Shown: positions 1 to 64,000 of the stretch, piece by piece
How the letters are laid out: every line of letters starts with the position of its first letter
How positions within the stretch are numbered: the first letter of the stretch is position 1
Sequence record: NC_105587.1
Reading direction: 5' to 3' (one strand)
Source of the DNA: Escherichia phage EC100
Length of the DNA stretch: 64,000 nucleotides
Translations under genes and position numbers: made by a program
Notes under the pieces: generated by a model
The model's input: only the letters and a program-made list of their open reading frames with translations
What the model was told of the DNA's origin: nothing
Database searches by the model: none

Positions 1-269
1 TACATAATAAGTAAACTTTATAGTGTCATTCTAGACAGGACTCGAACCTGTTATCACTTGTGCGGACTTACGAGAACCATTCTTTCACTCGAATCGAACG
101 AGCTTCTGCCCTCGCCAAGCTGGTTTCCCCATCAACCACGCTAGAATGTTTGATTGTTTTCAGTGCAAGAGTCCGAGTCTTGGACACGACCGCTTCGCAA
201 GTACATAGGCAGCTTATCATGAGTCAGCACTTCCGAATTGCTAGCTCCGTGTTCTGCACTGAAATTTTG

Positions 270-617
270 TTAATTTAATAGTAATGTATGATCTACTTCA
301 CCATTAATTGTTCGGCATTCCTCTGGAATTGCTGGTGTAGTCTTATATTCCCACCATTCAGAACCATCATATTCACCACGTTCTAACCAAGTTCCATCAG
401 TAAACCATACGTTACCATAAAGCAATTGTCCACCGAAACCAGAATCATATTTAAAGTCTAGATTATTTAGAAAATCTTCAATATCTTTTTCTGTATAACC
501 TACGGGTAATACCCAAACTTCTTTGTCCCCATAATAACCGAATTCTATTTTAATACACTTAATTTCAGAATTAATATTCTTTAGGGCAAGTAATAATTCT
601 TCTTTAGCATTAATCAT
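270..617 (-). CDS. hypothetical protein (115 aa)
   Basis: ATG-initiated minus-strand ORF directly downstream of tRNA-Lys; no recognisable motif. Confidence 0.4.
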   Translation of the reverse strand: MINAKEELLLALKNINSEIKCIKIEFGYYGDKEVWVLPVGYTEKDIEDFLNNLDFKYDSGFGGQLLYGNVWFTDGTWLERGEYDGSEWWEYKTTPAIPEECRTINGEVDHTLLLN

Positions 618-643
618 AGCATATTTCTCGTGCTAGTTTAGTT

Positions 644-719
644 TGGTACACCCACTAGGACTTGAACCTAGAACCCTCCGCTTAAGAGGCGGTAGCTCTA
701 ACCATTGAGCTATGGATGT
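644..719 (-). tRNA. tRNA-Lys (anticodon CUU)
   Basis: Minus-strand cloverleaf: 7-bp acceptor stem (ACATCCA/TGGGTGT), D-stem GCTC/GAGC, anticodon loop CTCTTAA, T-arm CTAGG-TTCAAGT-CCTAG, encoded 3' CCA. Confidence 0.7.
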
Positions 720-896
720 ATTAAATTACTTTTTCCAGTTCATCAGCTATGGCTTTGATTTTTTCAAAGTTTACATCACTAATAATGATACCTTCCAGTG
801 ATAGAGATATTCTAGCATTTTTCGTAGCAGATTCTTTTATCTGCTCTATATCTTCTGGAGTAAACTCTCTACGTTCCATAGCTAACCTACCTTATT

Positions 897-973
897 TGGC
901 GCGACCGATGGGATTTGAACCCACATTCCCTCCCGTGACAGGGGAGTACCATTACCAAGCCAGCCCCGGTCGC
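897..973 (-). tRNA. tRNA-Asp (anticodon GUC)
   Basis: Perfect 7-bp acceptor stem GCGACCG/CGGTCGC, anticodon stem CTCCC/GGGAG with loop CTGTCAC, T-loop TTCAAAT, encoded CCA. Confidence 0.75.
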
Positions 974-982
974 ATAATTCAT

Positions 983-1168
983 TTACTCAGCTTTGAGTTT
1001 TTCAATAGCTGCATTAAGTTCTTTAAGAAACTCTTTTCGTACATTAAGACGGTTGAGACTTACTAGTATATCATGTTTAAGTTCTTCGATGTATTTCTTC
1101 TCAACTTCAATATTGTTGATAGTGCTATCACGATGAACTTCTAGCTGCGCAATTACATTCTTGGACAT
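983..1168 (-). CDS. hypothetical small coiled-coil protein (61 aa)
   Basis: ATG start preceded by GAGGAA ribosome-binding site; sits between tRNA genes. Confidence 0.4.
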   Translation of the reverse strand: MSKNVIAQLEVHRDSTINNIEVEKKYIEELKHDILVSLNRLNVRKEFLKELNAAIEKLKAE

Positions 1169-1270
1169 GCTTGTTTCCTCAGTTATTAATGAAAATGGTA
1201 TCTGTGGCTGGATTCGATGTCAGCAATGATAGCTGGTTGGCTACCGGTTTACTTAACTCTACACAGAATT

Positions 1271-1353
1271 TGGCGGGCCGTGTAGGATTCGAACCTACGT
1301 TGTCTTTCGACATGGATTAACAGTCCACCGCCAAACCGCTTGGCTAACGACCC
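1271..1353 (-). tRNA. tRNA with anticodon GUU (Asn-type) but a 13-nt variable arm
   Basis: Acceptor GGGTCGT/ACGGCCC, D-stem GCCA/TGGC, anticodon stem GTGGA/TCCAT, loop CTGTTAA, extra arm GTC-GAAA-GAC, T-arm GTAGG-TTCGAAT-CCTAC, CCA. 83 nt. Confidence 0.5.
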
Positions 1354-1505
1354 TGAATTTGTATTGCTGACTAGGATTTTCACCTAGACGGAGTTAGCAC
1401 CGTAGCGTGTAGCGGCATACCTCTCCAAACCGTGCCTCATCTTTCAATTACGGAGACAGTGTTCCTACGCGTGCCTGAATTGATTTAACAATTCTTTCAG
1501 CAAAT

Positions 1506-1581
1506 TGGACGACCGCATGAGATTTGAACTCACATAAAAAGGATTTGCAATCCTTCGCCTAAGCCATTCAGCCAACGGTCG
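1506..1581 (-). tRNA. tRNA-Cys (anticodon GCA)
   Basis: Acceptor CGACCGT/GCGGTCG, anticodon stem AAGGA/TCCTT with loop TTGCAAA, T-arm GTGAG-TTCAAAT-CTCAT, encoded CCA. Confidence 0.7.
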
Positions 1582-1650
1582 GTTTATCTTGTTCTGTCAT
1601 GTTGCTTCTCCAGTTCAATTTATGTAATTATTATACAGAACTTTTGGAAA

Positions 1651-1923
1651 CTAAGCAACTACATTTTTTAAGAATTTGATGCCTTTCTTTTTCTTCTTAT
1701 ATTTCCACGTTAATGGATTCTGTCGATTATGAACGCTTGAGATCTTTGTCTCGTCAAAGTTCTTCAATACCATGTAATCACAAGATAATTGTTTTAATGG
1801 AATGTGATCACCGTCAAAAGCGTATACATAAGGCTGTTGACTAGCACGATAATGATAGACTTTGTTAATTCTACGTTTCAGCAACTTATCCGCGCAGTAA
1901 ATAAAGAAGTTTTCAGGATGCAT
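1651..1923 (-). CDS. hypothetical protein (about 90 aa)
   Basis: Track ORF 1651..1938; internal ATG at 1923 has a GAGGGAG ribosome-binding site, so the start was moved there. Confidence 0.4.
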   Translation of the reverse strand: MHPENFFIYCADKLLKRRINKVYHYRASQQPYVYAFDGDHIPLKQLSCDYMVLKNFDETKISSVHNRQNPLTWKYKKKKKGIKFLKNVVA

Positions 1924-1940
1924 CAGCAGCTCCCTCAATT

Positions 1941-2015
1941 TGGTGCACCCTGTTCGTATCGAACGAACCTCTCAAGCTCTTCAGGCAAGCGCTAATCCAT
2001 CTCAGCTAAAGGTGC
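1941..2015 (-). tRNA. tRNA-like element, anticodon arm not resolvable (possible pseudo-tRNA)
   Basis: Good acceptor stem (GCACCTT/AGGGTGC), T-arm GTTCG-TTCGATA-CGAAC and 3' CCA, but no clean 5-bp anticodon stem could be folded by hand. Confidence 0.3.
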
Positions 2016-2101
2016 AAATTTTGGCAGGGGTAAAGGTATTCGAAACCTTTTCATGGGTTTTGGAGGCCCATTTGCAACCTATGCGTACCCCAATTATTAA
2101 T

Positions 2102-2176
2102 TGGCACACCCAACGAGGATCGAACTCGTGTTCCCACTGTGAAAGAGTGGTGTCCTAACCGCTAGACGATAGGTGC
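2102..2176 (-). tRNA. tRNA-Glu (anticodon UUC)
   Basis: Acceptor GCACCTA/TGGGTGT (two G-U pairs), anticodon stem CCACT/AGTGG with loop CTTTCAC, T-arm ACGAG-TTCGATC-CTCGT, CCA. Confidence 0.65.
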
Positions 2177-2183
2177 ATTAAAT

Positions 2184-2271
2184 TGGTGGGCGTTAATGGA
2201 GTCGAACCACTCGAGTCGCAATGACCAGGGATTTACAATCCCCTCCGCTACCACTTACGGAATAAACGCCC
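2184..2271 (-). tRNA. tRNA-Tyr (anticodon GUA), long variable arm
   Basis: Acceptor GGGCGTT/AACGCCC, anticodon stem GGGGA/TCCCC with loop TTGTAAA, long extra arm, T-loop TTCGACT, CCA. 88 nt. Confidence 0.7.
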
Positions 2272-2352
2272 ATATTTAGAAGTATTCAAATACTAGTTTA
2301 AACACTTTTAAATATGTTTCCAAATTAGATAACTATTATATCAAGTTTTAAG

Positions 2353-2391
2353 GCACTGAGCAAGTAAGATTTTGAAGAACTTGCTCAGTGC
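2353..2391 (-). terminator. stem-loop with 13-bp perfect stem, downstream of 2400..2675
   Basis: GCACTGAGCAAGT ... ACTTGCTCAGTGC inverted repeat; flanking U-tract weak, so possibly a processing or stability element. Confidence 0.4.
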
Positions 2392-2399
2392 TGTATTAG

Positions 2400-2675
2400 T
2401 TAGTCGAACTTAGGAGTGACAGATAAGGAGAACGGAAGTTCAAAAACTTCTTCACCCTCATTACTAACGGTAACTACACGACCTTTAAGTTCAGACATTG
2501 AAATATCAATATCAGCTTTTGCATCTGGAGACATGCCAGCTTCAACACATTTAGCTTTAACTTCCGGAAGGAGTTCTACATCGTAGAAATAAAGCCATTC
2601 AATCTCACCTTCCCAGCCTTCCCAGGATTTACAGATTGCACTTTCAATACCAGTTGCTATAACACGATTTTGCAT
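2400..2675 (-). CDS. hypothetical protein (91 aa)
   Basis: ATG start with GAAGGAG ribosome-binding site; followed by a 13-bp-stem hairpin. Confidence 0.45.
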   Translation of the reverse strand: MQNRVIATGIESAICKSWEGWEGEIEWLYFYDVELLPEVKAKCVEAGMSPDAKADIDISMSELKGRVVTVSNEGEEVFELPFSLSVTPKFD

Positions 2676-2765
2676 TCGTTAACTCCTTCATCAATTTATA
2701 TAACTATTATACCAGAAATTTAAAGCAAAAGGCAAGTACATTTTTAAAAATTCTGTTCGGAGGAG

Positions 2766-2972
2766 CTAAACTCCAGATTCTTCTGCCAAGTCTAGACTAA
2801 TAAGAGTTATAGCCATAATTGCTGCACCGTGTTCTTTTTCTCCGGTGTTTTTAGCAGAGTCTATAATAGTCTTAATCTGTTCGTAATAGCCTTTTACTTC
2901 TTGTTCAATACCTGCCTCGGCTATCATGCCTTTAGTCATGATTCGTTGCATAGTAATTTCACGGTTAGCCAT
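2766..2972 (-). CDS. hypothetical protein (68 aa)
   Basis: ATG-initiated ORF; its start overlaps the stop of a possible unlisted upstream small ORF (about 2965..3132). Confidence 0.4.
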   Translation of the reverse strand: MANREITMQRIMTKGMIAEAGIEQEVKGYYEQIKTIIDSAKNTGEKEHGAAIMAITLISLDLAEESGV

Positions 2973-3161
2973 GTTGTTTCTCCAGCTTCATTTTTAATAG
3001 TTTACAAATGAAATCAACGTCTTCATCTGTACCTAGATCTCTATCTTCAAGGGTTGCCTTGAAATTTTTCGTTAGTTCCATAAGAATAACTTCCCTAGAA
3101 CGACGTGTTGGCGGAGGTGGATGTCTATACATCTTAATTCCTTAACTTGGTAGGGGTTATA

Positions 3162-3845
3162 TCATCTATTTTTCTTAATACTTTTAGGATCTTTCCCTGT
3201 TAGGGACTTATACCTTTTCCTTAATCCAGTATCAGACAATCCTAGTTCTTTGGAGGCACGAATCCAGGAATATTTAGATACCCAGTACTCTATTTGCTCC
3301 ACAGTAATATCTGGATTTATAGTTATCTCTTTAGGAGTACATGATTTACAGTGTGTTGCTCTTGAGCTAATTTCGCAGTGACAAATAGCACACGTATTTA
3401 CAGTCCTTTCTGTATACCTGCCAATATTTTTGCCTGCATGAGTAGGTGTTAGTGCATGGCAATTTGGGCATAGGAAGGCTAAGTTATCCCATTCATTATT
3501 ATAGTGATTTCCATCCTTGTGTTCAAGTTCTAAAGGAATTGGTTTATCTAACCAACTTTCTAAGCCACAACTCTCACATTTATGTGGTTTTAGCCCCTCG
3601 TTAAGAATTTTATTCTTTAGTTTATAGGAAGAAATAGGGCTGCCGTTATATAAATACTCTGTTGCAGACTTATATTTATTATCATACTGCCTATTCGCAG
3701 GAATAACTACTATTCCTAGTTTTCCTAAATATGCTTCCAAAGTGTTCGAGGAGCAGGATAGCATTCTTGCTATCTCTGCTTTAGATTTTCCCTGAGCTAT
3801 CCACTGAGCTATTTCTTCCTTTCTATCTAGTATATCAGTTCTCAT
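3162..3845 (-). CDS. HNH homing endonuclease with N-terminal helix-turn-helix domain
   Basis: HNH motif region HKCESCG...ELEHKDGNHYNNEWDNLAFLCPNCH plus further Cys/His clusters; weak ribosome-binding site; located inside the tRNA island. Confidence 0.7.
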   Translation of the reverse strand: MRTDILDRKEEIAQWIAQGKSKAEIARMLSCSSNTLEAYLGKLGIVVIPANRQYDNKYKSATEYLYNGSPISSYKLKNKILNEGLKPHKCESCGLESWLDKPIPLELEHKDGNHYNNEWDNLAFLCPNCHALTPTHAGKNIGRYTERTVNTCAICHCEISSRATHCKSCTPKEITINPDITVEQIEYWVSKYSWIRASKELGLSDTGLRKRYKSLTGKDPKSIKKNR

Positions 3846-3868
3846 AGTTTATGACTTTATAATTAAGT

Positions 3869-3946
3869 TGGTGGCTCCCCGAGGATTCGAACCTACGTAC
3901 CTTCCGGTTATGAGCCGGGTGCTCATACCATATGAGCTTGAGAACC
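3869..3946 (-). tRNA. tRNA with anticodon CAU (Met or Ile2-type)
   Basis: Acceptor GGTTCTC/GGGAGCC, D-stem GCTC/GAGC, anticodon loop CTCATAA on a CCGG stem, T-loop TTCGAAT, CCA. T-stem pairs only partially. Confidence 0.5.
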
Positions 3947-3952
3947 AAAATC

Positions 3953-4041
3953 TGGCGGAAGAAGTGGGAATCGAACCCACAAGGCTATATTTCAAACCGA
4001 CAGATTAGCAATCTGCTGCAATACCGTTATGCTATTCTTCC
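3953..4041 (-). tRNA. tRNA-Ser (anticodon GCU), long variable arm
   Basis: Perfect acceptor GGAAGAA/TTCTTCC, anticodon stem GCAGA/TCTGT with loop TTGCTAA, long extra arm, T-arm GTGGG-TTCGATT-CCCAC, CCA. Confidence 0.7.
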
Positions 4042-4062
4042 GAATTTATAAGATATATTATA

Positions 4063-4581
4063 TTAGAAATTTAGCTTCATAGCAAGAAAATTTTTCAAGT
4101 TTTCGGTAGACATCTCATCCACATCTACAGGAGAAACAAATCCATTTAATTTTCTAGCAAATTTTTCACCCGCAGGATCGTTGTCCCCGACAGCTACCAA
4201 TTTAAAAGGTAATAATTTCAGTTGCTTTAATAAGGCTTTTCCTGGAGAAGAACCCAACATTGCCAGGGCTGGATAACCAGCGTTATGTAACGCAACTGCC
4301 TTAAATACAGATTCAGCAATCAATACTACTTTTTCATCTCCATTGAGAGTTTCTAGTCCCCATACACACTGTGTAGTAGAATAGGTAAAATATTTAGCTT
4401 CAAAGGGGCACTTACCATGCCCTTTTGGAGCAGAAGGATTATAAGTCTGATAGCCTCTCAACATCCCAGAGAAGTCATACAACGGGACTGTTAGCCATCC
4501 TTCTGGACTTAACCAGCAATGATATTTATCTGTATCAAATCCCCTAGATAAGAGGTGCTGTGTTAGCTCATCAACATTCAT
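4063..4581 (-). CDS. Toprim-domain protein (primase-like catalytic core without zinc ribbon)
   Basis: Toprim signature VVLIAESVFKA (Glu) ... LVAVGDNDPAG (DxD); start moved to the ATG at 4581, which has a GAGAGAGGAA ribosome-binding site. Confidence 0.5.
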   Translation of the reverse strand: MNVDELTQHLLSRGFDTDKYHCWLSPEGWLTVPLYDFSGMLRGYQTYNPSAPKGHGKCPFEAKYFTYSTTQCVWGLETLNGDEKVVLIAESVFKAVALHNAGYPALAMLGSSPGKALLKQLKLLPFKLVAVGDNDPAGEKFARKLNGFVSPVDVDEMSTENLKNFLAMKLNF

Positions 4582-4756
4582 ATTTGGTTCCTCTCTCAAA
4601 TTTATAGATATATTATACAGAGAATTTAGCATTCAAGCAATCAAATTTTTTAACTTTTTAGAGGAAAATCATAGGGCACTTAAGGGTAGCAGATAAGTGG
4701 TGAGGACCAAAATTTGTGACCCCACTAAAAATCCGGGGGCAATTTTTAAAGACCCC

Positions 4757-4785
4757 TTGACATTTTCGCTGGGGTAGTGTAAAGT
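4757..4785 (+). promoter_or_regulatory. sigma70-type promoter (TTGACA, 17 bp, TAAAGT) for the plus-strand low-complexity module
   Basis: TTGACATTTTCGC -35 core shared with the element at 32904; 60 nt upstream of the GGAGG ribosome-binding site. Confidence 0.45.
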
Positions 4786-4848
4786 ATATGTTATGGATGA
4801 GTGATCAAAGAGACACACATTTTCTGTATACTAGGAGGTGTCAAAAAA

Positions 4849-5840
4849 TGACAGAAGAAGTAGCTAAGAGTCCTGAGACCGTCGCTAGCGTTGCGGCAGA
4901 ACTGCACCGTCACGAGGAATCAGATAAGAAAAAGTGGGAGAAGGTCAGAGCCTACGAAGAAAAACATCGTGAACACGATGATGAAGACGATGAAGATGAC
5001 GATGATGAACATTGTCATAAATATGGAAAACATAAAATGCAAGAACCAGTAAACGTATTTACTAATGGCTTCCCTGGCCTACTAGGTGGTTACCCAGCAA
5101 ACGTAGGTGCTTTCGGTGGTGAAGGTATGGGACTATTCGGAGCTATCCTAATCGGCGCTCTATTAACAGGCGGATTCGGTGGTTTCGGTGGATTCGGTGG
5201 ACGTGGTGTTGTTGGTGAAGGTACCGCAGTTGATGCAGTACTTCAGAACCAAGATACCGCTAGTATTCTAGCAGCTATCAACACTACTCGTACAGAAGCT
5301 AACCAGGGTACCGGAGCTGTTTTAAGCGCAGTTAACAATGGTTTTAGCCAGACATCCCAAAACCAGAGCCGTGATACTCAGTCTGTATTAACTACGATCT
5401 ATGGTACAGGTGCTAATCTGTCTAATCAGATCTGCCAGGAAACCCGCAACGTTATTCAGGGTCAGTTCGATCTTTCTCGCCAGATTGATCAATCTTTCGC
5501 AGCTAACCAGATAGCTCGTGCACAAGATAAATTTGATTCTGCACAGATAGCTTTCCAGCAGACTTTACAAACTAATAACCAGTTTGCCGCTGTTCAGGCT
5601 CAGATGTGTGCTAACCAGAACTCTCTGGAACGTCAGATCGCTGAATGTTGCTGTGAACTTCAGACTGCGATCGCTGGTGTAACTACTGCGCGTATCCAGG
5701 ATGAGTTAGATGCATGTCGCCTACGTGAAGCAATCGCTGCGGGTAGCGGTGCTAACGGTCAGGTAATTAATCAAATCGCTTTAAGTCTTGGTGCTATCAC
5801 TCAGACTCTGGCTGGTCTGCAGGCTAAACTGCCGGCTTAA
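4849..5840 (+). CDS. low-complexity protein: acidic N-terminus, Gly-zipper hydrophobic segment, Q/N/T-rich Cys-containing C-terminus
   Basis: GGAGG ribosome-binding site 9 nt upstream of the ATG at 4849; acidic run DDEDDEDDDDE, GLFGAILIGALLTGGFGGFGGFGG, roughly 200 aa Q/N/A/T-rich tail with CCC. Confidence 0.55.
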
Positions 5841-5861
5841 TATTAAGGGGAGGAGCCCATT

Positions 5862-6275
5862 ATGAGTAAATATGGTTTTGTAAATAACGGACTTAATCAA
5901 AGTATGGGCTCCCAGCAGCCCATTCCGGGTCTGGATAACCCCTACTTACAACAGTTGCAACAGCGTTTAGCAGAAGCGCAACAGATGCAGCAACAACTCC
6001 AGCAAAACCCTGGAAGTGTGAGTCCTATGCAAATGATGCAGCAAATGAGCGGGCAGTCGCAAATGCCTCAACAAATGCAGCAACAGATGCCGCAGCAAGT
6101 TCAGCAACAAACCCAACAACCGCAGGTTTCTGCGGAAGGACAGGCAGTACTAGCCCTTTTCGAAGACTTCGCAAAGACAGAGGATGGGAAACAGCTTGTA
6201 TCACTTATGGGTAAGTTTAATAGCTTCTGCCAAAGCCAAATTGCAAAAGCTCAAAATAGCGGTAATAACTCCTAA
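5862..6275 (+). CDS. glutamine-rich protein (137 aa)
   Basis: GGAGG ribosome-binding site; QQLQQRLAEAQQMQQQLQQ...QQMQQQMPQQVQQQTQQPQ; codon usage of highly expressed genes. Confidence 0.55.
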   Translation: MSKYGFVNNGLNQSMGSQQPIPGLDNPYLQQLQQRLAEAQQMQQQLQQNPGSVSPMQMMQQMSGQSQMPQQMQQQMPQQVQQQTQQPQVSAEGQAVLALFEDFAKTEDGKQLVSLMGKFNSFCQSQIAKAQNSGNNS

Positions 6276-6284
6276 GGAGGGATT

Positions 6285-6479
6285 ATGTGTTGCAGAAAAT
6301 CTGTTTCGTGCTGCCCAATGCCTGTAGCACGTTGTTGCTCTCCAGCAATGTTTACGCAAATACCGGCGTTCAATCCGTTTGCCTTTAAGCCTACTCTTAT
6401 CCTGCCCCCTAGAGTAGATTTTCAGTCAAGATTGGCCTCCCGTATGGGTGGTTGCTGTAATAAGAGTATATGGTTCTGA
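6285..6479 (+). CDS. cysteine-rich small protein with four vicinal CC pairs (64 aa)
   Basis: AGGAGG ribosome-binding site; MCCRKSVSCCPMPVARCCSP...GGCCNK; followed by an intrinsic terminator. Confidence 0.45.
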   Translation: MCCRKSVSCCPMPVARCCSPAMFTQIPAFNPFAFKPTLILPPRVDFQSRLASRMGGCCNKSIWF

Positions 6480-6495
6480 AGAACCAAACAATAAA

Positions 6496-6529
6496 GCCCC
6501 TAGTCGAAAGACTTAGGGGCTTTTCTTTT
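6496..6529 (+). terminator. intrinsic terminator ending the plus-strand low-complexity module
   Basis: GCCCCTAGTC-GAAA-GACTTAGGGGC hairpin followed by TTTTCTTTT. Confidence 0.75.
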
Positions 6530-6540
6530 ATCTTAAATAC

Positions 6541-6574
6541 AGAAAAGCCCTGCGCTCTCCAGGAAACGCAGGGC
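6541..6574 (-). terminator. intrinsic terminator after the SPFH gene
   Basis: GCCCTGCG ... CGCAGGGC hairpin with a U-tract on the minus strand; convergent with the 6496 terminator. Confidence 0.65.
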
Positions 6575-6599
6575 TTACTTCAGATGTTACATGCGGGTA

Positions 6600-7547
6600 T
6601 TATTTATTACGCATATCCATAATCATTTGGCCATCATAGCCAGTGCCAACCACAGTCTGCGGTACACCACCCTGATACTTCTGAGCACGAATCATTTCAA
6701 CTTCCAGTTGCTTCCAGCGAATCATCTCAGGAGTAATGGTACGTTGCAGTGCGGCGTTAGCTTCAGCTTCTTTCTTAGCTGCGTACAGTTTAGCATCTGC
6801 ATCACGTTCATTAGCAATAGCTTGGTTGTTGCGAGCTTCACGATCTGCTTCTGCTTGTTTAACTTTTTGCTGTGCTTCCTGTTCAACACGAGCTAATTCA
6901 GCTTTAGCAGCATTAACCTGTTCTTCACGAACTTTGGTATTCTGTACCTGTTCCATGATTACCGGTGGCAAAGTAATATCCTGAAGGAACACCTGCTTAA
7001 CTGTGTAACCATATGGGCGTGCATACTCTTCAACTTCCTGTTGAATTGCAGTTTGCAATTGAGCCTGAATTTTAGCATCAAACAAATCTTGTGCTTTAGG
7101 CACAGACTTACCAAACTCACGAATAGTAGACAATAATTTTTCAGTTACATATTTGTCTAACGCTTGATCCTGAGTACCTGCATTAATACGGTTAATCGGT
7201 GCCTTAGAACCATCAAATTGCAACATAACAGTCAAGTCAACAGTGGATTTAAACTTATCCTGACTAGGAACCTGAAGTTTATCTAATTTTACAGCAATAT
7301 CTTTTGTACTAAAAGTATCGAAAGATGCAAACGGGTTTACAAGATGGAAACCAGGTAATACTGGGTTAGGATCTACTTTACCCAGAAATGTTTGGGTTTT
7401 AACCGTACCATCAGAAACAATAGTATATGAATTAAAAGCTAGGATTAAACCTGCTAAACCAACTACAGCACCAATACCCCAACGTTTAATAGTACGAATT
7501 ACTTTCTGCTCAGAAGTCAGTTCTTTCATATTTTTAGTATTAAACAT
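6600..7547 (-). CDS. SPFH/band-7 (HflC/prohibitin-like) membrane protein
   Basis: N-terminal transmembrane helix (WGIGAVVGLAGLILAF), SPFH-like core, C-terminal Ala/Glu/Gln-rich coiled coil; ATG with AGGA ribosome-binding site. Confidence 0.65.
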   Translation of the reverse strand: MFNTKNMKELTSEQKVIRTIKRWGIGAVVGLAGLILAFNSYTIVSDGTVKTQTFLGKVDPNPVLPGFHLVNPFASFDTFSTKDIAVKLDKLQVPSQDKFKSTVDLTVMLQFDGSKAPINRINAGTQDQALDKYVTEKLLSTIREFGKSVPKAQDLFDAKIQAQLQTAIQQEVEEYARPYGYTVKQVFLQDITLPPVIMEQVQNTKVREEQVNAAKAELARVEQEAQQKVKQAEADREARNNQAIANERDADAKLYAAKKEAEANAALQRTITPEMIRWKQLEVEMIRAQKYQGGVPQTVVGTGYDGQMIMDMRNK

Positions 7548-7581
7548 ATATTTCCTTTGTTTTAGTTACAGTTAATAAAGT

Positions 7582-7656
7582 TGGCCGAGGTGACAGGATT
7601 CGAACCTGCATAAAGGAATTTAGAAGACTCCTGCCTCTCCCTTAGACTACACCCCG
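7582..7656 (-). tRNA. tRNA-Arg (anticodon UCU)
   Basis: Acceptor CGGGGTG/CACCTCG, anticodon stem GGAGT/ATTCC with loop CTTCTAA, T-arm GCAGG-TTCGAAT-CCTGT, CCA. Confidence 0.7.
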
Positions 7657-8157
7657 TTTAAGTATTTTTAAGAACTCTCGTAAAAACTCTTAAAAATACA
7701 GACGATACCGGGAGAGTCATAAGTCTCACTCATTAAGTATTTCAAGACAAAATACAGTAACGTCTATTATTTTCCAGTTTAAGTCAAGGTGACTTAGTGG
7801 TTATGTCCTGCGGTATATTGAGGACTCGGTTAGGTTAGGGTCATGACTCCCCACCTTTTTGCTGCTACTCAACAGGAGTTATCGCGAATTACCTGTGCTA
7901 TTGTGCACCATTAGTGGCATCTCTCATGCCAGCATTTCCCACTTTATGTATAGCTTGAAAAACTACTCCGATATGGAGGAAAAACTTCACTATCTAGAAT
8001 ACCTTCTAAAGTTCTTCTTTAGCCTGGACATAGTTAAATCGTAATAAAACTATTCAGCAGACTGGTTGGTTAGTCTGGAACCAACTACCGCGTGGTTTAG
8101 GCAGTGCGCAACTAACCTCGGAAGCTTTTACGTTAAAAGCATCAGTTATCCAGTTCT

Positions 8158-8229
8158 TACCGACCGTAGGATTCGAACCTACATCTTCCACCAGTTACGG
8201 CTTGATAATACCAATTATACTAGGACGGC
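8158..8229 (-). tRNA. tRNA-like element (degenerate, possible pseudo-tRNA)
   Basis: T-arm GTAGG-TTCGAAT-CCTAC identical to the one in the 1271-1353 tRNA, acceptor stem with one mismatch, no clean anticodon stem, no CCA. Confidence 0.25.
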
Positions 8230-8305
8230 AGTGTTACTACATAAGTGATTTCCACACCCCACTATTTATAAATTAGATAGAAATTACTCTCTAATTTATG
8301 AATAT

Positions 8306-8334
8306 ATTATATAGAATTTATAAGCATTTAGCAA
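8306..8334 (-). promoter_or_regulatory. T5 early-class promoter (TTGCTA, 17 bp, TATAAT)
   Basis: Minus-strand TTGCTA-17-TATAAT with the conserved CATAAATT downstream box. Confidence 0.6.
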
Positions 8335-8342
8335 ATGAATTT

Positions 8343-8777
8343 TTAGAAAAATTCGCTAGCAATCAAAGCAGTTGTTTTACCATCATAACGCCCTGGAAAC
8401 TCTGCCTTAATGGTTTTCATTAAGAGAGCTTTGGTAATACCCGGGTTTAATTTAACCAGTTCTGCAAAATACTCACGAATCTGAACTTCAGTTAACTGCT
8501 CTAGAGCATATTCATACTCTAGACCTGCTAACAAGTCGAGATATTCAGCATCTGGAGTATATTCGATATTTGCTTTTGCAGCAGAAGTCATTGTATTCTC
8601 AATTGCTTTGAACTGTGATTTAATCCAGTTAGTAAATTCTAGTCTAGATACGCAATCTTTATCAATTCGTTGTAGGTCGCCTAAAATCGTGCTAAGGTGC
8701 TTGACTGACGCAGTATCACCGTGTTTGCGAGCTTTTTCAATTAATTCTCGCAGTACACGAATCATATTCGTACCCAT
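8343..8777 (-). CDS. hypothetical protein (144 aa)
   Basis: ATG start overlapping the stop of an upstream small ORF in a TAATG arrangement. Confidence 0.5.
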   Translation of the reverse strand: MGTNMIRVLRELIEKARKHGDTASVKHLSTILGDLQRIDKDCVSRLEFTNWIKSQFKAIENTMTSAAKANIEYTPDAEYLDLLAGLEYEYALEQLTEVQIREYFAELVKLNPGITKALLMKTIKAEFPGRYDGKTTALIASEFF

Positions 8778-8947
8778 TATTTCATCCCCAATGCTTGGTT
8801 AAAAGATTGTTCTGTCATAACTGCTGAGACTTTGGCGAAATCAAACTTTTTAGGGTTCGTAGTGATTTCAGCAATGTTAGAAGTTTTAACAGTTTTCGTA
8901 GTACGAATACCGCGAGTGTTAACACCAATAATTACAACTGATTTCAT
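8777..8947 (-). CDS. hypothetical small protein (about 56 aa, below the track size cutoff)
   Basis: ATG at 8947 with GAGGAAG ribosome-binding site; stop overlaps the downstream start (TAATG). Confidence 0.3.
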   Translation of the reverse strand: MKSVVIIGVNTRGIRTTKTVKTSNIAEITTNPKKFDFAKVSAVMTEQSFNQALGMK

Positions 8948-9015
8948 ATTTCGCTTCCTCTCATTAATTTATGAAAGTATTATACAGAAATTTAAGTATT
9001 TAAGCAAGTAAATTT

Positions 9016-9465
9016 TTAAGTTTTAGTGACAACAGGTTTATAGAATGTATGTCCCTTAATCTTAGTTGTTTTCTTAAATTTCTTTGTCCAGTAAGGTTTA
9101 TCTTTACCACTATGGAAGTATAGTGCTCCATGTGTAGGATCTTGTGGTAAATCAACGTAGTATATCACTCTAGCTAAATTCTTAGCGGTTTGCCAAGCCT
9201 CATCAGTTTTATCAACTTTTGGTCTCTTAGATACCCAAGAGAACTGGTTAGACTGATATACTACTTTACAGTAGGAATCTGGGAATTTACCGGAGTTTAC
9301 ACGGTTTTTAGTAACATGTGCAATCGCCGTCATTCCCTTTATGCCCTCACCACGACTTTCGAAATAGATATTTTTAGCAATGCAATCTATTTCTTTTGCA
9401 TCGTGCGACGCCTGACTACTAAAGCTGAAGGTAAGGGCAGCTACTAAAAGCAAAGCTGCCTTCAT
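9016..9465 (-). CDS. secreted cell wall hydrolase, SleB/Hydrolase_2-like
   Basis: Signal peptide MKAALLLVAALTFSFSSQA; conserved block IYFESRGEGIKGMTAIAHVTKNRV...VVYQSNQFSW; start moved to ATG 9465 with AGGAG ribosome-binding site. Confidence 0.6.
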   Translation of the reverse strand: MKAALLLVAALTFSFSSQASHDAKEIDCIAKNIYFESRGEGIKGMTAIAHVTKNRVNSGKFPDSYCKVVYQSNQFSWVSKRPKVDKTDEAWQTAKNLARVIYYVDLPQDPTHGALYFHSGKDKPYWTKKFKKTTKIKGHTFYKPVVTKT

Positions 9466-9470
9466 TCTTT

Positions 9471-9788
9471 TTACTCCTGCCAATCATATTCAACACGATT
9501 GGGATTTTCTTTATACCCTAAGTCAAGCAAATCATTACGCATATTTTGCTTAGCTACTGGGTTCGAGGTTACTAGTACCACTTTCTTTGGTCTCTGCCCA
9601 AATTCTAAGAGTAAACGAAGAATTTGATAACCTTCCATACCATCTACAGCCAAGTCATTATCCATATAAACGAAGTGGCCTGTGGTATCAGTTTTATTCA
9701 GAAACTCTACAGCGGCTTCTGGGGTTCGAATGATAATGTCCATTCCGTGAAGATTACGCACATCATCAATCAAAATATGAAAAGTCAT
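9471..9788 (-). CDS. stand-alone CheY-like receiver (REC) domain protein
   Basis: Aligns by eye to CheY: ILIDD (acidic pair), YMDNDL..GMEGYQIL (phospho-acceptor Asp), VVLVTS (Thr), GYKENP (Lys); 105 aa. Confidence 0.5.
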   Translation of the reverse strand: MTFHILIDDVRNLHGMDIIIRTPEAAVEFLNKTDTTGHFVYMDNDLAVDGMEGYQILRLLLEFGQRPKKVVLVTSNPVAKQNMRNDLLDLGYKENPNRVEYDWQE

Positions 9789-10230
9789 AATAGCCTCGTT
9801 TCATCAATTTAAAAATATATTATACATATAATTTAGTAGATTAGCAAATACATTTTTAAATTGTGAAACTAGTAAACCGATAAACAGCCTAGAGGCGCCA
9901 CAGGCCATATCTTATGAGCCATGTACCTTTGATCTAGGGTTTGAATCATCAACGAATACTTTGCATCTTTTAGCTTTAGAAGTTTAGAAGTTTGAGTTCT
10001 TTAAACTTTTCAGCTTTCATACTTAAATGTTGATCTTTGAAGTTGTGTCGGTAATATCAACGACGCTTTGTTCTTACGTGTCAGCTTAAAAGGCTGGTGT
10101 AATAAACATAATCTCCAATAGATTATACTTTATAGTATGGTCAGCGGTCTTATTTAACCTCGTATTTCAACCGCTGTTGCGAGGTAAGATGCTTGGGCTT
10201 TCGTCTACCGATTTACTAGCTTTTAAATTA

Positions 10231-10869
10231 TTACTCTACTTCAATAAAGGTAGAGGCGTTAGACTCGGACAGAACAAAGTCAACATTTGTTGCAAAGTCC
10301 TGGTATTCCTCGTCATGCTGCTTAATCAGCTTCTCCAGTTCCAGCGGATCAATCAAGAATGGAGTATTCTTGAGTTCCAGCAGGTTGAGCTGCATTTTAA
10401 CTTCATCTTCGGAAGTTTTCTTATCGCGGGTAGCCATGCTATCCTGCAAACGCTCGTATTTAGCATCAAACTGTGCTTTCTGCGTATTAAACTTAACCGT
10501 AGCGGCATGGAACTGCTTACGCATGTTAGCCAGCAGTTGAGCTTTAAGTTCCATACAACGCTTAGCTTCAATTGCTTCCGCAACAGTCATCTTACGAGAA
10601 CCGATCTCAACGATTGTTTCTGCATTGCTCTTAATCAGAGCAGCTTTGATACGATCACGCTGGGACATCATATCCAGCAGAGACTGGAAATCTGTCTTAA
10701 TACGCTCAGATAAATCAGCTACTTCGATTGCAGCACCAACTACAACCTGGTTTTTATCCTTACCTTCACCAACAGCGATCAGAAGCTGCTGTTCAGTAGC
10801 TTTACGGATTTTAGCTTCCAGAGATTTGATAGTTGCTAGAGCGCGAGTTTTAGAAATACGAGTAGTCAT
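10231..10869 (-). CDS. hypothetical coiled-coil protein, likely abundant (212 aa)
   Basis: AAGGAAG ribosome-binding site; E. coli-optimal codon usage; no catalytic motif. Confidence 0.55.
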   Translation of the reverse strand: MTTRISKTRALATIKSLEAKIRKATEQQLLIAVGEGKDKNQVVVGAAIEVADLSERIKTDFQSLLDMMSQRDRIKAALIKSNAETIVEIGSRKMTVAEAIEAKRCMELKAQLLANMRKQFHAATVKFNTQKAQFDAKYERLQDSMATRDKKTSEDEVKMQLNLLELKNTPFLIDPLELEKLIKQHDEEYQDFATNVDFVLSESNASTFIEVE

Positions 10870-10922
10870 TATTTGCTTCCTTATATGAAGTTTGAGATTT
10901 GAATTTGTTTAAATTTGGTCTA

Positions 10923-11105
10923 TTACAGGCCAATTGCCAGTAAGGTACGCAGAACAGTATCGTTACTGTTATTAATTTTAGGATTAGCACGATTTAGCAG
11001 ATCAAAGATTTTCTGGATACCTGATTGACGTTCAGCCATACGACGGATACCCAGATTACGAGTAGCTTTCTTACCATTTTTACGAACATTTTTAGATACT
11101 GGCAT
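10923..11105 (-). CDS. small basic protein (60 aa)
   Basis: ATG-initiated, Lys/Arg-rich. Confidence 0.4.
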   Translation of the reverse strand: MPVSKNVRKNGKKATRNLGIRRMAERQSGIQKIFDLLNRANPKINNSNDTVLRTLLAIGL

Positions 11106-11145
11106 ATTTGTTTTCCTTTTATTGTTTTCTCAAATTTATGAATAT

Positions 11146-11174
11146 ATTATACAGAATTTTGGAGCCGGAAGCAA
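11146..11174 (-). promoter_or_regulatory. T5 early-class promoter (TTGCTT, 17 bp, TATAAT)
   Basis: Minus-strand consensus hexamers with 17-bp spacer, followed by ATATTCATAAATTTGAGA. Confidence 0.6.
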
Positions 11175-11175
11175 A

Positions 11176-11877
11176 TCAAATTTTCATTTTTTCGATCATA
11201 GCTGCAACACAATAGCTCTCAACTAAGGCATCAAATGCTGGGTCGTGCTTAACCGGATAGATCCCATAACGAATGGTGTCCATCTTCTCCATTTTAGCTT
11301 TTGCCCAGCTAATACCTTCAGCCTCTAGATCTTTGTAACTATAACCAGCTTGCATCCAGAGATTACGGAGAGATCGAACATTGCCCAAATTCCAGAATTT
11401 CCACGGAACTACCTCTTCATTGGTTCCAGCATGGAACGTGTTTGCAGAGTAGATAGTCATATCAAACTCTGGGCCATTGCCATAATACAAAGCATTTTCG
11501 CCTAGAGCCAACTCCATAATATTTTGAGCCATAGAGAAGGCAGCATAGTTTGAGCCGAGTTTATTAGTGCAATGATGTTTACCATTTTGGAAGGCAATCA
11601 GTTTTGGATTACGTCCCTTCATAGCTTCCATAATGTGGATAGCAGACGGGCTATTTTTAGCTTGATCCATCCAGAATGCTAGAGTAGATGCTGTAACTTT
11701 GGCACCAGAATTAAGCTGATCTTGTACATCCAAAGTAACAAATATTAGATCAGGGTCTTTATCAATTCCTTGCATAGCCACAAAAGCGAAAGAAGGCATT
11801 GCGATATGAGTAGTACCACAATCTCCTGGAGTTCCCAGAGATTCAATATCTAGCATACCAAATGGTTTTACTTTCAT
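11176..11877 (-). CDS. DEDDh-type 3'-5' exonuclease (DnaQ-like fold)
   Basis: Exo I motif MLDIESLG, Exo III motif YPVKHDPAFDA; AAAGGA ribosome-binding site. Confidence 0.6.
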   Translation of the reverse strand: MKVKPFGMLDIESLGTPGDCGTTHIAMPSFAFVAMQGIDKDPDLIFVTLDVQDQLNSGAKVTASTLAFWMDQAKNSPSAIHIMEAMKGRNPKLIAFQNGKHHCTNKLGSNYAAFSMAQNIMELALGENALYYGNGPEFDMTIYSANTFHAGTNEEVVPWKFWNLGNVRSLRNLWMQAGYSYKDLEAEGISWAKAKMEKMDTIRYGIYPVKHDPAFDALVESYCVAAMIEKMKI

Positions 11878-11905
11878 AACTTATCCTTTATTGTGTAGAA
11901 AACTA

Positions 11906-12142
11906 TTAAAGAGCTGTCTCTTTAATAGACTCCCACTTCTTGGGGTCTTTAAAACCAGGAAGCATATCCTCACTGACATCCCAGTTCTCTTCCATAGAGA
12001 AGTCGGGCCACTCATTCCAGCTACCTTCCAGCTCTTCATAACAGGTATCCATTACCTCATGACTAGAAAGTCGTGTATAATCTCTAGCGGACTTATGAGT
12101 GCTAGCACGGTTAAAATCATTCTTTGCTACAAAATTACGCAT
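11906..12142 (-). CDS. hypothetical acidic protein (78 aa)
   Basis: ATG with GGAGA ribosome-binding site. Confidence 0.45.
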   Translation of the reverse strand: MRNFVAKNDFNRASTHKSARDYTRLSSHEVMDTCYEELEGSWNEWPDFSMEENWDVSEDMLPGFKDPKKWESIKETAL

Positions 12143-12149
12143 AGTTTCT

Positions 12150-12176
12150 CCAAATAAGAGGGGCTTTCGCCCCCTG
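12150..12176 (-). terminator. GC-rich hairpin terminator (AGGGGCTTTCGCCCC family)
   Basis: Hairpin GGGGGCGAAAGCCCC followed by TTATTT on the minus strand, after 12184..12399. Confidence 0.5.
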
Positions 12177-12183
12177 ATTTAAA

Positions 12184-12399
12184 TCATTTGCCCAGCAGTT
12201 TAAGGATATTTTCCATAATAGTTTGGGCAGATTTTTCACTCTTGCTGGTTTCAGCCAACTTTAAAGCTAGTTCTTCCTGCTGTTTCTGAATATCCGCAGC
12301 AATTTTTTGATCAGCCTCAATACGAGCTTGAAGCTCATCAGTGATAGTGGTAAAGGAAGCAACGATTTCAGCAACGGAACGTGGTTTCTTAGAGAACAT
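12184..12399 (-). CDS. hypothetical coiled-coil protein (71 aa)
   Basis: ATG with AAGGAT ribosome-binding site; flanked by GC-rich hairpins. Confidence 0.45.
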   Translation of the reverse strand: MFSKKPRSVAEIVASFTTITDELQARIEADQKIAADIQKQQEELALKLAETSKSEKSAQTIMENILKLLGK

Positions 12400-12463
12400 A
12401 AAAATATCCTTGATTAGTTAGAGAATTAGTCGATTGTAAGGGGCTTTCGCCCCTATTTATCTG

Positions 12464-12979
12464 TTACTTCGCTTTACGCTTGCGCGCTGGTTTAGCAGAT
12501 TTACGAGCAGAATCACCCGTGAACTTAATGCCTACACCGTAGCACAGAGCACGAACATTATCTTTACTATACTCTACGCCAAAGATATTTGGCTTAACAG
12601 ACCCAAACTGTCCATGAGTATCACGCAATACATCTGCTGTTGGTTTACGCTTCTGGTTAACTGCCTTCTCATAGTCTTTCATAGACATACCATTACGAGA
12701 GAACAACTCAGCCCCAGCGTTGAAGCTCAGGGAAACTGGGACAGATTTGTGGCCGTAATTTTCTACATACATAACCATTTTGTAAGATTTACGGGTGGCA
12801 TTTTTAGCTTTAGGCTTCTGACGAATCGGAGCCGGATTATTCAGTGCTTGCGCAGCCTGAGCATCGGTAGGGTGCTTACGCAGGTGGCGTTCCAGACGAG
12901 CTTTGCGATTAGCCTCGGTCTGTGGGAAAGTTTTAACTGTAGTAGCTGCTTGAGTTTTTGCGTTTTTCTGCTTAGCCAT
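12464..12979 (-). CDS. lysine-rich basic protein, possibly nucleic-acid binding (171 aa)
   Basis: ATG start; basic N- and C-termini (KARLERHLRKH, KPARKRKAK). Confidence 0.5.
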   Translation of the reverse strand: MAKQKNAKTQAATTVKTFPQTEANRKARLERHLRKHPTDAQAAQALNNPAPIRQKPKAKNATRKSYKMVMYVENYGHKSVPVSLSFNAGAELFSRNGMSMKDYEKAVNQKRKPTADVLRDTHGQFGSVKPNIFGVEYSKDNVRALCYGVGIKFTGDSARKSAKPARKRKAK

Positions 12980-13017
12980 TATTTGTTTTCCTTTTTGTTT
13001 ATCAATTTATGAAGTAT

Positions 13018-13046
13018 ATTATACGAGAATTTGAAGCGTTTAGCAA
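13018..13046 (-). promoter_or_regulatory. T5 early-class promoter (TTGCTA, 17 bp, TATAAT)
   Basis: Minus-strand consensus hexamers upstream of 12464..12979. Confidence 0.6.
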
Positions 13047-13054
13047 ATGAATTT

Positions 13055-13504
13055 TTAATTTATTAACTGTAAGCTTCTTTTAATTTCAGACCTTACCTGC
13101 ATCAAAAGAACTCCCAAAGTATTATCCCCGATGCCTCGGCAAACACCCCAATATGTATCTCCCCAGGTATTTCCTTCAATCAAAGTTGCATTTTCTGTTG
13201 CTAACAGTTTATCTCTCAAATCAGGGAGTGCAAACTTTAACCGTAAAAGCTCTAGCATTACATCATCTTTTACCTTATCCCAGTCAGAGCGTAGAGTTAA
13301 TTTACGTCCTCTACGTTTAGCAACTCCTGCATTTAGGGAGCGTAGTACATGAGCTACATCATCTTTTTGGTCGGATTTCATAGCCTGAAAAGCATGTTCT
13401 ACAGTATCAGCATGCCATATTTCATTTAGATATTCGAAAGTAATTGGTGATAAATAAAAGTTAGATAAGAAACTATAAGCACCTTTAAATTCAGTAATCT
13501 TCAT
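13055..13504 (-). CDS. NADAR / YbiA-like domain protein
   Basis: Family motifs FLSNFY, EHAFQAMK, and C-terminal WGDTYWGVCRGIGDNTLGVLLMQVR. Confidence 0.65.
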   Translation of the reverse strand: MKITEFKGAYSFLSNFYLSPITFEYLNEIWHADTVEHAFQAMKSDQKDDVAHVLRSLNAGVAKRRGRKLTLRSDWDKVKDDVMLELLRLKFALPDLRDKLLATENATLIEGNTWGDTYWGVCRGIGDNTLGVLLMQVRSEIKRSLQLIN

Positions 13505-13785
13505 TTTTTACGCCCCGCATCTTTGGCCTCTTCGGCTGTATAGATATACTGGTAAGCCCCTTTGGAGTAGGCTGGAGCAGTACACAGTTTCTTACGCTCA
13601 ATCTCTTCTTGAGCTTTTCTTTCGCGTTCAGCTAATTCTTCATCCAGATAAACTAAACGTTGTTCTGGAGGAGGTGGAAGACGTGTTTCTGGCTCACCAA
13701 TATTAGCCTTTCTTATTTGACGAGGTGATTGTGCACGTTTTCTCAATGATTTAAACCCTAGTGAATTTGAGTTATAAATTCGCAT
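13501..13785 (-). CDS. hypothetical protein (94 aa)
   Basis: ATG with GAGGAGG ribosome-binding site; stop overlaps the NADAR start. Confidence 0.5.
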   Translation of the reverse strand: MRIYNSNSLGFKSLRKRAQSPRQIRKANIGEPETRLPPPPEQRLVYLDEELAERERKAQEEIERKKLCTAPAYSKGAYQYIYTAEEAKDAGRKK

Positions 13786-13861
13786 AAAGCCCTCCTCACT
13801 TTCAATACGAATATTATACTAAATTAGAGAGCTTTAAGCAAGAAGATTTTTAATTTATTTA

Positions 13862-14338
13862 TCACATCTCAGCCATTTCAGCTTCAGTAATAACTGTGTT
13901 ACACAAAGCATCTACAGCTTCATTACCACTAATACCAGAATGTCCTTTAACCTTAATAAAGGTAGGATTAGTATTATGAAAGTTGATATACTGCTGTGTT
14001 AATTTAAATGCTTCCTGCCAAAGTTCTAGATTAAGAGGAACTTCACCATCTGCTTTCTTCCAGCCTTTTCTTTGCCAAGAAAACATCCAACTTTCCATAC
14101 CATTTTTGCAATAAGCAGAGTCAGTATAGATAATAATTGGTCTATTATCTTTTTTAACGGACCAACGTAGAGCTTCTACAATAGCCGTGAGTTCCATCTC
14201 ATTATTTGTAGTTTTAGGACTATACCCAGATTTAGAACCTAAACGATCGTCGTTATCATCATAGACAATAAAACCCCAAGCACCTAAACCCGGATTGCCT
14301 TTACATGCACCATCTGTGTAAATGTGGAAAACCGACAT
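13862..14338 (-). CDS. rnh: ribonuclease H (RNase HI-like)
   Basis: IYTDGACKGNPGLGAWG and downstream TNNEMEL...YTDS catalytic residues; 158 aa. Confidence 0.85.
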   Translation of the reverse strand: MSVFHIYTDGACKGNPGLGAWGFIVYDDNDDRLGSKSGYSPKTTNNEMELTAIVEALRWSVKKDNRPIIIYTDSAYCKNGMESWMFSWQRKGWKKADGEVPLNLELWQEAFKLTQQYINFHNTNPTFIKVKGHSGISGNEAVDALCNTVITEAEMAEM

Positions 14339-14538
14339 TATTTTTCACCTTCTGTTATCTCTTTAGTTTTTGACTGGGTAGGAGACTTGGGTTTTATAGC
14401 CTCTAACTCTCTATCCAGAAATTCCTCTATTGCTCTATCTACAAAATAATCATATGGTAAATGATAATATTCTGATAGAGTAAGAAGTTTGAGTTCTTGC
14501 TTTTCTGTTAAATAAACTTTCTTTCTAAAGAGTCCCAT
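14338..14538 (-). CDS. hypothetical protein (66 aa)
   Basis: ATG ORF whose stop overlaps the rnh start (TAATG). Confidence 0.4.
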   Translation of the reverse strand: MGLFRKKVYLTEKQELKLLTLSEYYHLPYDYFVDRAIEEFLDRELEAIKPKSPTQSKTKEITEGEK

Positions 14539-14632
14539 ATGTGTATCTCCAATTTATAAAATATATTATATTTAAATTTCACTAAATAAGCAAATGAAAT
14601 TTAAATATAATAGCCCCGAAGGGCTATTTAAG

Positions 14633-15472
14633 TTAAGAGGACATTTTAGCTTTAAGAGCTGGATGAGGATCGTACCCCTCTAAATGGAATGACCAAGCTG
14701 CCGTATTATTTTCTAGTAAGTCGTAAAGATCTACAAACTCTGGCATTACTAGAGTTGGTAAAGAACGAGGTTTACGTTTTACCTGTTCTTCTACCTGTTC
14801 CATATGGTCATTATAGATATGAGTATCACCACCACTAAAGATAAGATAACGAGGTTTTAATCCTGTCAGTTTTGCTAATATATGTGTTAATAAAGCATAA
14901 CTAGCAATATTGAAAGGTAAACCGAGGAAACAATCTACAGAACGTTGTGTCCATTTAAGGTCTAGGTATCCATCGTTACTTACATAGCATTGGAAGCCGT
15001 AGTGACAGGGTGGTAATGCCATCTTATCCAGTTCAGCAACGTTCCATGCAGAAACTAGATGTCTGCGGCCATGAGGATTATTCTTGAGTCCCTCAATAAG
15101 TTCTAGAATCTGATCTCGCCCACCAAAGTTACGCCACTGTTTGCCATATACTGGTCCTAGATTACCCTTATCATACCCCATACTTATAGCTTGGTCTTCA
15201 TAATTTGGAGTCCAGATGGTCCACTGCCCTTCGTCACGACCAAATGTGAATACACGTAGATCATGAAGATTTGTGGAACCAGACAAGAACCATAAAAGTT
15301 CTCCTACTACTGATTTCCAGGCCAGGCGTTTGGTAGTTACAGCTGGGAACCCTTCACGTAGGTCGAACTTAGCATAGGAATCAAAAATTGAAACTGTGCC
15401 TGTTCCTGTACGGTCATTACGGGGTTCACCTAGTAAAATTACATCTGTCAAAATTTTTAAATATTGTTGCAT
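14633..15472 (-). CDS. thyA: thymidylate synthase
   Basis: Active-site block LPPCHYGFQCYV and overall ThyA layout; 279 aa; start overlaps the DHFR stop. Confidence 0.9.
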   Translation of the reverse strand: MQQYLKILTDVILLGEPRNDRTGTGTVSIFDSYAKFDLREGFPAVTTKRLAWKSVVGELLWFLSGSTNLHDLRVFTFGRDEGQWTIWTPNYEDQAISMGYDKGNLGPVYGKQWRNFGGRDQILELIEGLKNNPHGRRHLVSAWNVAELDKMALPPCHYGFQCYVSNDGYLDLKWTQRSVDCFLGLPFNIASYALLTHILAKLTGLKPRYLIFSGGDTHIYNDHMEQVEEQVKRKPRSLPTLVMPEFVDLYDLLENNTAAWSFHLEGYDPHPALKAKMSS

Positions 15473-16005
15473 TAATAAGTAACCAATTCCTGTACAAATC
15501 GCAGGCTGTTATCACTGTTTGCGCCAACTGCATAGACTAATCGGGTGGATTCATAATTATAATCCAGTATCATACTATCTAGGTGTATATCTGCCTCTAG
15601 CTTCTGTTCGCTAAAGATTGTAGATACAAAAGCACTTTCTATATGCCCATGTTGGTACATTTCTAGAAGAAGATTAGCTCCGCCTAGAACTACTGTTTGC
15701 TGATCTTTTAGAAAAGTAGGTAATGTATCACCTATCATTGATATGGGAGTGTAAATATCATGTGTAATATCGTCTGGCAGTGGACGATCAGCACGAATAA
15801 ATAGGTCAGAAGCTCCAATCATACGTTCCCTAACGGCGTATGGAAGAGCTAAATAAGTACCTGCCCCAATAATAATATTATCAGGATTTAGTACATCTAA
15901 TTGTGAATAAAAAGCATCTAGTTCTTCTTTAAAAGAACCCCAGGGAAGCTTACCTCGGAGGCCGAACTCCCCATTCGGCCCAACTGCATATATTGCTGTA
16001 ATCAT
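15472..16005 (-). CDS. frd: dihydrofolate reductase
   Basis: N-terminal IYAVGPNGEFGLRGKLPW typical of DHFR; 177 aa; translationally coupled between nrdB and thyA. Confidence 0.85.
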   Translation of the reverse strand: MITAIYAVGPNGEFGLRGKLPWGSFKEELDAFYSQLDVLNPDNIIIGAGTYLALPYAVRERMIGASDLFIRADRPLPDDITHDIYTPISMIGDTLPTFLKDQQTVVLGGANLLLEMYQHGHIESAFVSTIFSEQKLEADIHLDSMILDYNYESTRLVYAVGANSDNSLRFVQELVTY

Positions 16006-17147
16006 AGGAAATCTCCAAATTCATTGCCCAGATCTTTCAGAGTATCAGTAGAGGTCTCAGTTACCTGACCTACACGGTAAGCTGCACCAATCTGGATTTC
16101 TTGTGGAGCAGGCTGTAGAGAAGTAGTATCCAACCAGTTCATGATCCACGGAATAGGGTTTTTGGTGATTACTGGTAAGTGACTAGGCCATTCTACACCA
16201 ATGTGCATAAATGCGTTACGTCCCACAAAGTACAAGTATTCTTCTAGAAGTTCTGCATTCAAACCAATCAGACTACGACCTTTGAAGATGAAATGACCCC
16301 ATTCAATTTCAGTTTTCAGAGTTTTCAGGAGCTGTGCTGGTGCTTTAGCCACTGCTTCATCTACCAGATCTTTGTCAAACTGCTGGAACATAATCTGGAT
16401 GATTGTTTTAGACATCTGAGTATGTAGGGCTTCATCTTTAGCAATCAACTGCAGATTTTTAGCAATACCTTGCAGAATATCGTTCTCTGCTAACGCAAAG
16501 GTACATGCAAAGGATGCGTAGAACTGCATTGCTTCTAGACCGTAGATTGCAAAATAAGCGTCTAATAACTTAGCCTGAGTTTCACGTTTAACTTCAGGAA
16601 ACTCTGTTTCTGGGTAAGTATTATCACCACGATGATCGCGTACTGCGATGAAATACTGACCTAACTGGTACAATTCATCGAACAGTTCAACAGAATCAGC
16701 GATACGTGCGAATGCTTCTTGGTTTTTAGTTACAGAATCAATAAATTCTGCCGGATCAGTCAGCACATTACGGATAATATTGCTATACGCACGACTATGC
16801 AGGTCTTCAAAATAGCTCCACTGCTTGAGCATACCTTCCAATTCTGGACGGCTTACAAGCGGCATAATAGCTGCTTCAGGAGCACGACTGATAAAGGAAT
16901 CTGTTTGAGTCTGCCATGCTAAGTTCAGGAGTGTGATTTCCTGGATTTCACGTGGGAGATTGGGCCATTGTTTCTTATCTGCTTCCAGACTGATTTCAGT
17001 TTCAGTCCAAAATTGAGAGCGTTGCAGAAGTGCCAGACGTTCTAGTTCTGGATGTGCTACACGTACATAATCTGCGATACCTAGAGAATCGCCCAGGAAA
17101 AGATCAGCGTTAGTATGATCCCAATTCAGGTTTAGTAAAGTAGTCAT
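16002..17147 (-). CDS. nrdB: ribonucleotide reductase class Ia beta subunit
   Basis: 381-aa R2-like protein with di-iron ligand region (DEALHTQM); T5-class promoter immediately upstream. Confidence 0.9.
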   Translation of the reverse strand: MTTLLNLNWDHTNADLFLGDSLGIADYVRVAHPELERLALLQRSQFWTETEISLEADKKQWPNLPREIQEITLLNLAWQTQTDSFISRAPEAAIMPLVSRPELEGMLKQWSYFEDLHSRAYSNIIRNVLTDPAEFIDSVTKNQEAFARIADSVELFDELYQLGQYFIAVRDHRGDNTYPETEFPEVKRETQAKLLDAYFAIYGLEAMQFYASFACTFALAENDILQGIAKNLQLIAKDEALHTQMSKTIIQIMFQQFDKDLVDEAVAKAPAQLLKTLKTEIEWGHFIFKGRSLIGLNAELLEEYLYFVGRNAFMHIGVEWPSHLPVITKNPIPWIMNWLDTTSLQPAPQEIQIGAAYRVGQVTETSTDTLKDLGNEFGDFL

Positions 17148-17178
17148 TGATTTTCCTCTTTCTCACTATTTCAGGAAT

Positions 17179-17207
17179 ATTATAGCAAATCAGGTAGCGA
17201 TTAGCAA
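17179..17207 (-). promoter_or_regulatory. T5 early-class promoter upstream of nrdB
   Basis: Minus-strand TTGCTA-17-TATAAT between the nrdA terminator hairpin and the nrdB start. Confidence 0.55.
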
Positions 17208-17216
17208 GTAAAATTT

Positions 17217-17254
17217 CAAAGAAAAAGGAGACCCGAAGATCTCCTTGTTTTTTA
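17217..17254 (-). terminator. bidirectional hairpin terminator after nrdA
   Basis: AAGGAGA-CCCGAAGA-TCTCCTT hairpin with T-runs on both strands. Confidence 0.6.
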
Positions 17255-19585
17255 TTATAACTGGCAACCACCAGAAGCACAACCCGCTGCTTCTTCACCA
17301 GCTCCTCCACCATTCGCAGTGTTAAAGTTAGCATAATACCAAGTTTTTATACCGTACTTAACAGCAGTCATGAAATCACGAACTACTACTGGGCCAGGGA
17401 TGATTTCATTCTCGAATTTAGAGTAATCATAATACATCTGGAAACTTGATGACTGATTCAAGAATTTTTGGTAAACGGCGTTCCACTTGATCCACTCAGT
17501 GCGATCAATATCATAGGCCAGTTTATAGCTCATTAATGTTTCCCAATCAGTCGCACCTGGGGCAATTGCAATTACTTTATTCACTGCACTACCCTTGATA
17601 GATACAATCTTACGAGGTGGCTCAATTGAGTTGGTAACACCTAACAGAACAGAGGAACTTTCTCCCGGCATCTGAGCAGTCAGAACAGAGTTACGCATAC
17701 CGTATTTCAGAATATCTGCACGGAGAGATTCCCAATCCATTTCTAGACCTACGGATACCAGCTCATCAACAGTTTTCTTATACGTGTCGATTACCAGAAT
17801 TCCTTTGGATGGTTTAGTACGATTAAACCATTCACATGCACCTTGTTCTTTAGCCAGACGTACAGAGGCTTTATGTAGGAAGTAAGACAGTTTTTCAGCC
17901 TCACGGTGAATCCAGTTACGTGCTTCAACGCCTTCATAAGCCAGACCTTCTGCTGCCATTGCACCTGCTGCGTTCATAAGGCCAATACCAACGTTACGAC
18001 GTTTCTTAGCTGTATATTCCATAGTTGGGAACGGATAGTCCTGAATTTCAATAATTGTATCAACGAATTTCAGGAGGATGTAGCAAGTTTTTTCCCACTC
18101 AGCCAGAGATTCCATGCGTCCTAGTACAACACCACCTAAGTTACACAGAGATACTTCCCCAATATCCTCCGGCTTCATTTGATCAAGTTGTTCTTTTGTT
18201 TTATACAGTTCCGTGATATGATGGAGCGGGCGTGTAGGCTGAGTAATTTCAACACAAAGGTTTGTCATACGGATTGGATCAAGGAAGTTACCGTGACGAT
18301 TAGATTCCCCAATGTGGTGCGCATACATGCGTCCTGTTTCCATTCGGATACGTAGCCAGGTATCTAGGATTTCTTTTGCAGAGACTTTAGGAGCTGCTGG
18401 AACTGTTTTTCCTTCGTGGTCGATCTTTGTAAGAGATGCCACACGTTTCTCCGCTGCCACATAGATTTCTTCAAATTTAGCCTCGTCATCACTATAAAAC
18501 GCTTCATGAACTTCTGGAGCATAGAAGTATGACATTAGCGTAATATCTTCATTTTTCAGATAACGTTTTAACAAAAGATTGTTGAAACTCAGAGAATAAT
18601 CCATCTTATCGATTTTATTCTCATCTGTAGCACGTTGTTGCTTAACCTGCATCAACTGGATGATTTCAGGGTCAAAGTAAGGATAGGATACAGTAGCAGA
18701 ACCACCACGAGTTTGCTGAGTATTAGCCTTTACTGATCGGTCAATGTGTCGATAATATGGCAGTTTTCCGGAATGCGGGAATGCCCCATTTCGCACCGGA
18801 TCAGCAATTGATCGGCTTTCAAGATGATACCCGATTCCCGCTCTGGCTGCGACCATTTTAAAAACGATGTGCTCGGCTGTGTCGATTGAATCCAATGTGT
18901 CAGTGGAATCCACGAGGCAGCAACTAGCAAATCCACGGTCACTAGAGCGCAAGCCAACCAATGGCGGCGTAGGAACGTTGATTTTGTGGAGCGACATTGC
19001 ATTGTAGAGGTCGATTGCATCTAGAATTGTCCAGTTAGGTTGAGATAACATCGCCATTGCCATGCCCATATAGGCAAATTGCGGGGTTTCGTAAATTTCG
19101 CCAGTTGCGATATTACGACGGGAATACTTATCAAAGAATTGTTTCAGTCCTCCGCTAGTGAAAAGACGGTCACGATCATGATCAATAACCTGATTCAAAG
19201 CCTCAAACTGCTCATCGGTAATCCATGCACTCATGTCTTCCCATGCACCTACACTAACCATATGATCGTGGAAAAAGCGTAGAGAAGGTGGTTCGAAGGA
19301 ATCATAAAGGCGTTTACGCATCTGCGCAAGACGTAATTCCTTTGCAGGCACGTCGTATGCTGGATTATCTTTGATAAGACTTTCAGCAGCTTTAATTAAC
19401 GCATCCATCAGAGTATCGGAATCTACAACCCCTTTAGGCAGAGTTTTTTGAGCAGCCATAGTAATGGCTGACCAACTTACATCAACTGTTTTGCAACCAT
19501 ACTCTGCCCAACCATTGAGTTTTTCAGGAGCAAAGTCTTCTACAGTACCGTCACGTTTAATTACTTTTTCAATGCGATGGCTCAT
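17255..19585 (-). CDS. nrdA: ribonucleotide reductase class Ia alpha subunit
   Basis: N-terminal ATP-cone (VIKRDGTVEDF), C-terminal Cys pair (GCASGGCQL); start moved to ATG 19585 with AAGGAAAA ribosome-binding site. Confidence 0.9.
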   Translation of the reverse strand: MSHRIEKVIKRDGTVEDFAPEKLNGWAEYGCKTVDVSWSAITMAAQKTLPKGVVDSDTLMDALIKAAESLIKDNPAYDVPAKELRLAQMRKRLYDSFEPPSLRFFHDHMVSVGAWEDMSAWITDEQFEALNQVIDHDRDRLFTSGGLKQFFDKYSRRNIATGEIYETPQFAYMGMAMAMLSQPNWTILDAIDLYNAMSLHKINVPTPPLVGLRSSDRGFASCCLVDSTDTLDSIDTAEHIVFKMVAARAGIGYHLESRSIADPVRNGAFPHSGKLPYYRHIDRSVKANTQQTRGGSATVSYPYFDPEIIQLMQVKQQRATDENKIDKMDYSLSFNNLLLKRYLKNEDITLMSYFYAPEVHEAFYSDDEAKFEEIYVAAEKRVASLTKIDHEGKTVPAAPKVSAKEILDTWLRIRMETGRMYAHHIGESNRHGNFLDPIRMTNLCVEITQPTRPLHHITELYKTKEQLDQMKPEDIGEVSLCNLGGVVLGRMESLAEWEKTCYILLKFVDTIIEIQDYPFPTMEYTAKKRRNVGIGLMNAAGAMAAEGLAYEGVEARNWIHREAEKLSYFLHKASVRLAKEQGACEWFNRTKPSKGILVIDTYKKTVDELVSVGLEMDWESLRADILKYGMRNSVLTAQMPGESSSVLLGVTNSIEPPRKIVSIKGSAVNKVIAIAPGATDWETLMSYKLAYDIDRTEWIKWNAVYQKFLNQSSSFQMYYDYSKFENEIIPGPVVVRDFMTAVKYGIKTWYYANFNTANGGGAGEEAAGCASGGCQL

Positions 19586-19729
19586 TTGGTTTTCCTTTTT
19601 ATAGTTATCAGGATTTAGGAAATAGTTTACTTTATTCTCAGTCATTTGGCAAATAAAATTTTCTGATAGAAAAGGCCCGAGTATTTTCATACCCAGGCCT
19701 TCTGTGTTGTCAGTCTAGTTTTTGGCCAC

Positions 19730-19927
19730 TTAAGTTCTCAGCAGAATATCTATTGAGGTACTTAGTTCATTATAATTGAAGGGCCGATTTGGATTTGAGG
19801 TTACAATTTTCCACGCTAGGGTAGTCTTAGGACTATCTTCCCCTTCCTTACGTGTAATCATATTAGCAGCACTCAGTGAAGTACGATGTATTTTTGTTTT
19901 ACGGTGTAGATGTACGACGTTTCCCAT
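19730..19927 (-). CDS. hypothetical protein (65 aa)
   Basis: ATG-initiated ORF immediately downstream of phoH. Confidence 0.35.
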   Translation of the reverse strand: MGNVVHLHRKTKIHRTSLSAANMITRKEGEDSPKTTLAWKIVTSNPNRPFNYNELSTSIDILLRT

Positions 19928-19928
19928 A

Positions 19929-20681
19929 TTACACCTTCCCCATGTCTTTAAAAATATCGTAGAATGCTTTAGACTCAGCAGAACGAACGTTATCGATCAA
20001 TTCGATCATTGAGAATGGAGCATTTTCATATTTCTCATAAACTTCCATAAGAAGTGCTAGACCTGAGTCACCTTTAATGTCTTTCTGAGCTATATCTCCG
20101 CAGATAATTAAACGGCAGTCTTGTCCTACACGAGTTAGGAGACAAACCATTGCCTCAACGGAAATATTCTGAGCTTCATCGACAATTACATAGGAGTTGT
20201 TGAAAGTTCTGCCACGAGCATGTTCTATAGCCAAAAATTTAATTTTCTGGCGTTCGACATATCCCTTATAGGCATGATCACCGATGGCCCATTTCATACC
20301 ATCAGCTATTGGCTCCAACCAAGGCTCTAGCTTTTCTGCTAGATCACCAGGAAGCATACCAAGAGACTTACCTAGAGGTTCATTAGGACGTACGAGAATC
20401 ACTTGCTCAATATCTGAGTGAATGTCTACGAGTTCCTGAGCTGCAAGAACGGACGGGATAAAGGTTTTACCTGTACCTGGTTCACCGATACCTACAGTCA
20501 CTGTGTTGTTCTTGATCATATTGATATATGATTTTTGCTCTCGGTTTTTACCTACTAGGGATTTAGCAACTGGGTTAGCGTAATCATTAGAAAAATCAGC
20601 CTGAATTACGTTATTCTCATATTTGTTGCCACGCTTTCTTGAACCATTGCGGTTCTCTCTTTTTTGACGTGCTTTTCCCAT
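19929..20681 (-). CDS. phoH: PhoH-like ATPase
   Basis: Walker A GEPGTGKT, Walker B YVIVDEAQN; start moved to ATG 20681 with AGGAG ribosome-binding site. Confidence 0.85.
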   Translation of the reverse strand: MGKARQKRENRNGSRKRGNKYENNVIQADFSNDYANPVAKSLVGKNREQKSYINMIKNNTVTVGIGEPGTGKTFIPSVLAAQELVDIHSDIEQVILVRPNEPLGKSLGMLPGDLAEKLEPWLEPIADGMKWAIGDHAYKGYVERQKIKFLAIEHARGRTFNNSYVIVDEAQNISVEAMVCLLTRVGQDCRLIICGDIAQKDIKGDSGLALLMEVYEKYENAPFSMIELIDNVRSAESKAFYDIFKDMGKV

Positions 20682-20993
20682 AAATAACACTCCTATAGTG
20701 TACTTCGCTAACAGAGGATCAACAAAAAGATCTTGTTTATCAACTTACAAATATATTATACCAGTATATGCAGTAAAAAGCAACTACAATTTTAAATAAG
20801 CCTATGATATTGCATTTAAATAAAAAATTTGCTTGCTTTTAACGGGAAATGTATGGTATTAGATAATCATTTTATACCGCGTACATAGGTGCGTGATTAT
20901 ACTATTTTAAGTACAAAATAGCAAATAAATTTTTTAACAATTTGCTAACCTTTTAGCACAGATCAAAATACAATATCTAAGAGAAAAATTATA

Positions 20994-21022
20994 TTGACAT
21001 TTGCCCTTGAATAAGCTATAAT
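20994..21022 (+). promoter_or_regulatory. sigma70 consensus promoter upstream of nrdD
   Basis: TTGACA, 17 bp, TATAAT in the AT-rich divergent region between phoH and nrdD. Confidence 0.6.
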
Positions 21023-21051
21023 AGTAGTCTTAGCTAGAGAAGGAGAGTATA

Positions 21052-22926
21052 ATGAATCGCAATGATGAACTAAAGTACAAGGAAATGCAGTCCTTGATTA
21101 GAAACTGCAAAGAAATTATTGAGGGTTCTGCTGATGAAGAGCTTCTCTTTAATAATGCGAATAAACCCTCTGAGCGTTTCCCTACACAAAGGGATATGCT
21201 TGCAGGGGAATTGAGTAAATATCTGATTCTAGAAGAAATGCCAATTCAGATTCGAAATGCTCATATGATTGGTGATATTCACTTTCATGATGCTGATTAC
21301 GCTGCTTTAGGCATGACTAACTGTTGCCTAGTAGCCCTGGAAGATATGTTGAAAAATGGTATGAAAGTTGGTAATGCTGAAATTAGCACTCCAAACTCTA
21401 TCACTACTGCGGCTGCTATTACAGCTCAGATTATCACACAGGTTAGTTCCCATCAGTATGGAGGTACTTCTGTAGACCGATTAGATGAGGTATTGGCTCC
21501 TTATGTTCGTAAGTCTTATGATAAGAATCATGCGTTTGCAAAACGTTGGACTAAGGATGAAGCCAAAGCATCAGTAATGGCTACGGAGATGACTGAAAAA
21601 GAAGTCTATGATGCTTGTCAAGGTCTAGAGTATGAAATCAATACGATGTTCAACTCTAATGGTCAGAGTCCATTTATTACCTTTGGTTTTGGTCTAGGAA
21701 CTTCTTGGGAAGCACGTCTAGTACAGAAAGCAATACTGAAAGTACGTATGGATGGCTTAGGCATCAATAAACGTACAGCTATCTTTCCGAAACTGGTGTT
21801 TGTTCTGCGTGATGGCGTAAATATGAAGCCAGGAGATGTTAATTATGACATCAAGAAGTTAGCTATGAAATGTACTGCTGAACGTATGTATCCGGACTAT
21901 ATAAGCTATGATAAGGTTGTGGAAGTTACGGGCGACTATAAAGTTTCTATGGGCTGCCGTTCATTCCTAGCTGCTACAGAAGATGGTGAAACTGCCGGTC
22001 GTAATAACTTAGGTGTTGTTTCTATAAACTTGCCTAGAATTGCTATCGAAGCTGAGGGGAATATTGATCTATTCTTTGATTTGCTTGAGTTACGTGTGGA
22101 TACAGCGTTAAAAGCATTGGAGTGGAGGGTTGATCGCTTAAAATACATTCAAGCTAAAGCCGCACCCATCCTCTATATGTCAGGAGCCTTTGGATTACGC
22201 TTAGGGCCTGATGAGTATGTATTCGATCATTTCTATAACCGTGCTTCTGTATCTCTGGGGTATATTGGTTGCCATGAAATGTTACAGTTCATGTTTGGCA
22301 AAGATGTGGATACAATGTCAGACACCTGTATTAAGTTTGTACAACGTGTTCTACAGTATATGCGGGATAGAGTGGATCAGAAGAAGGAAGAGACTCAGTT
22401 AGGCTATAGTCTGTATGCTACACCATCAGAGTCCCTATGTGATCGCTTTTGTCGTCTAGACCATGAATATTTCCCGGAGCATGAAGATATTCTGTCCAAA
22501 GGTTACTACACTAACTCACACCACCTCGATGTGGAGCGTAAGGTTGCTCCAAACGTGAAGTTTGACTATGAATCTAATTTTACTCCAATTGCATCTGGTG
22601 GGTGTATTTCCTACGTGGAATTACCAGACATGAAACGATTCCCAGATGCACTGGAATGGGTTATTAACTATGCTGCTAGTAAGGTTCATTACTTTGGTAT
22701 TAATACTCCAGTGGATTCTTGTGGTAAATGTGGATTCTTAGGTGAAACAGTAGCATCCGAAGATGGATTCAAGTGCCCTATCTGTGGTAATCATGACCCT
22801 GAAACTCTTGAAGTAACTCGTCGAGTTTGTGGGTATCTTGGAAATCCAGGTGCTCGTCCGTTTAACCCAGGCAAACAACATGAGGTTATGGGCAGGGTGA
22901 AACATCAGGATATTCTAGCTAAATAA
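21052..22926 (+). CDS. nrdD: anaerobic ribonucleoside-triphosphate reductase (class III)
   Basis: C-terminal zinc ribbon CGKCG...CPICG and glycyl-radical motif RVCGYLG; 624 aa; TTGACA-17-TATAAT promoter and GAAGGAG ribosome-binding site upstream. Confidence 0.9.
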   Translation: MNRNDELKYKEMQSLIRNCKEIIEGSADEELLFNNANKPSERFPTQRDMLAGELSKYLILEEMPIQIRNAHMIGDIHFHDADYAALGMTNCCLVALEDMLKNGMKVGNAEISTPNSITTAAAITAQIITQVSSHQYGGTSVDRLDEVLAPYVRKSYDKNHAFAKRWTKDEAKASVMATEMTEKEVYDACQGLEYEINTMFNSNGQSPFITFGFGLGTSWEARLVQKAILKVRMDGLGINKRTAIFPKLVFVLRDGVNMKPGDVNYDIKKLAMKCTAERMYPDYISYDKVVEVTGDYKVSMGCRSFLAATEDGETAGRNNLGVVSINLPRIAIEAEGNIDLFFDLLELRVDTALKALEWRVDRLKYIQAKAAPILYMSGAFGLRLGPDEYVFDHFYNRASVSLGYIGCHEMLQFMFGKDVDTMSDTCIKFVQRVLQYMRDRVDQKKEETQLGYSLYATPSESLCDRFCRLDHEYFPEHEDILSKGYYTNSHHLDVERKVAPNVKFDYESNFTPIASGGCISYVELPDMKRFPDALEWVINYAASKVHYFGINTPVDSCGKCGFLGETVASEDGFKCPICGNHDPETLEVTRRVCGYLGNPGARPFNPGKQHEVMGRVKHQDILAK

Positions 22927-22930
22927 GCTA

Positions 22931-22962
22931 ATCAGCCAGGTTGCTAGTCGACCTGGCTTTTA
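22931..22962 (+). terminator. intrinsic terminator after nrdD
   Basis: AGCCAGGT-TGCTAGTCG-ACCTGGCT hairpin followed by TTTATTTT. Confidence 0.7.
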
Positions 22963-22968
22963 TTTTAT

Positions 22969-22997
22969 TTGCTTTCAGCTAAAAATTTATGTATAAT
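22969..22997 (+). promoter_or_regulatory. T5 early-class promoter (TTGCTT, 17 bp, TATAAT)
   Basis: Followed by AGATTTATAAATTTGAGAGGAG and the ATG at 23026. Confidence 0.65.
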
Positions 22998-23025
22998 AGA
23001 TTTATAAATTTGAGAGGAGAAAGAT

Positions 23026-23238
23026 ATGAGGATTCATAAGGTAGATAAAGATCGTATCTATTTTGTTATGGACTCAGGAGCATATGGTTCCATTCTCTGT
23101 GAGGATATAACTAAATTATGTTTAGTAAATACTTGGATGGACGAAGAGAAGATTGATCCTAGGGCGGGATTGTGCTTATCTGAGCCCGCCCTTTCTATTG
23201 CTAATGCAGAAATTGAAATGTTTGAGGAACAAGAATGA
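23026..23238 (+). CDS. hypothetical protein (70 aa)
   Basis: GAGAGGAG ribosome-binding site downstream of a T5-class promoter. Confidence 0.4.
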   Translation: MRIHKVDKDRIYFVMDSGAYGSILCEDITKLCLVNTWMDEEKIDPRAGLCLSEPALSIANAEIEMFEEQE

Positions 23239-23438
23239 AAAACGTAAAACATCTTAAATATCGCTTAATTTACAACGGACGTATGGAAACAGAAGATCTG
23301 GCCCAACTAGCTATTAATTCTAATGAGGTTACAGTGCGTGCACTGGCAATTGAAAAGTTGCGTGCTTCTTATGAAAATCGTGTTATGGAACTAGAGGAGA
23401 AACTTTATGGACTTCTTGAATCAGAATCTAAAAAGTAA
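23235..23438 (+). CDS. hypothetical protein (67 aa)
   Basis: ATGA overlap with the upstream stop (translational coupling). Confidence 0.4.
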   Translation: MKNVKHLKYRLIYNGRMETEDLAQLAINSNEVTVRALAIEKLRASYENRVMELEEKLYGLLESESKK

Positions 23439-23601
23439 TCCAGAAAACATGCTTATTGAGCAGTGGAACTTTGGTTATAATGCTGGTGTAGCTACTTGTA
23501 TTGCTAGATTGGATATGCTTATTAAACAAGAAAAGGTACGCCCGGAGGAAGCAATTTTACTCCGAAATATTATCGAAGGATTTAAGCAAGGAATCGTATA
23601 G
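23407..23601 (+). CDS. hypothetical protein (64 aa)
   Basis: GGAGAA ribosome-binding site; overlaps the preceding ORF. Confidence 0.4.
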   Translation: MDFLNQNLKSNPENMLIEQWNFGYNAGVATCIARLDMLIKQEKVRPEEAILLRNIIEGFKQGIV

Positions 23602-24437
23602 TGCGTAGATTAATTATTATTAGCGGTGCGGGTTTGAGTGTTGAAAGTGGTGTACGAGCTTTTCGTACTGATACTGCTAGTGGTAAAGCATTGTGGGATG
23701 ATTATGACTTAGAAGAGGTATGTAATATTCATGCCTTTCGTGGTAATTTTTATCATAAAACTCATATGTTTTACAACAAGCGTCGTGAAGAGCTAAAAAC
23801 TGTTGAACCCAATCTTGCACACTTGCGTATTGGTGAATGGTATAAGAAATATCCGGGTCAAGTAGTAAACTTGACTACCAACGTTGATGACCTTATTGAG
23901 CGTGCTGGCGTTCCACATAGTGACATTCTGCACATTCATGGGTATTTAAAAGAGGTTGTTGTAGCTGATAGCTACAATAGTAGCAATAAACGAATTATTG
24001 ATATTGGGTATAGCTCTATTGACCCAGATGATTATAAATGGGTTAAACCTAATGTAATCTTCTTCGGGGAACATGCTCCAGCATATGCAGAAATGTACAA
24101 TGTTTTTGATGGTATTACCAGTCAAGATATGATCATTGTGGTTGGTTGCTCTAATCAAGTAATTAACTTCTACTGGGAATTATTCCCTGTTCTTAATCTG
24201 ACTTCTGCAAAACTTATGGTAGTTAACTACTATGATAGTGCTCTAGCGGTGGAACCAGGCTATCAAGGTATGACTCGTAGTGAGATGTACCAATTGGAAG
24301 AACGCGGTATCCCTTACTGGAGTAAAGGTGCGGTAGATGCTTTCAGTGACCCTGGTTTTATTGCTCGTGTAGAAGCCCATTTAGAGGGTAGACCTTATGT
24401 GCCGGAGAGAATGGGGAACAAATATGTCCATAGTTAA
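23601..24437 (+). CDS. Sir2-family (sirtuin/CobB-like) NAD-dependent enzyme, lacking the zinc-binding Cys cluster
   Basis: GAGLSVESGVRAFR (NAD-binding), TTNVDDL, catalytic HIHG, NVIFFGE; no CxxC pairs between HG and FGE; GTG start overlapping the upstream stop. Confidence 0.75.
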   Translation: MRRLIIISGAGLSVESGVRAFRTDTASGKALWDDYDLEEVCNIHAFRGNFYHKTHMFYNKRREELKTVEPNLAHLRIGEWYKKYPGQVVNLTTNVDDLIERAGVPHSDILHIHGYLKEVVVADSYNSSNKRIIDIGYSSIDPDDYKWVKPNVIFFGEHAPAYAEMYNVFDGITSQDMIIVVGCSNQVINFYWELFPVLNLTSAKLMVVNYYDSALAVEPGYQGMTRSEMYQLEERGIPYWSKGAVDAFSDPGFIARVEAHLEGRPYVPERMGNKYVHS

Positions 24438-24606
24438 ATCTGTGTATACACATCCCGATGATATATTTGTATGGGCGGATGGTAGTTGGTGTTATCGATG
24501 TGAGCTATGGGAAATGGACTATAAATCCGATGACTATGGTGTCATATATGTTGATACGGCTGAGTATGATACGTTCTTAGAAAGGAACAAAAATGGAAAT
24601 AAGTAA
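24424..24606 (+). CDS. hypothetical small protein
   Basis: Track ORF 24397..24606; ATG at 24424 chosen; overlaps the Sir2 3' end. Confidence 0.3.
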   Translation: MSIVKSVYTHPDDIFVWADGSWCYRCELWEMDYKSDDYGVIYVDTAEYDTFLERNKNGNK

Positions 24607-25099
24607 TACTCCAATTATTTTTCTAGACATTGATGGGGTGCTTAATTCGAGCATCTCCCACCATCATGCACCTGATGATGAAAAGATTTTCTTTGGAAGT
24701 GACTGGGTTTTTAAACCACTTCTCAAGGCTTTTCAGGACTTTATTCGTCCTTCTCCAATAATGATTGTTGGGGTATCTTCATGGTTCTCTGTCAAGAATG
24801 AGATGGAGAACGTTCAGATTATGGCCGGATTAGATCTTATCGATCGTTTTCTTGGTACAACGGATTTTACTGGTGGTGGGCTATCTAGAGGTAATTCTGT
24901 TCTTCGCTTCGTTGAAAAGCATAAGCTCAAACATTGGTGTGTGCTGGATGACGCTGGTGCTATGATGTATCAGTATCCAACGGTTATAGTCAACGGTAGA
25001 ACTGGAATAAATCTTCAAGATTTAAGAGCTGTTAGCTATATGTTAGAATTTAGTCCAGATCTTGAAATGTGTAAAGCCCTACAACAATTTAAGGTGTAA
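24593..25099 (+). CDS. HAD-superfamily phosphatase-like protein (capless)
   Basis: HAD motif I FLDIDGVLN, motif II VGVSSW, Lys region KHKLKH, motif IV VLDDAG; 168 aa. Confidence 0.55.
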   Translation: MEISNTPIIFLDIDGVLNSSISHHHAPDDEKIFFGSDWVFKPLLKAFQDFIRPSPIMIVGVSSWFSVKNEMENVQIMAGLDLIDRFLGTTDFTGGGLSRGNSVLRFVEKHKLKHWCVLDDAGAMMYQYPTVIVNGRTGINLQDLRAVSYMLEFSPDLEMCKALQQFKV

Positions 25100-25101
25100 A
25101 T

Positions 25102-25530
25102 ATGTTCAATAATGTATTCTCTAAAGAAGCTAACCCAATATTGGTTAATTTTTGGCGTACTCTTCCAGACAACCTGTACAATGAGGCTATTAATGCTCTG
25201 AAAATATGGTGTGAGAATAATGAAATCTCCTTTGCTTTTAAAGGTGAGATTGAAGAAGCTCCCTGTATTGGTTTAATTGTGCAGGTAGAGGATGGCTTTG
25301 AAGAGATTGTCGGCTGGAAAGAGTTAGATGAAATGGGCTTGGTTTTTGCGTTAAACTATAAGCTGTTTATGCCTAATAAGCACCGTATTGTTGTTAACTA
25401 TAAAACCAGTGAATCTCCGGGCTTTCAAGTTAATGAACATTACGGTTGGTCTTACTCACCGGAAGAAGTAAATGATGGTATACAAAAACTTCGTCGTTTT
25501 GGTTATCAAATTCCGGGTTTAACCGCCTAA
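25102..25530 (+). CDS. hypothetical protein, paralog A of a tandem pair
   Basis: Shares SFAF..PCIG, W.EL..MGL..ALN..LF.P and W.Y.P...L.R.G...PGL blocks with the next ORF. Confidence 0.5.
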   Translation: MFNNVFSKEANPILVNFWRTLPDNLYNEAINALKIWCENNEISFAFKGEIEEAPCIGLIVQVEDGFEEIVGWKELDEMGLVFALNYKLFMPNKHRIVVNYKTSESPGFQVNEHYGWSYSPEEVNDGIQKLRRFGYQIPGLTA

Positions 25531-25540
25531 AGGGGGCACA

Positions 25541-25933
25541 ATGGAACAAGTATATTGGCGTCAGATTGATCCTAGTTTGGTGAAGCGTGCGGAGAAGCTG
25601 CTACAACGTTGGTTGGGGGTAAGACAAGCCTCCTTCACTTTTCCGGAGCAGCAAATAGACGATCCCTGTGTTGGTGTTTTCCTATCAGGCTACGCTAGGG
25701 AATGGGAATTGGATTGGAATGAATTGTCTGCTATGGGTTTAATTGTTGCACTAAATTTCTCTTTGTTCCATCCACGTGGTTTGGCCATATGTCGTGTGCC
25801 TGATGACGGTTGTTCGCCCCATCTTTTACAGGTGGAAGATGATATTTGGGAGTACACTCCAGATATTCTCAAAGAAGCCAAAGAACAATTAAACCGTGTT
25901 GGGATCTATGTTCCGGGGCTAAATGATAAATGA
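25541..25933 (+). CDS. hypothetical protein, paralog B of a tandem pair
   Basis: Collinear similarity to 25102..25530; AAGGGGG ribosome-binding site. Confidence 0.5.
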   Translation: MEQVYWRQIDPSLVKRAEKLLQRWLGVRQASFTFPEQQIDDPCVGVFLSGYAREWELDWNELSAMGLIVALNFSLFHPRGLAICRVPDDGCSPHLLQVEDDIWEYTPDILKEAKEQLNRVGIYVPGLNDK

Positions 25934-26550
25934 TTTTTATTAGTTGACCTCTGATTACCGAGTCATTTTGGCTCGGTTTTCTCTATGCTCAAAGACACTG
26001 ATAGCACCATCCGGAAAATTTTACTTGCAGGATGCCCAAAATCTTGATATAATATTTATATTGAATTGAGAGACATTAGTAAAAATTGATTTTGCTAATT
26101 TTTCTTGTTTACAATCCGCGATACGGAACAGTTAGGCTGCCCCATTAAGGGTTGTTTTAACTATTACTAGTGTTTATATTGCATTAGTTAATCTTCAATT
26201 AAGTGATCTGTGTACCCTGAATTCGGAAAGGTAAATCCAAACCGTGCATATTTAGCTCGTTATATAGGCAGAGTTTTATATGGGGGTGCGAACGAAAAGA
26301 GCAGCGAATGGCGGCACGTACAGTAGTCACCTACCAATAGGATAGTGAGGACAAATAGAATCGGCTTAGCGGCCAATGACCTAGGTTCTATTCTGTATAT
26401 GAGCGAAGAGAGCACAGCACTGAGATATGATAACTTATTCATATTGTTTGATGATAATTGATGTTTACGTAAATAGTAGTAATAGTTGTTCTATTCTTTC
26501 TGAATAGTCCTAAAGAAAAGATTTCGATTAACCAACACAGGAGTATTGTT

Positions 26551-28389
26551 GTGTTTTCTATCCTTCAAGGTCACGCCGGATTTTCTCGTGATTTAGCAAC
26601 AGGTATTTGGCGAGAAATCAAAGCGGAAGATTATACCTTTGCCAAGCGATTCTCGAAAGAGCATCCAGAAGGTAAACCAGCTTCTATGCCCTTCAAATTT
26701 GATGTAATAGAAGAGCACGACCCACAAAGCCTTGCCGAAATGTTACCCCTTATGAGACGTTTAACGTCTGACCCTCATATCGTTGCGGTACGAGGTCGAT
26801 GTCTTGCACCTAAAAATAATGTGCGACGTAAGAAAGGTAACTTTAATGTATCTAATCCTAGTAATATTATTGCTATGGACGTGGATGGTATCCTAGATAC
26901 CGGTGGGTACGACAAATTTAATCTTGTTGGTATGGCCCGCCACATTATTAAGATGTTGAATAGTATTAGTGAGGATATGTTTCCTCTTGATGCAGGCTTT
27001 ATAGCTCATGCATCATCTTCGGCTGGGCTAAAACCAGGTATCCGAATGCACTTAATGCTAGAATCTAACGTCAAGGTAACTCAGGGTCAGCTAAAGTTCT
27101 TATTTACATCTATCAACGATAGTAGTAAGCAAAAATTTGGTTTTGATATTGCCGACCTAGCTTATTATTCATCTGTCCAGCTCCACTATTTTGCCGACCC
27201 CTTATTTAGCGATGGTATTGTTGATCCGTTTAAAGCGGAGAGTAAGCCACGTCTGGTGTATGTTAAAGGTTCGAAAGTAAATTTGCCCAATAATCTAGTT
27301 GACTATGAAACAACTAGAGGGGAGTTTAAGGAAGAGTTTTATTCTTTACTTGATCAAATTAAAGGCAAAAAGATTGCTTCTGATAAAGTAGAAGAAACCA
27401 TCAGCGAGTTAGAAGAGGCTGATGATGGAGTGTATTTGCGTATTATCCCCAAACTATACCATAGAGCATTAGAGGATGGTGTTGATTTTGCATGGCTAGA
27501 ACGTGAGATTAAACCAGCTTTATCTGAATATATTGCAACTAAAGATAACAGTCGTAATATTCAAGATTACTTTAATAACGGTCGTAAGCAGGCTCTCAAA
27601 GCGTTTGTTAATAATTCTAAACGTGAGATTCCATTAAATCTGAAAGGTGTTCCACTTAAGAAATTAGAAGTGGATTCTCCACCAGAAGTTCCATACCTGA
27701 AGATTAATATTGTGCCCCCAAAAGGCCATATAACATTTGTTAAGGCAAGTCTTGGTACGGGTAAAACTACGGCAGTAACTAAATGGCTGGACGCAGGTGT
27801 TCTTCCGGGCAACTTTTTAGCAGTTACAAATACTAGAGCACTGGTATCTTCAAATGCCAAGAAATTTAGTGCAGGACAATACGATAAGTCTGTAGATATG
27901 CTCAACTTTAAGCGTGGAGCTATTGATCGTATGTCCACAACTATTCACTCTTTGCATAAGTTCAAAAGTTTTATTGGGCAAATAGACACCATTTTTATTG
28001 ATGAATGTGACGCTGTAATGAATGACCTATTATTCGCCCCTGTTGTTAAACAACGTCGTGAGTGTATTCAAGTTCTACGTGACATCCTCATGACAGCTAA
28101 GACTGTAATCTTATCCGATGGTGATATTAGTGCTGAGACGATTGAAGCATATGGTTCTCTAATTGATTTTGATAAACCGGTTGCATTTTATAATCATCAC
28201 CGTAAAATGCTGTCAAAAGCTCATGCTTATGAGTTCCCTGATGAGTCCAGTATTTGGGTTGCACTTCAGACTTCTCTAGAGATGGGTGAGAAATCTATTC
28301 TAGTATCTGATTGTGGCCCGGATGAGCTAAATGAGAAAGGTATGGCACTGCGTCGTAATACGGGTGCGTTAGTTAAGGAAATCCATTGA
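26551..28389 (+). CDS. P-loop NTPase / helicase-like protein, N-terminal part (ends at an in-frame TGA)
   Basis: GTG start with AGGAG ribosome-binding site; Walker A SLGTGKTT, Walker B IFIDECDAV; the frame stays open beyond TGA 28387-28389. Confidence 0.6.
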   Translation: MFSILQGHAGFSRDLATGIWREIKAEDYTFAKRFSKEHPEGKPASMPFKFDVIEEHDPQSLAEMLPLMRRLTSDPHIVAVRGRCLAPKNNVRRKKGNFNVSNPSNIIAMDVDGILDTGGYDKFNLVGMARHIIKMLNSISEDMFPLDAGFIAHASSSAGLKPGIRMHLMLESNVKVTQGQLKFLFTSINDSSKQKFGFDIADLAYYSSVQLHYFADPLFSDGIVDPFKAESKPRLVYVKGSKVNLPNNLVDYETTRGEFKEEFYSLLDQIKGKKIASDKVEETISELEEADDGVYLRIIPKLYHRALEDGVDFAWLEREIKPALSEYIATKDNSRNIQDYFNNGRKQALKAFVNNSKREIPLNLKGVPLKKLEVDSPPEVPYLKINIVPPKGHITFVKASLGTGKTTAVTKWLDAGVLPGNFLAVTNTRALVSSNAKKFSAGQYDKSVDMLNFKRGAIDRMSTTIHSLHKFKSFIGQIDTIFIDECDAVMNDLLFAPVVKQRRECIQVLRDILMTAKTVILSDGDISAETIEAYGSLIDFDKPVAFYNHHRKMLSKAHAYEFPDESSIWVALQTSLEMGEKSILVSDCGPDELNEKGMALRRNTGALVKEIH

Positions 28390-28404
28390 AACTCTACCTC
28401 AGAT

Positions 28405-29340
28405 GTGGATATTCGACGTATTCTGGATTACACAACTAATGAACTAATTGATCAACAAATTGATTGCTTATTATGTAGTCCATCCGTAACGAGTGGTGTT
28501 GACTTTAACTATTTTGATAACGTATTTGTGATTACTAGAACTAGTAATCAAGCGCCAAACATGCGTTTCCAAGCAATCAGGCGCGACCGTGGTGCTCAGA
28601 ATATCTATTATTTTATTGATAAATCCACTAGTGGATTCTCCGCAGGTTCTGAACAATATAATATTGATGAGGGTTGGCTGGAGTTAGCACAGCAATTATA
28701 TGCACGTCGCAGGGAGCTGGAATCTAGGAACTATACTAGTACTTTACGTTATTACTTGCTTGATCAGGGTGCAACTATTGATATTTTCAGTGAAAGCTGG
28801 GGAACTATTGAAGGTGCTGGTAAAGAGTACACAGAAGAGCGAATCAAAGCTATTCTGCACTCAACTCCTGATTATTGTGCTCCACGTCATGCGGATGCGT
28901 ATGAAGCTAAGCTACTTCTTGTTCGCTATTATCATCTCGAGTCTATTAAAGATGTAACAGTTGAGCATGTTGAACAATATATAAAAGATAAACCGAATGA
29001 TCGAGCTGCATTCTTCCATAAGATGCACGAGATGTTCTGGGAAGATATTAAGAAGTGTTCAAATGTGACCATTAAACCATTCATAGAGGCTCTGAAAGGT
29101 AAGAAGAAAGATTTCTTCCTTAAAACCGGTCAGAGTGCTAACCCAAAATATGCTAGAATGTATCTTGGCATGATGGGTATTGGTAAGGATATGAACACGG
29201 AGAATATCGTAGACTGGTACAGAACCTACTGTAAAATCGAGTGTATGCCAATTCCTTATAAATTCATGACTGACGAGGAAAAACATATGCACGATGAAGC
29301 AATGTCAGAGCTAGGTGCTAGAAATGACAGTGAAGAATAA
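28405..29340 (+). CDS. helicase-like protein, C-terminal continuation (same frame as 26551..28389)
   Basis: Same reading frame as the upstream ORF, five codons after its TGA; begins with helicase-like block LLCSPSVTSGVDFN. Confidence 0.5.
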   Translation: MDIRRILDYTTNELIDQQIDCLLCSPSVTSGVDFNYFDNVFVITRTSNQAPNMRFQAIRRDRGAQNIYYFIDKSTSGFSAGSEQYNIDEGWLELAQQLYARRRELESRNYTSTLRYYLLDQGATIDIFSESWGTIEGAGKEYTEERIKAILHSTPDYCAPRHADAYEAKLLLVRYYHLESIKDVTVEHVEQYIKDKPNDRAAFFHKMHEMFWEDIKKCSNVTIKPFIEALKGKKKDFFLKTGQSANPKYARMYLGMMGIGKDMNTENIVDWYRTYCKIECMPIPYKFMTDEEKHMHDEAMSELGARNDSEE

Positions 29341-29557
29341 AAAATGGGAAACAAGGAAGTTTCCAGTAAAAGAACGTAAAGTTCCTGTTTATGATACTTC
29401 GGAAAAGCTATGTAGGGTGGTACCACATAGATTAGCTGGTATCCCTAACATATCCGAGTGGTTACTTAAACAACGGAGGACTAACGTATCTCTTCGCATA
29501 GGGTTTGAGTTAGATAAAGTATATGCTGAACTTTCTTCTTTGCTCAAGGAATCGTAA
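29315..29557 (+). CDS. hypothetical protein (about 80 aa)
   Basis: Overlaps the 3' end of the helicase-like gene; basic N-terminus. Confidence 0.35.
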   Translation: MLEMTVKNKKWETRKFPVKERKVPVYDTSEKLCRVVPHRLAGIPNISEWLLKQRRTNVSLRIGFELDKVYAELSSLLKES

Positions 29558-29565
29558 AAATTTAT

Positions 29566-29594
29566 TTGCTTTCAGGAAAATTTTTCTGTATAAT
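29566..29594 (+). promoter_or_regulatory. promoter matching phage T5 PN25
   Basis: TTTATTTGCTTTCAGGAAAATTTTTCTGTATAATAGATTCATAAATTTGAGAGAGGAG matches the PN25 sequence as I remember it, including the downstream ATGGCTGGTTCTCGC. Confidence 0.8.
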
Positions 29595-29625
29595 AGATTC
29601 ATAAATTTGAGAGAGGAGTTTAAAT

Positions 29626-30330
29626 ATGGCTGGTTCTCGCAGAAAGAAACATATCCATGAAATCCCGGATGAAGTCTTTAAAAAAGTTATAGAGCATCTG
29701 GAGAATGGTGGTACTAAGAAAGCAGCATGTGAAATGCTCGGCGTATCATCCAATCCAACTATGGAAAGGATGATTGAAGAATGGCAAGACCGCCAGATTC
29801 AAGTTGCCGAAATGAAGAAAAAGAAACGTGGCACACTTATTGAAGGCATAGAGTTAGCCAACGTTATTGAGCAGTATTTATCTGGTGATTCTTTTGAAGA
29901 AATTGCCGATCGTAATTATCGCTCTGTAGCAATGGTTAAATCTGTTCTGGAACGATATGGTGCTCTACTTCGTTTTAACGATATTGTAGATCCATTGAAT
30001 CCTCCAATTATTCCTGATGATGCTGTAGCAGAAGAATTTGCAGTTGGTGAGCTTGTTTGGGTTCCTGGATACCAGTGTATCGGTGAAATCAAAAAAGCAA
30101 TGGATAATCCTGTTGGTTGTTACCGTGTTTGGCTTCTATCAGAAGGCAAACAACAGAACGTTCATTATATGAATTACGAGCTGGCTTCTGTTAAACATCT
30201 GGAAAAGTTAGGAGTAGACGTAAAATCTTTAGGATATAAGTGGACTCGTGAAGAAATTATTACGTTGATTAACGAAGCTGTTAAGGCCGCCTTGAAACTT
30301 GATAAAGAAAAAGGAAAACGCCGTGAGTAA
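29626..30330 (+). CDS. helix-turn-helix DNA-binding protein, first gene of the PN25-type transcription unit
   Basis: Immediately downstream of a promoter matching T5 PN25 as I remember it; GAGAGAGGAG ribosome-binding site; N-terminal helix-turn-helix (TKKAACEMLGVSSNPTMERM). Confidence 0.6.
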   Translation: MAGSRRKKHIHEIPDEVFKKVIEHLENGGTKKAACEMLGVSSNPTMERMIEEWQDRQIQVAEMKKKKRGTLIEGIELANVIEQYLSGDSFEEIADRNYRSVAMVKSVLERYGALLRFNDIVDPLNPPIIPDDAVAEEFAVGELVWVPGYQCIGEIKKAMDNPVGCYRVWLLSEGKQQNVHYMNYELASVKHLEKLGVDVKSLGYKWTREEIITLINEAVKAALKLDKEKGKRRE

Positions 30331-30586
30331 ACTAACAGATTTGCTTAAAGATGGAGATGTAAAATATCTCCAGCGGGATAGCTGGGGTAACTGGGATGCT
30401 CGTACTTATTACTCTACTATTATAAAAGTAGATGTTGATAATAATGATATTGTCGAGTTTACCTGGTGGCCCAATGAAGATGGGTATACCAAGTTCGGTA
30501 TAAAAGACGCAACATGGAAAACCACCTCCCTAACCCTAGAAGAAGCTCTGGCGGATGATTGGGAGATCGTTGAGCTAGATGTGTAG
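30323..30586 (+). CDS. hypothetical protein (about 87 aa)
   Basis: GTG start overlapping the end of the preceding gene. Confidence 0.4.
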   Translation: MSKLTDLLKDGDVKYLQRDSWGNWDARTYYSTIIKVDVDNNDIVEFTWWPNEDGYTKFGIKDATWKTTSLTLEEALADDWEIVELDV

Positions 30587-30605
30587 CAATTACTGAAAAA
30601 TTTCA

Positions 30606-30634
30606 GTTGCTTAATCCTATAATTCTTGATATAA
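30606..30634 (+). promoter_or_regulatory. T5 early-class promoter (TTGCTT, 17 bp, TATAAT)
   Basis: Upstream of 30693..31103. Confidence 0.6.
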
Positions 30635-30692
30635 TATTCTCATAGTTTGAAAGAACTATTCTGTTTAATTCTTAATTAAGGAAATATAAAAT

Positions 30693-31103
30693 ATGACTAC
30701 TCCAACTCAGTGGACTGATGAACTGTTTGAAAAAATGTCTTCCGAATATGTTGCTCGTATGGAGCAATTCCCAGAGGATGAACGTCCGGGCGTTAGCATG
30801 GAAATTGTTAGTGAAATTGCCCAGGAAAATGGTGTAACTCCGAACGGTTTTCGTATGAAGCTGACTAAAGCAGGTTTGTATATCAAGAAAGCTGCTGGTT
30901 CTACTTCTAAATCTAGCGCATCTACTGGAGAAAAAGCTTCCGGTGGTTCTCGTACCTCCAAAGCTCAAGCCCATGCCGACCTTCGTTCAGCGTTCTCTGA
31001 TGCTGGCTTAGCACCAGATTTTCTGGATGATGCAATTATCGACAAATTGACCGGTAAAGCGGCTGCTCATCTGGCAGAAGCAATCCGAGCTATCACTAAG
31101 TAA
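30693..31103 (+). CDS. hypothetical protein, likely abundant (136 aa)
   Basis: T5-class promoter (30606-30634) and AAGGA ribosome-binding site; E. coli-optimal codons; Ser/Thr/Ala-rich linker. Confidence 0.5.
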   Translation: MTTPTQWTDELFEKMSSEYVARMEQFPEDERPGVSMEIVSEIAQENGVTPNGFRMKLTKAGLYIKKAAGSTSKSSASTGEKASGGSRTSKAQAHADLRSAFSDAGLAPDFLDDAIIDKLTGKAAAHLAEAIRAITK

Positions 31104-31138
31104 TTTTAGATAAATCCACCACAAAAGGAACTATAGCT

Positions 31139-31435
31139 ATGACTAAAGCTGAAATTATTGCACAGTGCGAAAAATTTGGTGAGTTTTATCTTCATTACGA
31201 GAAACTTCGTCAGAAAGGAACCACGTACCTTCAGGGTACAATGGAATTTGATCCAGCCCAAGATAAATATCTGGCTGAGCGTATTAAACGTGAACGTATT
31301 CGTAAAGCGAAAGATGATGAAATCCTTGTCTTCTCTCGTACTAATGATAGCTTCCGTTTTATTCCTGTCGAGAAAGTTCGTCGTGTGACTAGCCTCCAAT
31401 CAGAGTTAGATCGTGCTTCTCCAGTAGGCCGATAA
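31139..31435 (+). CDS. hypothetical protein (98 aa)
   Basis: AAAGGA ribosome-binding site; followed by an intrinsic terminator. Confidence 0.5.
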   Translation: MTKAEIIAQCEKFGEFYLHYEKLRQKGTTYLQGTMEFDPAQDKYLAERIKRERIRKAKDDEILVFSRTNDSFRFIPVEKVRRVTSLQSELDRASPVGR

Positions 31436-31443
31436 GAAAACAA

Positions 31444-31466
31444 TTAGCCCCTATATGGGGCTTTTT
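31444..31466 (+). terminator. intrinsic terminator
   Basis: AGCCCC-TATAT-GGGGCT followed by TTTTTG. Confidence 0.7.
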
Positions 31467-31485
31467 GTGTATTTGGGATATGTAA

Positions 31486-31794
31486 ATGAGCGAACAGGTA
31501 AATCAAAACTATGAAGGACACGTTGATGACCAGTCCATCATACTTTGGGAGAAGGAGGGAGAACAAGTAAGATTAACAGTATCTGAATTTCGTGGGAATC
31601 TATACATGGGTATTCGTTACTGGCTTCTTGATATTAATGATGAATGGTTTCCAACGAAATCTGGCTTCTCTTTTCCTTACACCCTAGAAACAACATCACA
31701 GCTTTTCTATGCGTTTACACAGATTCTCAGCGAATCTGAGGTTTTACATGAAGTACAGAAACGAGCTGAAGAACTCAAAGCCAAGAATGCCTAG
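31486..31794 (+). CDS. PC4/YdbC-like ssDNA-binding protein
   Basis: PC4-fold signature: WEKEGEQVRLTVSEFRGNLYMGIRYWLLDINDEWFPTKSGFSFP; 102 aa. Confidence 0.5.
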   Translation: MSEQVNQNYEGHVDDQSIILWEKEGEQVRLTVSEFRGNLYMGIRYWLLDINDEWFPTKSGFSFPYTLETTSQLFYAFTQILSESEVLHEVQKRAEELKAKNA

Positions 31795-31821
31795 TTCTTG
31801 GCTTTTTCTTTATAAATGTAT

Positions 31822-31850
31822 TTGCTTTCAACTCAGTTTTGATATATAAT
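31822..31850 (+). promoter_or_regulatory. T5 early-class promoter upstream of the ligase N-terminal gene
   Basis: TTGCTT, 17 bp, TATAAT followed by ATTTATATAAATT. Confidence 0.6.
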
Positions 31851-31881
31851 ATTTATATAAATTAATGAGAGATATAAATAA

Positions 31882-32853
31882 ATGACCAATGTAAAAGAAT
31901 TTATTAAACGCTGTCAAGAAGCATATTATCAAGGCATGTCTTTAATCTCTGATGAAGAATATGATCGCCTGGTAAAACGCTTCCCGTTAGAGGAAGAGAT
32001 CGGGCCTAAGGGTGATATTCCACACCTATATCGTATGTATTCTTTACAGAAAGTTTATTATAACCGTGGGGATAAACCACCATTTAATCCTTTAGGTCAG
32101 GTAGAAACTGATAAGTTAGATGGTTGTGCAATTTCTCTGCTATATATTAACGGTGAATTTGTTCAAGCATTAACCCGTGGTAATGGTATTCTGGGAAATG
32201 ATGTAACAAGCAACGTAAGATTGCTGAACATTCCTAAAAAGATTTCCCAAAAAGTACCTACTCAAATCACTGGTGAAGTTCTAATTACAAAAGAAGTAGA
32301 AAATAAACGTAACTTTGCCTCTGGTGCTATTAACCTCAAAGATAGTGATGCTTTCGTACAACGCATTGGAGAAGGCGGTTTAATCTTTGTTGCTTACGGT
32401 ATCCAATGTTCTGCTGAATCTGTAGGTATTACAGAAGCATATTTAAAAGATATGCTTTGGCTAGAGAAGGAGAACTTCTTAACAGTTGTTAATGTGCGTT
32501 CCTTTTTTAAATGGATTCCTACGGACGGTAAAGTTGTTCGTATTAATGACAATAACAAATTCTTCCGTGAAGGCTGGACTAATAAATTCCCTCGTGGAGC
32601 ATTCGCCATTAAAGAGGATGAAGAAGGCGAAATTACAACTCTTACTAAAGTTGAATGGCAGGTAGGGGCTTCTGGTAAAGTAACTCCAGTTGGTTATTTC
32701 GAACCGGTAATTATTGATGATGCTACAATTGTTAAAGCGACTCTTAATAACGTTGATTATATTAACTCTCTTGATCTAGAGATCGGTTGCCAGATTCGAG
32801 TGATTCGTGCTGGTGGTGTAATCCCGTGCATAGTAGAGCGAGTATACGATTAA
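31882..32853 (+). CDS. NAD-dependent DNA ligase, N-terminal adenylation/OB part (split gene)
   Basis: LigA-type adenylation block KLDGCAISLLYINGEFVQALTRGNG; own T5-class promoter upstream. Confidence 0.8.
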   Translation: MTNVKEFIKRCQEAYYQGMSLISDEEYDRLVKRFPLEEEIGPKGDIPHLYRMYSLQKVYYNRGDKPPFNPLGQVETDKLDGCAISLLYINGEFVQALTRGNGILGNDVTSNVRLLNIPKKISQKVPTQITGEVLITKEVENKRNFASGAINLKDSDAFVQRIGEGGLIFVAYGIQCSAESVGITEAYLKDMLWLEKENFLTVVNVRSFFKWIPTDGKVVRINDNNKFFREGWTNKFPRGAFAIKEDEEGEITTLTKVEWQVGASGKVTPVGYFEPVIIDDATIVKATLNNVDYINSLDLEIGCQIRVIRAGGVIPCIVERVYD

Positions 32854-32903
32854 TACATAACCCTTTGCTACCCATCTACCATATCGGAATTATAAAGTGG
32901 TTA

Positions 32904-32932
32904 TTGACATTTTCGCCGCTTAGGTATATACT
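32904..32932 (+). promoter_or_regulatory. sigma70-type promoter (TTGACA, 17 bp, TATACT) between the ligase halves
   Basis: TTGACATTTTCGC core identical over 13 nt to the 4757 element. Confidence 0.45.
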
Positions 32933-32996
32933 ATTATCATTCAGTTGAGGGATAGAAAGTTATGGCGAGGGTAAGCAAAGTTAGTTAAAATTGTAG

Positions 32997-33025
32997 TTGC
33001 TAAATGCTTAAATACTTGCTATAAT
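32997..33025 (+). promoter_or_regulatory. T5 early-class promoter upstream of the ligase C-terminal gene
   Basis: TTGCTA, 17 bp, TATAAT followed by ATTTATATAAATT and the AGGAAG ribosome-binding site. Confidence 0.6.
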
Positions 33026-33055
33026 ATTTATATAAATTGATAAGGAAGAAATTTG

Positions 33056-33835
33056 ATGAAAATCGAAATTCCAACACAATGTCCCTCTTGTGGTTCTAAG
33101 CTAGATCTTGTCAACGGACAATTATTCTGTCGTAATAAGTCCAACTGTCCAGCGCAATCAAGTAAGTTAATTGAGAACTTCTGTTCAAAAATGAAGTTAA
33201 AGGGCTTTGGCCCAAAAACTATTGAGAAGCTGGAGCTGACGAAGATTTCAGAACTATTTTACCTAACCGAAGAAGATTTGGTTAGAGCCGTGGGTAGCAA
33301 GGTTGCCGCTAAGTTAATTAGCGAATTAAATACTAAAGTTCGCGGAGACATTGACTTTGGTTCAGTTCTCGGTTCTTTAGGAATCCCTCTAATTGGAGAG
33401 GTTGCAGCAAAGAAATTGTCCCAAAATTGCACCAGTTTTCAAGATGTGAAGGCTGACGGCAAGGCTGGAGAAAACTATAAAGCCTGGCTAAATTCCCCAC
33501 AAGGCAAGGATGTTATCGAATTACCGTGGAAATTCACAACTGGTATTAAAGGTGCTAAAGCTGAGGTCATCATTACTGATGGTCTAGTAGCCCAGCCAAA
33601 TGGAATCGCGGTGTGTATTACCGGGTCTTTGCAAGATTTTGCAAATCGAACGGATGCAACAAACTATTTAGAAGGTCTAGGATATACGGTTAAGAAATCC
33701 GTTACCAAAGACGTCAAATACCTAATCTGTGAGGATGAATCTAAGCGTTCTTCCTCATCTTATAAGAAAGCCGAAACGAATGGGATAGAAATCCTGTCGA
33801 TTAAAGAACTATTGGAGAAAAATAATAATGTCTAA
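33056..33835 (+). CDS. NAD-dependent DNA ligase, C-terminal zinc finger/HhH/BRCT part (split gene)
   Basis: Zinc finger CPSCGS...C...C, helix-hairpin-helix region, BRCT-like C-terminus; AGGAAG ribosome-binding site and own promoter. Confidence 0.75.
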   Translation: MKIEIPTQCPSCGSKLDLVNGQLFCRNKSNCPAQSSKLIENFCSKMKLKGFGPKTIEKLELTKISELFYLTEEDLVRAVGSKVAAKLISELNTKVRGDIDFGSVLGSLGIPLIGEVAAKKLSQNCTSFQDVKADGKAGENYKAWLNSPQGKDVIELPWKFTTGIKGAKAEVIITDGLVAQPNGIAVCITGSLQDFANRTDATNYLEGLGYTVKKSVTKDVKYLICEDESKRSSSSYKKAETNGIEILSIKELLEKNNNV

Positions 33836-34595
33836 ACTGAACTGGAACGTAGAAGGTGTAACCGAGTCTCTGAAAGCAAAAGCCACTGCTCTGGGTGTTG
33901 CTGTAATCTCTCAAGAACAAGTAGCGGCTATCGCTGCTGAACTGGCTGCTGAAACTGGCAAAGACGTTACCGCTCGCTCTGTTGGCTCTAAGCTGCGTAA
34001 AGAAGGTTTCGAAGTACAGAAAGCTAACGAAGTACAGAAATCCCCGTGGACTCCTGAGCAGGAAGCTGAACTGGTTGATTTCCTGAACGCTCATGCTGGT
34101 CAGTATACCTATGCTGAAATCGCTGCTGCTGTAGCTGGTGGTCAGTTCGGTGCTAAGCAGGTACAGGGTAAGATCCTGAGTCTGGAAATGACCGCTTCTG
34201 TTAAACCAACTGAAAAAGCTGCTGCTGTTCGTTCCTTCACTCCGGATGAAGAAACTGACTTTGTTAATCAGGTTGTTGCTGGAGCTACTATTGAAGCTAT
34301 CGCTGCTCACTTCGGTCGTAATATCAAACAGATCCGTGGTAAAGCTCTGAGTCTGCTTCGTGAAGGTCGTATCGCCGCTATGCCGGTACAGGAAACTTCA
34401 AGTGCTAAAACTCGTGAAGATCTGTTAGAAGGTCTGGATCTGGCTAACATGACCGTTGCTGAGATCGCTGAGAAAACTGGTAAGTCTGAGCGCGGTGTTA
34501 AATCTATGCTGTCTCGTCGTGGTCTGGTTGCTAAGGACTATGATGGTGCCGCTAAGCGTGCTAAACTGGATGCAAAAGCTGCGGCTGCTGAATAA
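33828..34595 (+). CDS. abundant DNA-binding-like protein with three helix-turn-helix-like repeats
   Basis: Three repeats (YTYAEIAAAVAGGQFGAKQVQGKILSL / TIEAIAAHFGRNIKQIRGKALSL / MTVAEIAEKTGKSERGVKSMLSR); optimal codons; terminator downstream. Confidence 0.6.
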   Translation: MSKLNWNVEGVTESLKAKATALGVAVISQEQVAAIAAELAAETGKDVTARSVGSKLRKEGFEVQKANEVQKSPWTPEQEAELVDFLNAHAGQYTYAEIAAAVAGGQFGAKQVQGKILSLEMTASVKPTEKAAAVRSFTPDEETDFVNQVVAGATIEAIAAHFGRNIKQIRGKALSLLREGRIAAMPVQETSSAKTREDLLEGLDLANMTVAEIAEKTGKSERGVKSMLSRRGLVAKDYDGAAKRAKLDAKAAAAE

Positions 34596-34611
34596 TCTGG
34601 TAAATTAAACC

Positions 34612-34646
34612 TAAGGGGAGGGGGCTATGCTCCTTCCCCTTTTTGC
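34612..34646 (+). terminator. intrinsic terminator after the helix-turn-helix repeat gene
   Basis: AGGGGAGGGGGC...GCTCCTTCCCCT imperfect hairpin followed by TTTTTG. Confidence 0.6.
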
Positions 34647-34677
34647 ATTTAGAAGGCACGAAAGCGTGCAAAGGAGA

Positions 34678-36150
34678 ATGACCTTGTTTAACGTGCAAGC
34701 TGTAGTGTTGAAGATGCTTCTAGCTTCCGAACAGAAGCAAATAGCATTGGAAACATTCTCAAAACTGCATAAAGATCATTTTAATGACGCTTTCTCCTCA
34801 ATTTACCAAGCCGTCCAGAATTATTATAAAAAATATAACACAATGCCGTCCATTGACGCACTGATGCTTGAGTCTAATAGGAACGCCCGCCTTTCTCAAG
34901 CTCTAGTCGTCTTAGCTAACACTCAAATTCCAGAAGTGAGCATGGAACAGGCACTTGAAGTCCTAGAGGCCGAATATACACAGGATTTATTCCTGAAGCT
35001 TCTAGAAACAGACGTGCTTCAAGATTTAACAATGCTGGATCAGGGAGAAATTCTCAACCGAGTTGCCTCCCTTCACTTAAAATTAGAAGAGAAAGTAACG
35101 AATACTGGAAAAGTATTCAACGCAGATAACATGCGTATTTTCCAGAGAGAAGAAGATACCAAACTGAACTTAATCGCTCTTGGTATTTGTAATGAGTTCG
35201 ACGCTCAAATTGGTTTAGCTCGCACAGAAACGTTACTGCTTGGTGGTTGGCGTGGTACTGGTAAATCCATTATCTGTTCAAACATACAGGTTCAGCAATA
35301 TTTGAATGGAGATATTGCTCCATACTTCTCAATTGAGATGAAAGAACATGAAGTATTTAGACGTAATCTAGCCATGTTAGCTGGTGTATCAGCATTAGCA
35401 ATGCGTAATAATACTCTAGAAGGTGCAGCTCTGTTGAGGTTGGCCAGAACTAGAGCTAGAATGTTTAATGGTGGTGAAGAGCTTTTTGATAACTTCGTTA
35501 AACAGTACACAATGGCTAAGATGAGTGATTTCTACGATATGGAGAGTAAGCTAATAGAGGGATATGAACTACATACTCCTATGATTATTGTTTATGATCC
35601 TGAGCTGTCCATTACAACAGTTGACGTAGAATTAAATAAATTAGTTGCTAGATATGGTGATAAAGTTACAGTAGCTTTACTGGACTATATTAACCAAACC
35701 CGACTTCCAGACTCTAAAACCATTGATATGTATGACTGGAAAGAACAGATGGTTGTTAGCTCGTCTTTCAAATCTATCTGCCAGAAACATAACGTGGCTG
35801 GAGTAGCTCCTTACCAGATCGATCAAGATGGTAGAACACGTATGTCAAAGGGGATTCTTGATTCCGCAGACATGGCTGCTAATCTTAATGCTGCAAAAGC
35901 TGATAATGGTCAAGGTGCTATTATGTTTGACTTCGTTAAGACTCGTTCTTCTGATAGCGTGAAGTTTATGCCTAAAATGAACTGGGAAACTCTGCGAATG
36001 GATAACACTACCAATCTAGCAATGGAAGATATATCTCAAATGGAAGCTGAGTTCGTTATCCCTATTGAGAAGGATAAGTCGGCTCAACCTAAACGTGCTA
36101 AGAAAGACAAAGCTGAAAATTCAACAGGTGAACAGGCCAGCGATATATGA
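34678..36150 (+). CDS. DnaB-like replicative helicase (RecA-fold ATPase)
   Basis: Walker A GGWRGTGKS, DnaB-like FSIEM block; exact start uncertain (ATG 34678 or TTG 34684). Confidence 0.7.
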   Translation: MTLFNVQAVVLKMLLASEQKQIALETFSKLHKDHFNDAFSSIYQAVQNYYKKYNTMPSIDALMLESNRNARLSQALVVLANTQIPEVSMEQALEVLEAEYTQDLFLKLLETDVLQDLTMLDQGEILNRVASLHLKLEEKVTNTGKVFNADNMRIFQREEDTKLNLIALGICNEFDAQIGLARTETLLLGGWRGTGKSIICSNIQVQQYLNGDIAPYFSIEMKEHEVFRRNLAMLAGVSALAMRNNTLEGAALLRLARTRARMFNGGEELFDNFVKQYTMAKMSDFYDMESKLIEGYELHTPMIIVYDPELSITTVDVELNKLVARYGDKVTVALLDYINQTRLPDSKTIDMYDWKEQMVVSSSFKSICQKHNVAGVAPYQIDQDGRTRMSKGILDSADMAANLNAAKADNGQGAIMFDFVKTRSSDSVKFMPKMNWETLRMDNTTNLAMEDISQMEAEFVIPIEKDKSAQPKRAKKDKAENSTGEQASDI

Positions 36151-37037
36151 GTAGAATAACAGAACTACTTGATCTGAAAGGCATTGAATATAAAGACACA
36201 GGTGGGGACATCCTCATCTGTTGTCTCAATCCAGATCATGACGATAAACACCCAAGTTTGCGTATTGATCCTGAAACAGGTATTATGCACTGCTTGAGTT
36301 GTGGCTTCGGTAAAGGTATACCGAGCATTTACCATTATTTTAATGAGACTCAGTACCGACAGTCTCCAAGACTATCACAGGTACGTAAAAAGATTTCAGA
36401 GATTAGGAATGGATCTACGAATCTTGCAATTCCTGAATCTGCTTACCTTTTCGAAGGTGATTTCCGAGGTATAAGTTCTAAGACCTTGAAGAAATATTTT
36501 GCTTTCCAACACCAAGCAGACTGGGAAGGCAGAATTGTATTCCCAATCACAGATGCTGTTGGACGCAATATCCTATTTTTGGGTCGTTCTATAAACAGTT
36601 CTGCCCCTCCTAAATACTTAGTAAAACCAAAACAAGTTTCACCACCAATTTTTCCTGTACGATATAATACTCCAGTTCTTATTCTAGTTGAAGGTATCTT
36701 TGATCTGCTAAATCTAGAGGATAATGGTATAGACTATGCTTCTTGTTGCTTTGGTACACATCAGTTTACTTCAGACAACATTGCGGATAAGTTTAGTCCT
36801 TATATTATTGCTGGTGTAAAAGTTGTTGTTATCTTACTAGATAATGATGCTTCGGGTAATAAAGCTGCACAAGCACTGGCCAAGCTAATTCGTACAAAAA
36901 CGCGTTTAACACCTGTAGTTGCTAACTTTCTTCTACCTGAAGGTAAAGACCCAGGTGACCTAAATAAAGAAGAAATTGATATGTTAGCAAAACGTATTGA
37001 AATTTTAGTTGCTGAATCGCTTAAAGATTTGGTATAA
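36147..37037 (+). CDS. DNA primase (zinc ribbon plus Toprim)
   Basis: Zinc-binding CCLNPDHDDKHPSL...HCLSCG, Toprim LVEGIFD...LLDNDASG; ATGA overlap with the helicase stop. Confidence 0.8.
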   Translation: MSRITELLDLKGIEYKDTGGDILICCLNPDHDDKHPSLRIDPETGIMHCLSCGFGKGIPSIYHYFNETQYRQSPRLSQVRKKISEIRNGSTNLAIPESAYLFEGDFRGISSKTLKKYFAFQHQADWEGRIVFPITDAVGRNILFLGRSINSSAPPKYLVKPKQVSPPIFPVRYNTPVLILVEGIFDLLNLEDNGIDYASCCFGTHQFTSDNIADKFSPYIIAGVKVVVILLDNDASGNKAAQALAKLIRTKTRLTPVVANFLLPEGKDPGDLNKEEIDMLAKRIEILVAESLKDLV

Positions 37038-37099
37038 TATATTGGTAAGTTAGAGAAGAAACACTGAAGTTATACTTACTTACCAAGAGGAGATTAAAT

Positions 37100-39667
37100 T
37101 TGAAAATCGCAGTAGTTGATAAAGCTCTAAATAACACTCGTTACGATAAATATTTCCAGCTATACGGCGAGGAAGTTGATGTATTTCATATGTGTAACGA
37201 GAAGTTATCTGGTCGTTTGCTTAAAAAGCACATTACTATTGGAACACCAGAAAACCCATTTGATCCGAATGATTATGATTTTGTTATACTGGTAGGTGCC
37301 GAACCTTTTCTGTACTTTGCAGGTAAGAAAGGTATTGGTGATTATACCGGTAAACGTGTAGAGTATAATGGATATGCTAACTGGATTGCGAGTATCAGCC
37401 CAGCCCAACTACACTTTAAACCTGAAATGAAACCAGTTTTCGATGCAACAGTAGAGAATATCCACGATATTATCAATGGTCGTGAGAAGATTGCAAAAGC
37501 TGGTGATTATCGTCCTATTACTGACCCTGATGAGGCAGAAGAATATATCAAGATGGTGTATAATATGGTTATCGGACCTGTCGCATTCGACTCCGAAACC
37601 TCAGCACTATACTGTCGAGATGGTTATCTGCTCGGTGTTTCTATGTCTCACCAAGAGTATCAGGGTGTATATATCGATTCTGATTGTCTCACAGAGGTTG
37701 CAGTATATTATCTCCAGAAAATTCTGGATAGTGAAAACCACACTATTGTTTTTCACAACTTGAAGTTTGATATGCACTTTTATAAGTACCATCTGGGACT
37801 TACTTTTGATAAAGCGCATAAAGAACGCAGGCTTCATGATACCATGTTGCAACACTATGTTCTAGATGAACGTCGTGGTACTCATGGCTTGAAATCTCTA
37901 GCGATGAAGTACACCGATATGGGTGACTATGACTTCGAACTAGATAAGTTTAAAGATGATTACTGCAAAGCACATAAAATTAAGAAAGAAGATTTCAGTT
38001 ATGATCTGATTCCTTTTGATATTATGTGGCCATATGCTGCAAAAGATACAGATGCTACTCTACGTCTTCATAACTTCTTCTTACCAAAAATTGAGAAGAA
38101 TGAAAAACTTTGCAGTCTGTATTATGATGTTCTAATGCCTGGTTGTGTATTTCTCCAGCGTGTTGAGGATCGTGGTGTACCTATTTCTATTGATCGTTTA
38201 AAAGAAGCTCAGTACCAATTAACCCATAATCTGAATAAAGCTCGTGAAAAGCTGTATACTTATCCAGAAGTAGTTCAGCTAGAGAAAGATCAGAACGAGG
38301 CATTTAACCCTAACTCTGTTAAGCAGCTACGTGTTCTTCTGTTTGACTATGTTGGCTTAACTCCAACAGGTAAACTGACGGATACTGGAGCAGACTCTAC
38401 AGATGCAGAAGCTCTGAACGAATTGTCTACGCAGCATCCAATTGCTAAGACTCTACTAGAGATTCGTAAGCTGACTAAGCTGATCTCTACTTATGTTGAG
38501 AAAATTCTTCTGAGCATTGATGCTGATGGTTGCATTCGTACTGGCTTCCACGAACACATGACTACTTCTGGTCGTCTGAGTTCTTCTGGTAAACTGAACC
38601 TGCAACAGTTACCTCGTGATGAATCTATTATCAAGGGTTGTGTAGTAGCTCCTCCTGGGTATCGTGTAATTGCATGGGACTTAACAACTGCGGAAGTTTA
38701 TTATGCTGCTGTTCTATCTGGTGATAGAAATATGCAACAAGTATTTATCAACATGAGAAATGAACCAGATAAATACCCCGACTTCCACTCTAACATCGCA
38801 CACATGGTATTTAAGCTCCAATGCGAGCCTCGTGATGTTAAAAAGTTATTCCCAGCTCTGCGTCAAGCAGCTAAAGCAATCACCTTTGGTATTCTGTATG
38901 GTTCTGGCCCAGCTAAAGTAGCTCATTCTGTTAACGAAGCTCTTCTGGAACAGGCTGCTAAGACAGGCGAACCGTTTGTAGAATGTACGGTTGCAGATGC
39001 GAAGGACTATATCGAAACTTACTTCGGTCAGTTCCCGCAGCTTAAGCGTTGGATTGATAAGTGCCATGATCAGATCAAGAATCATGGGTTTATCTATAGT
39101 CACTTTGGTCGTAAGCGTCGTCTGCACAATATCCACTCCGAAGACCGTGGTGTTCAGGGTGAAGAAATTCGTTCTGGATTTAACGCAATCATTCAGTCTG
39201 CTTCCTCTGATAGCCTCCTTTTAGGTGCTGTAGATGCAGATAATGAGATCATTTCTCTTGGCCTGGAACAAGAGATGAAGATTGTTATGCTGGTTCATGA
39301 CTCCGTAGTTGCTATTGTTCGTGAAGATTTGATCGACCAATACAATGAAATCCTGATTCGTAATATCCAAAAAGACCGTGGTATTAGTATTCCTGGCTGT
39401 CCGATTGGTATTGATTCTGATTCTGAGGCTGGAGGTTCTCGTGACTATTCCTGTGGTAAGATGAAGAAGCAGCATCCATCAATCGCTTGTATTGATGATG
39501 ATGAATATACTCGTTATGTCAAAGGTGTGTTACTTGATGCAGATTTCGAGTATAAGAAACTAGCTGCAATGGATAAAGAGCATCCAGATCATAGCAAATA
39601 CAAGGATGATAAGTTTATTGCTGTATGTAAAGATTTGGATAACGTAAGAAGGATTCTCGGTGCTTGA
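37100..39667 (+). CDS. DNA polymerase, family A with 3'-5' exonuclease (T5 DNA polymerase-like)
   Basis: 855 aa; exo motif FDSETSALY, motif B RQAAKAITFGILYG, motif C LVHDS; TTG start with AGGAG ribosome-binding site. Confidence 0.95.
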   Translation: MKIAVVDKALNNTRYDKYFQLYGEEVDVFHMCNEKLSGRLLKKHITIGTPENPFDPNDYDFVILVGAEPFLYFAGKKGIGDYTGKRVEYNGYANWIASISPAQLHFKPEMKPVFDATVENIHDIINGREKIAKAGDYRPITDPDEAEEYIKMVYNMVIGPVAFDSETSALYCRDGYLLGVSMSHQEYQGVYIDSDCLTEVAVYYLQKILDSENHTIVFHNLKFDMHFYKYHLGLTFDKAHKERRLHDTMLQHYVLDERRGTHGLKSLAMKYTDMGDYDFELDKFKDDYCKAHKIKKEDFSYDLIPFDIMWPYAAKDTDATLRLHNFFLPKIEKNEKLCSLYYDVLMPGCVFLQRVEDRGVPISIDRLKEAQYQLTHNLNKAREKLYTYPEVVQLEKDQNEAFNPNSVKQLRVLLFDYVGLTPTGKLTDTGADSTDAEALNELSTQHPIAKTLLEIRKLTKLISTYVEKILLSIDADGCIRTGFHEHMTTSGRLSSSGKLNLQQLPRDESIIKGCVVAPPGYRVIAWDLTTAEVYYAAVLSGDRNMQQVFINMRNEPDKYPDFHSNIAHMVFKLQCEPRDVKKLFPALRQAAKAITFGILYGSGPAKVAHSVNEALLEQAAKTGEPFVECTVADAKDYIETYFGQFPQLKRWIDKCHDQIKNHGFIYSHFGRKRRLHNIHSEDRGVQGEEIRSGFNAIIQSASSDSLLLGAVDADNEIISLGLEQEMKIVMLVHDSVVAIVREDLIDQYNEILIRNIQKDRGISIPGCPIGIDSDSEAGGSRDYSCGKMKKQHPSIACIDDDEYTRYVKGVLLDADFEYKKLAAMDKEHPDHSKYKDDKFIAVCKDLDNVRRILGA

Positions 39668-40157
39668 TTTCAAATTGCCCGTCTATGCGTTACGGGCGTT
39701 TGTATCAATTGAGCAAGAAGGTGATTATTCCGTAATTACAACAAGATATAATAAATATGTGCTAGATAACAGGAAGTTGCCTGGCACGTTTTCTCAACGT
39801 AGGCTTATTCTATTTGAGAAACGGAAAGAATTACCGTACAAGCTCTATCCTATTAGAGGTAGAATATCAATGTTGTCCCAATTAGTTGGGTCAAAGCGTA
39901 GCCAATTTATAGATTCTGATGGAAATCTTATTAATTGGAAGAAAACTACGTTCTATGATGTTGTTACCTCTAAAGTTTTGCATTCAGCTAGAATTTATAA
40001 CGGAAAATACCAATGCTATGTAGCTAAAGTTCCATATCCATTTGTATTATCCTATGTTCCAGCGTATATAAGCTATATTCTGGTAAATAATAGCCCTGTT
40101 ATTTATCAAGTCCATCAAGAGGAGCCTGAAATTCCTAGACTTAGAATAAAATTATGA
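39660..40157 (+). CDS. hypothetical protein (165 aa)
   Basis: GTG start overlapping the polymerase stop; no motif recognised. Confidence 0.4.
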   Translation: MLDFKLPVYALRAFVSIEQEGDYSVITTRYNKYVLDNRKLPGTFSQRRLILFEKRKELPYKLYPIRGRISMLSQLVGSKRSQFIDSDGNLINWKKTTFYDVVTSKVLHSARIYNGKYQCYVAKVPYPFVLSYVPAYISYILVNNSPVIYQVHQEEPEIPRLRIKL

Positions 40158-41506
40158 AGGTTGTTATATCTAATAAAGCCTATTTCAAGCCCGATGATGA
40201 ACTTTGGGATTATTGTAGTAAGCAAACCACTTATCACATTGAGACAATGACTAGTAAATACCCTATTATGTATAAGAATAGTGGTGTTGTTGCTAAAGAG
40301 ATTAAGTGGATTCCTATCACGCGTCTAGATTTACTAGATGCTAAAGGAGTAAAATACGAATTAGTCGATAAACGCACATTAGCCCCAGTAGATATACCAA
40401 AACCTAAGTTTAAGCTGCGTGAAGAAGACCAGCTCCCAATATATGAAGAGTGCGATGATACCTGTATTATTAATGGTAAGCCTGGATTTGGCAAAACTAT
40501 CCTAGCCCTGGCACTTGCGTATAAATTTGGCCAGAAAACTTTGGTAATTTGTACCAACACATCTATTCGTGAAATGTGGGCGGCAGAAGTTCGTAAATGG
40601 TTTGGGTTCGAACCGGGCATTATAGGTTCTGGGAAATACAATATTGATCCACCAATTGTAGTCAGTAATATTCAAACAGTAAATAAACATGCGAATAATC
40701 TTTCTAAAGTATTCGGTACTGTTATAGTTGACGAAGTTCACCATTGTGTGGCTACAACTTTCACTAACTTCCTAGAAATATCATGTGCTCGCTATAAGAT
40801 TGGACTATCTGGAACATTAAAACGTAAAGATGGTCTACAAGTTATGTTCAAAGACTTCTTTGGATATAAGATCTTCAGCCCGCCTGTTAATAATACTGTT
40901 GCACCTACAATCCATAGGTACTCTGTACCTGTTGAGTTATCAGGAAATCAGAATGTGCCATGGGCATTACGTGCTAATGATGTGTACAACCATCCTGAAT
41001 ATCGAGAGACTATTATAAACTTAGCACACTTATACGTGAATATGGGGCATAAAGTACTCATTGTAAGTGACAGAACAGAGTTAATCCAAACAGTACTAGA
41101 AGCTCTCGCACAGCGTGGTGTTACAACATATGAAATTATAGGGGCAACTCACTTAGATGACCGATTAAAAATTCAGGAAGATATAGCAAAAGGTGGACCT
41201 TGTGTACTTGCAGCAGCTCAAAGTATCTTCTCTGAAGGTATTTCCCTTAATGAGTTGTCTTGTTTAATAATGGGAAGTCTCATTAATAATGAATCTCTCA
41301 TCGAACAGCTTGCAGGACGTGTTCAACGTATTGTCGATGGTAAACTAGACCCTATTGTTGTAGATCTAATTATGAAAGGTGGCACTGGACTAAGACAGGC
41401 TTCTGGACGTATGGCAGTATATCGTAACAACGGGTGGAAAACTATTACCATGACCCCTGAGAAAGCAGTTCAATTAGCTAAAATTGCATTTGGCAACAGC
41501 TCATAA
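40154..41506 (+). CDS. SF2 DEAH-type helicase (T5 D10-like)
   Basis: Walker A GKPGFGKT, motif II IVDEVHH; 450 aa; ATGA overlap with the upstream stop. Confidence 0.8.
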   Translation: MKVVISNKAYFKPDDELWDYCSKQTTYHIETMTSKYPIMYKNSGVVAKEIKWIPITRLDLLDAKGVKYELVDKRTLAPVDIPKPKFKLREEDQLPIYEECDDTCIINGKPGFGKTILALALAYKFGQKTLVICTNTSIREMWAAEVRKWFGFEPGIIGSGKYNIDPPIVVSNIQTVNKHANNLSKVFGTVIVDEVHHCVATTFTNFLEISCARYKIGLSGTLKRKDGLQVMFKDFFGYKIFSPPVNNTVAPTIHRYSVPVELSGNQNVPWALRANDVYNHPEYRETIINLAHLYVNMGHKVLIVSDRTELIQTVLEALAQRGVTTYEIIGATHLDDRLKIQEDIAKGGPCVLAAAQSIFSEGISLNELSCLIMGSLINNESLIEQLAGRVQRIVDGKLDPIVVDLIMKGGTGLRQASGRMAVYRNNGWKTITMTPEKAVQLAKIAFGNSS

Positions 41507-41518
41507 ATGATGTATAAT
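41490..41518 (+). promoter_or_regulatory. sigma70 promoter (TTGGCA, 17 bp, TATAAT) overlapping the helicase 3' end
   Basis: First of two tandem promoter-plus-leader copies (TATAATATATACATAAATT). Confidence 0.5.
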
Positions 41519-41588
41519 ATATACATAAATTTGAGAGAGAAAGTTTCGGATTGATAAGAAAGTCCGAAGCAGAAAAATAAAAATTTTA

Positions 41589-41618
41589 GTTGCTAAATTC
41601 TCTCGAAATCTAGTATAA
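41589..41618 (+). promoter_or_regulatory. T5 early-class promoter (TTGCTA, 18 bp, TATAAT), second tandem copy
   Basis: Followed by ATATATACATAAATTCGAGGAG; no ATG at canonical spacing from the GAGGAG site. Confidence 0.5.
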
Positions 41619-41726
41619 TATATACATAAATTCGAGGAGAAAATAAAAATTAAATTCTTCGATTATGAAAAGCTATACTTACTAGCTAGAGGAAATTCCG
41701 ACCTAATTATTAAGCTATTCAAAAGA

Positions 41727-42011
41727 ATGCTTACAGAGCCTGATGCTCACCAATTATTGGTCGGTCCCTCATTCATTTTGAATGAATCAACTATTGTTGA
41801 TAATCCAAATAAATTGTCTAATAGACAACTGGCAGAATATCTAGGAATTTTAAGTCTACGAAATTATGCCGAATACAAGTTTACAAACGATCCTAGTTTG
41901 GACATACAATATGTTCCAGTATGGATACCACGTTTAGTAATCGACACTAACCCACTAATCGCAATTAACAAATCGAAATTAATCTTTAAAGAGGAAATAA
42001 AATATGGCTAA
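41727..42011 (+). CDS. hypothetical protein (94 aa), start uncertain
   Basis: The frame is open from 41613 but the first ATG (41727) lacks a ribosome-binding site; an orphan GAGGAG site lies 90 nt upstream. Confidence 0.3.
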   Translation: MLTEPDAHQLLVGPSFILNESTIVDNPNKLSNRQLAEYLGILSLRNYAEYKFTNDPSLDIQYVPVWIPRLVIDTNPLIAINKSKLIFKEEIKYG

Positions 42012-42777
42012 GTCTTGGGGCGAAACTACTGGCGGTTCTAACGATAAAATCGAATTCCTGAAGTTCAACAACGGTATCACTCGTGTTCGTATCGTTTCTG
42101 GTGTTCTTCCACGTTATGTCTATTGGCTGACCAATAAAGAGGGTAACGTAGCTCCTTTCGAATGTCTCCGTTTTAACCGTGACAAAGAGAGCTTTGTTCG
42201 TGGTAAAGCTGATCCGGTTCATGAGATGGGCTTCTTCGAGAAAGAGCTGGATAAAGACGGTAATCGTGTTCCGCTGAAACCGAAGAAAAACTATATCGCT
42301 TTTGTTATCGACCGTTCTGATAACAAACTGAAAGTAATGGAAGTCAAGGCTACTATTCTGAAAGGCATCCAGTCTATCATGAAGCAGCTGAGCCTGGCAA
42401 CTCCGTTTGATATTGATATTTCTATCGAGAAAAAAGGTAAAGGTTTCGATACTGAGTATGATGTACAGCAGATTGCTGCTATGCAGTTCCAGATTAAGCT
42501 GCAAGATCCTAACAGTGCAGAATCTAAGCAATATGCTGCAGATGTAGATCTGATCGGTGAAGCTATGTGTGATGAAGATGGCGACATCATTAAGTTCGAA
42601 AAAGTTCCTTCTCTGGAACAAACCTATCCGGTTCCTACCTATGAAGAGCAGAAAGAAGCAATTCAAGCCTTCATGGAGGGTCGTGAGAATAAAGATGATG
42701 ATGCCAAATCTGGTAATAGCAATGCAGGCTCCCAGAAAGGTATTGACACAGAAGCTGCAAGCGATCTGGATGACTAA
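42004..42777 (+). CDS. abundant replication-module protein with acidic C-terminal tail (possible gp2.5-like ssDNA-binding protein)
   Basis: GAGGAA ribosome-binding site; optimal codons; C-terminus DTEAASDLDD; own terminator. Function is inferred, not motif-proven. Confidence 0.5.
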   Translation: MAKSWGETTGGSNDKIEFLKFNNGITRVRIVSGVLPRYVYWLTNKEGNVAPFECLRFNRDKESFVRGKADPVHEMGFFEKELDKDGNRVPLKPKKNYIAFVIDRSDNKLKVMEVKATILKGIQSIMKQLSLATPFDIDISIEKKGKGFDTEYDVQQIAAMQFQIKLQDPNSAESKQYAADVDLIGEAMCDEDGDIIKFEKVPSLEQTYPVPTYEEQKEAIQAFMEGRENKDDDAKSGNSNAGSQKGIDTEAASDLDD

Positions 42778-42784
42778 TAAATAG

Positions 42785-42808
42785 AGGGGCTTCGGCCCCT
42801 TTCTTTTT
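42785..42808 (+). terminator. intrinsic terminator (AGGGGC-TTCG-GCCCCT hairpin)
   Basis: Hairpin followed by TTCTTTTT, directly after the stop of 42004..42777. Confidence 0.7.
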
Positions 42809-42813
42809 AACCA

Positions 42814-43791
42814 ATGAGAATATTATTTAGTGCTGATCATCATATCAAACTAGGACAAGATAAAGTTCCAAAGGAATGGCAGAAGCGTCGCTTCCTGATG
42901 CTAGGAGAACGGTTAAATGATATATTCCATAATCATAACTGTGATCTTCATATTGCTGGTGGTGATATACTTGATGTTGCCGACCCGTCGTCAGAAGAAA
43001 TAGAACTGCTTGAACAGTTCATGTCAAGACTCGACCATCCAGGCAAAATCTTTACTGGAAATCATGAAATGCTAACTAAAACCATTTCATGTCTATATCA
43101 CTATGCAGGAGTTATTAATAAAGTAACTAGTGGGAAGTGGGAAGTAATTACCAAACCATATCGTTCTCCTGAATTTGATATTGTTCCATATGATGAGATC
43201 CATAAATCTAAGTGGAAATCTCCTGAATCAAAACTATGTTTCACACATGTTCGTGGTGAAATCCCTCCACATGTAAAACCAGAAATTGATCTAACTAAGT
43301 ACAACTGTTATGATACTGTAATTGCTGGTGATTTACATTCTTATACTAATAGCCAGACTATCGGACCTACTAGACTTCTCTACCCAGGGTCTCCATTAAC
43401 TACGTCGTTCCATAGAGAACGCACAAAAGGTACAAATGGTTGCTTTATCGTTGATACCGACACATTAAAAGTAGAATGGATTGAACTAGGTGATTTACCT
43501 CAACTGATTCGTAAAACAATCGGAGTTGGTGAAGAGATGGAACCTAGTGATTATGATCGTGTAGTCTATGAAGTTACTGGTGACGTTGTTCAATTAAAGT
43601 CTATCAAAGACTCTGATTTATTAGATAAGAAGATTAACCATCGAGTTACTAAAGACGCTAAGTTAAATCTTGTTGATCTTGATATGTTAGGTGAACTTGA
43701 ACTTTACTTCCGTGAAGTTGAGAAGCTATCTCAAGGCGACATTGATAGAATCTTGGCTAGAGCTGCGAAATATGTCAAAGATTACAATTAA
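42814..43791 (+). CDS. SbcD/Mre11-like nuclease (calcineurin-like phosphoesterase)
   Basis: Phosphoesterase motifs FSADHH, IAGGD, TGNHE; 325 aa. Confidence 0.85.
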   Translation: MRILFSADHHIKLGQDKVPKEWQKRRFLMLGERLNDIFHNHNCDLHIAGGDILDVADPSSEEIELLEQFMSRLDHPGKIFTGNHEMLTKTISCLYHYAGVINKVTSGKWEVITKPYRSPEFDIVPYDEIHKSKWKSPESKLCFTHVRGEIPPHVKPEIDLTKYNCYDTVIAGDLHSYTNSQTIGPTRLLYPGSPLTTSFHRERTKGTNGCFIVDTDTLKVEWIELGDLPQLIRKTIGVGEEMEPSDYDRVVYEVTGDVVQLKSIKDSDLLDKKINHRVTKDAKLNLVDLDMLGELELYFREVEKLSQGDIDRILARAAKYVKDYN

Positions 43792-45610
43792 GACACTAAA
43801 ATTTAGTAACGTTATGTCTTACGGTAAGGACATCGTAATCCATTTCGATAAGAATCCAGTTACTCAACTAATTGGTGGCAATGGGCTAGGGAAATCCACC
43901 ATCGCTACGGTTATCGAGGAATTGTTTTATAACAAGAACTCACGGGGTATTAAGAAGGATGCTCTGTTCTCTTGGTCTTCCCCGAAAAAAGAGTATGATA
44001 TGCACGCTTATTTCTCGAAAGATGAAGATGAGTATGAACTGCATAAAGTAGTTAAGTCAACTGCTAAAGTAACTCTTATTAAGAATGGGGAAGATATTAG
44101 TGGGCACACGGCAACCCAAACATACAAGATGATTGAAGAGATTATGGGTGGTGACTTCCAAACATTCACCAAACTAATTTATCAATCAGTAGGTTCCAAT
44201 CTAGACTTTCTAAAAGCAACAGATGCAACACGTAAGGCTTTTCTTGTTAACTTGTTCAATCAAGAACAGTACAAAGAAATGTCAGAAACTATTAAGGCAG
44301 ACCGTAAAGAAATAGCAAATACCTTAAATAATTTGCAGGGCCAAATGGCTGTAATTACGAAAATCCTTGATGGAAAGAATAATCTAGGAACTTTGCAGGA
44401 ACCTGTAGAAGTACCAGAGTTTGATGAAGAGCCATTAGCACAAGAACTTACTAAATCGAAAATTAAGGCGGCATTAGCCAAGTCTCAAGAGGCTAATATT
44501 ACTAAATTGCGTAATTTGGACAAAGCTGTACAAGTTGCCGAACAATCTTTCGAGCCTTTCAAAAATTTACCCGCGCCCACTGACCAAAATGAAGAGATCT
44601 CGAGTGTTACGCGTGACCTAACGATTGTGACCTCACGTGCGGGCGAAGTTAAGAAACGTTATCAGAAGTTCAAGCAAGAGGCTTCAAATACTGAATGTCC
44701 TACCTGTGGTACTCATCTGGATACAACTGCTGCGCAAAAAGCAATGGATATGGCTAGAACAGAATATGATCCTCTGTTCAAAGAGAAGCAATCTCTTGAA
44801 GCTAAGCTAGAACAGTTGAAGAAAGAACAACTTGAGTACGTTGCATATACTAGAGCAAAAGATGCTTTGGATAAGGCAGTAGCAGCTAGAGACGAATTCA
44901 AGAATTCAATGAGTGATACTTCTTTTGAAGAACTCAATGTGCAAAACCTACAGGTGCAAATCCGACAACTAGAACAGGAAATCGCCGATGGCCGTTCTAA
45001 GGTTGCAATTGCCAAAGAGCATAATGCAAATGTTGAATTAGCCAATGCAAAATATAAAGCGAAACTAGAACAGATTGAGAAAGCTGAGGCAGAAATGTCT
45101 GAGATTACTTCCAAACTGGATGGAGTATCAGAAGCTGTTGCTGATCTCGATATTCTGATCGCCGCATTGAAAAATCTGGTAGGGTATAAACTAGAGCATA
45201 GTGTGAAAGTATTTGAAGAGCTTATCAATAAATATCTTTCTATTATGACTGGCGGTAAATTCGCACTTGGATTTGAACTTGATGAAACAAAATTACAAGT
45301 AGTAATCTTCAATGATGGAAACCGTACTAGTATGGAGAACTGCTCCACTGGTCAGCAAAGTCGAATCAATCTAGCAACCCTGTTAGCTATTCGGATGCTG
45401 TTAACATCTATTAGTAAAGTTAATATTAATCTTCTATTCCTTGATGAAGTAATTAGCTTTATTGATACAAAAGGACTTGATACTCTCGTTGAACTATTAA
45501 ATGAGGAAGAAAGTCTAAATTCTATCATTGTTTCTCATGGGCATACGCATCCATTAGCCCATAAGATTACTGTTAAAAAAGATGCAGAAGGATTTTCCTA
45601 CTTAGAATAA
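43772..45610 (+). CDS. SbcC/Rad50-like ATPase
   Basis: Walker A GGNGLGKST, central coiled coil with CPTCG zinc hook, C-terminal LLFLDEVISFID; start taken at ATG 43772 overlapping the SbcD end. Confidence 0.85.
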   Translation: MSKITIKTLKFSNVMSYGKDIVIHFDKNPVTQLIGGNGLGKSTIATVIEELFYNKNSRGIKKDALFSWSSPKKEYDMHAYFSKDEDEYELHKVVKSTAKVTLIKNGEDISGHTATQTYKMIEEIMGGDFQTFTKLIYQSVGSNLDFLKATDATRKAFLVNLFNQEQYKEMSETIKADRKEIANTLNNLQGQMAVITKILDGKNNLGTLQEPVEVPEFDEEPLAQELTKSKIKAALAKSQEANITKLRNLDKAVQVAEQSFEPFKNLPAPTDQNEEISSVTRDLTIVTSRAGEVKKRYQKFKQEASNTECPTCGTHLDTTAAQKAMDMARTEYDPLFKEKQSLEAKLEQLKKEQLEYVAYTRAKDALDKAVAARDEFKNSMSDTSFEELNVQNLQVQIRQLEQEIADGRSKVAIAKEHNANVELANAKYKAKLEQIEKAEAEMSEITSKLDGVSEAVADLDILIAALKNLVGYKLEHSVKVFEELINKYLSIMTGGKFALGFELDETKLQVVIFNDGNRTSMENCSTGQQSRINLATLLAIRMLLTSISKVNINLLFLDEVISFIDTKGLDTLVELLNEEESLNSIIVSHGHTHPLAHKITVKKDAEGFSYLE

Positions 45611-45613
45611 AAC

Positions 45614-46096
45614 ATGGCCGTAGATAGTAGAGAGAAAGGTAAGCGTGGTGAATATCAGGTAAGAGATATTCTACGTGAGCGTACAGGTCTTGAGTGGGAA
45701 CGTGTTCCTGGCTCTGGTGCTTTTGGCCAGAGCCACGGATTGAAGGGTGACATCTACCTTCCACCACAAAGCGGACACATTAGTAAATACTGCTTCGAAG
45801 TTAAGTGGTATAAAGATGATAATATATCAAGTAATTTATTTAATGTTGGTGAATCCACTCTAGAGAAGTGGTGGCAGCAGTGCTCACGTGAAGGCGAGCA
45901 GATGAACTCCAAACCTGCATTAATATTCAAAAAAGACAGAGGACAGTGGTTAATAGCTTTGGATAGCTCAGACCCGATGGTTGACAACTTAATGAGTCGT
46001 ACCCATATGGTGTTAAATAAGAAAGGCATGGAAATCGTAATCGGTTTATTTGAGCCGTGGCTACATAATGCATCTGTTGAGGACTTAATTAAATAA
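45614..46096 (+). CDS. putative PD-(D/E)xK family nuclease
   Basis: Candidate catalytic D...EVK arrangement (GDIYL...CFEVKW); 160 aa. Confidence 0.45.
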   Translation: MAVDSREKGKRGEYQVRDILRERTGLEWERVPGSGAFGQSHGLKGDIYLPPQSGHISKYCFEVKWYKDDNISSNLFNVGESTLEKWWQQCSREGEQMNSKPALIFKKDRGQWLIALDSSDPMVDNLMSRTHMVLNKKGMEIVIGLFEPWLHNASVEDLIK

Positions 46097-46971
46097 TGAG
46101 CAAATCCTGGGGAAAATTTATTGAAGAAGAGGAAGCTGAAATGGCTTCCCGTCGTAACCTAATGATTGTCGATGGAACTAACTTAGGCTTTCGCTTCAAA
46201 CATAACAACAGTAAAAAACCATTTGCCTCAAGTTATGTTTCAACTATTCAATCTTTAGCAAAATCCTACTCCGCAAGAACTACGATTGTTCTAGGTGATA
46301 AGGGGAAATCTGTATTTCGTCTAGAACATCTACCAGAGTATAAAGGTAATCGTGATGAAAAATACTCACAACGTACAGAGGAAGAGAAAGCACTGGATGA
46401 ACAGTTCTTTGAGTACCTGCGTGATGCTTTCGAGTTGTGTGAAACCACATTCCCAACTTTTACCATTCGTGGTGTAGAAGCTGATGATATGGCAGCTTAT
46501 ATTGTTAAGCTCATCGGGCATCTTTATGATCACGTTTGGTTGATTTCTACCGATGGTGACTGGGATACTTTATTAACGGATAAAGTTTCCCGATTTTCTT
46601 TTACTACACGTCGTGAGTATCATCTTCGTGATATGTATGAACATCATAATGTTGATGATGTTGAGCAGTTTATTTCCCTGAAAGCAATTATGGGAGATCT
46701 AGGGGATAATATCCGTGGTGTTGAAGGTATTGGGGCAAAACGCGGGTATAACATTATTCGTGAATTCGGTAACGTTCTGGATATTATTGATCAGCTTCCA
46801 CTACCCGGAAAACAGAAATATATACAGAATTTAAATGCTTCGGAAGAATTGCTTTACCGAAACCTAATTCTGGTTGATTTACCTACCTACTGTGTGGATG
46901 CTATTGCTGCTGTAGGTCAAGACGTATTAGATAAGTTTACAAAAGATATTTTGGAGATTGCAGAACAATGA
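46096..46971 (+). CDS. D15: flap endonuclease / 5'-3' exonuclease (T5 D15-like)
   Basis: 291 aa; N-terminal LMIVDGTNLGFRF typical of the 5' nuclease family; precedes dut as in T5. Confidence 0.9.
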   Translation: MSKSWGKFIEEEEAEMASRRNLMIVDGTNLGFRFKHNNSKKPFASSYVSTIQSLAKSYSARTTIVLGDKGKSVFRLEHLPEYKGNRDEKYSQRTEEEKALDEQFFEYLRDAFELCETTFPTFTIRGVEADDMAAYIVKLIGHLYDHVWLISTDGDWDTLLTDKVSRFSFTTRREYHLRDMYEHHNVDDVEQFISLKAIMGDLGDNIRGVEGIGAKRGYNIIREFGNVLDIIDQLPLPGKQKYIQNLNASEELLYRNLILVDLPTYCVDAIAAVGQDVLDKFTKDILEIAEQ

Positions 46972-47414
46972 TTAAAATTAAGTTAACTCATCCAGATTGT
47001 ATGCCTAAGATTGGATCTGAAGATGCCGCAGGTATGGATCTGCGAGCATTCTTTGGTACTAACCCTGCAGCGGATTTACGTGCTATTGCACCCGGCAAAT
47101 CCCTGATGATTGACACCGGTGTCGCGGTAGAAATTCCGCGAGGTTGGTTCGGTTTGGTAGTTCCGCGTAGTTCTCTAGGAAAGCGTCATCTGATGATTGC
47201 AAATACCGCGGGGGTGATTGATTCAGACTATCGTGGTACTATTAAGATGAACTTGTTCAATTACGGTTCTGAAATTCAAACTCTGGAGAATTTTGAAAGA
47301 CTTTGTCAGTTAGTGGTACTACCGCATTACTCAACCCATAATTTTAAAATCGTTGACAAACTAGGAGAGACTGATCGTGGTGAAGGTGGGTTTGGAAGTT
47401 CGGGAAGCAAATAA
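46968..47414 (+). CDS. dut: dUTPase
   Basis: dUTPase motifs AAGMDLRA, PRSSLGKRH, GVIDSDYRG, RGEGGFGSSG; 148 aa. Confidence 0.9.
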   Translation: MIKIKLTHPDCMPKIGSEDAAGMDLRAFFGTNPAADLRAIAPGKSLMIDTGVAVEIPRGWFGLVVPRSSLGKRHLMIANTAGVIDSDYRGTIKMNLFNYGSEIQTLENFERLCQLVVLPHYSTHNFKIVDKLGETDRGEGGFGSSGSK

Positions 47415-47440
47415 CCTACATATCAAATAAATAATAAACC

Positions 47441-47483
47441 CCAGAGGATTTTGTCCTCTGGGGTTTTCTTTTACTTAGCTTTC
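47441..47483. terminator. bidirectional terminator between dut (plus) and the tail fibre gene (minus)
   Basis: CCCCAGAGGA-TTTTG-TCCTCTGGGG hairpin flanked by an A-tract upstream and TTTTCTTTT downstream. Confidence 0.75.
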
Positions 47484-49201
47484 AATATATTTATTTCTTC
47501 TTGCAATTCTTCAACTTTATTAATAAGCCACTTAACCGCAGCAACGGAATCAAGCAACATAACATTTTCATCGATGGCTAACGTTTTCTCTCTTCCTGGA
47601 TCTCCGTATTCCCGTACATATTGGGGATCTATTTTCTGTAAATCCTGGGCTATAAAACCGCGCCTCACTTGTTCATTCTCATCATTTTTATAGATGTATG
47701 ATTTATAGGGCATCTGCTTAATATTACTTATTGCAATATTAGTATCGATGGACTGAATATTTTTCTTTAGTCTTTCATCACAAATCGGAGATTTTGAAAA
47801 AATATAATTTAACGAACCATCGTTGTACCCATATTGAATATCAAATGAATTATCAATAAATGTAAACACGGTAATACTCTTGCCATTACCTTGTTCACCA
47901 TCTGGCAGTGCCCAATCCCTTACTTGAGCAATTGCAGCTCTAGGATAACTATTGCTAGAATCAGGATAAGATATTTGTCCAAAACAAGCAAAAGATCTAT
48001 AGTTTTTTAGTGAATTACCGCTACCACCCCCAAGAATTGGAACGAAGGCACTATACGCTGTGTTATTCCACCAGTCTGGCGCGCGATAAGCGCAGTGACT
48101 ATAGGAATTCCCTGTACCGACTCCGGCCGGCCTATGAGATGTTGAAAACTGACCATTACTGTCATACTTAATGCTTACAGGGATTCCTCTATCATCTGAT
48201 ATAGTTAAACTAACACCCCATGCACCATTAACCACTTTACTTGATTTTAGTTCCGCTACTACATTTGCACTGGGTGATTTATACTCAGATTTAACACTAC
48301 CTCCAAAAACGACAACACCTGAATTGGGGGTTGTTTTATCCGCATTAATAACACTCCACGAGGTATTAGCAGCCACGAACCCACCAGAAGCACGGATTAC
48401 CCACACACCGACAAAGTTTCGTGTAAGAATCTCATCTGTTGATGCCCCGTAAATCGGACTTGATATTGAGGCATTGAATTCGCAGGTATTATAACGCCCA
48501 GATAAAGCTGTAGACCCTGGAGCGATTCCGTCACCTCTTCCGTCAGGAAACGCATTATTGTTTGCATTAAAGCAACCACCTGTATGTCCTAATACCTGGG
48601 CATAGGTTTGAGAGGCATATGTGGTGAAAAAACCTGTAATATTAGGCGCAGCGGATTCGAACAGTTGCCCATTTGCACCACTATTCCCACCATCTCCACG
48701 GCCATAAAGAGCACGTATTGATCCCTCCTGCACCCCATTCTTATCTGGAACACGAAAGGTTGTTGTCCCATCCCCAGATGAGTATCTGCCACGCTGAAAT
48801 TTATCTGCTAACCAAACTGAATCATCTATAGCCCCAACCATTTGTGCATACGCCCAAAGTTCAGGCCAGTCAGCCCTATTAAGAAGCTGTCCATCCGAAA
48901 CGACTTCGTATGGTTGAATATACGCACGACTATCTCGGAGGTGAAAATCACCAACACCGTAGTTCATAACACCATTCATAGTGGGTCCAACTGTACCAGT
49001 GTTAATCTTATTCTCTACCCAACGTTTAGTTGCGGCATCATAATCCCCAACAGGATCACCAGCAAGAGGGGTTGAACCAATAGGTCTTACATTTAGCCAC
49101 GCTGCTGCACGGTCTGCTAAGTCACTCAGGTTATTATTTTTATTAAGTGACTCATTTTTAAGTTTTGTAATATCCGTAGGAATTACTGTTTTAGTTACCA
49201 T
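47471..49201 (-). CDS. tail fibre protein with phage tail-collar domain and C-terminal intramolecular chaperone (S74-type) domain
   Basis: Collar-domain block LNRADWPELWAYAQ...GDGTTTFRVPD; C-terminal chaperone block DERLKKNIQSID...YKSYIYKNDE...RRGFIAQDLQ; 576 aa. Confidence 0.8.
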   Translation of the reverse strand: MVTKTVIPTDITKLKNESLNKNNNLSDLADRAAAWLNVRPIGSTPLAGDPVGDYDAATKRWVENKINTGTVGPTMNGVMNYGVGDFHLRDSRAYIQPYEVVSDGQLLNRADWPELWAYAQMVGAIDDSVWLADKFQRGRYSSGDGTTTFRVPDKNGVQEGSIRALYGRGDGGNSGANGQLFESAAPNITGFFTTYASQTYAQVLGHTGGCFNANNNAFPDGRGDGIAPGSTALSGRYNTCEFNASISSPIYGASTDEILTRNFVGVWVIRASGGFVAANTSWSVINADKTTPNSGVVVFGGSVKSEYKSPSANVVAELKSSKVVNGAWGVSLTISDDRGIPVSIKYDSNGQFSTSHRPAGVGTGNSYSHCAYRAPDWWNNTAYSAFVPILGGGSGNSLKNYRSFACFGQISYPDSSNSYPRAAIAQVRDWALPDGEQGNGKSITVFTFIDNSFDIQYGYNDGSLNYIFSKSPICDERLKKNIQSIDTNIAISNIKQMPYKSYIYKNDENEQVRRGFIAQDLQKIDPQYVREYGDPGREKTLAIDENVMLLDSVAAVKWLINKVEELQEEINILKAK

Positions 49202-49210
49202 TATAAAACC

Positions 49211-49489
49211 TTATGCCCATACTCTAAGAGGCTGTTCTAGCTGAACTATAAAAGGCTCGAAGTATTCGTAAGTAAAGGATTCATCAAGAATCCTTACATT
49301 AACATAGTATCCTTCATTACGGACGTACATAGGCTCCTCATCATCTGGCGAGGAGATTTCAGTATAAGTATAGCCAATCTCGTCCAGGAGAAACATATCT
49401 CGTAACTCTTCATTTTCTTGCCAACTTATTCCAACTAAGAAATTTTTATATTCATTCTTGTCTTTAAATTTTAGTGTTATGTCTTTCAT
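49211..49489 (-). CDS. hypothetical small acidic protein between the two fibre genes (92 aa)
   Basis: ATG with GAGGGAG ribosome-binding site; start overlaps the stop of the upstream fibre gene. Confidence 0.45.
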   Translation of the reverse strand: MKDITLKFKDKNEYKNFLVGISWQENEELRDMFLLDEIGYTYTEISSPDDEEPMYVRNEGYYVNVRILDESFTYEYFEPFIVQLEQPLRVWA

Positions 49490-51900
49490 ACAGACTCCCT
49501 CATTTGACGATCTGTTAATTCTTTATGCCAGATTCTAAAGTTTCTGACATGCCCGAAAAGATGTTTCCCACCATCTGCACTAATGCCGCCAATACGAAGA
49601 TTTTTAGATAAACCAGCTTTCCATGTTGTTTTTACAGGCGCACCGAACACAGCGTTTGTTACGCATCTTAATTCTGAGTTTTTGTTACAAACGAAACCTG
49701 TCACCATTTTCCCGCTTGTTTTTGTTGATACTGGCGTATATGACTGACTTACTCCCAACTGAGAATAAGGCAGCGGTTCTACTGTATCACTTGATGGAGC
49801 TCTGAAAGCAACTAATAACTGGTCTTCTGGTAAATTTGCTACATGTACTATCCTTGGGGCTGAGTTTGGAGGTATATCCCAGTTTCTGTTTACCTCAACA
49901 AGTAGACTTAATGGTATAGATGATGGTTGATTGCAATCAGTTGGTATTAAAACCATGTCACTAGCGCGAGTTGCTGGCGCACCTCCTGTGATTATGAATG
50001 AAGAAGCGCACGATCCGGTCTCTACTTGAGGTGTAGCTAAGTTAAGCGATGCACCTGTTTGTATAACACTTTCATTTTCAGGGCATACAATCTCAAAACG
50101 ACAAACAGCAGATAGATCTGTATCAAATCCGAATGTCGTTTCAAAGTACCACCAATCACCATCTTTTACCGATCTTGATGTGTATAAAGGACCAGAAGTT
50201 ACCTTACCAGTATCAAGATCGAGAACTGAATCAGAATGAAAAATTGCTACACCATCAGTTACTTTTGCAAGCCTCATTCGAAGCCTAGAATTAGACCCTG
50301 CTTTAGCACGACATGACACTGTAATATAATCACCCGTTGTTCCGCTAATAGCATTACCTATCACCATGCTCAAAATTTGATAGCCGGCAGCGTTTGGTGC
50401 TTCGTTTGTTACAGTTACACGCCCATAATTGAATCTACCATCGTTTGACTCCTCGATACCTATCGATGCTGTTTTATTCCATAATGCCGGTGAGTTGGAA
50501 TTTAAGAAATAATTAGTTCTTTGCCCTTCAATAAGCAAACCATCTCGTTCAAATCGCGGTTCGTCAACTTCAGCAATGGTCAATATACCGGACTTATTAA
50601 TATATGTCGCAGTTGATGCACGGGTAAAGCTAACAATCTTGTCGCTAGGCAGTGTTATTTCCTCATCACCGACTGTTATTTTTTTATAGCCTGGTGCAAA
50701 GCCGGTGATCATATCTAGAGAATCGTTAAACGGTATCCATACATCTGGAAGAGGTTGAATGTCGGGGGTAGAATTAGCAGCAGCTTCTGATCTATCAGCC
50801 TCAGTTTTTGAACGGTCGGCTTCAGTTTTAGCAGTATTAGCACTATTGGCAGCATTAGTAGCTTGTTTTCCAGCTTCAGTAGCAGAATTTGCAGCATTAG
50901 TTGCAGAAGCAGCAGCTTGGTTTTTTAAAGTTGTTGTCTCAGATACCGCGCTATCCTTAATACCTTGTGTATCTATTTTTAATTGCTCAACATCTGCTTT
51001 TAAAGCTGTTGTCTCTGTTACAGCACTATTTTTAATGGCTTGGGTATCTGTTTTTAATTGCTCAACATCTGCTTTTAAAGCTGTTGTCTCTGTTACAGCA
51101 CTATTTTTAATGGCTTGGGTATCAGATTTTAACTGTTCAACATCTGATTTAAGTCCTTGAATAGTAGTTACAGATTGACTGGCGGAAGTTGCAGATCCTG
51201 CAGCATTAGTTTCACTAGCCTTAGCTTTTGTTTCCGAGGTTTTTGCATTGGTTTCAGAGATTTTTGCCGCAGATGCCGATGCAGCAGCTTGCTCAGAGAA
51301 TATTTCCGCCTCATTCCTAAAACCGTTAGAAGCAGCAGCTGATTGAGCTGCATTAGTCTCACTGATTTTTGCTTTATCTTCACTAATTTTTGCAGCTGCA
51401 GTCGAAGCAGCAGCATTAGTTTCACTAGCCTTAGCATTAGTCTCGGAGGCCTTAGCTTTGGTTTCACTAGACTTTGCATTAGTTTCTGATGTTTTTGCAT
51501 TAGTCTCGGAGGTTTTAGCCTTAGTTTCACTAGCTTTCGCATTAGTCTCGGATACTTTAGCTGCTGCAGCTGATTCTGCAGATTTAGTAGCAGAAGTGGC
51601 AGACTGAGTAGCAGAAGTAGCTGATTGGGTAGCCGATGCTTCAGAAGCTCCAGCGGAAATAGCAGCTTCCTGCTCCGAATTCTTAGCATTAAGTTCTGAG
51701 GTTTTAGCTGCTATTTCAGAATCTTTTGCAGCCGCAGCAGATTTAGCAGCGGCCTCTATAGAGGATACTAACTCATTAGCAGTAATAGAGCTAATAGAAT
51801 TTCCAAGAGTTACTGTGTATCTAGGAAATTTACTAGCAGTAGCTTTAGTATCATCAATATTTAATATTTGTTGTACAATAATCTTAGTAGTTATTGCCAT
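49486..51900 (-). CDS. tail fibre protein with Ala/Ser/Thr-rich repeat shaft and C-terminal LamG-like domain
   Basis: 804 aa; SETNAK-type hexapeptide repeats, two to three 25-aa repeats (TETTALKADVEQLKTDTQAIKNSAV), C-terminus GHVRNFRIWHKELTDRQM resembling LamG jelly-roll ends. Confidence 0.7.
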   Translation of the reverse strand: MAITTKIIVQQILNIDDTKATASKFPRYTVTLGNSISSITANELVSSIEAAAKSAAAAKDSEIAAKTSELNAKNSEQEAAISAGASEASATQSATSATQSATSATKSAESAAAAKVSETNAKASETKAKTSETNAKTSETNAKSSETKAKASETNAKASETNAAASTAAAKISEDKAKISETNAAQSAAASNGFRNEAEIFSEQAAASASAAKISETNAKTSETKAKASETNAAGSATSASQSVTTIQGLKSDVEQLKSDTQAIKNSAVTETTALKADVEQLKTDTQAIKNSAVTETTALKADVEQLKIDTQGIKDSAVSETTTLKNQAAASATNAANSATEAGKQATNAANSANTAKTEADRSKTEADRSEAAANSTPDIQPLPDVWIPFNDSLDMITGFAPGYKKITVGDEEITLPSDKIVSFTRASTATYINKSGILTIAEVDEPRFERDGLLIEGQRTNYFLNSNSPALWNKTASIGIEESNDGRFNYGRVTVTNEAPNAAGYQILSMVIGNAISGTTGDYITVSCRAKAGSNSRLRMRLAKVTDGVAIFHSDSVLDLDTGKVTSGPLYTSRSVKDGDWWYFETTFGFDTDLSAVCRFEIVCPENESVIQTGASLNLATPQVETGSCASSFIITGGAPATRASDMVLIPTDCNQPSSIPLSLLVEVNRNWDIPPNSAPRIVHVANLPEDQLLVAFRAPSSDTVEPLPYSQLGVSQSYTPVSTKTSGKMVTGFVCNKNSELRCVTNAVFGAPVKTTWKAGLSKNLRIGGISADGGKHLFGHVRNFRIWHKELTDRQMRESV
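50910..51140. repeat. tandem repeat of about 75 bp, roughly three copies, inside the 804-aa fibre gene
   Basis: GCTCAACATCTGCTTTTAAAGCTGTTGTCTCTGTTACAGCACTATTTTTAATGGCTTGGGTATC occurs twice nearly identically with a diverged third copy; encodes 25-aa repeats. Confidence 0.7.
51170..51560. repeat. short 18-bp coding repeats (hexapeptide SETNAK-type) in the fibre gene
   Basis: Recurring TTAGCATTAGTCTCGGAGG / TTTGCATTAGTTTCTGATG units on the plus strand. Confidence 0.6.
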
Positions 51901-52322
51901 TATCTAGTTACCCCATCACTGATAAATACTTTACCCTCCATTATACGAAAAGAGCTAATAGCTGATCCTATGACATCTCGTGTCATAATTATATCATAGT
52001 ATCCTGCAAAACGTTGGCGAGGGTTATACTTATCTCTCTCTTTGGTAGCTTTTTCACCAATATTATCTACCGCCTCTACAGGTAAACTTATAGCTATGGC
52101 ACCTTGAGCAGCATCAATAATTTTAGTAGTAAAAGATGCCAAAGTTTCCGCATTCTCATCAAGCCCGGCCTTTATAGTACCCCTTAGAGAATACCCCGTT
52201 AAGTTAACAGGGGTATTTGTAGGTGGATAAGTACTATCATCAACATCTAAGAATTGCATCATTAGACCATAAGGTACTTTCTCATCTATCACTAAGTCTA
52301 TAACTCTATTTTCAGTACTCAT
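51900..52322 (-). CDS. tail collar protein (T5 p132-like)
   Basis: 140 aa; position between pb4-like and fibre genes and size match the T5 tail module; no catalytic motif. Confidence 0.55.
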
Positions 52323-52328
52323 TATTTA

Positions 52329-54386
52329 TTACCTTATATGGATATACCCACTATTTAGGTCTATCTTCATCTTGTAGTATGCCTCAGGATTCCCGGATAA
52401 CGCAGCATTTCTATCATAAATGATGTTAACACCGATCTGAGATAAGAAAGCATTTCCTGCTACAATTTTATCTGCCGTCACCGTCCCATTAACAATCATG
52501 TTTCCGTGGAGAACCATTGCAGGGCTAACCCAACCAGACCCATTCCATTGCCTTGTAAATGCTGATTGTGGAGCATTACTATTAAATTCGGTTAATACAT
52601 CATATCTAACAGGAGGACTACCAAAGTTATTCTGGAAGAAGGCATTAGCCTGCCCATCATCCCAGCCCCCAAGACCAGGAATACCTAAGGAGTACATTCC
52701 AGGACCACGTTGTCCATCATGTCCTATAGTACCCTCAGTACCACTCCACTGAACTACATCAGACCAGCTAGTACCTTCAAGAAGTTTGTTAGTAACGGGA
52801 TCAAGCGTACCTGTAGTGGCATAGATATTCTGTGTCATATCTGTACGGTTAGGTGGAGTTTTTGACCAACCAGGAGGCGGATAATCTTGTTCTAGTGGTT
52901 TAGCAGGTAGAGATGTTGCTAACTTATAAACAAATACTGTTTGCTTACCTTGCATACCAGTACCCAGATCTACATCACCATTAGGAGTTCCAATAACTAC
53001 TCCACTAGAAATACGTAGCACATCACCATCATAACGAATCCACTGTGTGGCATTACCAATGTCTAATTTAGCTTTGGCAGAGGTATTATCCATACCCATC
53101 CAAATACCAGAGTTATTATCCCCCCAAGATTTACCTTGAGTGTAAATTGCTGGATTATCCTTACCAGATAAGTTAGTCATGATAAAGTTCGCAGCATTAA
53201 TATCTCTAGTAATTACTTTACCATCAACGTTAACAACACGGTTTATAGGGTCAAAAGAAATAGGTGCTTTTCCTTCTTCATCTAGCAGACCAATGTTAAT
53301 AGCACCAGTAGCTGCGTCGATTAAGAATGTCTGTCTCCAGATTTCTCCATCTTTCATGCTGCCCTTAATAAAGGCATAATTAACATCAATACCCGTCTCA
53401 TTGACAAAGCTGTTGTCTAGAGGAGTATCTTCATTAAGTATAAACGTTACAGGAGCTGATTCTGTTATATCTTGCTTATTTGGTCCCCAGGCAATTGATG
53501 ATACCTTAAAAGTATGCTCAACTTTCCATGGGAATGATATAATCGTTGCAGCTCTAGCAGCCCCAACGTTTATCTTTTGAGCTTTAGCCCAGCCAGTCTT
53601 AGCGTATTCTTCAGAGTTTATATAAGTAACCAGAAATTCACGGACATTAGCACCCGCACCACGTTCCCAGTCCCACTCTATTCTGACATCATATCGTTCC
53701 TTACCATCTGCAATTCGTGCAGCTTTAAAGGCAATGTTAGTAGGTGCAGTAGGTGGTACAAAATTATAAGCTACAGTGAAAACGCTAGGATATTCATAAT
53801 AACCAGATGAGTCAACTGTAACACCATCTGGCATCGTAACTTGACCAGATATTCTGATCTTATAGTCGCCAACAGGAACACCACCAAATTTGATAGTAGG
53901 TCCCAGCGCACCTATATAATACTTAACCCATTCACTATCTTCTGATGCAGTACTTTTTAATTCAATAGTGCAGTAACTAGCTTCACCAGTAGTATCTACA
54001 ACAACTATTGGAGCACCAACACCTACGTCGACGGGTTCTGATTCAGATCTTGCTGCAACAATTATTGGCTTTTCCTTTGTTCTAAAGTTAGTTTCATTAG
54101 AGAGGTTGATACCAATTTTTGCATTTAAAAGCTCTGAGTCAATAATTGAGTCATAGAAAGCCCCCTGAATCTCATAGGAGGTAGAGGGGGTTAGATTATT
54201 AATCATTACGAAGAAAGTATCTATACCGGTGTAATCACGTCTATCTATACTTTCTCCTATTTTTAACCAAAAAGATCTACCAATAACATCATAATCAGTA
54301 TAAATGGAGTGCTGGACATAAGCCAAAGTATATCCAGTCATTATACTATTTAAGACCATTTTGGCTGGTGCATTATTTGAAATCAT
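52329..54386 (-). CDS. tail tip protein (T5 pb4-like)
   Basis: About 685 aa after moving the start to ATG 54386 (TAATG overlap with the pb3-like stop); call rests on size and synteny. Confidence 0.6.
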   Translation of the reverse strand: MISNNAPAKMVLNSIMTGYTLAYVQHSIYTDYDVIGRSFWLKIGESIDRRDYTGIDTFFVMINNLTPSTSYEIQGAFYDSIIDSELLNAKIGINLSNETNFRTKEKPIIVAARSESEPVDVGVGAPIVVVDTTGEASYCTIELKSTASEDSEWVKYYIGALGPTIKFGGVPVGDYKIRISGQVTMPDGVTVDSSGYYEYPSVFTVAYNFVPPTAPTNIAFKAARIADGKERYDVRIEWDWERGAGANVREFLVTYINSEEYAKTGWAKAQKINVGAARAATIISFPWKVEHTFKVSSIAWGPNKQDITESAPVTFILNEDTPLDNSFVNETGIDVNYAFIKGSMKDGEIWRQTFLIDAATGAINIGLLDEEGKAPISFDPINRVVNVDGKVITRDINAANFIMTNLSGKDNPAIYTQGKSWGDNNSGIWMGMDNTSAKAKLDIGNATQWIRYDGDVLRISSGVVIGTPNGDVDLGTGMQGKQTVFVYKLATSLPAKPLEQDYPPPGWSKTPPNRTDMTQNIYATTGTLDPVTNKLLEGTSWSDVVQWSGTEGTIGHDGQRGPGMYSLGIPGLGGWDDGQANAFFQNNFGSPPVRYDVLTEFNSNAPQSAFTRQWNGSGWVSPAMVLHGNMIVNGTVTADKIVAGNAFLSQIGVNIIYDRNAALSGNPEAYYKMKIDLNSGYIHIR

Positions 54387-57235
54387 TAAATGGATGCCCA
54401 CTCCACAGACTGTTCTCCATCATCCCCTTCAGCTCTAATACGAAAATACAATTTTCTATTTATACCTAGAGCACCGCTGTTCTGGAGAGCAAAATCTGCC
54501 TTATTATACGTTAATAAATAGTCATAAGTATACTGATTTTCAATACGTACACTTCTTAACATCCTATTTTGTGAATCGTGTATTTCAAGGGTATAAAATA
54601 TACTCTCTATTATATCTTCTTCAGGTATTCTATCCCAGGCTAGTTTCACATCTGGGCCAACAAACTCAGTTACATCTCCAGAAGCAGTATTAGTTACCCT
54701 AAAATTAGATACTACACTAAGATTTTTAGCGGAGTTAAGTTCTATGGACAGAGTCACCGGAGAACTTCTTCTACCATTAATATCTACTGCCCTTATTTCA
54801 AATATTGCTAAACCTGCAGGCTCTCCAATTACCTCTTGGATCATGCGTTCATTGGGATTTGTTTCTAGTTGCTGCACAATATAAGGTTCAGCATGACCGG
54901 AATGCACAATAGAGTAGTAAACTACATTATTGGTTAGACTCGGAAACCAGGATAACTCACCATTTTTACCTATAGAGCCTACTAAACCGCCAGGAGTAGG
55001 AGTATATTTAAAGTCTCTAGGAGGAAGGACATTGTTACTAATATCAGGAATATCATTACTGCTATTATCAACCTGCTCAGAGTTGATGAATACATCCTCT
55101 CCATACTCCTGTAAGGTAACATTTATCTTTCCTTCTCTAGAGTTTTCCACTTCGTCTACTAGGAAGTACTTTTTATCCCATCCGTAACGATCGTAAGTAA
55201 AGGCGATAGCATCATTGGGTTCAATCCCTATGAACTGGTATGGTAATGAGAAAGAAAGTGTTCTTGAGTATCTGGATTTCTTAAGTTCTCTGTCTGCAAA
55301 ACTTCTAGCAGTATAGTAGTTAGTTATATTTGCAAAAGATAATTGTAATTTTTTATCTAAATTTTTATCTTGCTCTTTATATTTAGAATTATAGAATGTG
55401 ATGGCATTCGTTTTCCAGCTTAATGCAGGATCTACAATAGATGCCTGCACTGAGTTGAATTTATTTCTACCAGTAGTATCTGATAGCTCCAAATCACCGT
55501 AAGTATCTAGAAAATTAATCTCTAATGGAGTATTAGAGTATTTTTCTACAGTAACTCTATACTGGCCAGATAAGTTGTTAATAGCCCCGCCATAGGACTC
55601 TAACAAACCTTGCACATTTTTAAATACTGATTCAGATGTATCTAGAATAGTATTCATTTGTACTATTTGTCTATTTTCTGCTACTGGGTCAGTCCACCCA
55701 ACGTATCTCCAGTATGGCTGCCAAGATACTTGGTATGATTCATCTATAATATCTAGGATAGCAGCTTCTTGTATTAATTGCTGAAGAGGGAACTGATCAA
55801 TAGTAATGTTTGCGCCATACCTATCTGAAGTTAAGTAGTCAAGCGTTTGCCAGATACCATTTAAACTAGTACTATTAGCCGTTACTCTACCATCAGAATG
55901 ATAGATTTTTATCTTCTTACCCTGAATTTCAGCACTAACTTCTGGAATCTCAGTTCTATTTTCATTAATAGTAAAGCGCACTACCGCATATGCAGTATCC
56001 AATAGCTTATACCTAGCATCCCAGTATTCAGGTCCATTGCCATTCATATTTTGAAGATAGAACCCTCGTTCTTTCGCTATGTTTACTAATACTTCAGAAG
56101 CCGTTTGATTAGATTTCCCATGATAAGTCCAAATTCTTATATCACCATTACCATCGTTGTATTTATACTCCTGTCCATGTACGGAAGGGCTACTAGAAGA
56201 TGTTCCTGATGCTATTCTCTGCATGGTATCTCCGGCTACTTTTTTAACACCGAAACAGGTTCTAGCAGAGCTATCATTAGAGTCCATACAAATCATAGGA
56301 TTATCACCAAAGGAAAAATCAAGAAAACCGTCTATCTCTCCCTCAGCAAAAGCATATACTACGTAAACTATATTAGGATTGTGTAGTTCTGTATCCGCAA
56401 AAACAGGTATTCCAGGTATTTTCTGTACACCATAAACTACTGGTATATACTTAGCAGCAAGGTTAAAATCTATATCTACTTCTTTAGTAACAGTCTCATA
56501 GTATTTTTTAAGACTATAGCTTCTAGATAAACCAAATAGTTTTTTCTTAGACTTTAGTTTATATCTTTCTTCCTGTACCTGATACTTTGCTAGAATAGAG
56601 ATACTTTTATTGGCATGAAAGAATCCATAGTCTTCTTGATATTCAGGTCTTTTAGCACCGTTAGATGGAACTAATTGTCCTGCTACAACTTCAAGTCCTC
56701 TATGAGAAGCATCATCAGTATATCTACCATTAACTCTATCGAAGTCATAGAACTGATTAGAACAATTCCAAGTAATTGTAGAGGTTCCAACTCCAGAAGT
56801 ACTAACGTTGTCCTTAATACCTCCCCCAGTAATTCTCCCCCTAAAATATAGTAGAGGACCATTTGTATCTGGGTCTACAGGTAAAATGGAGCCATCCTCC
56901 ATAATAATTGCTTGGTGAATTGATACTATTCTATCTAAAAAGGACACACCATTCTGCACTAATTTCAGTACTTCATCCTGCGCTGTACCCGTAATAGTAA
57001 AAGATAGACTGCCAATAGATAAATCTCTATTTTGTTTATGTGTGCTAATGGACTTAACCTTACCGGCCTGGTACAAAATACCATTATATAGTACATCTCT
57101 AAAATAATCAGTTAAATAAATAAAAGCAGTACTAGTACCAGTAGAGCCAGGTAATTCTAGGGAAATTAGACTAGCAGTTTTTATTCTGCTATTATTTTTT
57201 AAGTAGTTTCTAGCACTATCTAGTATTTTCTTCAT
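54386..57235 (-). CDS. baseplate hub / tail tip protein (T5 pb3-like)
   Basis: 949 aa, same length as I recall for T5 pb3; follows the Dit-like gene. Confidence 0.65.
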   Translation of the reverse strand: MKKILDSARNYLKNNSRIKTASLISLELPGSTGTSTAFIYLTDYFRDVLYNGILYQAGKVKSISTHKQNRDLSIGSLSFTITGTAQDEVLKLVQNGVSFLDRIVSIHQAIIMEDGSILPVDPDTNGPLLYFRGRITGGGIKDNVSTSGVGTSTITWNCSNQFYDFDRVNGRYTDDASHRGLEVVAGQLVPSNGAKRPEYQEDYGFFHANKSISILAKYQVQEERYKLKSKKKLFGLSRSYSLKKYYETVTKEVDIDFNLAAKYIPVVYGVQKIPGIPVFADTELHNPNIVYVVYAFAEGEIDGFLDFSFGDNPMICMDSNDSSARTCFGVKKVAGDTMQRIASGTSSSSPSVHGQEYKYNDGNGDIRIWTYHGKSNQTASEVLVNIAKERGFYLQNMNGNGPEYWDARYKLLDTAYAVVRFTINENRTEIPEVSAEIQGKKIKIYHSDGRVTANSTSLNGIWQTLDYLTSDRYGANITIDQFPLQQLIQEAAILDIIDESYQVSWQPYWRYVGWTDPVAENRQIVQMNTILDTSESVFKNVQGLLESYGGAINNLSGQYRVTVEKYSNTPLEINFLDTYGDLELSDTTGRNKFNSVQASIVDPALSWKTNAITFYNSKYKEQDKNLDKKLQLSFANITNYYTARSFADRELKKSRYSRTLSFSLPYQFIGIEPNDAIAFTYDRYGWDKKYFLVDEVENSREGKINVTLQEYGEDVFINSEQVDNSSNDIPDISNNVLPPRDFKYTPTPGGLVGSIGKNGELSWFPSLTNNVVYYSIVHSGHAEPYIVQQLETNPNERMIQEVIGEPAGLAIFEIRAVDINGRRSSPVTLSIELNSAKNLSVVSNFRVTNTASGDVTEFVGPDVKLAWDRIPEEDIIESIFYTLEIHDSQNRMLRSVRIENQYTYDYLLTYNKADFALQNSGALGINRKLYFRIRAEGDDGEQSVEWASI

Positions 57236-57846
57236 AAACTTTCCCGTAAATTTAATGAGATGCCGGAATATGTTCCGTTATTATTTAATGTAGATCCGAA
57301 AGCATCACCATTCATGAGTTTTGTTCTAAATAGTATTCCGTTAAACACTGGTTTCTCAGCCCCAGTAGTAGTTATAAATAAATCAGGGTATAAGTTTATA
57401 GACCACGTATTGCCTGATTTATTGAATGATGTTATTTTATATACTTTTGGATGGTTAGATAGCTTAAATAGATCCCCCGGTTTTGGAGTACCGATAAGAA
57501 GTCCTTTTGTATCCATAGTTATATTAGAACCCTTCTGTCCAGCAGGTATACTTACTAGACTAGTATTACCTCTAACTCTAAAAGCTTCGTATTGTGGTAA
57601 TATAACATCTATATAACCACCAGTCCTTTTGTATTCTAGAATAAAAGCATCTAGAACACTATATTCATCTGGAAATAATTCTGGGTAAGAAATATTTATA
57701 CCCCAGTATTGAGCGGATACCTTAACTTCGTTAACTTTACCATTTGGTAACTCATCACGAATTACTGGGTCATTATCAATCAGGTTAACACTTTCGAATC
57801 CTAAGCCTGAAAGTTCCGGATTCGTGTATGGGTCTGGTAATCTCAT
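57232..57846 (-). CDS. distal tail protein (Dit; T5 pb9-like)
   Basis: 204 aa immediately downstream of the tape measure gene; promoter-like element upstream. Confidence 0.65.
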   Translation of the reverse strand: MRLPDPYTNPELSGLGFESVNLIDNDPVIRDELPNGKVNEVKVSAQYWGINISYPELFPDEYSVLDAFILEYKRTGGYIDVILPQYEAFRVRGNTSLVSIPAGQKGSNITMDTKGLLIGTPKPGDLFKLSNHPKVYKITSFNKSGNTWSINLYPDLFITTTGAEKPVFNGILFRTKLMNGDAFGSTLNNNGTYSGISLNLRESL

Positions 57847-57866
57847 AGTTAATTTCTCCTCTTTAA

Positions 57867-57895
57867 TAACAATATTATAATAGTATTAGAAAATT
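57867..57895 (-). promoter_or_regulatory. sigma70-like promoter (TTGATA, 17 bp, TATAAT) upstream of the Dit-like gene
   Basis: Minus-strand CTTGATAAAATTTTCTAATACTATTATAAT between the tape measure terminator and the Dit ribosome-binding site (GAGGAG); coordinates approximate. Confidence 0.4.
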
Positions 57896-57929
57896 TTATC
57901 AAGAAATTTTTATTTTTCCATAAAGAAAA

Positions 57930-57959
57930 GGAGGACTCAAAGTCCTCCTCCAGTTTTAA
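57930..57959 (-). terminator. hairpin terminator after the tape measure gene
   Basis: AGGAGGAC-TCAAA-GTCCTCCT hairpin with TTTCTTT on the minus strand; overlaps the tape measure stop codon. Confidence 0.6.
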
Positions 57960-60900
57960 GAATTTCCTAATGTTTTCAGACTAGCACCGTTCTCATTCAG
58001 AGCTAATTCTACTGCGTCTCTTAGAGCACTACTATTACTAGAAGCAAACTCTCTAAAACTTGCAGCATCCATAGCACTAATATTCAAGATGATAGGTCTT
58101 CCTGAAGTTGAGTTAGATGAGGTTTTTAACTCATCATTAGGTGTAGCTTTCATAGGAACCATAGGGGTAACTACTTCTGTACCATGCTCACCCATTTGAT
58201 AGCTAACCCCAGGGTACATATTACCACCCTCAGCACGAGGAACGAAAGAGTTAGCACCGCCTATGCCTTTATCGCCACGAATATAAGATAATTCACCAGC
58301 ATTAGCAGACATGGACACATCTATATTCTTCTGACGTTCTCCTAAGGTTAAATAACTAGTTGTATCCGCCCCAGAATCTGCAATAGAAGACATGCCAGAT
58401 GCAGAAGATGCTTGTGCTAACGCCAATGCACCCGCTAAACCTGCCGCAACCATTAAAGGAATAGAGAACGGGTATGGTACAGCTGTTGCCGCTTGCATTA
58501 CAGCTACTGCAGTTTGGATGATAATCTGCTTCTTAGCTGCGTCTTGTTGAATCTTCAGCTTTTCAGCTTCCAACTTCTTCAACTTAGCTTTAGATGCTTC
58601 TGATTTACCATCACGTTTCTGTTCTGCTGCAATAGCCTGATCAATTGCACTAACTTGTTGGCTAGTACTATATTGAATCATCGAGGCTACAGTCTGCATA
58701 CCAGAAGCAATCATAGACGTAGTATCTAGGGATCCCTGGGAGAACTGAATCATAGAGTTAGTTAAATTACCCATGCTTTGAGCTACAGCAGTTGCTTCGG
58801 AATTTAACTCAGATAGTTTAGAAATTGCTTGGTCATACGAAGACATCCTATTCTGCATATCAGCAAAATCTTTATCTGCTCCAGATAGGCCAGTTGTAGG
58901 AGTATAAGTAGCTCCAACAGAAGAACCTACCTGTTGCTGCATCTGAGCATTACGTTGTGCTGTTAAAGCTGACATCTGAGCCCTTGTCTTAGCTATTTCA
59001 GCATTCCAACGCATTTGCTCATTAGCGTTACCTTTGGTAAGTTCTTTCATCTGAGTATAAAAATCTAACTGCATTTCCATTTTTTGCATTTCCCCTGCCA
59101 GAGGGAACATGGAAGTTAGAGTATTTTCAAAGGCTTCTTGCCTTTTACTGGTCATTTCAGCTTGCTGGTTCTGACGGAATTTCCATATTTCACGTTCAAT
59201 TTGGGCTTGAGAACGTCTAGACTGTTCAGCCTCTTTCTGTTTGTCCGCTTGTTTTGTATACCATTCGTACTTCTCTTTTTCAATGGTCAATTCAAGATTT
59301 AACTGTGCTAGACGATACTGAGTATCTGTCATAGTACGGTTATTTAAGAGAGCTATCTCACGATCTACACCAAGAATTTTATCTGTGTAATCCTTGACCT
59401 TCTTCTGAGCTTCCATACCCTGATTGGTAAGTTTAAGTTTCTCCAGCTGAATTTTTTCAATTTCTTTCTCAACAGCTTTATTTCCCTGGTTTGTTTGAAG
59501 AACACGGCGTAAAGCAGCTTCTTGCTCTTCTAACTGTTGGAGTTCTAAACGCCTACCGGCTTCCTGTGCTTTTTCTTTATCCTTAGTTTGGTTATATACA
59601 TCAGCTATCTTCTGTTGAACTGCTAACTGATTTTTAGTTTCATTACCGGTTAGTTTAACATACTCAGATAAGGCCTGAGACGCAGTTTTCATTTCAGACA
59701 GAGTGTTATAGCCTAGGTTAAGATTTTTAACGTACTCATCTGCACTTTTACCAGTACCTAGAGATAGAGATTCTATATTTTTTATAGCATCTGCTAAAGT
59801 AGCACTAGTTTTAGCAGCAGTATCTGTATTCTGAGCAACGTTCTGTATGTCATTAGCTAAGTCACTAGCCGTTTTCTTAGTCTGATTGTACGCTTTCTGC
59901 TGCTCAGTTAGTCCTTTTAATACAGTAGAGTTAAAATCGTATACAGCATCAGGATCAGTAGTATCTCTCTGTAGATTAATCTGTTTCTGAAACTCTGGAT
60001 TAGCTTTTGCAGCAGCAGCACCCGCAGCTTGATAGGCTGACTTCCAAGCATTAAGGTTTTCAGTAGAATCTTCTACTTCCTTACCTAGTCTGGTTACTTG
60101 TAGACCCATAGCCGCAGTTTCTTCTACGAACTTTTTATTAGCTTCGGAAGCACCAGCAGCAGCAAGACCAACAGGAATACCTTCACCAACTTGACGTATG
60201 GCTAGTTTTGTATAGAAATCTGCTTGTTCCATTCGTTTGTCGAACTCAGATTTTAGCTTATTACGCTTATCAAGAGATTCCTTATACATATCTAGAGCTT
60301 TATTATAGCCTTCTTCAGAAGCAGCCAAACTTAAAGCAACAGCACCAACGTTGGTAGGATCTATCTGTCTATTAGTTTTTTCTTGCGCTCTAGCTGCCTC
60401 AGCAGATATCGAAGCCTGAGAAGTGTAGAATACAGTATTGATAGCATCAATTACTGGCCCTAAATACTTAGCAGCAGCCTGCTGAATCTTTCTCAGGGCG
60501 GCATCTGCATTAGCAGCAAATTGCTCCCATGGAGTTGCACGTAGTACTTCATCTAGGTAGCCAAACCTCTTAGTAGATTCAGCAATTACCGCGTTAGCGT
60601 ATGCTTGTTGTTTCTGGAAAGTGGTAAGACTATTAACATTATATGTTATACCTGTGTTTGCAGCATTTAACTGTTTAACATAATCGGCGTATGCGTCATT
60701 AAGACGGATGGTGACACCAAGTTCATCCAGAAGTTCGATTTCTTGTTTAGATACGCCCTTAATTACACGGTTAAGTGCATCAGTCATATCAACACCAAGA
60801 ACAGCAGCAGCACGACGAGCTACTAAACCAAATTTATTAAGTTGTTCGGCATCAAATCCATAAGCAGATGCTGAAGATGCCTGTCTCATTGCTTCCTCAA

Positions 60901-61639
60901 AAGAAATAGCATATCCAGCAGCTTCTTGTAGTGATCTAGCAAGGGTCTGAACAGGAGTACCTGTCTGAGTACCTACTATAACACCAAATTTTTCTAGACG
61001 ATTTAGCTGGTCACCTAGTTTAAGTTGTTCGAACGCTGATTGCAAAACGAAGATGTTGGAAGCAAGAGCTGCGTACATAATAGGTAAACTACCACCTATC
61101 TTAGCCATTGCTGCAAAATCACGAGTTGCACCACGTGCTGAACCAGAAGTATTACCAATAGCTCTAGAAGCTCTACCAGCGGCACCAGCAGTGTCATTAA
61201 AACCCCTAGCTGTGCCACCTAATGCTCTATTAGTATCATATAACCTATCTTGAACTTTCTCTGTTGCAGCTGCAACATCATTGCCCATTGTTTTAACAGA
61301 TCTAGAAACCCCATCGAATCCAACTTCTAGCTTATCAGCTACCTCTATCATTGTAATAGCAAGGTCGTCCAGCTTAGTTCCTATATCATTAATAGATTTA
61401 GTAACACTAAGCATACCCCTACTAGCTTGCATTTTAGTAAGACTTTTTGCTGCTCTATCTGCTGCCCTCTCAATGGAGTATAGAGTTTTGGGCATTTTAC
61501 CTAACTGTTCATTCGTTAGCTCAGAAGCCGCAGCAGCATTCTCTAATGCATCAGATACGTTTTCAATAGACTTTGCAGTACGAGTTGCCCCCTTCTGTTT
61601 AACGTCTATTAGTAATTCTCGTATTAGCTTATCAGTCAT
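57956..61639 (-). CDS. tail tape measure protein (T5 pb2-like)
   Basis: 1227 aa, extended Ala/Gln/Glu-rich coiled coils, hydrophobic Gly-rich segment near the C-terminus. Confidence 0.85.
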   Translation of the reverse strand: MTDKLIRELLIDVKQKGATRTAKSIENVSDALENAAAASELTNEQLGKMPKTLYSIERAADRAAKSLTKMQASRGMLSVTKSINDIGTKLDDLAITMIEVADKLEVGFDGVSRSVKTMGNDVAAATEKVQDRLYDTNRALGGTARGFNDTAGAAGRASRAIGNTSGSARGATRDFAAMAKIGGSLPIMYAALASNIFVLQSAFEQLKLGDQLNRLEKFGVIVGTQTGTPVQTLARSLQEAAGYAISFEEAMRQASSASAYGFDAEQLNKFGLVARRAAAVLGVDMTDALNRVIKGVSKQEIELLDELGVTIRLNDAYADYVKQLNAANTGITYNVNSLTTFQKQQAYANAVIAESTKRFGYLDEVLRATPWEQFAANADAALRKIQQAAAKYLGPVIDAINTVFYTSQASISAEAARAQEKTNRQIDPTNVGAVALSLAASEEGYNKALDMYKESLDKRNKLKSEFDKRMEQADFYTKLAIRQVGEGIPVGLAAAGASEANKKFVEETAAMGLQVTRLGKEVEDSTENLNAWKSAYQAAGAAAAKANPEFQKQINLQRDTTDPDAVYDFNSTVLKGLTEQQKAYNQTKKTASDLANDIQNVAQNTDTAAKTSATLADAIKNIESLSLGTGKSADEYVKNLNLGYNTLSEMKTASQALSEYVKLTGNETKNQLAVQQKIADVYNQTKDKEKAQEAGRRLELQQLEEQEAALRRVLQTNQGNKAVEKEIEKIQLEKLKLTNQGMEAQKKVKDYTDKILGVDREIALLNNRTMTDTQYRLAQLNLELTIEKEKYEWYTKQADKQKEAEQSRRSQAQIEREIWKFRQNQQAEMTSKRQEAFENTLTSMFPLAGEMQKMEMQLDFYTQMKELTKGNANEQMRWNAEIAKTRAQMSALTAQRNAQMQQQVGSSVGATYTPTTGLSGADKDFADMQNRMSSYDQAISKLSELNSEATAVAQSMGNLTNSMIQFSQGSLDTTSMIASGMQTVASMIQYSTSQQVSAIDQAIAAEQKRDGKSEASKAKLKKLEAEKLKIQQDAAKKQIIIQTAVAVMQAATAVPYPFSIPLMVAAGLAGALALAQASSASGMSSIADSGADTTSYLTLGERQKNIDVSMSANAGELSYIRGDKGIGGANSFVPRAEGGNMYPGVSYQMGEHGTEVVTPMVPMKATPNDELKTSSNSTSGRPIILNISAMDAASFREFASSNSSALRDAVELALNENGASLKTLGNS

Positions 61640-61653
61640 ATTTTATTTTTCCC

Positions 61654-61687
61654 AATAAAAAAGGCTCTGGGCAAATCACCCAGAGCC
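61654..61687 (-). terminator. hairpin terminator/attenuator between tail chaperones and tape measure gene
   Basis: GGCTCTGGG-CAAATCA-CCCAGAGCC followed on the minus strand by TTTTTT, 15 nt before the tape measure ribosome-binding site. Confidence 0.55.
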
Positions 61688-61721
61688 AAGCCTCATCGTG
61701 GAACGCCCATTGGAGGAAACT

Positions 61722-62213
61722 TTACCGTGCTCGAGATTTGGCATGCGGCTTAACGTTAGGTATTCTACCGTTTTGCGGCTTATGCTTCTCAGCACGTTTA
61801 CGTGCAGCGTCTACAGCTTTAGCATCAAATATATTGATAATGTGTAGAACAAATTCTTTTTCTATAGGGTCGGTAATCCCATAAATATCAAATAAAACAC
61901 CTAAAGCAGCCTTGTCTTTACCTATAAAGATAGGGAAGTCACCAGGTATGAAACAGTCAACTAGACTATTATAAATATTCATACTAATAGCTACAATAGG
62001 TGGAAAGTCTTCAAGTTCAACAGGCATAGCCTTAGGATCAGGTTCTATACCCATTGACTCACAAAGTATTAAATATTGTTGTTTAGTCATTTTAGATGCT
62101 GAGCTTTTAATACACTTATCTGCAAAATCAGCAACAGCATCTAGTAGTTCTTTACGCTTTTGAGCTACGAAAAGTGTCGAGGTGGAACACTGTCTGGTTG
62201 ATCCAAGAATCAA
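61722..62213 (-). CDS. tail assembly chaperone, downstream frame (possible frameshift extension)
   Basis: Overlaps the upstream chaperone ORF by about 60 nt in the +1 frame; first internal ATG is only at codon 42. Confidence 0.4.
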   Translation of the reverse strand: MILGSTRQCSTSTLFVAQKRKELLDAVADFADKCIKSSASKMTKQQYLILCESMGIEPDPKAMPVELEDFPPIVAISMNIYNSLVDCFIPGDFPIFIGKDKAALGVLFDIYGITDPIEKEFVLHIINIFDAKAVDAARKRAEKHKPQNGRIPNVKPHAKSRAR

Positions 62214-62556
62214 ACGCAGCAGAGTTCTGCATAAGCATTACAGCATTATCACGACTAAATGGAACTTCAGTAGTAGGATCAGCATCTGTCTCAATCAGCA
62301 TCAGCTTTTCAACGTCACCTACAGTCAAACCAGTCCAACCTTTAATTGCAGCATCAACGAAAGCTTCAATAAACTTATCGTCATCCTGTACTTGAATTAG
62401 AGTACCATTAACCCACTCATCGCGTTTGGCGGAAGAGATAACACGCTTAGAGGTAGCACGAGACATATAGTTAAGCTCTAGCTTAAAGTTTGGCATACCT
62501 GGGTATGAAAGAGTAATAGTACGGGTATCAAGGGTAATATCTTTTAAATTAATCAT
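62152..62556 (-). CDS. tail assembly chaperone
   Basis: Start moved to ATG 62556 with GGAGA ribosome-binding site; sits between the p140-like and tape measure genes. Confidence 0.55.
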   Translation of the reverse strand: MINLKDITLDTRTITLSYPGMPNFKLELNYMSRATSKRVISSAKRDEWVNGTLIQVQDDDKFIEAFVDAAIKGWTGLTVGDVEKLMLIETDADPTTEVPFSRDNAVMLMQNSAAFDSWINQTVFHLDTFRSSKA

Positions 62557-63451
62557 TTTTAATTTCTCCAAAGAAATCTATTCTCACTGGGTCTGAAGAA
62601 GCAGTAGGTATAATATCCCACTCAACTTTATACACATCTGAGAAATCTAGGCGTTTTGTAATACGTGCTAAAGGAAAATCTATAGAAATACTATTATTTC
62701 TTATATTTAAAGGTACATCGGTCTCTGGTTCGATATTGTAAACCATATCTCCAGCAAAACGTTTTAAGTAATATAGAGAAATGGTTGCCGAAGCATTCAT
62801 TTCATTTACATAGGCTCTTTTATTATTATAGATTTTATTTATATCAAAAACACTCTTATCTTCTCTCCAAGAGCATTGCTGTTGAAAAGATAAAGAGGCG
62901 GAAATAAGGCCAGGTAAGATGCTACCGTTAGTAGAAACTATTACCGGGCTATAAGACATTGCTTCACCCTGTATAATAGAAGCTGCTTCTCTATATGTAG
63001 ATACTTCGGAGAATTTCCCTGACTCAATACCAACGTTAAGAATTGGTATATTCTTATCTAAAGAAAAATCTACTGTAGATACATAACAGTTTTCAAAATA
63101 TACACAGTTGTTATCTTTATTTACTATATAGATATTAAACATAATAGGTTCAATATTGTTACTATATAGTGGTAGTAAGAAAGTATTACCTTTTCTGTCA
63201 AAACCTAGCCATTCAAAAAAGTTAGCTTCAGTAAGTGTATTACTAAAATTTATTGCTAGAGAGATAGAAGAAGGAGTTTGAGCATTTATAATAGAGTCTG
63301 CATAGTTAGTTCTACGATGAATAGTCCTACGAAGGGTCTTAAATTCTTCGTAGGATGTTTGTACATCATAGTTTGATAGGGCATCAAAATGAAATGCCCT
63401 ACCATCATACTCAACTATAACTTTTGACTCTCGCATTAGAGAGTAGTACAT
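62549..63451 (-). CDS. minor tail protein (T5 p140-like)
   Basis: 300 aa directly downstream of the tail tube gene; call by synteny and size. Confidence 0.5.
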   Translation of the reverse strand: MYYSLMRESKVIVEYDGRAFHFDALSNYDVQTSYEEFKTLRRTIHRRTNYADSIINAQTPSSISLAINFSNTLTEANFFEWLGFDRKGNTFLLPLYSNNIEPIMFNIYIVNKDNNCVYFENCYVSTVDFSLDKNIPILNVGIESGKFSEVSTYREAASIIQGEAMSYSPVIVSTNGSILPGLISASLSFQQQCSWREDKSVFDINKIYNNKRAYVNEMNASATISLYYLKRFAGDMVYNIEPETDVPLNIRNNSISIDFPLARITKRLDFSDVYKVEWDIIPTASSDPVRIDFFGEIKND

Positions 63452-63455
63452 TTAT

Positions 63456-64000
63456 TTAACCACCAGCACTAACTGTGATAGTTTTAGTACCTTCTACACC
63501 AGAACCGTCTTTAGCTACAGCCTTCACAATAACTGCACCAGTTTTAGAAGCGTCAGCTGTTAATAGCCCAGATTCTGCATCAATCGTAGCTGCGTTACCA
63601 CTAGAAATAGACCAAGTTACAGCCTTATTAGTAGCTTCTGGAGGTGTTACCTCAACAGACATCTGTAAAGTATTACTATTTGTTACAGAAACAGCCTCAC
63701 CTGCAGATTTAACTATAATGGATTTAACGGGAACTGGAGGAGTTTTAGCACCATCTCCGGTAGCAATTAGATTCGCTATTGTAGTTTTGGTATACTTGTT
63801 AGAGAAGCCTAAGTATCCTTCGTCACCAGTATCCAAATCAGTAGGAATAGCTTTAAACTCTACTGAAGTACCAAGTACATCATCAGTCTCAATAGTAGGA
63901 ATGTTAACGTGCGCCTGTTTAGCAACTAACACAGCTGCCGGACGTTCATCATCGTATTCACCACCCAAAATAAGTGCAATTTCAAAACGGTTAACTACCT
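63456..64000 (-). CDS. tail tube protein (T5 pb6-like), C-terminal part only; 5' end lies beyond the window
   Basis: ORF runs open to the window edge; C-terminal Ig-like block (AVTWSISSGNAATIDAESGLLTADASKTGAVIVKAVAKDGSG). Confidence 0.6.
   Translation of the reverse strand, partial: VVNRFEIALILGGEYDDERPAAVLVAKQAHVNIPTIETDDVLGTSVEFKAIPTDLDTGDEGYLGFSNKYTKTTIANLIATGDGAKTPPVPVKSIIVKSAGEAVSVTNSNTLQMSVEVTPPEATNKAVTWSISSGNAATIDAESGLLTADASKTGAVIVKAVAKDGSGVEGTKTITVSAGG

Follow-up and report, generated by a model that had tools for sequence, protein, structure and literature searches.

Layout and coding content of the cassette

The window, a stretch of 64,000 nucleotides from Escherichia phage EC100 (NC_105587.1), comes from an EC122-type Tequintavirus. 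Near its left end, within the tRNA/anti-defence region that varies among T5-like phages, lies a compact cassette of three genes, here called p1, p2 and p3. The tRNAs and genes on both sides are encoded on the minus strand, and the cassette itself occupies the opposite strand, with the following elements:

4757–6529, plus strand: the whole cassette, P12–p1–p2–p3–ter1 (promoter, three ORFs each led by a Shine-Dalgarno sequence, terminator)
4757–4785, plus strand: σ70-type promoter TTGACA-17-TAAAGT, a 10/12 match, the P12 annotated in T5 and BF23
4833–4838, plus strand: Shine-Dalgarno AGGAGG of p1, 9 nt upstream of the ATG at 4848
4848–5840, plus strand: p1, T5.077 homolog, 330 aa (a longer frame runs from 4788)
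5849–5853, plus strand: GGAGG ribosome-binding site of p2, 8 nt upstream of its ATG
5862–6275, plus strand: p2, T5.078 homolog, 137 aa
6276–6280, plus strand: GGAGG ribosome-binding site of p3, 4 nt upstream of its ATG
6285–6479, plus strand: p3, T5.079 homolog, 64 aa
6493–6529, plus strand: intrinsic terminator, a bulged 13-bp hairpin with UUUUCUUUU, corresponding to ter1 of T5 and BF23
6545–6576, minus strand: second hairpin, which terminates the SPFH gene converging on the cassette

A preliminary description of this DNA had proposed three Shine-Dalgarno-led plus-strand ORFs between minus-strand blocks, equipped with their own promoter and terminator. All of these elements are in place, and the three-gene plus-strand unit is real. 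The terminator hairpin (6493–6523) and its U-run have a ΔG of −20.2 kcal/mol (z = −5.7; 0 of 200 shuffled sequences as stable), and the matching element is annotated in T5 as an "efficient bidirectional terminator". Within the second hairpin is the GCGC found in the major nick-site consensus of T5, and the hairpin forms the right boundary of the indel described below. No Rfam family was found within the cassette, and RNA structure over ORF3 is not significant on the two strands (z = −1.6 and −0.8). Translation of p1 starts at the Shine-Dalgarno-proximal ATG at 4848, giving a protein that begins MTEEV, and the same start is used in T5 and BF23.

The cassette is 100% identical to that of Escherichia phage EC122. 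Its genes are orthologous to T5.077, T5.078 and T5.079 (about 87%, about 93% and 100% identity for p1, p2 and p3, respectively), with gene order, promoter and terminator alike and nothing of substance different. The BF23 counterparts are listed as "ORF 326aa/138aa/64aa" and those of ΦSP15 as ORF76/77. The T5 genes have been annotated "hypothetical" since 2005 and their counterparts are likewise hypothetical or of unknown function. In the papers searched, the main text never names T5.077–079; the data found on them come from supplementary tables to the CRISPRi-ART study.

Purifying selection acts on each of the three ORFs (pN/pS of p1 about 0.2), and between the window and T5, BF23 or LmqsSP1 ORF3 shows synonymous changes only. 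A 33-aa alternative frame at ORF3 (6287–6388, RefSeq SSP1), which resembles a signal peptide, was rejected on finding a stop at its third codon in EscoHU1, GreteKellenberger and C13. Judged from these alignments, the 64-aa CC-rich frame is the true ORF3. The codon usage of highly expressed genes, first ascribed to the whole trio, is a property of p1, whose Fop of 0.674 exceeds that of 50 of the 53 window ORFs, but not of p2 and p3, which are average (0.46). On the strength of this Fop and of its strong Shine-Dalgarno sequence, p1 is expected to be highly expressed. It is well supported that the cassette constitutes an autonomous, moron-like early transcription unit, P12 to T5.077-078-079 to ter1; in the manner of morons and other accessory elements, it has its own promoter and terminator, is present or absent among syntenic relatives, and is dispensable.

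Three proteins and one widespread phage family

The p1 polypeptide consists of a conserved N-terminal helix, an acidic and His-rich run, a Gly-rich transmembrane (TM) segment at about residues 93–118, and a predicted helix spanning 137–327. Composition analysis bears out the features first noted for it. The acidic run (residues 1–70) has 33% D+E and 10% H. The glycine-zipper segment (71–125) has 40% Gly around the hydrophobic core GLFGAILIGALLTGGF, with GGFGGFGGFGG repeats flanking the TM segment. The Q/N/T-rich tail (126–330) is 16% A, 15% Q, 9% T and 8% N, with the CCC triplet at 267–269. The proposed membrane anchoring also holds up: p1 is very probably anchored by this single hydrophobic, Gly-zipper-like segment, which is kept family-wide. 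Lysine and arginine are almost absent from both flanks of the segment across the family, so the positive-inside rule is uninformative for topology. Neither p1 nor 81 family members reached the gathering score of the Pfam glycine-zipper families (Gly-zipper_Omp/YMGG/2TM). p1 was modelled twice by AlphaFold2, from 17 and from 82 sequences, with low confidence (pLDDT 53 and 62, pTM ≤0.25); the models show an extended helix and no globular fold, the tail being predicted as a long α-helical coiled coil and not as disordered. Foldseek comparison of the model with PDB and BFVD gave no match below E = 0.4.

The p2 protein is indeed Q-rich, at 27% Q (34% Q+N) instead of the approximately 30% first estimated. 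The Q-rich middle is its most weakly conserved region and differs in length among proteins of 107–146 aa; in the divergent T5-like contig L012 it is much shorter and the protein has 107 aa. Conservation is found in a short N-terminal helix-like segment and in a C-terminal domain of about 45 aa (…LFEDFAKTEDGKQLVSLMGKFNSFCQS…). The 64-aa p3 protein has, as originally described, four Cys-Cys pairs, which account for all 8 of its cysteines. It starts MCCRKS…, is Pro-rich, and has no signal peptide, lipobox or hydrophobic signal (maximum KD15 1.05). It is fully identical between genomes whose p1 proteins are about 87% identical, and is conserved end to end; in distant trios, only two of the four CC pairs are kept. 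Since p2 and p3 lack export signals, both are predicted to be cytoplasmic. The idea that p3 is a split-off Cys-rich C-tail of the p1 family was tried and discarded: hhalign gave a probability of 0.3%, so that the likeness between the two is at most a compositional analogy.

Searches of p1, p2, p3 and their alignments against Pfam, NCBIfam, PADLOC and PDB sequences returned only sub-threshold compositional matches (RIFIN, tektin, vimentin, granulin), with none in PADLOC for the cassette proteins, and sequence and fold searches alike failed to link the three to a characterised family. The initial verdict of "no family" stands for curated libraries; it fails in that p1 belongs to PHROG 8119 (E = 1.5e-205) and p2 to PHROG 7894 (E = 6e-78), p3 being a PHROGs singleton, and in that p1 is part of a large unnamed family.

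Profile searching with p1 recovers a phage-only family of about 420 clusters, which is spread over T5-like, KPP23-like, crAss-like and eiAU-like phages and a Butyrivibrio phage. The hosts comprise Proteobacteria, Bacteroides and Firmicutes, and members sit on contigs of 30–114 kb. Members are recognised by a Gly-rich hydrophobic stretch near the N-terminus, more than 100 aa of helix after it, and the motif …Q-[LI]-A-x-C-C-C-[ED]…, all three of which are present in the p1 of the window. The CCC triplet occurs in 121 of 147 distant representatives and is nearly invariant across about 240 members, and its conserved flanks put the first Cys at a core heptad position. Metallothionein-like C-x-C or CC tails terminate 86 of 244 members, and the p1 N-termini of Epseptimavirus carry HHYHHHHHEHYEEDDEDD…. 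p1 is the founder of a large, uncharacterised, phage-only family whose members are predicted to be coiled-coil proteins anchored in the membrane, sharing an invariant triple cysteine.

Outside the T5-like phages, p1-like genes are found near lysis or tail genes and their neighbours differ; in eiAU, a His-rich protein is encoded directly downstream. A search by BLAST clustering for constant p1 partners in these phages linked only sub-groups. The p2 and p3 genes are restricted to the T5-type and KPP23-type lineages.

Inheritance, loss and neighbourhood of the trio

Whether the three genes travel together had been posed as a question at the outset, and among the relatives surveyed they do. By tblastn, phage records with p1 number 221, with p2 221 and with p3 220, a 1:1:1 ratio with identical host distributions. 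Homologs of p2 are on the same contigs as T5-type p1, the gene order is maintained in L012, and the trio also occurs as a unit in the unrelated 63-kb Pseudomonas phages KPP23/RSP. From co-inheritance alone, p2 and p3 most likely dock on p1. Among the new findings are the link of p1 to its family and the 1:1:1 co-inheritance; the operon was already known as a hypothetical feature of T5.

Presence of the cassette is patchy. The flanking SPFH gene (at least 90% identity) is in about 431 records versus 221 with the trio, and about half of T5-like genomes carry the cassette. In DT57C and SelmaRatti, T5.076 is joined directly to T5.080, and in DT57C the final ~45 bp of ORF3 survive as a deletion scar. 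The T5Mos deletion (Δ30661–38625), which ends inside T5.077, is viable, and a BF23 deletion of ORF071–075, equivalent by cross-references to T5.076–080, has been reported. In the supplementary tables of the CRISPRi-ART study, T5.077, T5.078 and T5.079 are each scored "Not Fit". There is good support for the conclusion that the cassette is ancestral to T5-like phages, has been lost repeatedly, and can be dispensed with during lytic growth on laboratory strains of E. coli.

T5 is a model phage whose tRNA/anti-defence region is under intense study; Rad and tRNA-Tyr act against retrons and tRNA-Lys against PARIS. Rad is T5.076, a proven anti-retron gene that adjoins the cassette, and to the left of Rad lies the Anti-Defense Island (ADI), which has been defined by experiment. 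ADI fragments other than F6–F8 gave no rescue from the tested retrons, and whether any fragment held the intact trio is not stated. The trio resembles the ADI genes (Rad/T5.076, ORF72+73, T5/SP15 tRNA-Tyr) in being autonomous, patchy, dispensable in the laboratory and adjacent; it differs from them in lying on the opposite strand and in encoding a predicted membrane complex instead of a nuclease or tRNA. Its tie to anti-defence is one of adjacency to Rad and the ADI only.

Of the unexplained blocks that border the ADI directly, the trio is the largest. By sequence criteria its expression is strong, and its co-inheritance is strict even across unrelated phage groups. Through p1, a family of about 420 clusters that includes crAss-like gut phages gains a genetically tractable entry point, with T5, its natural deletion variants and CRISPRi tools at hand. 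Being removable and replaceable, the cassette also offers a safe engineering site.

A candidate host-interaction module and competing readings

The explanation favored here, at a probability of roughly 0.35, is that the trio is a conditionally useful, early, membrane-anchored host-interaction module with a role in exclusion or anti-defence. p1 would be an abundant single-pass glycine-zipper protein of the cytoplasmic membrane, with its C-terminal part of about 190 residues forming a long homo-oligomeric coiled-coil stalk that bears the invariant triple cysteine. A p1–p2–p3 complex would form early in infection, in the inner membrane, to work at the envelope as a conditionally beneficial device, either excluding competing phages or blunting a membrane-associated host defence, and it would take no part in replication, in building the virion or in the core machinery of lysis. 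The richness of this assembly in Cys and His (p1 has the CCC and the His/acid run, p3 its CC pairs, and a third of the family metallothionein-like tails) suggests that metal ions or thiol chemistry may lock or regulate it.

Membrane proteins that mediate superinfection exclusion include Imm and Sp of T4, gp15 of HK97 and SieA of P22. Like these, p1 is non-essential and probably expressed early, with a predicted N-terminal membrane anchor and soluble domain. Unlike them, it is much larger, has two putative cytoplasmic partners and belongs to a family that spans very different hosts, and it shows no similarity to them in sequence or fold.

A membrane protein of this design might instead time lysis, p1 acting as a holin- or antiholin-like regulator and p2 and p3 as its cytoplasmic modulators. 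The T4 holin, T, has a single TMD and the partners RI and RIII; p1 combines one Gly-zipper TM segment with a large soluble domain, and such regulators are typically non-essential, which fits the dispensability of the trio. In 6 of about 10 non-T5 contexts (cr4_1, L019, L020, L021, L023 and Ceridwen), p1-family genes lie about 1–5 kb from endolysin or holin genes, and a signal-peptide SleB-like hydrolase is encoded 2.5 kb off within the window. This proximity is loose, however, and only weakly above chance for 40-kb genomes. There is no holin or antiholin match in Pfam or PHROG, the promoter of the trio is of early type, and the holin, endolysin and Rz-like spanins of T5-like phages are annotated elsewhere. 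A holin proper is expected next to the endolysin and to be needed for lysis, whereas the trio is located elsewhere and dispensable. A function in lysis timing is considered unlikely, and the holin role is disfavored. Those annotated spanins also count against the notion that p1, anchored in the inner membrane, spans the envelope as a fusogen- or i-spanin-like coiled coil some 25 nm long, with a Cys knot and a Gly segment resembling a fusion peptide, and that p3 is its Pro-rich partner. The predicted TM segment, long coiled coil and conserved Cys of p1 do resemble an Rz-type i-spanin, as the small, Pro-rich p3 recalls Rz1, and some crAss-like members are labelled "spike glycoprotein" or "viral fiber". 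But p3 has neither signal peptide nor lipobox, and the signal-like alternative frame is not conserved. The cassette is outside the lysis cassette, plaque formation and fitness do not need the trio, and one family member is from Butyrivibrio virus Ceridwen, whose host is monoderm. The Rz-like spanins, the missing lipoprotein signal and the monoderm-host relative led to the rejection of a "missing spanin of T5"; this reading is largely refuted already, and its chances are very small.

An association with the virion, as a tail-associated fibre or membrane-bound scaffold, is just as improbable. The p1-like gene follows tail genes in eiAU, L013, L021 and L022, and the "viral fiber" labels point the same way, but the structural role, one of several first left open, sits poorly with the T5 early region and σ70 early-type promoter, with absence from about half of close relatives, with dispensability, and with a TM segment unusual for virion proteins. 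The suggestion of a RiPP-like function, with p3 as a RiPP- or toxin-type peptide that p1 and p2 export or confer immunity to, draws on the small size, Cys-richness and extreme conservation of p3; there is no modifying enzyme, maturase, protease or transporter in the cassette or its flanks (±5 kb), no RiPP family match, and, with p3 conserved over its whole length, no leader/core pattern. It is the least credible of the readings considered. In the proposed prion-like or condensate-forming reading, p1 and p2, both Q/N-rich, would nucleate an assembly on the membrane. This recalls the composition of p2 (34% Q+N) and of p1 residues 126–330 (23% Q+N) and the GGFGGFGGFGG repeats. Against it, the Q tract of p2 is the least conserved stretch of the protein and is shorter in L012, the p1 tail is predicted to be a helical coiled coil, and selection acts on the flanking ordered segments. 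Such an assembly is improbable and not supported by these data.

Distinctly unlikely, if less so than a prion-like assembly, is that the trio is itself a metal-handling or thiol/redox-sensing membrane complex. Its CCC, placed in an oligomeric coiled coil, the CC pairs and the His/acid tract would bind Zn, Cu, Ni or Fe or sense oxidation, and the complex would provide, withhold or sense metal, or sense the redox state, while infection proceeds. In favor are the near-invariant CCC with its first Cys at a core heptad position, the metallothionein-like tails of 86 of 244 members, the HHYHHHHHEHYEEDDEDD… N-termini of Epseptimavirus, the His-rich neighbour in eiAU, and the 8 Cys in the 64 aa of p3, which has no export signal. 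The argument is compositional, however, with no metal-binding family matched; of the four CC pairs in p3 only two persist in distant trios, the run rich in His is confined to particular lineages, and if the stalk is extracytoplasmic, disulfides are the more likely state of its Cys.

So broad a distribution of the p1 family is unusual among exclusion or anti-defence proteins and points to a function of a more general kind. A bolder, tentative reading, with odds comparable to those of lysis timing, is that p1 represents a widespread, unrecognised class of phage membrane protein, in which a glycine-zipper anchor and a stalk of about 25 nm carry a metal- or thiol-switched Cys ring fed by Cys/His-rich modules. 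In T5-like phages, these lineage-specific modules would have been split off as p3 and p2, and the device would serve as a generic redox- or metal-gated switch for exclusion, anti-defence or lysis control at the host membrane. Such a device has no characterised counterpart.

PHROGs 8119, 16490 and 9288 are the p1 family split three ways, the last two being distant relatives that the profile search unites with the first, and these three, like PHROG 7894 for p2, are labelled "unknown function". The "spike" and "fiber" names that crAss annotators attached to p1-family members are probably misleading. In most deposited genomes, ORF3 is absent from the annotation or called in the wrong frame.

Layout of the cassette and the frame of ORF3

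The window derives from a T5-like phage, and its region 4700-6600 is 100% identical in Escherichia phages EC104, EC105, EC122 and EC142, while about 140 further genomes of Tequintavirus and Epseptimavirus match it at 95-98% identity. As the preliminary description had proposed, three plus-strand open reading frames (p1, p2 and p3, the last also called ORF3), each preceded by a GGAGG-type Shine-Dalgarno (SD) sequence, form a unit with its own promoter (4757-4785) and terminator (6493-6529), with minus-strand tRNAs and genes on either side. Its account of the composition of the proteins was likewise accurate save for small numbers. Codon usage typical of highly expressed genes is seen in p1 (Fop 0.674, exceeding 50 of the 53 window ORFs), and that part of the description does not extend to p2 and p3 (0.46).

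Features of the cassette and its surroundings (window positions)
3872-3946, minus strand: tRNA-like element 1 (Rfam, 40 bits), positional counterpart of T5 tRNA-Ile2/Met(CAU)
4063-4632, minus strand: T5.076, "DNA primase"/TOPRIM gene, which is Rad, the anti-retron protein (ΦSP15 ORF75)
4757-4785, plus strand: promoter TTGACA-17-TAAAGT, upstream of p1
4848-5840, plus strand: p1, 330 aa counted from the SD-proximal ATG
5862-6275, plus strand: p2, 137 aa
6285-6479, plus strand: p3, 64 aa
6493-6529, plus strand: terminator, bulged hairpin and U-run (ΔG −20.2 kcal/mol, z −5.7)
6545-6576, minus strand: second hairpin, terminator of the convergent minus-strand gene
8158-8229, minus strand: tRNA-like element 2 (Rfam, 35 bits), within the T5 region annotated as stable RNA "rnaX"
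9016-9483, minus strand: SleB-type cell-wall hydrolase (PF07486), with an N-terminal signal peptide
9471-9788, minus strand: cREC_REC receiver-domain protein (PF20274), upstream neighbour of the hydrolase

A longer p1 ORF opens at 4788, a start not used in annotated homologs. Within the second hairpin, a GCGC (6552-6555) corresponds to the consensus that is annotated in T5, at the equivalent position, as the "major DNA single-chain interruption", which places the nick site precisely on the right edge of the variable cassette.

None of the three genes is new, their annotation dating back to 2005. In T5 (NC_005859) they are T5.077, T5.078 and T5.079, with "promoter P12" before them and a terminator and then the major nick site after; in the BF23 tRNA-region record they are "ORF 326aa/138aa/64aa", with P12 and ter1. 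Both records label all three "hypothetical". When T5 was re-annotated in 2025 they were entered with "unknown function" (phrog_8119, phrog_7894 and a singleton), and our own scans agree, in keeping with the initial impression that none belongs to a recognised family. What is new is that the frame of ORF3 is proved, that the trio is inherited 1:1:1 (KPP23-type phages included), that a deletion scar exists and prevalence is approximately 50%, and that three PHROGs merge into a single "Gly-zipper–coiled-coil–CCC" family extending to crAss-like and Firmicute phages.

In most deposited T5-like genomes nothing is annotated under the tblastn matches to ORF3, while RefSeq SSP1 has a 33-aa ORF called in the +2 frame (window 6287-6388). 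This 33-aa frame is ruled out as ORF3 because its third codon is a stop in EscoHU1, GreteKellenberger and C13. The 64-aa frame is open in all ten relatives compared, its four CC pairs are invariant, and ORF3 of T5, BF23 and LmqsSP1 differs from that of the window by synonymous changes only. Because the frame is always open, the CC pairs do not vary and the competing frame is interrupted, the CC-rich 64-aa peptide is the real gene product.

Purifying selection acts on p1 (pN/pS about 0.2), p2 and p3 alike. Between the window and loci L002-L010, synonymous divergence (pS) in ORF3 is 0.02-0.18, well under the 0.34-0.47 of p1 in the same genome pairs, and p2 varies by phage, with values near either 0.1 or 0.5. 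Such unevenness suggests recombination mosaicism and/or nucleotide-level constraint on ORF3; as for RNA folding as a cause of the low ORF3 value, no significant structure was found (z −1.6, −0.8).

Co-inheritance, loss and dispensability

By tblastn, p1, p2 and p3 occur in 221, 221 and 220 phage records, with an identical host spectrum. The order p1-p2-p3 is also found in a divergent 114-kb T5-like metagenomic contig (p1 36% identity) and in the unrelated 63-kb Pseudomonas siphophages RSP/KPP23 (about 47% identity for p1 and p2, about 39% for p3), where the trio heads an operon divergent from the terminase operon. Homologs of p2 recovered from 5.8 billion proteins all fall within T5-type or KPP23-type lineages, and the traceable distant ones (P0394, P0397, P0399, P0400, P0401 and P0403) have a T5-type p1 on the same contigs.

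About 431 records carry the flanking SPFH gene (T5.080) with identity of 90% or more, as against 221 with the trio, so that roughly half of T5-like genomes are without the cassette. In DT57C and SelmaRatti, T5.076 directly adjoins T5.080 with no trio between. DT57C (L026 2258-2470 versus window 4700-6490) retains the final ~45 bp of ORF3 (…GTTGCTGTAATAAGAGTATATGGTTCTAAAGAACCAAACAAT) fused to the left flank, the first terminator hairpin likewise being missing; this remnant is a deletion scar. Given the trio-less genomes and the scar, the cassette is ancestral and has been lost repeatedly.

The left neighbour, Rad, is called "DNA primase" in many genomes and matches both Pfam Toprim_2 and the PADLOC DRT "RTasDnaG-like" model (E = 6e-7); in ΦSP15, p1 and p2 are ORF76 and ORF77. 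To the left of Rad lies the reported "Anti-Defense Island" of about 8 kb, absent from the spontaneous deletion mutants T5n and SP15m. The T5Mos deletion (Δ30661-38625) is viable and, by T5 coordinates, appears to end within T5.077 (38064-39029) and to take out P12. A 2023 BF23 genome lacks ORF071-075 of AY587007, which would correspond to T5.076-T5.080 (Rad, trio and SPFH gene) from the DT57C cross-references T5.073 = ORF069 and T5.081 = ORF076. Translational knock-down by CRISPRi-ART scored T5.077, T5.078 and T5.079 as "Not Fit", meaning no fitness cost. The trio is therefore not needed when the phage grows lytically on laboratory E. coli.

The p1 protein and its family

Global confidence is low in AlphaFold2 models of p1 (pLDDT 53 from 17 sequences, 62 from 82; pTM ≤0.25), but they consistently predict a confident N-terminal helix at 12-41 (pLDDT ~95), disorder across the acidic and Gly-rich region 46-135, and a nearly unbroken helix at 137-327, the pattern to be expected of one chain in an extended coiled-coil homo-oligomer. 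Searches by fold returned vimentin-type noise only. Charge bias does not settle the orientation of the TM segment; in T5-type p1 the highly charged 90-residue N-terminal domain argues for an N-in topology. The hydrophobic segment includes, at residues 95-100, the hexapeptide GLFGAI, with which the influenza HA2 fusion peptide also begins, and the entire segment resembles Gly-rich viral fusion peptides; the HA2 match is most likely coincidence.

A word-based search found 30 relatives of p1, the distant ones among them lacking the acidic N-terminus and retaining the Gly-rich hydrophobic segment, a Q/N/S/T/A-rich helical region and a CCC motif. Profile searching, carried out exhaustively on 1.84 billion representatives, then gave 420 clusters at E ≤ 1e-3 (68 at E ≤ 1e-10), and CCC is present in 121 of 147 distant representatives. 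The family consensus around it is G-N-N-A-L-x-x-Q-L-A-E-CCC-E-N-R-L-A-I. The family TM segment begins at about residue 39, with CCC about 110 residues beyond. Members all lie on 30-114 kb contigs and are spread over three "unknown" PHROGs, and no name or Pfam domain was found among them; the family is large, phage-only and unnamed. Cultured carriers include crAss-like phages, Bacteroides phage C3_41T2LP, Edwardsiella phage eiAU, Aeromonas phiWae15, Klebsiella RCIP0096 and Butyrivibrio virus Ceridwen, whose Firmicute host is monoderm. In these the p1-like gene usually sits where tail or lysis genes meet early genes, often 1-5 kb from an endolysin or holin, and its neighbours are unlike p2 and p3.

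Metallothionein-like Cys tails (e.g., CPVPxY…NPWGC…GCGCGC) end 86 of 244 family members; homology of p3 to these tails was not detectable (hhalign probability 0.3%). The crAss-like members (cr4_1 4758-5735 in L016, a phage with TAG-recoded translation, and H85-H101) are labelled "spike protein/glycoprotein" or "outer capsid protein/viral fiber", probably coiled-coil artefacts. In Epseptimavirus-type p1 (P0003, P0009-P0015) the acidic run is enlarged at residues ~40-75 to an extreme His/Asp/Glu tract (…HHYHHHHHEHYEEDDEDDEEEDEHEHHHGYHKY…), and in eiAU the gene immediately after the p1-like one codes for a His-rich protein. Several unrelated metagenomic phages (L013, L019, L020 and L022) have small HTH proteins (GerE/LuxR- or σ-region-4-like, 60-90 aa) encoded a few genes before the p1-like gene on its upstream side, and L013 has a Q-rich 128-aa protein upstream as well.

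Possible roles of the trio

The trio is an autonomous accessory unit that is strictly co-inherited, subject to purifying selection and dispensable, and it adjoins proven anti-defence genes; the p1 family is phage-specific and broad. The p1 protein is predicted to be abundant, to be anchored in the membrane and to oligomerise as a coiled coil bearing a conserved Cys triplet, and p2 and p3 are predicted to be its cytoplasmic partners. Our tentative reading, to which we give a probability of about one in three, is that the three form a complex acting as an envelope-level host-interaction device of conditional benefit, either excluding superinfecting phages or counteracting a defence associated with the membrane, with thiol or metal chemistry probably part of its action. 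A regulator of lysis timing, which would fit with the trio being non-essential and with p1-like genes being loosely linked to lysis genes in other phages, seems unlikely, and a metal or redox module is more doubtful still. Prion-like, spanin-like, virion and RiPP readings are each quite improbable.

The trio offers a tractable entry into a widespread, unnamed family, beside a hot anti-defence locus, but its knock-down is neutral in the laboratory.

Elsewhere in the window, the Rfam tRNA model adds the two tRNA-like elements to the ARAGORN list. The PF07486 hydrolase gene is labelled "endolysin" in several records and is not the T5 lysis endolysin; a hydrolase of this type is also found within a few kb of p1-like genes in the divergent T5-like contig L012 and in Ceridwen.

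Follow-up and report, generated by a model that had tools for sequence, protein, structure and literature searches.

An identical 13-nt string, TTGACATTTTCGC, occurs twice in a 64,000-nt stretch of DNA from Escherichia phage EC100 (NC_105587.1; the whole stretch is referred to as the window), at positions 4757-4769 and 32904-32916, both on the + strand. This raises the question whether the two sites share a regulatory element or whether two ordinary promoters happen to look alike. An earlier note on this DNA had proposed that the string may define a separately regulated promoter class or a factor-binding site. Very probably, both sites are ordinary -35/-10 promoters of the host sigma-70 type, orthologous to the phage T5 promoters P12 (site 1) and P-K28b (site 2), and the 7 nt that they share beyond the -35 box are coincidental. 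Sequence anatomy, orthology and conservation carry this reading, and from them we infer the start sites, an UP-element role and activity in vivo.

An exact search of both strands yielded exactly two copies of the 13-mer in the window and located them where the earlier note had placed them, each followed by a -10-like hexamer. At both sites the first six nucleotides of the string, TTGACA, match the -35 consensus in 6/6 positions, and the distance to the -10-like hexamer is exactly 17 nt. These hexamers, TAAAGT at site 1 and TATACT at site 2, match TATAAT in 4/6 and 5/6 positions, respectively. Both retain the A at position 2 and the T at position 6, and neither site has the TG of an extended -10 element. 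Compared to the canonical E. coli sigma-70 promoter (TTGACA-17-TATAAT), the two sites therefore have the same -35 element and the same spacing and differ in their -10 elements. Both promoters are intergenic and face their downstream genes. P12 is located 91 nt from the ATG at 4848, the start of a gene encoding a 330-aa low-complexity protein, and P-K28b is located in the ligA-ligB gap, about 150 nt from ligB. These surroundings, too, are as the earlier note had described them.

The richly annotated T5 record AY543070 was used as reference annotation. In the stretches of the window compared around both sites, identity to Escherichia phage EC122 (ON185583, genus Tequintavirus) is 100%, with base 32001 of EC122 corresponding to window base 1; identity to T5 in the ligase region amounts to 98.6%. 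TTGACATTTTC is found twice in AY543070, at 37973 and 66386, and the two positions fall within the features 'promoter P12' (37954-38028, + strand, upstream of T5.077) and 'promoter P-K 28b' (66366-66440, + strand, in the ligA-ligB gap and 18 nt upstream of 'promoter P-K 28a'). The same annotation of P-K28b and P-K28a is given in a second, independent T5 record, AY692264. Site 2 is identical to T5 P-K28b over the whole 75-nt feature and occupies the same position, with no detectable difference; judged by sequence and position, it is P-K28b in a sister phage. Site 1 is identical to T5 P12 in 72/75 nt, with the same -35 and -10 hexamers and the same spacing, and is found in the same place, between P15a, which points the other way, and the T5.077 homologue. 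All three substitutions fall into the spacer, where T5 has TTTTCTCCTGGG and the window has TTTTCGCTGGGG. P12 of T5 reads TTGACATTTTCTC, so that the string common to both T5 sites comprises 11 nt, not 13, and AY543070 contains one exact copy of the 13-mer. The 75-nt T5 promoter features are laid out from -55 to +20, a layout that was checked on P-N25, whose presumed start coincides with feature position 56. According to this layout, transcription would start from the A at 4793 for P12 and from the A at 32939 for P-K28b. The earlier note was right in reading both elements as promoters and, by orthology, both are already known, as they are annotated in T5. P-K28b is reportedly among the T5 promoters that Gentz and Bujard selected by function (J Bacteriol, 1985), and the P-K28 names are said to originate there. 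Klimuk et al. (2020) cite Gentz and Bujard (1985) as the source of in vitro T5 promoters; no mention of K28a or K28b in the context of T5 was found in the literature searched. The coordinates of all features are given in Table 1.

Table 1. Promoter elements, genes and terminators around the two sites and the nrdD promoter (window coordinates).
Feature	Position	Strand	Remarks
A/T-rich block CAATTTTTAAAG	4740..4751	+	about 5 nt upstream of the P12 -35; candidate UP-element-like region
P12 -35 hexamer TTGACA	4757..4762	+	invariant in 22 orthologues; within the T5 P12 feature
P12 spacer TTTTCGCTGGGGTAGTG, 17 nt	4763..4779	+	first 7 nt complete the 13-mer; TTTT invariant, next CGCTG variable
P12 -10 hexamer TAAAGT	4780..4785	+	invariant in orthologues
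P12 predicted start, A	4793	+	position 56 of the T5 P12 feature
P12 unit: T5.077-like (4848-5840), T5.078-like (5862-6275), T5.079-like (6285-6479)	4848..6479	+	open reading frames and T5 annotation
Predicted intrinsic terminator of the P12 unit: GC-rich hairpin, then TTTTCTTTT	6494..6529	+	read from the sequence; T5 counterpart 39678-39720
Second hairpin	6545-6576		would serve the - strand
P15a orthologue, divergent early-class promoter TTGCTT-N17-TATAAT	4612..4640	-	read from the sequence by comparison with T5 P15a
nrdD promoter TTGACA-N17-TATAAT (TTGACATTTGCCC)	20994..21022	+	orthologue of unnamed T5 feature 53884-53958
ligA (NAD-dependent DNA ligase subunit A)	31882..32853	+	open reading frame; T5 annotation
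P-K28b -35 hexamer TTGACA	32904..32909	+	within the T5 'promoter P-K 28b' feature
P-K28b spacer TTTTCGCCGCTTAGGTA, 17 nt	32910..32926	+	13-mer exact in 28/36 orthologous sequences
P-K28b -10 hexamer TATACT	32927..32932	+	TATACT or TATAAT in 36/36 orthologous sequences
P-K28b predicted start, A	32939	+	position 56 of the 75-nt T5 feature
P-K28a orthologue, early-class TTGCTA-N17-TATAAT, then ATTTATATAAATTGA	32997..33025	+	downstream tandem partner of P-K28b
ligB (NAD-dependent DNA ligase subunit B)	33056..33835 (alternative start 33053)	+	first gene after P-K28b/P-K28a

P12 is the sole rightward promoter in a long leftward block. The divergent P15a orthologue belongs to a toprim/primase-like gene on the minus strand (4063-4632), and P15A has been detected as an early promoter by primer extension (Klimuk et al., 2020). 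The products of the T5.077-like and T5.078-like genes match phrog_8119 and phrog_7894 (function not assigned), and neither has a match in Pfam. The GC content of the unit is 45-48% as compared to 35-41% in its flanks, and the encoded proteins contain acidic, Gly-rich and Gln-rich low-complexity regions. The T5 counterpart of the hairpin following the third gene is annotated as 'efficient bidirectional rho-independent transcription terminator'. From about -75 onward, P12 travels with its genes where the left neighbour differs; the latter is nadR in Klebsiella phage 150049, while other genes are found there in KookSpook and in an IMG/VR Epseptimavirus-like contig. The A/T-rich block upstream of the -35 hexamer, which may act as an UP element, accompanies P12 even with a differing upstream neighbour gene. 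Of the 20 P12 orthologues tabulated, 19 have the block unchanged and one has a single substitution in it. HildyBeyeler (Bas33) is devoid of the T5.077-079 genes, and its P12 remnant has a degraded -35 element (TTGATT) and a different spacer. This decay is consistent with P12 existing to drive the T5.077-079 cassette. Promoter, three genes and terminator (4716-6529) appear to behave like an autonomous cassette.

Some further features of this region were recorded. Around P12, four G/C runs alternate at intervals of 15-18 nt in otherwise AT-rich DNA (CCCC 4720-4723, GGGGG 4735-4739, CCCC 4753-4756, GGGG 4771-4774). They are largely conserved, and no compensatory changes were seen. Ten minus-strand tRNA genes (647-4041 and 7585-8229) lie among small open reading frames and an HNH endonuclease gene (3162-3845), in what corresponds to the T5 tRNA region. 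At the gathering threshold, Rfam identified only tRNAs in the window and no family overlapping either site.

The ligA-ligB gap measures 199-202 nt; the start codon of ligB differs between the two T5 records (ATG versus TTG). P-K28b shares this gap with P-K28a, and the arrangement is kept across genera: a promoter of the TTGAC(A/G) type and, about 90 nt further on, a TTGC promoter of the early type were seen in the split-ligase gap of seven of the sequences compared (at about 1330-1500 in these), including genomes in which LigB is 55-72% identical. The conservation of this tandem across genera suggests that P-K28b and P-K28a are not redundant. The leader of P-K28b also contains a mini-ORF of 8 codons (32968-32994, + strand; ATGGCGAGGGTAAGCAAAGTTAGTTAA) with GAGGG 10 nt upstream. 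This candidate was rejected, as neither its start codon nor its frame is kept in distant relatives.

According to the earlier note, both elements differ from the dominant TTGCTT/TTGCTA early class. The annotated T5 promoters were extracted and 32 of them were anchored on their -10 hexamers; the 23 with a TTGC-type -35 element were used for a leave-one-out profile. The signature of these 23 early-type promoters consists of aaaaatt upstream, TTGCTT and TATAAT, followed by at-t--ATAAATT-a-GAGA. Scored against their own profile, the early members mostly had upstream scores of about +6 to +17 bits and downstream scores of about +7 to +27 bits, with a few outliers. For P12, in comparison, the scores were -6.0 bits (upstream A-tract region), -8.8 (spacer) and -7.3 (downstream), and for P-K28b they were -9.2, -9.8 and +4.4, in this order. 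These values resemble those of P-J5 and P-G25 (late) and of P-H22 (pre-early). P-J5 and P-G25 have been shown to be late promoters, P-J5 by primer extension (Klimuk et al., 2020). The profile scores thus confirm the difference from the early class. Early promoters such as P-N25, P-K28a and P15a have the host sigma-70 polymerase and the 17-nt spacing in common with P12 and P-K28b. However, they possess an A-tract near -45, TTGCTT or TTGCTA, a perfect TATAAT and the ATAAATT-GAGAG box, none of which is present in P12 or P-K28b. Compared to dinucleotide shuffles and counted on both strands, TTGCTT is commoner than expected in the whole window (81 versus 59.9; z = +2.7) and TTGACA is rarer (21 copies versus 41.7 +/- 6.7; z = -3.1).

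A third promoter of the TTGACA type, missing from the earlier note, is located 30 nt upstream of nrdD and has the consensus sequence in both hexamers. Its TTGACA is followed by TTT here and in a few genomes, by TCC in most relatives and by TCT in T5. A three-member 'TTGACATTT' class including the nrdD promoter was rejected, since TTT at this position is limited to few genomes.

It is possible, if rather doubtful, that P12, P-K28b and the nrdD promoter form a temporally distinct class by virtue of their overall architecture and not of the 13-mer. Such promoters might outlast the early shut-off or be late-like, which overlaps with the sigma-70 reading rather than excluding it. A class of this kind would fit the missing early signature, as it is missing in the late promoters P-J5 and P-G25, and the TTGAC-type/early-type tandem conserved across genera in the ligA-ligB gap. 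P-K28b and P-J5 also have GTTATTGACA-N17-TATACT in common; in its spacer and flanks, however, P-J5 is unrelated to both P12 and P-K28b, and it belongs to the late structural region outside the window. In the discriminator, all known early promoters contain ATATT, the proposed target of gpT5.026 (Klimuk et al., 2020), whereas at this place P12 has ATATG and P-K28b has ATTAT, again in favour of a distinct class. On the other hand, a TTGACA -35 element occurs in all three temporal regions, in P-H22 (pre-early), in P12, the nrdD promoter and P-K28b (early region) and in P-J5 (late). In addition, the -10 hexamer of the nrdD promoter is at consensus, and those of P12 and P-K28b are not. As to timing, the literature searched yielded neither genome-wide T5 start-site data nor time-resolved 5'-end data for P12 and P-K28b, which likewise counts against a distinct class; one Tequintavirus RNA-seq paper covers a single time point of Bas33, a phage without the P12 unit.

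A repeated 13-mer in itself is commonplace: 391 distinct 13-mers are present at least twice in the window, as compared to 122 +/- 15 in dinucleotide shuffles. For TTGACATTTTCGC in particular, the count expected in shuffles was 0.01. Among the 21 TTGACA sites of the window, the probability of a pair with the same next 7 nt is about 0.023 (P ~0.023); counting the three promoter-like sites alone, with their spacers taken as random, lowers it to P ~3.5e-4. The 7-nt match beyond the -35 box is modestly unusual, not overwhelming, and was noticed post hoc. If spacers are random, the lower of these values counts against pure coincidence, and we do not consider it comfortable. The genome-wide search for the 13-mer that the earlier note had called for was run on EC122. 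By exact search, its full 108,723-bp genome contains two copies only, and no third. Partial overlaps between TTGACA promoters are common, P-K28b and P-J5 with their GTTATTGACA-N17-TATACT being one such pair.

About 320-440 T5-like GenBank genomes matched the two regions, from which 22 P12 orthologues (Tequintavirus and Epseptimavirus) and 36 sequences orthologous to P-K28b were sampled. Across the 22 P12 sequences, no variation was seen in TTGACATTTT, in the -10 hexamer or in the leader. A contiguous variable patch occurs only once in P12, at CGCTG (positions 11-13 of the 13-mer and the next two bases), and the variants found at positions 11-13 are TGC (twice), TGT, CTC (in T5) and AGC. At the position of P-K28b in distant genera (LigB 55-72% identical), a -35 element TTGAC(A/G) and a -10 element TATA(C/A)T are still present, 17 nt apart. 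With LigB at 55-59% identity the spacer is unrelated, and only TTTTC survives in two sequences with 72%; these distant spacers start with ACACGTC, TCGCGAC, TACACAT or TTTTCAT. As hexamers and spacing are kept while spacers vary, selection is visible in the sequences on the elements of a sigma-70 promoter and not on the 13-mer. In the genomes sampled, the two spacers drifted independently, which argues against a link between the sites. Among close relatives, TTTT of P12 and TTTTC of P-K28b are conserved, which may mean that a T-rich proximal spacer is truly preferred, or simply that these genomes have diverged little.

These patterns bear directly on the earlier proposal that the 13-mer is a class-defining or factor-binding element, and do not support it. 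In its specific form, a site for a phage or host repressor or activator over the -35 element that co-regulates the T5.077 unit and ligB-D5, we regard it as very improbable. A protein site would explain the exact 13-nt identity at two promoters and nowhere else in 108.7 kb, the P ~3.5e-4 among the three TTGACA promoters, and the conservation of TTTT(C) at both sites in close relatives. Yet P12 varies most at positions 11-13, and these differ in T5, which has only 11 nt in common between its two sites, and distant P-K28b orthologues have replaced the spacer and retained the hexamers. Two copies, with no third, give no further support, the sequence after TTGACA of the nrdD promoter is not conserved either, and neither site has a significant dyad or direct-repeat structure. 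Single candidates for protein sites were rejected as well. An operator-like dyad at P12 (4719-4732 / 4762-4775, 11/14 complementary) was equalled in 36% of shuffles, and P-K28b yielded no inverted repeat. TGTGA at 4715-4719, near -70.5 of P12, reads as a CRP-like half-site but is not conserved, relatives having TGTAC or TGTTA there, and an FNR-like reading of TTGAC-N4 failed since the sequence contains no second half-site.

Even less probable is a shared ancestry of the two sites, with one promoter arising as a copy of the other (through duplication or short-patch gene conversion) and the 13-mer as what is left of the copy. The 13-nt island of identity would suit a copied segment, as would the TAAAG that precedes the -35 hexamer by 5-6 nt at both sites. 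However, the offset of TAAAG differs by 1 nt between the sites, and the P12 unit stands out from the rest of the region in base composition and as a cassette of its own. In global alignment, the flanks of the two sites did no better than shuffled sequence (z = 0.8 upstream and 0.25 downstream), and outside the 13-mer and the -10 hexamer 21/62 positions match as compared to about 16 expected by chance. This lack of flank similarity beyond chance argues against duplication, and flanking homology is likewise missing as a support for the 13-mer as a class or factor site.

With both sites read as sigma-70 promoters, the E. coli RNA polymerase holoenzyme would bind and start at about 4793 and 32939. 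Given the perfect -35 hexamer, the optimal 17-nt spacer and the imperfect -10 hexamer, binding is expected to occur mainly through the -35 contact, and both promoters have an A/T-rich block a few bases upstream of the -35 hexamer. P12 would drive a self-contained rightward unit of three genes and a terminator among leftward early genes. P-K28b, as the upstream member of the tandem with P-K28a, would read into ligB and the downstream replication genes. The 13-mer would then be composed of a selected consensus -35 element, a T-run with which the spacer begins and three bases (CGC) under no constraint, and the additional 7-nt identity would represent a coincidence between two independently evolving spacers, not a shared cis-element.

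As such, the finding matters little and mainly shows that real promoters can be rediscovered from raw sequence. Without comparative support, a short exact repeat opening with a consensus -35 box should not be taken for a regulatory motif. What interest remains lies in the temporal switch of T5 transcription, and the ligA-ligB tandem could serve as a built-in comparison of two promoter architectures. P12, P-K28b and the conserved TTGAC-type/early-type tandem in the split-ligase gap may hint that the TTGACA promoters of the early region are a separate functional class escaping the early control, for which a route through the ATATT discriminator and gpT5.026 has been proposed; we consider this suggestion unlikely. 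The T-run that is conserved where the spacer begins might play a part in such an escape. If true, the ligB-D5 replication block and the T5.077 cassette would be given a different time window.

Follow-up and report, generated by a model that had tools for sequence, protein, structure and literature searches.

The minus-strand open reading frame at 6600-7547 of the window (the whole 64,000-nucleotide stretch of Escherichia phage EC100 DNA, NC_105587.1, that was analysed) is the orthologue of T5.080, an accessory gene of the T5-like early region. It encodes an SPFH/band-7 protein, predicted to be anchored in the host inner membrane with its SPFH domain facing the periplasm. Taking the evidence together, we consider it probable that the product of this early accessory gene forms a homo-oligomeric cage in the inner membrane and there acts on membrane proteins of the host.

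The earlier note on this DNA had reported a phage-encoded SPFH/band-7 protein; the observation is confirmed and its interpretation is partly supported, the roles that it put forward (FtsH modulation, exclusion) being candidates only. The novelty that it implied is not borne out: the gene and its band-7 domain are already known as annotation, the T5 orthologue having been labelled 'putative transmembrane protein, IPR001107 band 7 protein' (AAX12012.1) since the T5 record AY587007 of 2005. The observation by itself adds little, because GenBank entries for T5 have included the band-7 gene for some twenty years and SPFH proteins are listed in many phage genome papers. Our literature search found annotation-level mentions only and no study of function for an SPFH protein of any phage; what these proteins do in bacteriophages is described as poorly understood (PMC7760394). 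What is added here is that the protein is neither a lipoprotein nor a copy of hflK, hflC or qmcA, together with a topology prediction and data on selection and distribution.

The gene and its transcription unit

In the list of open reading frames, the gene encodes 315 aa, with an ATG start and a TAA stop at 6600-6602. The window is that of a T5-like phage, with 100% identity to Escherichia phage EC122 and 92% to T5. The protein is 99.4% identical to T5.080 (AAS77126.1 / YP_006908.1 / AAX12012.1) and matches the phrog_200 profile with E=1.7e-86; both phrog_200 and the RefSeq entry YP_006908.1 are labelled 'lipoprotein', a point to which we return below. A match to phrog_11227 'protease' (E=0.001, residues 185-288) was set aside because it falls in a low-complexity helix. 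Sequence and T5 annotation together show a promoter-to-terminator transcript unit for the SPFH gene, with the following elements:

8306..8334, minus strand: sigma-70-type promoter TTGCTA-17-TATAAT, 10/12 consensus matches, equivalent to T5 promoter P16-17
7657..8300, minus strand: counterpart of the T5 stable RNA 'RNAX', from the T5 rnaX annotation
7582..7656, minus strand: tRNA-Arg(UCU), called by ARAGORN, Rfam tRNA 49.3 bits
7553..7557, minus strand: Shine-Dalgarno AAGGA, 5 nt before the ATG, read from the sequence
6600..7547, minus strand: SPFH/band-7 coding sequence, 315 aa, orthologue of T5.080 (open reading frame, Pfam, phrog_200 and T5 identity)
6536..6576, minus strand: intrinsic terminator of the SPFH gene, a G+C-rich hairpin followed by a U-tract, annotated in T5 too
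6493..6530, plus strand: intrinsic terminator of the plus-strand module, converging with the SPFH terminator

The T5 record annotates P16-17 at the position corresponding to 8306..8334, and this promoter probably starts a transcript that runs through RNAX and tRNA-Arg into the SPFH gene, whose start codon lies 34 nt beyond the end of the tRNA. Within RNAX, a degenerate tRNA-like element (8158-8229) scores 35.5 bits with the Rfam tRNA model and receives no ARAGORN call. Downstream, the claim that the terminator is convergent with that of a low-complexity module proved correct: a 13-bp minus-strand hairpin at 6576-6545 (-22.9 kcal/mol, z=-4.6), with UUUUCUGUAUU after it, meets a hairpin of the plus strand, which lies at 6493-6523 (-20.2 kcal/mol, z=-5.5) and has UUUUCUUUU after it. 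The terminator at 6493..6530 can work both ways because its hairpin folds on the minus strand too (-19.8 kcal/mol), and the T5 record describes the corresponding sequence as an 'efficient bidirectional rho-independent terminator'. The SPFH gene is flanked by tRNA-Arg and RNAX on one side and by convergent, unrelated open reading frames on the other, the plus-strand low-complexity module consisting of those at 4788-5840, 5862-6275 and 6285-6479. Pfam and PHROG scans of neighbouring open reading frames in the window detected no NfeD gene and no second SPFH gene.

Domain architecture and predicted topology

The Band_7 profile search, which had been proposed as a check, matched Pfam Band_7/SPFH (PF01145; InterPro IPR001107) to residues 52-225 with E=2e-17 and 64.2 bits, exceeding the curated cutoff of 23.6 bits. 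An AlphaFold2 monomer model (mean pLDDT 78.6, pTM 0.46) places a transmembrane (TM) helix at 12-38, an alpha/beta SPFH core at 40-192 and a 76-residue helix at 195-270, then a helix at 273-290 and short strands. The corresponding codons are:

7419..7481, minus strand: single TM helix, about residues 23-43, from hydropathy and charge count
6873..7394, minus strand: Band_7/SPFH domain, residues 52-225, the Pfam envelope (alpha/beta core 40-192 in the model)
6738..6965, minus strand: 'CC1' wall helix of SPFH cages, 76 residues (195-270) rich in Ala/Glu/Lys/Gln, from AlphaFold2
6603..6731, minus strand: second helix (273-290) and C-terminal tail (291-315), from AlphaFold2 and conserved columns

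Foldseek aligned nearly the whole model (270-305 columns, E 1e-14 to 1e-8) with erlin, prohibitin (PHB), HflK/C, stomatin, QmcA and flotillin protomers, covering every SPFH cage solved so far, with a probability of 1.00 for stomatin SPFH cores and full-length cage protomers. The protein combines an above-cutoff profile match, an SPFH fold followed by a long helix and an N-terminal anchor, as expected of a member of the SPFH superfamily; the N-terminal TM helix and the SPFH core of the earlier note both stand.

The C-terminal coiled coil that the note had proposed stands only as a long helix. Residues 195-270 align in Foldseek with the HflK/C, PHB and erlin CC helices, but neither hydrophobicity nor conservation revealed a significant 3.5 (heptad) or 3.67 (hendecad) periodicity in it, so that we regard it as an SPFH-typical 'CC' wall helix and not as a demonstrable canonical coiled coil. 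An indel census of homologues found the wall helix lengthened by 11 or 22 residues or shortened by 11, a pattern that has no periodicity signal behind it. The C-terminal tail (291-315) carries the motif GGVPQTVVG..G..MIMDMR in invariant and near-invariant columns (mean information 3.15 bits), yet has low pLDDT in the monomer model. A conserved tail of low pLDDT, combined with a wall helix that changes only in 11-/22-residue steps, hints at an oligomer; because the model covers the monomer only, cage assembly of the phage protein is an analogy.

Hydropathy gives one TM candidate only, at about residues 23-43 (Kyte-Doolittle 1.79), and 244 of the 246 full-length relatives have an N-terminal membrane anchor. 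Residues 1-23 contain 6 K/R against 2 D/E and the C-side flank of the helix is neutral; an excess of K+R on the N side recurs in 109/117 close homologues, the bias being weaker among distant relatives (66 vs 25). From these charges the positive-inside rule, which is the only basis of the call, predicts an N-in topology with the SPFH domain facing the periplasm, as in HflK/C and prohibitin.

Distribution, selection and loss

Sequence comparison assigns the protein to a stand-alone SPFH clade that is common to T5-like, T4-like and other virulent phages, where it occurs in unrelated genomic neighbourhoods. T5.080 itself lies on the same strand and in the same place, between tRNA-Arg/RNAX and the bidirectional terminator; the DNA changes are mostly synonymous, and coordinate offsets make the RNAX region ~83 nt longer in T5 than in the window. 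The T4-like proteins (RB43 ORF139c, RB16, GAP161_127, 44RR ORF098c and Aeh1 ORF064c) have ~300 aa and a single TM helix, and Nolan et al. 2006 (PMC1524935) placed T4-like homologues under 'SPFH domain/Band 7 family'. Identity is 74-78% for the copies in Pseudotevenvirus and Slopekvirus and about 60% for those of T4-like Aeromonas phages, whereas Aeh1-type copies (AsFcp_2) are only ~33% identical and form a separate branch. In contrast to the T5-like arrangement, the T4-like gene sits after rI/rI.-1 and before an NMNAT/NUDIX gene. Block transfer of the SPFH and NMN adenylyltransferase genes between T5-like (polluks) and T4-like (GAP161) phages was considered and rejected: the NMNAT proteins of polluks and GAP161 are only ~20% identical, in short segments, and their spacers are not alignable.

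Chromosomal SPFH proteins of the same length and architecture are found in Morganella and Providencia (Morganellaceae; 57-62% identical) and in Methylophagaceae/Methylococcaceae (33-41%). These cellular relatives are single genes in ordinary chromosomal contexts, for which reason a prophage origin was rejected for the loci examined; the Methylophaga copy directly follows a Mur-ligase-family (FolC-like) gene, and no NfeD gene was found beside the relatives at the loci scanned. The search for relatives yielded 1,882 representatives. A rough NJ tree nests the Morganellaceae copies within the phage radiation, suggesting exchange between phages and hosts.

Substitution rates indicate strong purifying selection on the gene: dN/dS is 0.009-0.09 among T5-like phages (dS up to 0.88), and the window and T5 genes differ by dS=0.30 and dN=0.003, with 99.4% amino-acid identity. 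At an identity of at least 90%, ~430 phage records carry the SPFH protein vs ~440 with the T5-type DNA polymerase, and close T5 relatives have the gene in roughly 98% of cases. Such selection, together with the sharing of the gene with T4-like phages, suggests a host target that is conserved. In the laboratory the phage can do without the gene: a deletion of about 8.2 kb, which also takes away tRNAs, RNAX and further genes, removes it from the viable T5 st0, BF23 is without it (PMC12752171) and NG_S8 has a 42-residue remnant. Given these losses, any role must be conditional.

A proposed mechanism and its alternatives

In the mechanism that we favour, the sigma-70 promoter would drive an RNAX - tRNA-Arg - mRNA transcript of which the SPFH gene is the last cistron, with its own intrinsic terminator. 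The product would be a bitopic inner-membrane protein with a short basic cytoplasmic N-terminus and one TM helix, the SPFH domain and the long helices being predicted to lie in the periplasm. Judging by all full-length SPFH proteins solved so far, ~20-26 copies would by analogy assemble into a closed homo-oligomeric cage that covers a patch of the inner membrane, with a wall presumably made of the long helices and a cap made of the conserved C-terminal tail. During infection this cage would enclose inner-membrane proteins of the host or keep them out. Because the gene is stand-alone and moves between unrelated virulent phages, a conserved component of the host is a likelier client than a partner from the phage; FtsH would be the best-precedented client, one candidate only and by precedent only. 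The benefit would be conditional, since the gene is strongly conserved in nature and unneeded for plaques on laboratory E. coli.

Several observations fit this mechanism less well: (i), the closest solved protein by sequence, E. coli QmcA, reportedly faces the cytoplasm (Chiba, Ito and Akiyama 2006); (ii), sequence similarity to HflK/C, the sole SPFH proteins known to hold FtsH, is not detectable; (iii), the N-side charge bias weakens in distant relatives and the long helix lacks significant periodicity; and (iv), the gene has been lost in st0, BF23 and NG_S8.

A more specific possibility, which takes up the idea of the earlier note and which we hold tentatively, is that the phage hijacks or mimics the host HflK/C-FtsH system, its cage trapping FtsH hexamers or displacing HflK/C, and that altered degradation of membrane or regulatory substrates would benefit it. 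The predicted orientation and the protomer architecture are those of HflK/C, whose cages enclose FtsH in three structures (7wi3, 7vhq and 9cz2), all among the fold matches; in addition, several E. coli proteins change in stability when HflK/C is lost (PMC12005517). The phage, however, has a single gene and not a K/C pair. FtsH-contact residues cannot be inferred since no HflK/HflC sequence similarity is detectable, and the classic lambda CII logic is inapplicable because T5 is strictly virulent. A literature search for an experimental link between T5 and FtsH found none.

Alternatively, and again with considerable doubt, the protein could control envelope events and not proteolysis: it might act in superinfection exclusion, set the time of lysis, take part in lysis inhibition, or protect the inner membrane and the proton-motive force from holins that fire too early or from abortive-infection effectors that target membranes. 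In the T4-like GAP161 (and by annotation in RB16 and RB43) the gene directly follows the lysis-inhibition genes rI and rI.-1, and an Aeromonas T4-like phage has a 'lysis inhibition' gene within 3 kb. Laboratory dispensability combined with strong natural conservation is typical of competition- or defence-related accessory genes, and bacterial SPFH proteins participate in membrane-stress responses (PMC8581546). On the other hand, the tk-rI-nrdC interval is a variable insertion region with neighbours that differ by lineage; because they do so in every lineage examined, the adjacency to rI/rI.-1 is a weak lead that may be positional. PADLOC-DB defence models gave no match at E<=1, so that no link to a defence system can be assigned.

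We consider it unlikely that the protein is instead a cytoplasm-facing scaffold of the stomatin/QmcA type (N-out/C-in), with a part in organising the inner leaflet or partners in the cytoplasm, such as membrane-located factors of phage replication or assembly. QmcA is the best sequence match and both stomatin and QmcA cages are strong fold matches, but a strongly basic N-terminus stands opposite a neutral C-side flank, with the same bias in 109/117 close homologues. Moreover, QmcA-type proteins are normally paired with NfeD, which is missing from the scanned neighbours and from the cellular loci, and the top fold matches are the TM-anchored luminal or periplasmic cages of erlin, PHB and HflK/C.

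It is highly improbable that the gene is a decaying passenger without a phage function: its deletion or absence in the viable T5 st0, BF23 and NG_S8 would fit, but dN/dS stays at 0.009-0.09, the reading frame is intact in about 430 close relatives, conservation is high over the whole length and the promoter, Shine-Dalgarno sequence and terminator are retained. Finally, we give practically no credence to a lipoprotein, for which the one argument is the phrog_200 label, also that of RefSeq YP_006908.1 and propagated into many records: the obligatory lipobox cysteine is absent (0 Cys in the full sequence), the first 45 residues contain a lipobox-like motif in 0/120 close homologues, and Cys occurs anywhere in only 6/120. 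This identity is ruled out for the protein and already refuted for the clade, for which the PHROGs/RefSeq label is wrong and 'SPFH/band 7 domain membrane protein' would be better.

More speculatively, virulent phages of several unrelated lineages (T5-like, T4-like and others) could share a horizontally exchanged, periplasm-facing SPFH cage that is installed early as a host-takeover or counter-defence device; it would, for example, sequester FtsH or another conserved inner-membrane machine, or shield the membrane from premature depolarisation by holins or by abortive-infection effectors. If true, this would be the first function assigned to virus-encoded SPFH proteins. Identifying the target of the favoured inner-membrane cage would show how viruses use membrane-compartmentalising cages, the same question being raised by the SPFH genes of giant viruses. 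The gene offers a convenient entry point, as it belongs to the best-studied T5 system, in which a viable strain without it (T5 st0) exists.

Comparison with known SPFH cages

A copy of host hflK, hflC or qmcA is ruled out by identities of 15-20%. No NCBIfam model matches at E<=1, so that no subfamily name can be assigned. The best PDB sequence match is E. coli QmcA (E=1.8e-6 with a single sequence, 2.4e-7 with a profile); PHB2 (E=1e-4) and PHB1 (E=2e-4) are matched by the profile at ~20% identity, a similarity that leaves the subfamily undecided because its strength is similar to that of the QmcA match. The E. coli HflK/HflC chains in the PDB were matched neither by phmmer nor by the profile. 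The 'HflC/prohibitin-type' assignment in the earlier note agrees with the predicted orientation, which is that of HflK/C and prohibitin and not of QmcA or stomatin, but by sequence the protein is not of the HflC/HflK family and there is no K/C pair.

The phage protein resembles HflK/HflC (PDB 7wi3, 7vhq and 9cz2; Foldseek E 2e-12 to 1e-7 over ~280-300 columns) in the order of its protomer, with a TM anchor, SPFH domain, long wall helix and cap segment, and in its predicted N-in, periplasm-facing orientation; it differs in sequence (16-17% identity) and in being encoded by one SPFH gene. Structurally the closest are erlin 1/2 (Foldseek E 1e-14) and prohibitin 1/2 (~1e-12). They have the type II orientation predicted for the phage protein, but they are hetero-oligomeric eukaryotic complexes with 15-19% identity, whereas the phage has a single gene. 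By sequence no solved protein is closer than QmcA (PDB 8z5g; E=2e-7, ~20% identity). QmcA differs from the phage protein in being encoded with an NfeD partner, YbbJ, while no NfeD gene was detected among the scanned neighbours of the phage gene, and the phage charge bias predicts the opposite orientation. QmcA forms a homo-oligomeric cage from one SPFH gene.

Identity of the SPFH gene

The open reading frame at 6600..7547 (minus strand) encodes a protein of 315 residues, with a TAA stop at 6600-6602 and an ATG start that has AAGGA upstream of it at a spacing of 5 nt. Residues 52-225 match Pfam Band_7/SPFH (PF01145; E=2e-17, 64.2 bits, gathering cutoff 23.6 bits), and the full length matches phrog_200 (E=1.7e-86). 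The earlier note had proposed an SPFH/band-7 protein from the sequence alone and, as the profile match is present, this observation stands. The gene is phage-encoded: the window is a T5-like genome of the Tequintavirus type (family Demerecviridae), the 6 kb surrounding the gene match Escherichia phages EC122, EC105, EC104 and EC142 at 100% identity and bacteriophage T5 at 92%, and the protein is 99.4% identical to T5.080 (AAS77126.1 / YP_006908.1). As an annotation the gene was already known, and the assignment is correct but not new: the T5 record AY587007 labels T5.080 "putative transmembrane protein; IPR001107: band 7 protein", and several relatives are labelled "SPFH domain-containing protein" or have "band 7 domain-containing protein" as their label; the T4-like homologues 44RR ORF098c, Aeh1 ORF064c and RB43 ORF139c were tabulated as "SPFH domain/Band 7 family" (Nolan et al. 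2006, PMC1524935). For this clade "lipoprotein", the name given by phrog_200 and RefSeq, is an error: Cys is absent from the protein, and a lipobox-like motif occurs in 0 of 120 close homologues.

Transcription context and neighbouring genes

The features around the gene are as follows.

8334-8306, minus: promoter TTGCTA-17-TATAAT, counterpart of T5 promoter P16-17 (from the sequence and the T5 annotation)
7657-8300, minus: counterpart of T5 "RNAX", a stable RNA with no known function
8158-8229, minus: degenerate tRNA-like element inside the RNAX counterpart (Rfam tRNA, 35.5 bits; gathering score 29)
7582-7656, minus: tRNA-Arg(UCU), between the RNAX counterpart and the SPFH coding sequence
6576-6545, minus: SPFH terminator, a 13-bp hairpin (-22.9 kcal/mol)
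6493-6523, plus: hairpin closing the convergent plus-strand module (-20.2 kcal/mol)
4788-5840, 5862-6275 and 6285-6479, plus: ORFs of the low-complexity module, convergent to the SPFH gene

The RNAX region is ~83 nt shorter than that of T5. ARAGORN calls no tRNA at 8158-8229; other records place a pseudo-tRNA inside RNAX (T5) or a 'tRNA-OTHER' in this region (EC122). The convergent terminators described in the earlier note are borne out, the SPFH hairpin facing that of the module, whose counterpart is annotated in T5 as an efficient bidirectional terminator. T5 also carries a major single-strand interruption ('nick 3, 32.6%'; consensus Pu/GCGC, the slash marking the interruption) 44 nt 3' of the SPFH stop. 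This site is kept in the window (6555-6556, minus strand GA/GCGC) and falls within the SPFH terminator stem (6545-6576), on its descending arm, so that nick site and terminator overlap.

In the module, ORFs 4788-5840 and 5862-6275 match phrog_8119 (E=2e-205) and phrog_7894 (E=6e-78), both families of unknown function, and neither has a Pfam match; the label 'cAMP-dependent protein kinase catalytic subunit (kapc)' given in AY587007 to the Q-rich 137-aa protein is unsupported, with no kinase domain match. The third ORF (64 aa, counterpart of T5.079), between the Q-rich protein and the terminator, encodes eight Cys as four CC doublets (MCCRKSVSCC...ARCC...GGCC). Further along the minus strand, 9016-9483 encodes a SleB-type cell-wall hydrolase (Pfam Hydrolase_2, E=2e-25) with a signal-peptide-like N-terminus, overlapped upstream by 9471-9788, which encodes a cREC_REC 'cyclic-phosphate processing receiver' domain (E=4e-15); neither of these T5 early-region genes has a known role. 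The early-region protein of 212 aa at 10231-10869 (minus) matches phrog_1491 'tail fiber protein' (E=3e-81), a label that looks doubtful: Pfam has no match and the T5 counterpart, T5.085, is annotated hypothetical.

Conservation and dispensability

The gene is under strong purifying selection, with pairwise Nei-Gojobori dN/dS of 0.009-0.09 among T5-like phages (dN=0.003 and dS=0.30 between the window and T5; dN=0.041 and dS=0.88 between the window and UTK0009). Close relatives of T5 appear to have it almost without exception, judging from two totals rather than from records matched one by one: ~430 phage records hold the protein at >=90% identity and ~440 hold the window's T5-type DNA polymerase at >=90%. 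The gene is nevertheless dispensable for phage growth. In the viable, heat-stable deletion mutant T5 st0 (AY692264) the junction lies between tRNA-Asp and a truncated T5p079; its right side corresponds to wild-type ~41,879, past the SPFH gene at 39,791-40,738, and the stretch of st0 examined yields no significant match to the SPFH coding sequence. BF23 is reported to be without the band-7 gene (PMC12752171), and in the Epseptimavirus NG_S8 only the final 42 codons remain. Strong conservation in nature together with dispensability in the laboratory makes this an accessory, condition-dependent gene.

Distribution and origin

Among 1.84 billion representatives, a profile search detected 1,882 relatives at E<=1e-3, of which 81 reach E<=1e-30. 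Nearly all members of the close family are phage-borne: besides the copies in T5-like phages, T4-like Pseudotevenvirus, Slopekvirus and related phages share 74-78% identity with the window protein and Aeromonas T4-like phages ~60%, Salmonella phage SE131 and Proteus phage J3S have homologues on ~90-kb genomes, and remoter ones (28-35%) occur in Aeh1-type and N4-like Vibrio phages. In a structure search of viral proteins, numerous further phages and also giant viruses showed SPFH folds. The gene neighbours differ in every phage lineage compared. In Salmonella phage polluks (Epseptimavirus; L074, 2645-5513) a NadR-type NMNAT and a PnuC-like transporter lie 3' of the SPFH gene on the same strand, and in Cronobacter phage GAP161 (T4-like; L003, 4971-7118) an NMNAT/NUDIX bifunctional gene does; the two NMNATs share ~20% identity over short stretches and are unrelated, so this adjacency with NAD salvage arose twice or by chance.

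Chromosomal relatives occur in Morganella and Providencia (57-62%, the closest cellular homologues, including Providencia vermicola, L012) and in Methylophagaceae, Methylococcaceae and other gammaproteobacterial MAGs (33-41%). None of the loci examined is a prophage. In Methylophaga the gene is flanked by Mur-ligase-family (FolC-like) and malate:quinone-oxidoreductase-family genes; the upstream run looks like truA-trpFBA-accD-folC, going by gene order and N-terminal sequences, with a profile scan of the two flanking genes only. The Morganella gene adjoins an HlyD/C39-ABC exporter; in M. morganii (L020, CP173058.1, 5968-11316) it lies by a 91-aa peptide gene, HlyD and the C39-peptidase ABC exporter, an arrangement that resembles an export cluster for a microcin or bacteriocin. 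No NfeD partner was found beside the Methylophaga and Morganella genes. Several SPFH-bearing 'bacterial' or 'plasmid' records of ~174-178 kb (L008, P0028, P0053, P0062), named Flagellimonas marina (L008, NZ_JBHSCL010000010.1, 178,077 bp), Enterobacter asburiae and Klebsiella pneumoniae 'plasmid', have the size of T4-like phage genomes and are probably phage contamination or mislabelling.

A rough neighbour-joining tree without support values places the Morganellaceae copies inside the phage radiation and the methylotroph clade outside it. Tentatively, this tree suggests that the gene was captured from Gammaproteobacteria long ago, spread among virulent phages and was exchanged with Morganellaceae at least once.

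Protein architecture and proposed function

The product is a TM-anchored, full-length SPFH protomer, encoded by a conserved, selected gene with its own expression signals. Hydropathy gives a sole TM candidate at residues ~23-43. An AlphaFold2 model (mean pLDDT 78.6), made with an alignment of 20 family sequences, consists of a helix (12-38), an alpha/beta SPFH core (40-192), a helix of 76 residues (195-270), another helix (273-290) and short low-confidence strands at the C-terminus. The domain layout of the earlier note thus holds for the TM helix, the SPFH core and the C-terminal helical region, but its coiled coil is unproven: the long helix is rich in Ala/Glu/Lys/Gln and neither 3.5- nor 3.67-residue periodicity is significant in it, and we therefore call it the SPFH "CC" wall helix. 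Among 117 close homologues its length changes only by +11 (10 clusters), +22 (1) or -11 (1) residues. The insertions fall at one site, residues 250-251 (window ~6795-6800; homologues P0086, P0100, P0110, P0113, P0117), and look like tandem copies of the adjacent 11-residue motif A-D/E-A-K-x-Y-A-A-x-K-E; no hydrophobicity periodicity matching these steps was detectable.

Foldseek aligned the model over 270-305 columns, at 15-20% identity, with protomers of every solved SPFH cage in the PDB: erlin1/2 (E ~1e-14), prohibitin 1/2 (1e-12), HflK/C (2e-12 to 1e-7), stomatin (~1e-12 to 1e-11), QmcA (9e-11) and flotillin (~1e-8), with the major vault protein shoulder as a further match. The gene was not captured from host hflK, hflC or qmcA. 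NCBIfam gives 0 models at E<=1, and sequence searches of the PDB match only QmcA (1.8e-6; profile 2.4e-7), PHB2 (~1e-4) and PHB1 (2e-4), leaving E. coli HflK and HflC, both present there, unmatched. The 23 residues preceding the TM helix hold 6 K/R against 2 D/E, the flank after it is neutral, and a K+R excess on the N-terminal side is found in 109 of 117 close homologues; by the positive-inside rule, a cytoplasmic N-terminus and a periplasmic SPFH domain are predicted. Of the "HflC/prohibitin-type" protein first proposed, the architecture and the predicted orientation are retained, but membership of the HflC family is not.

Taking all full-length SPFH proteins of solved structure as analogues, we infer that copies would assemble as a closed homo-oligomeric cage above a patch of inner membrane. 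The C-terminal tail is near-invariant and poorly ordered in the monomer model, as expected if it folds only in the oligomer cap. No NfeD gene or second SPFH gene was found among the neighbours scanned. Since this is a stand-alone gene that passes from phage to unrelated phage, the target of such a cage is probably a conserved host membrane component. The functional proposals are candidates. FtsH, the sole client with a bacterial structural precedent (HflK/C), is a rather unlikely one because the phage protein has no sequence similarity to HflK/C; lysis timing, superinfection exclusion and membrane protection are about as likely, rI and rI.-1, which adjoin the gene in T4-like phages, being a weak lead. 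The orientation predicted for the phage protein is that of HflK/C, prohibitin and erlin, and its charge distribution speaks against that of QmcA, which is reported to have the opposite one (Chiba, Ito and Akiyama 2006).
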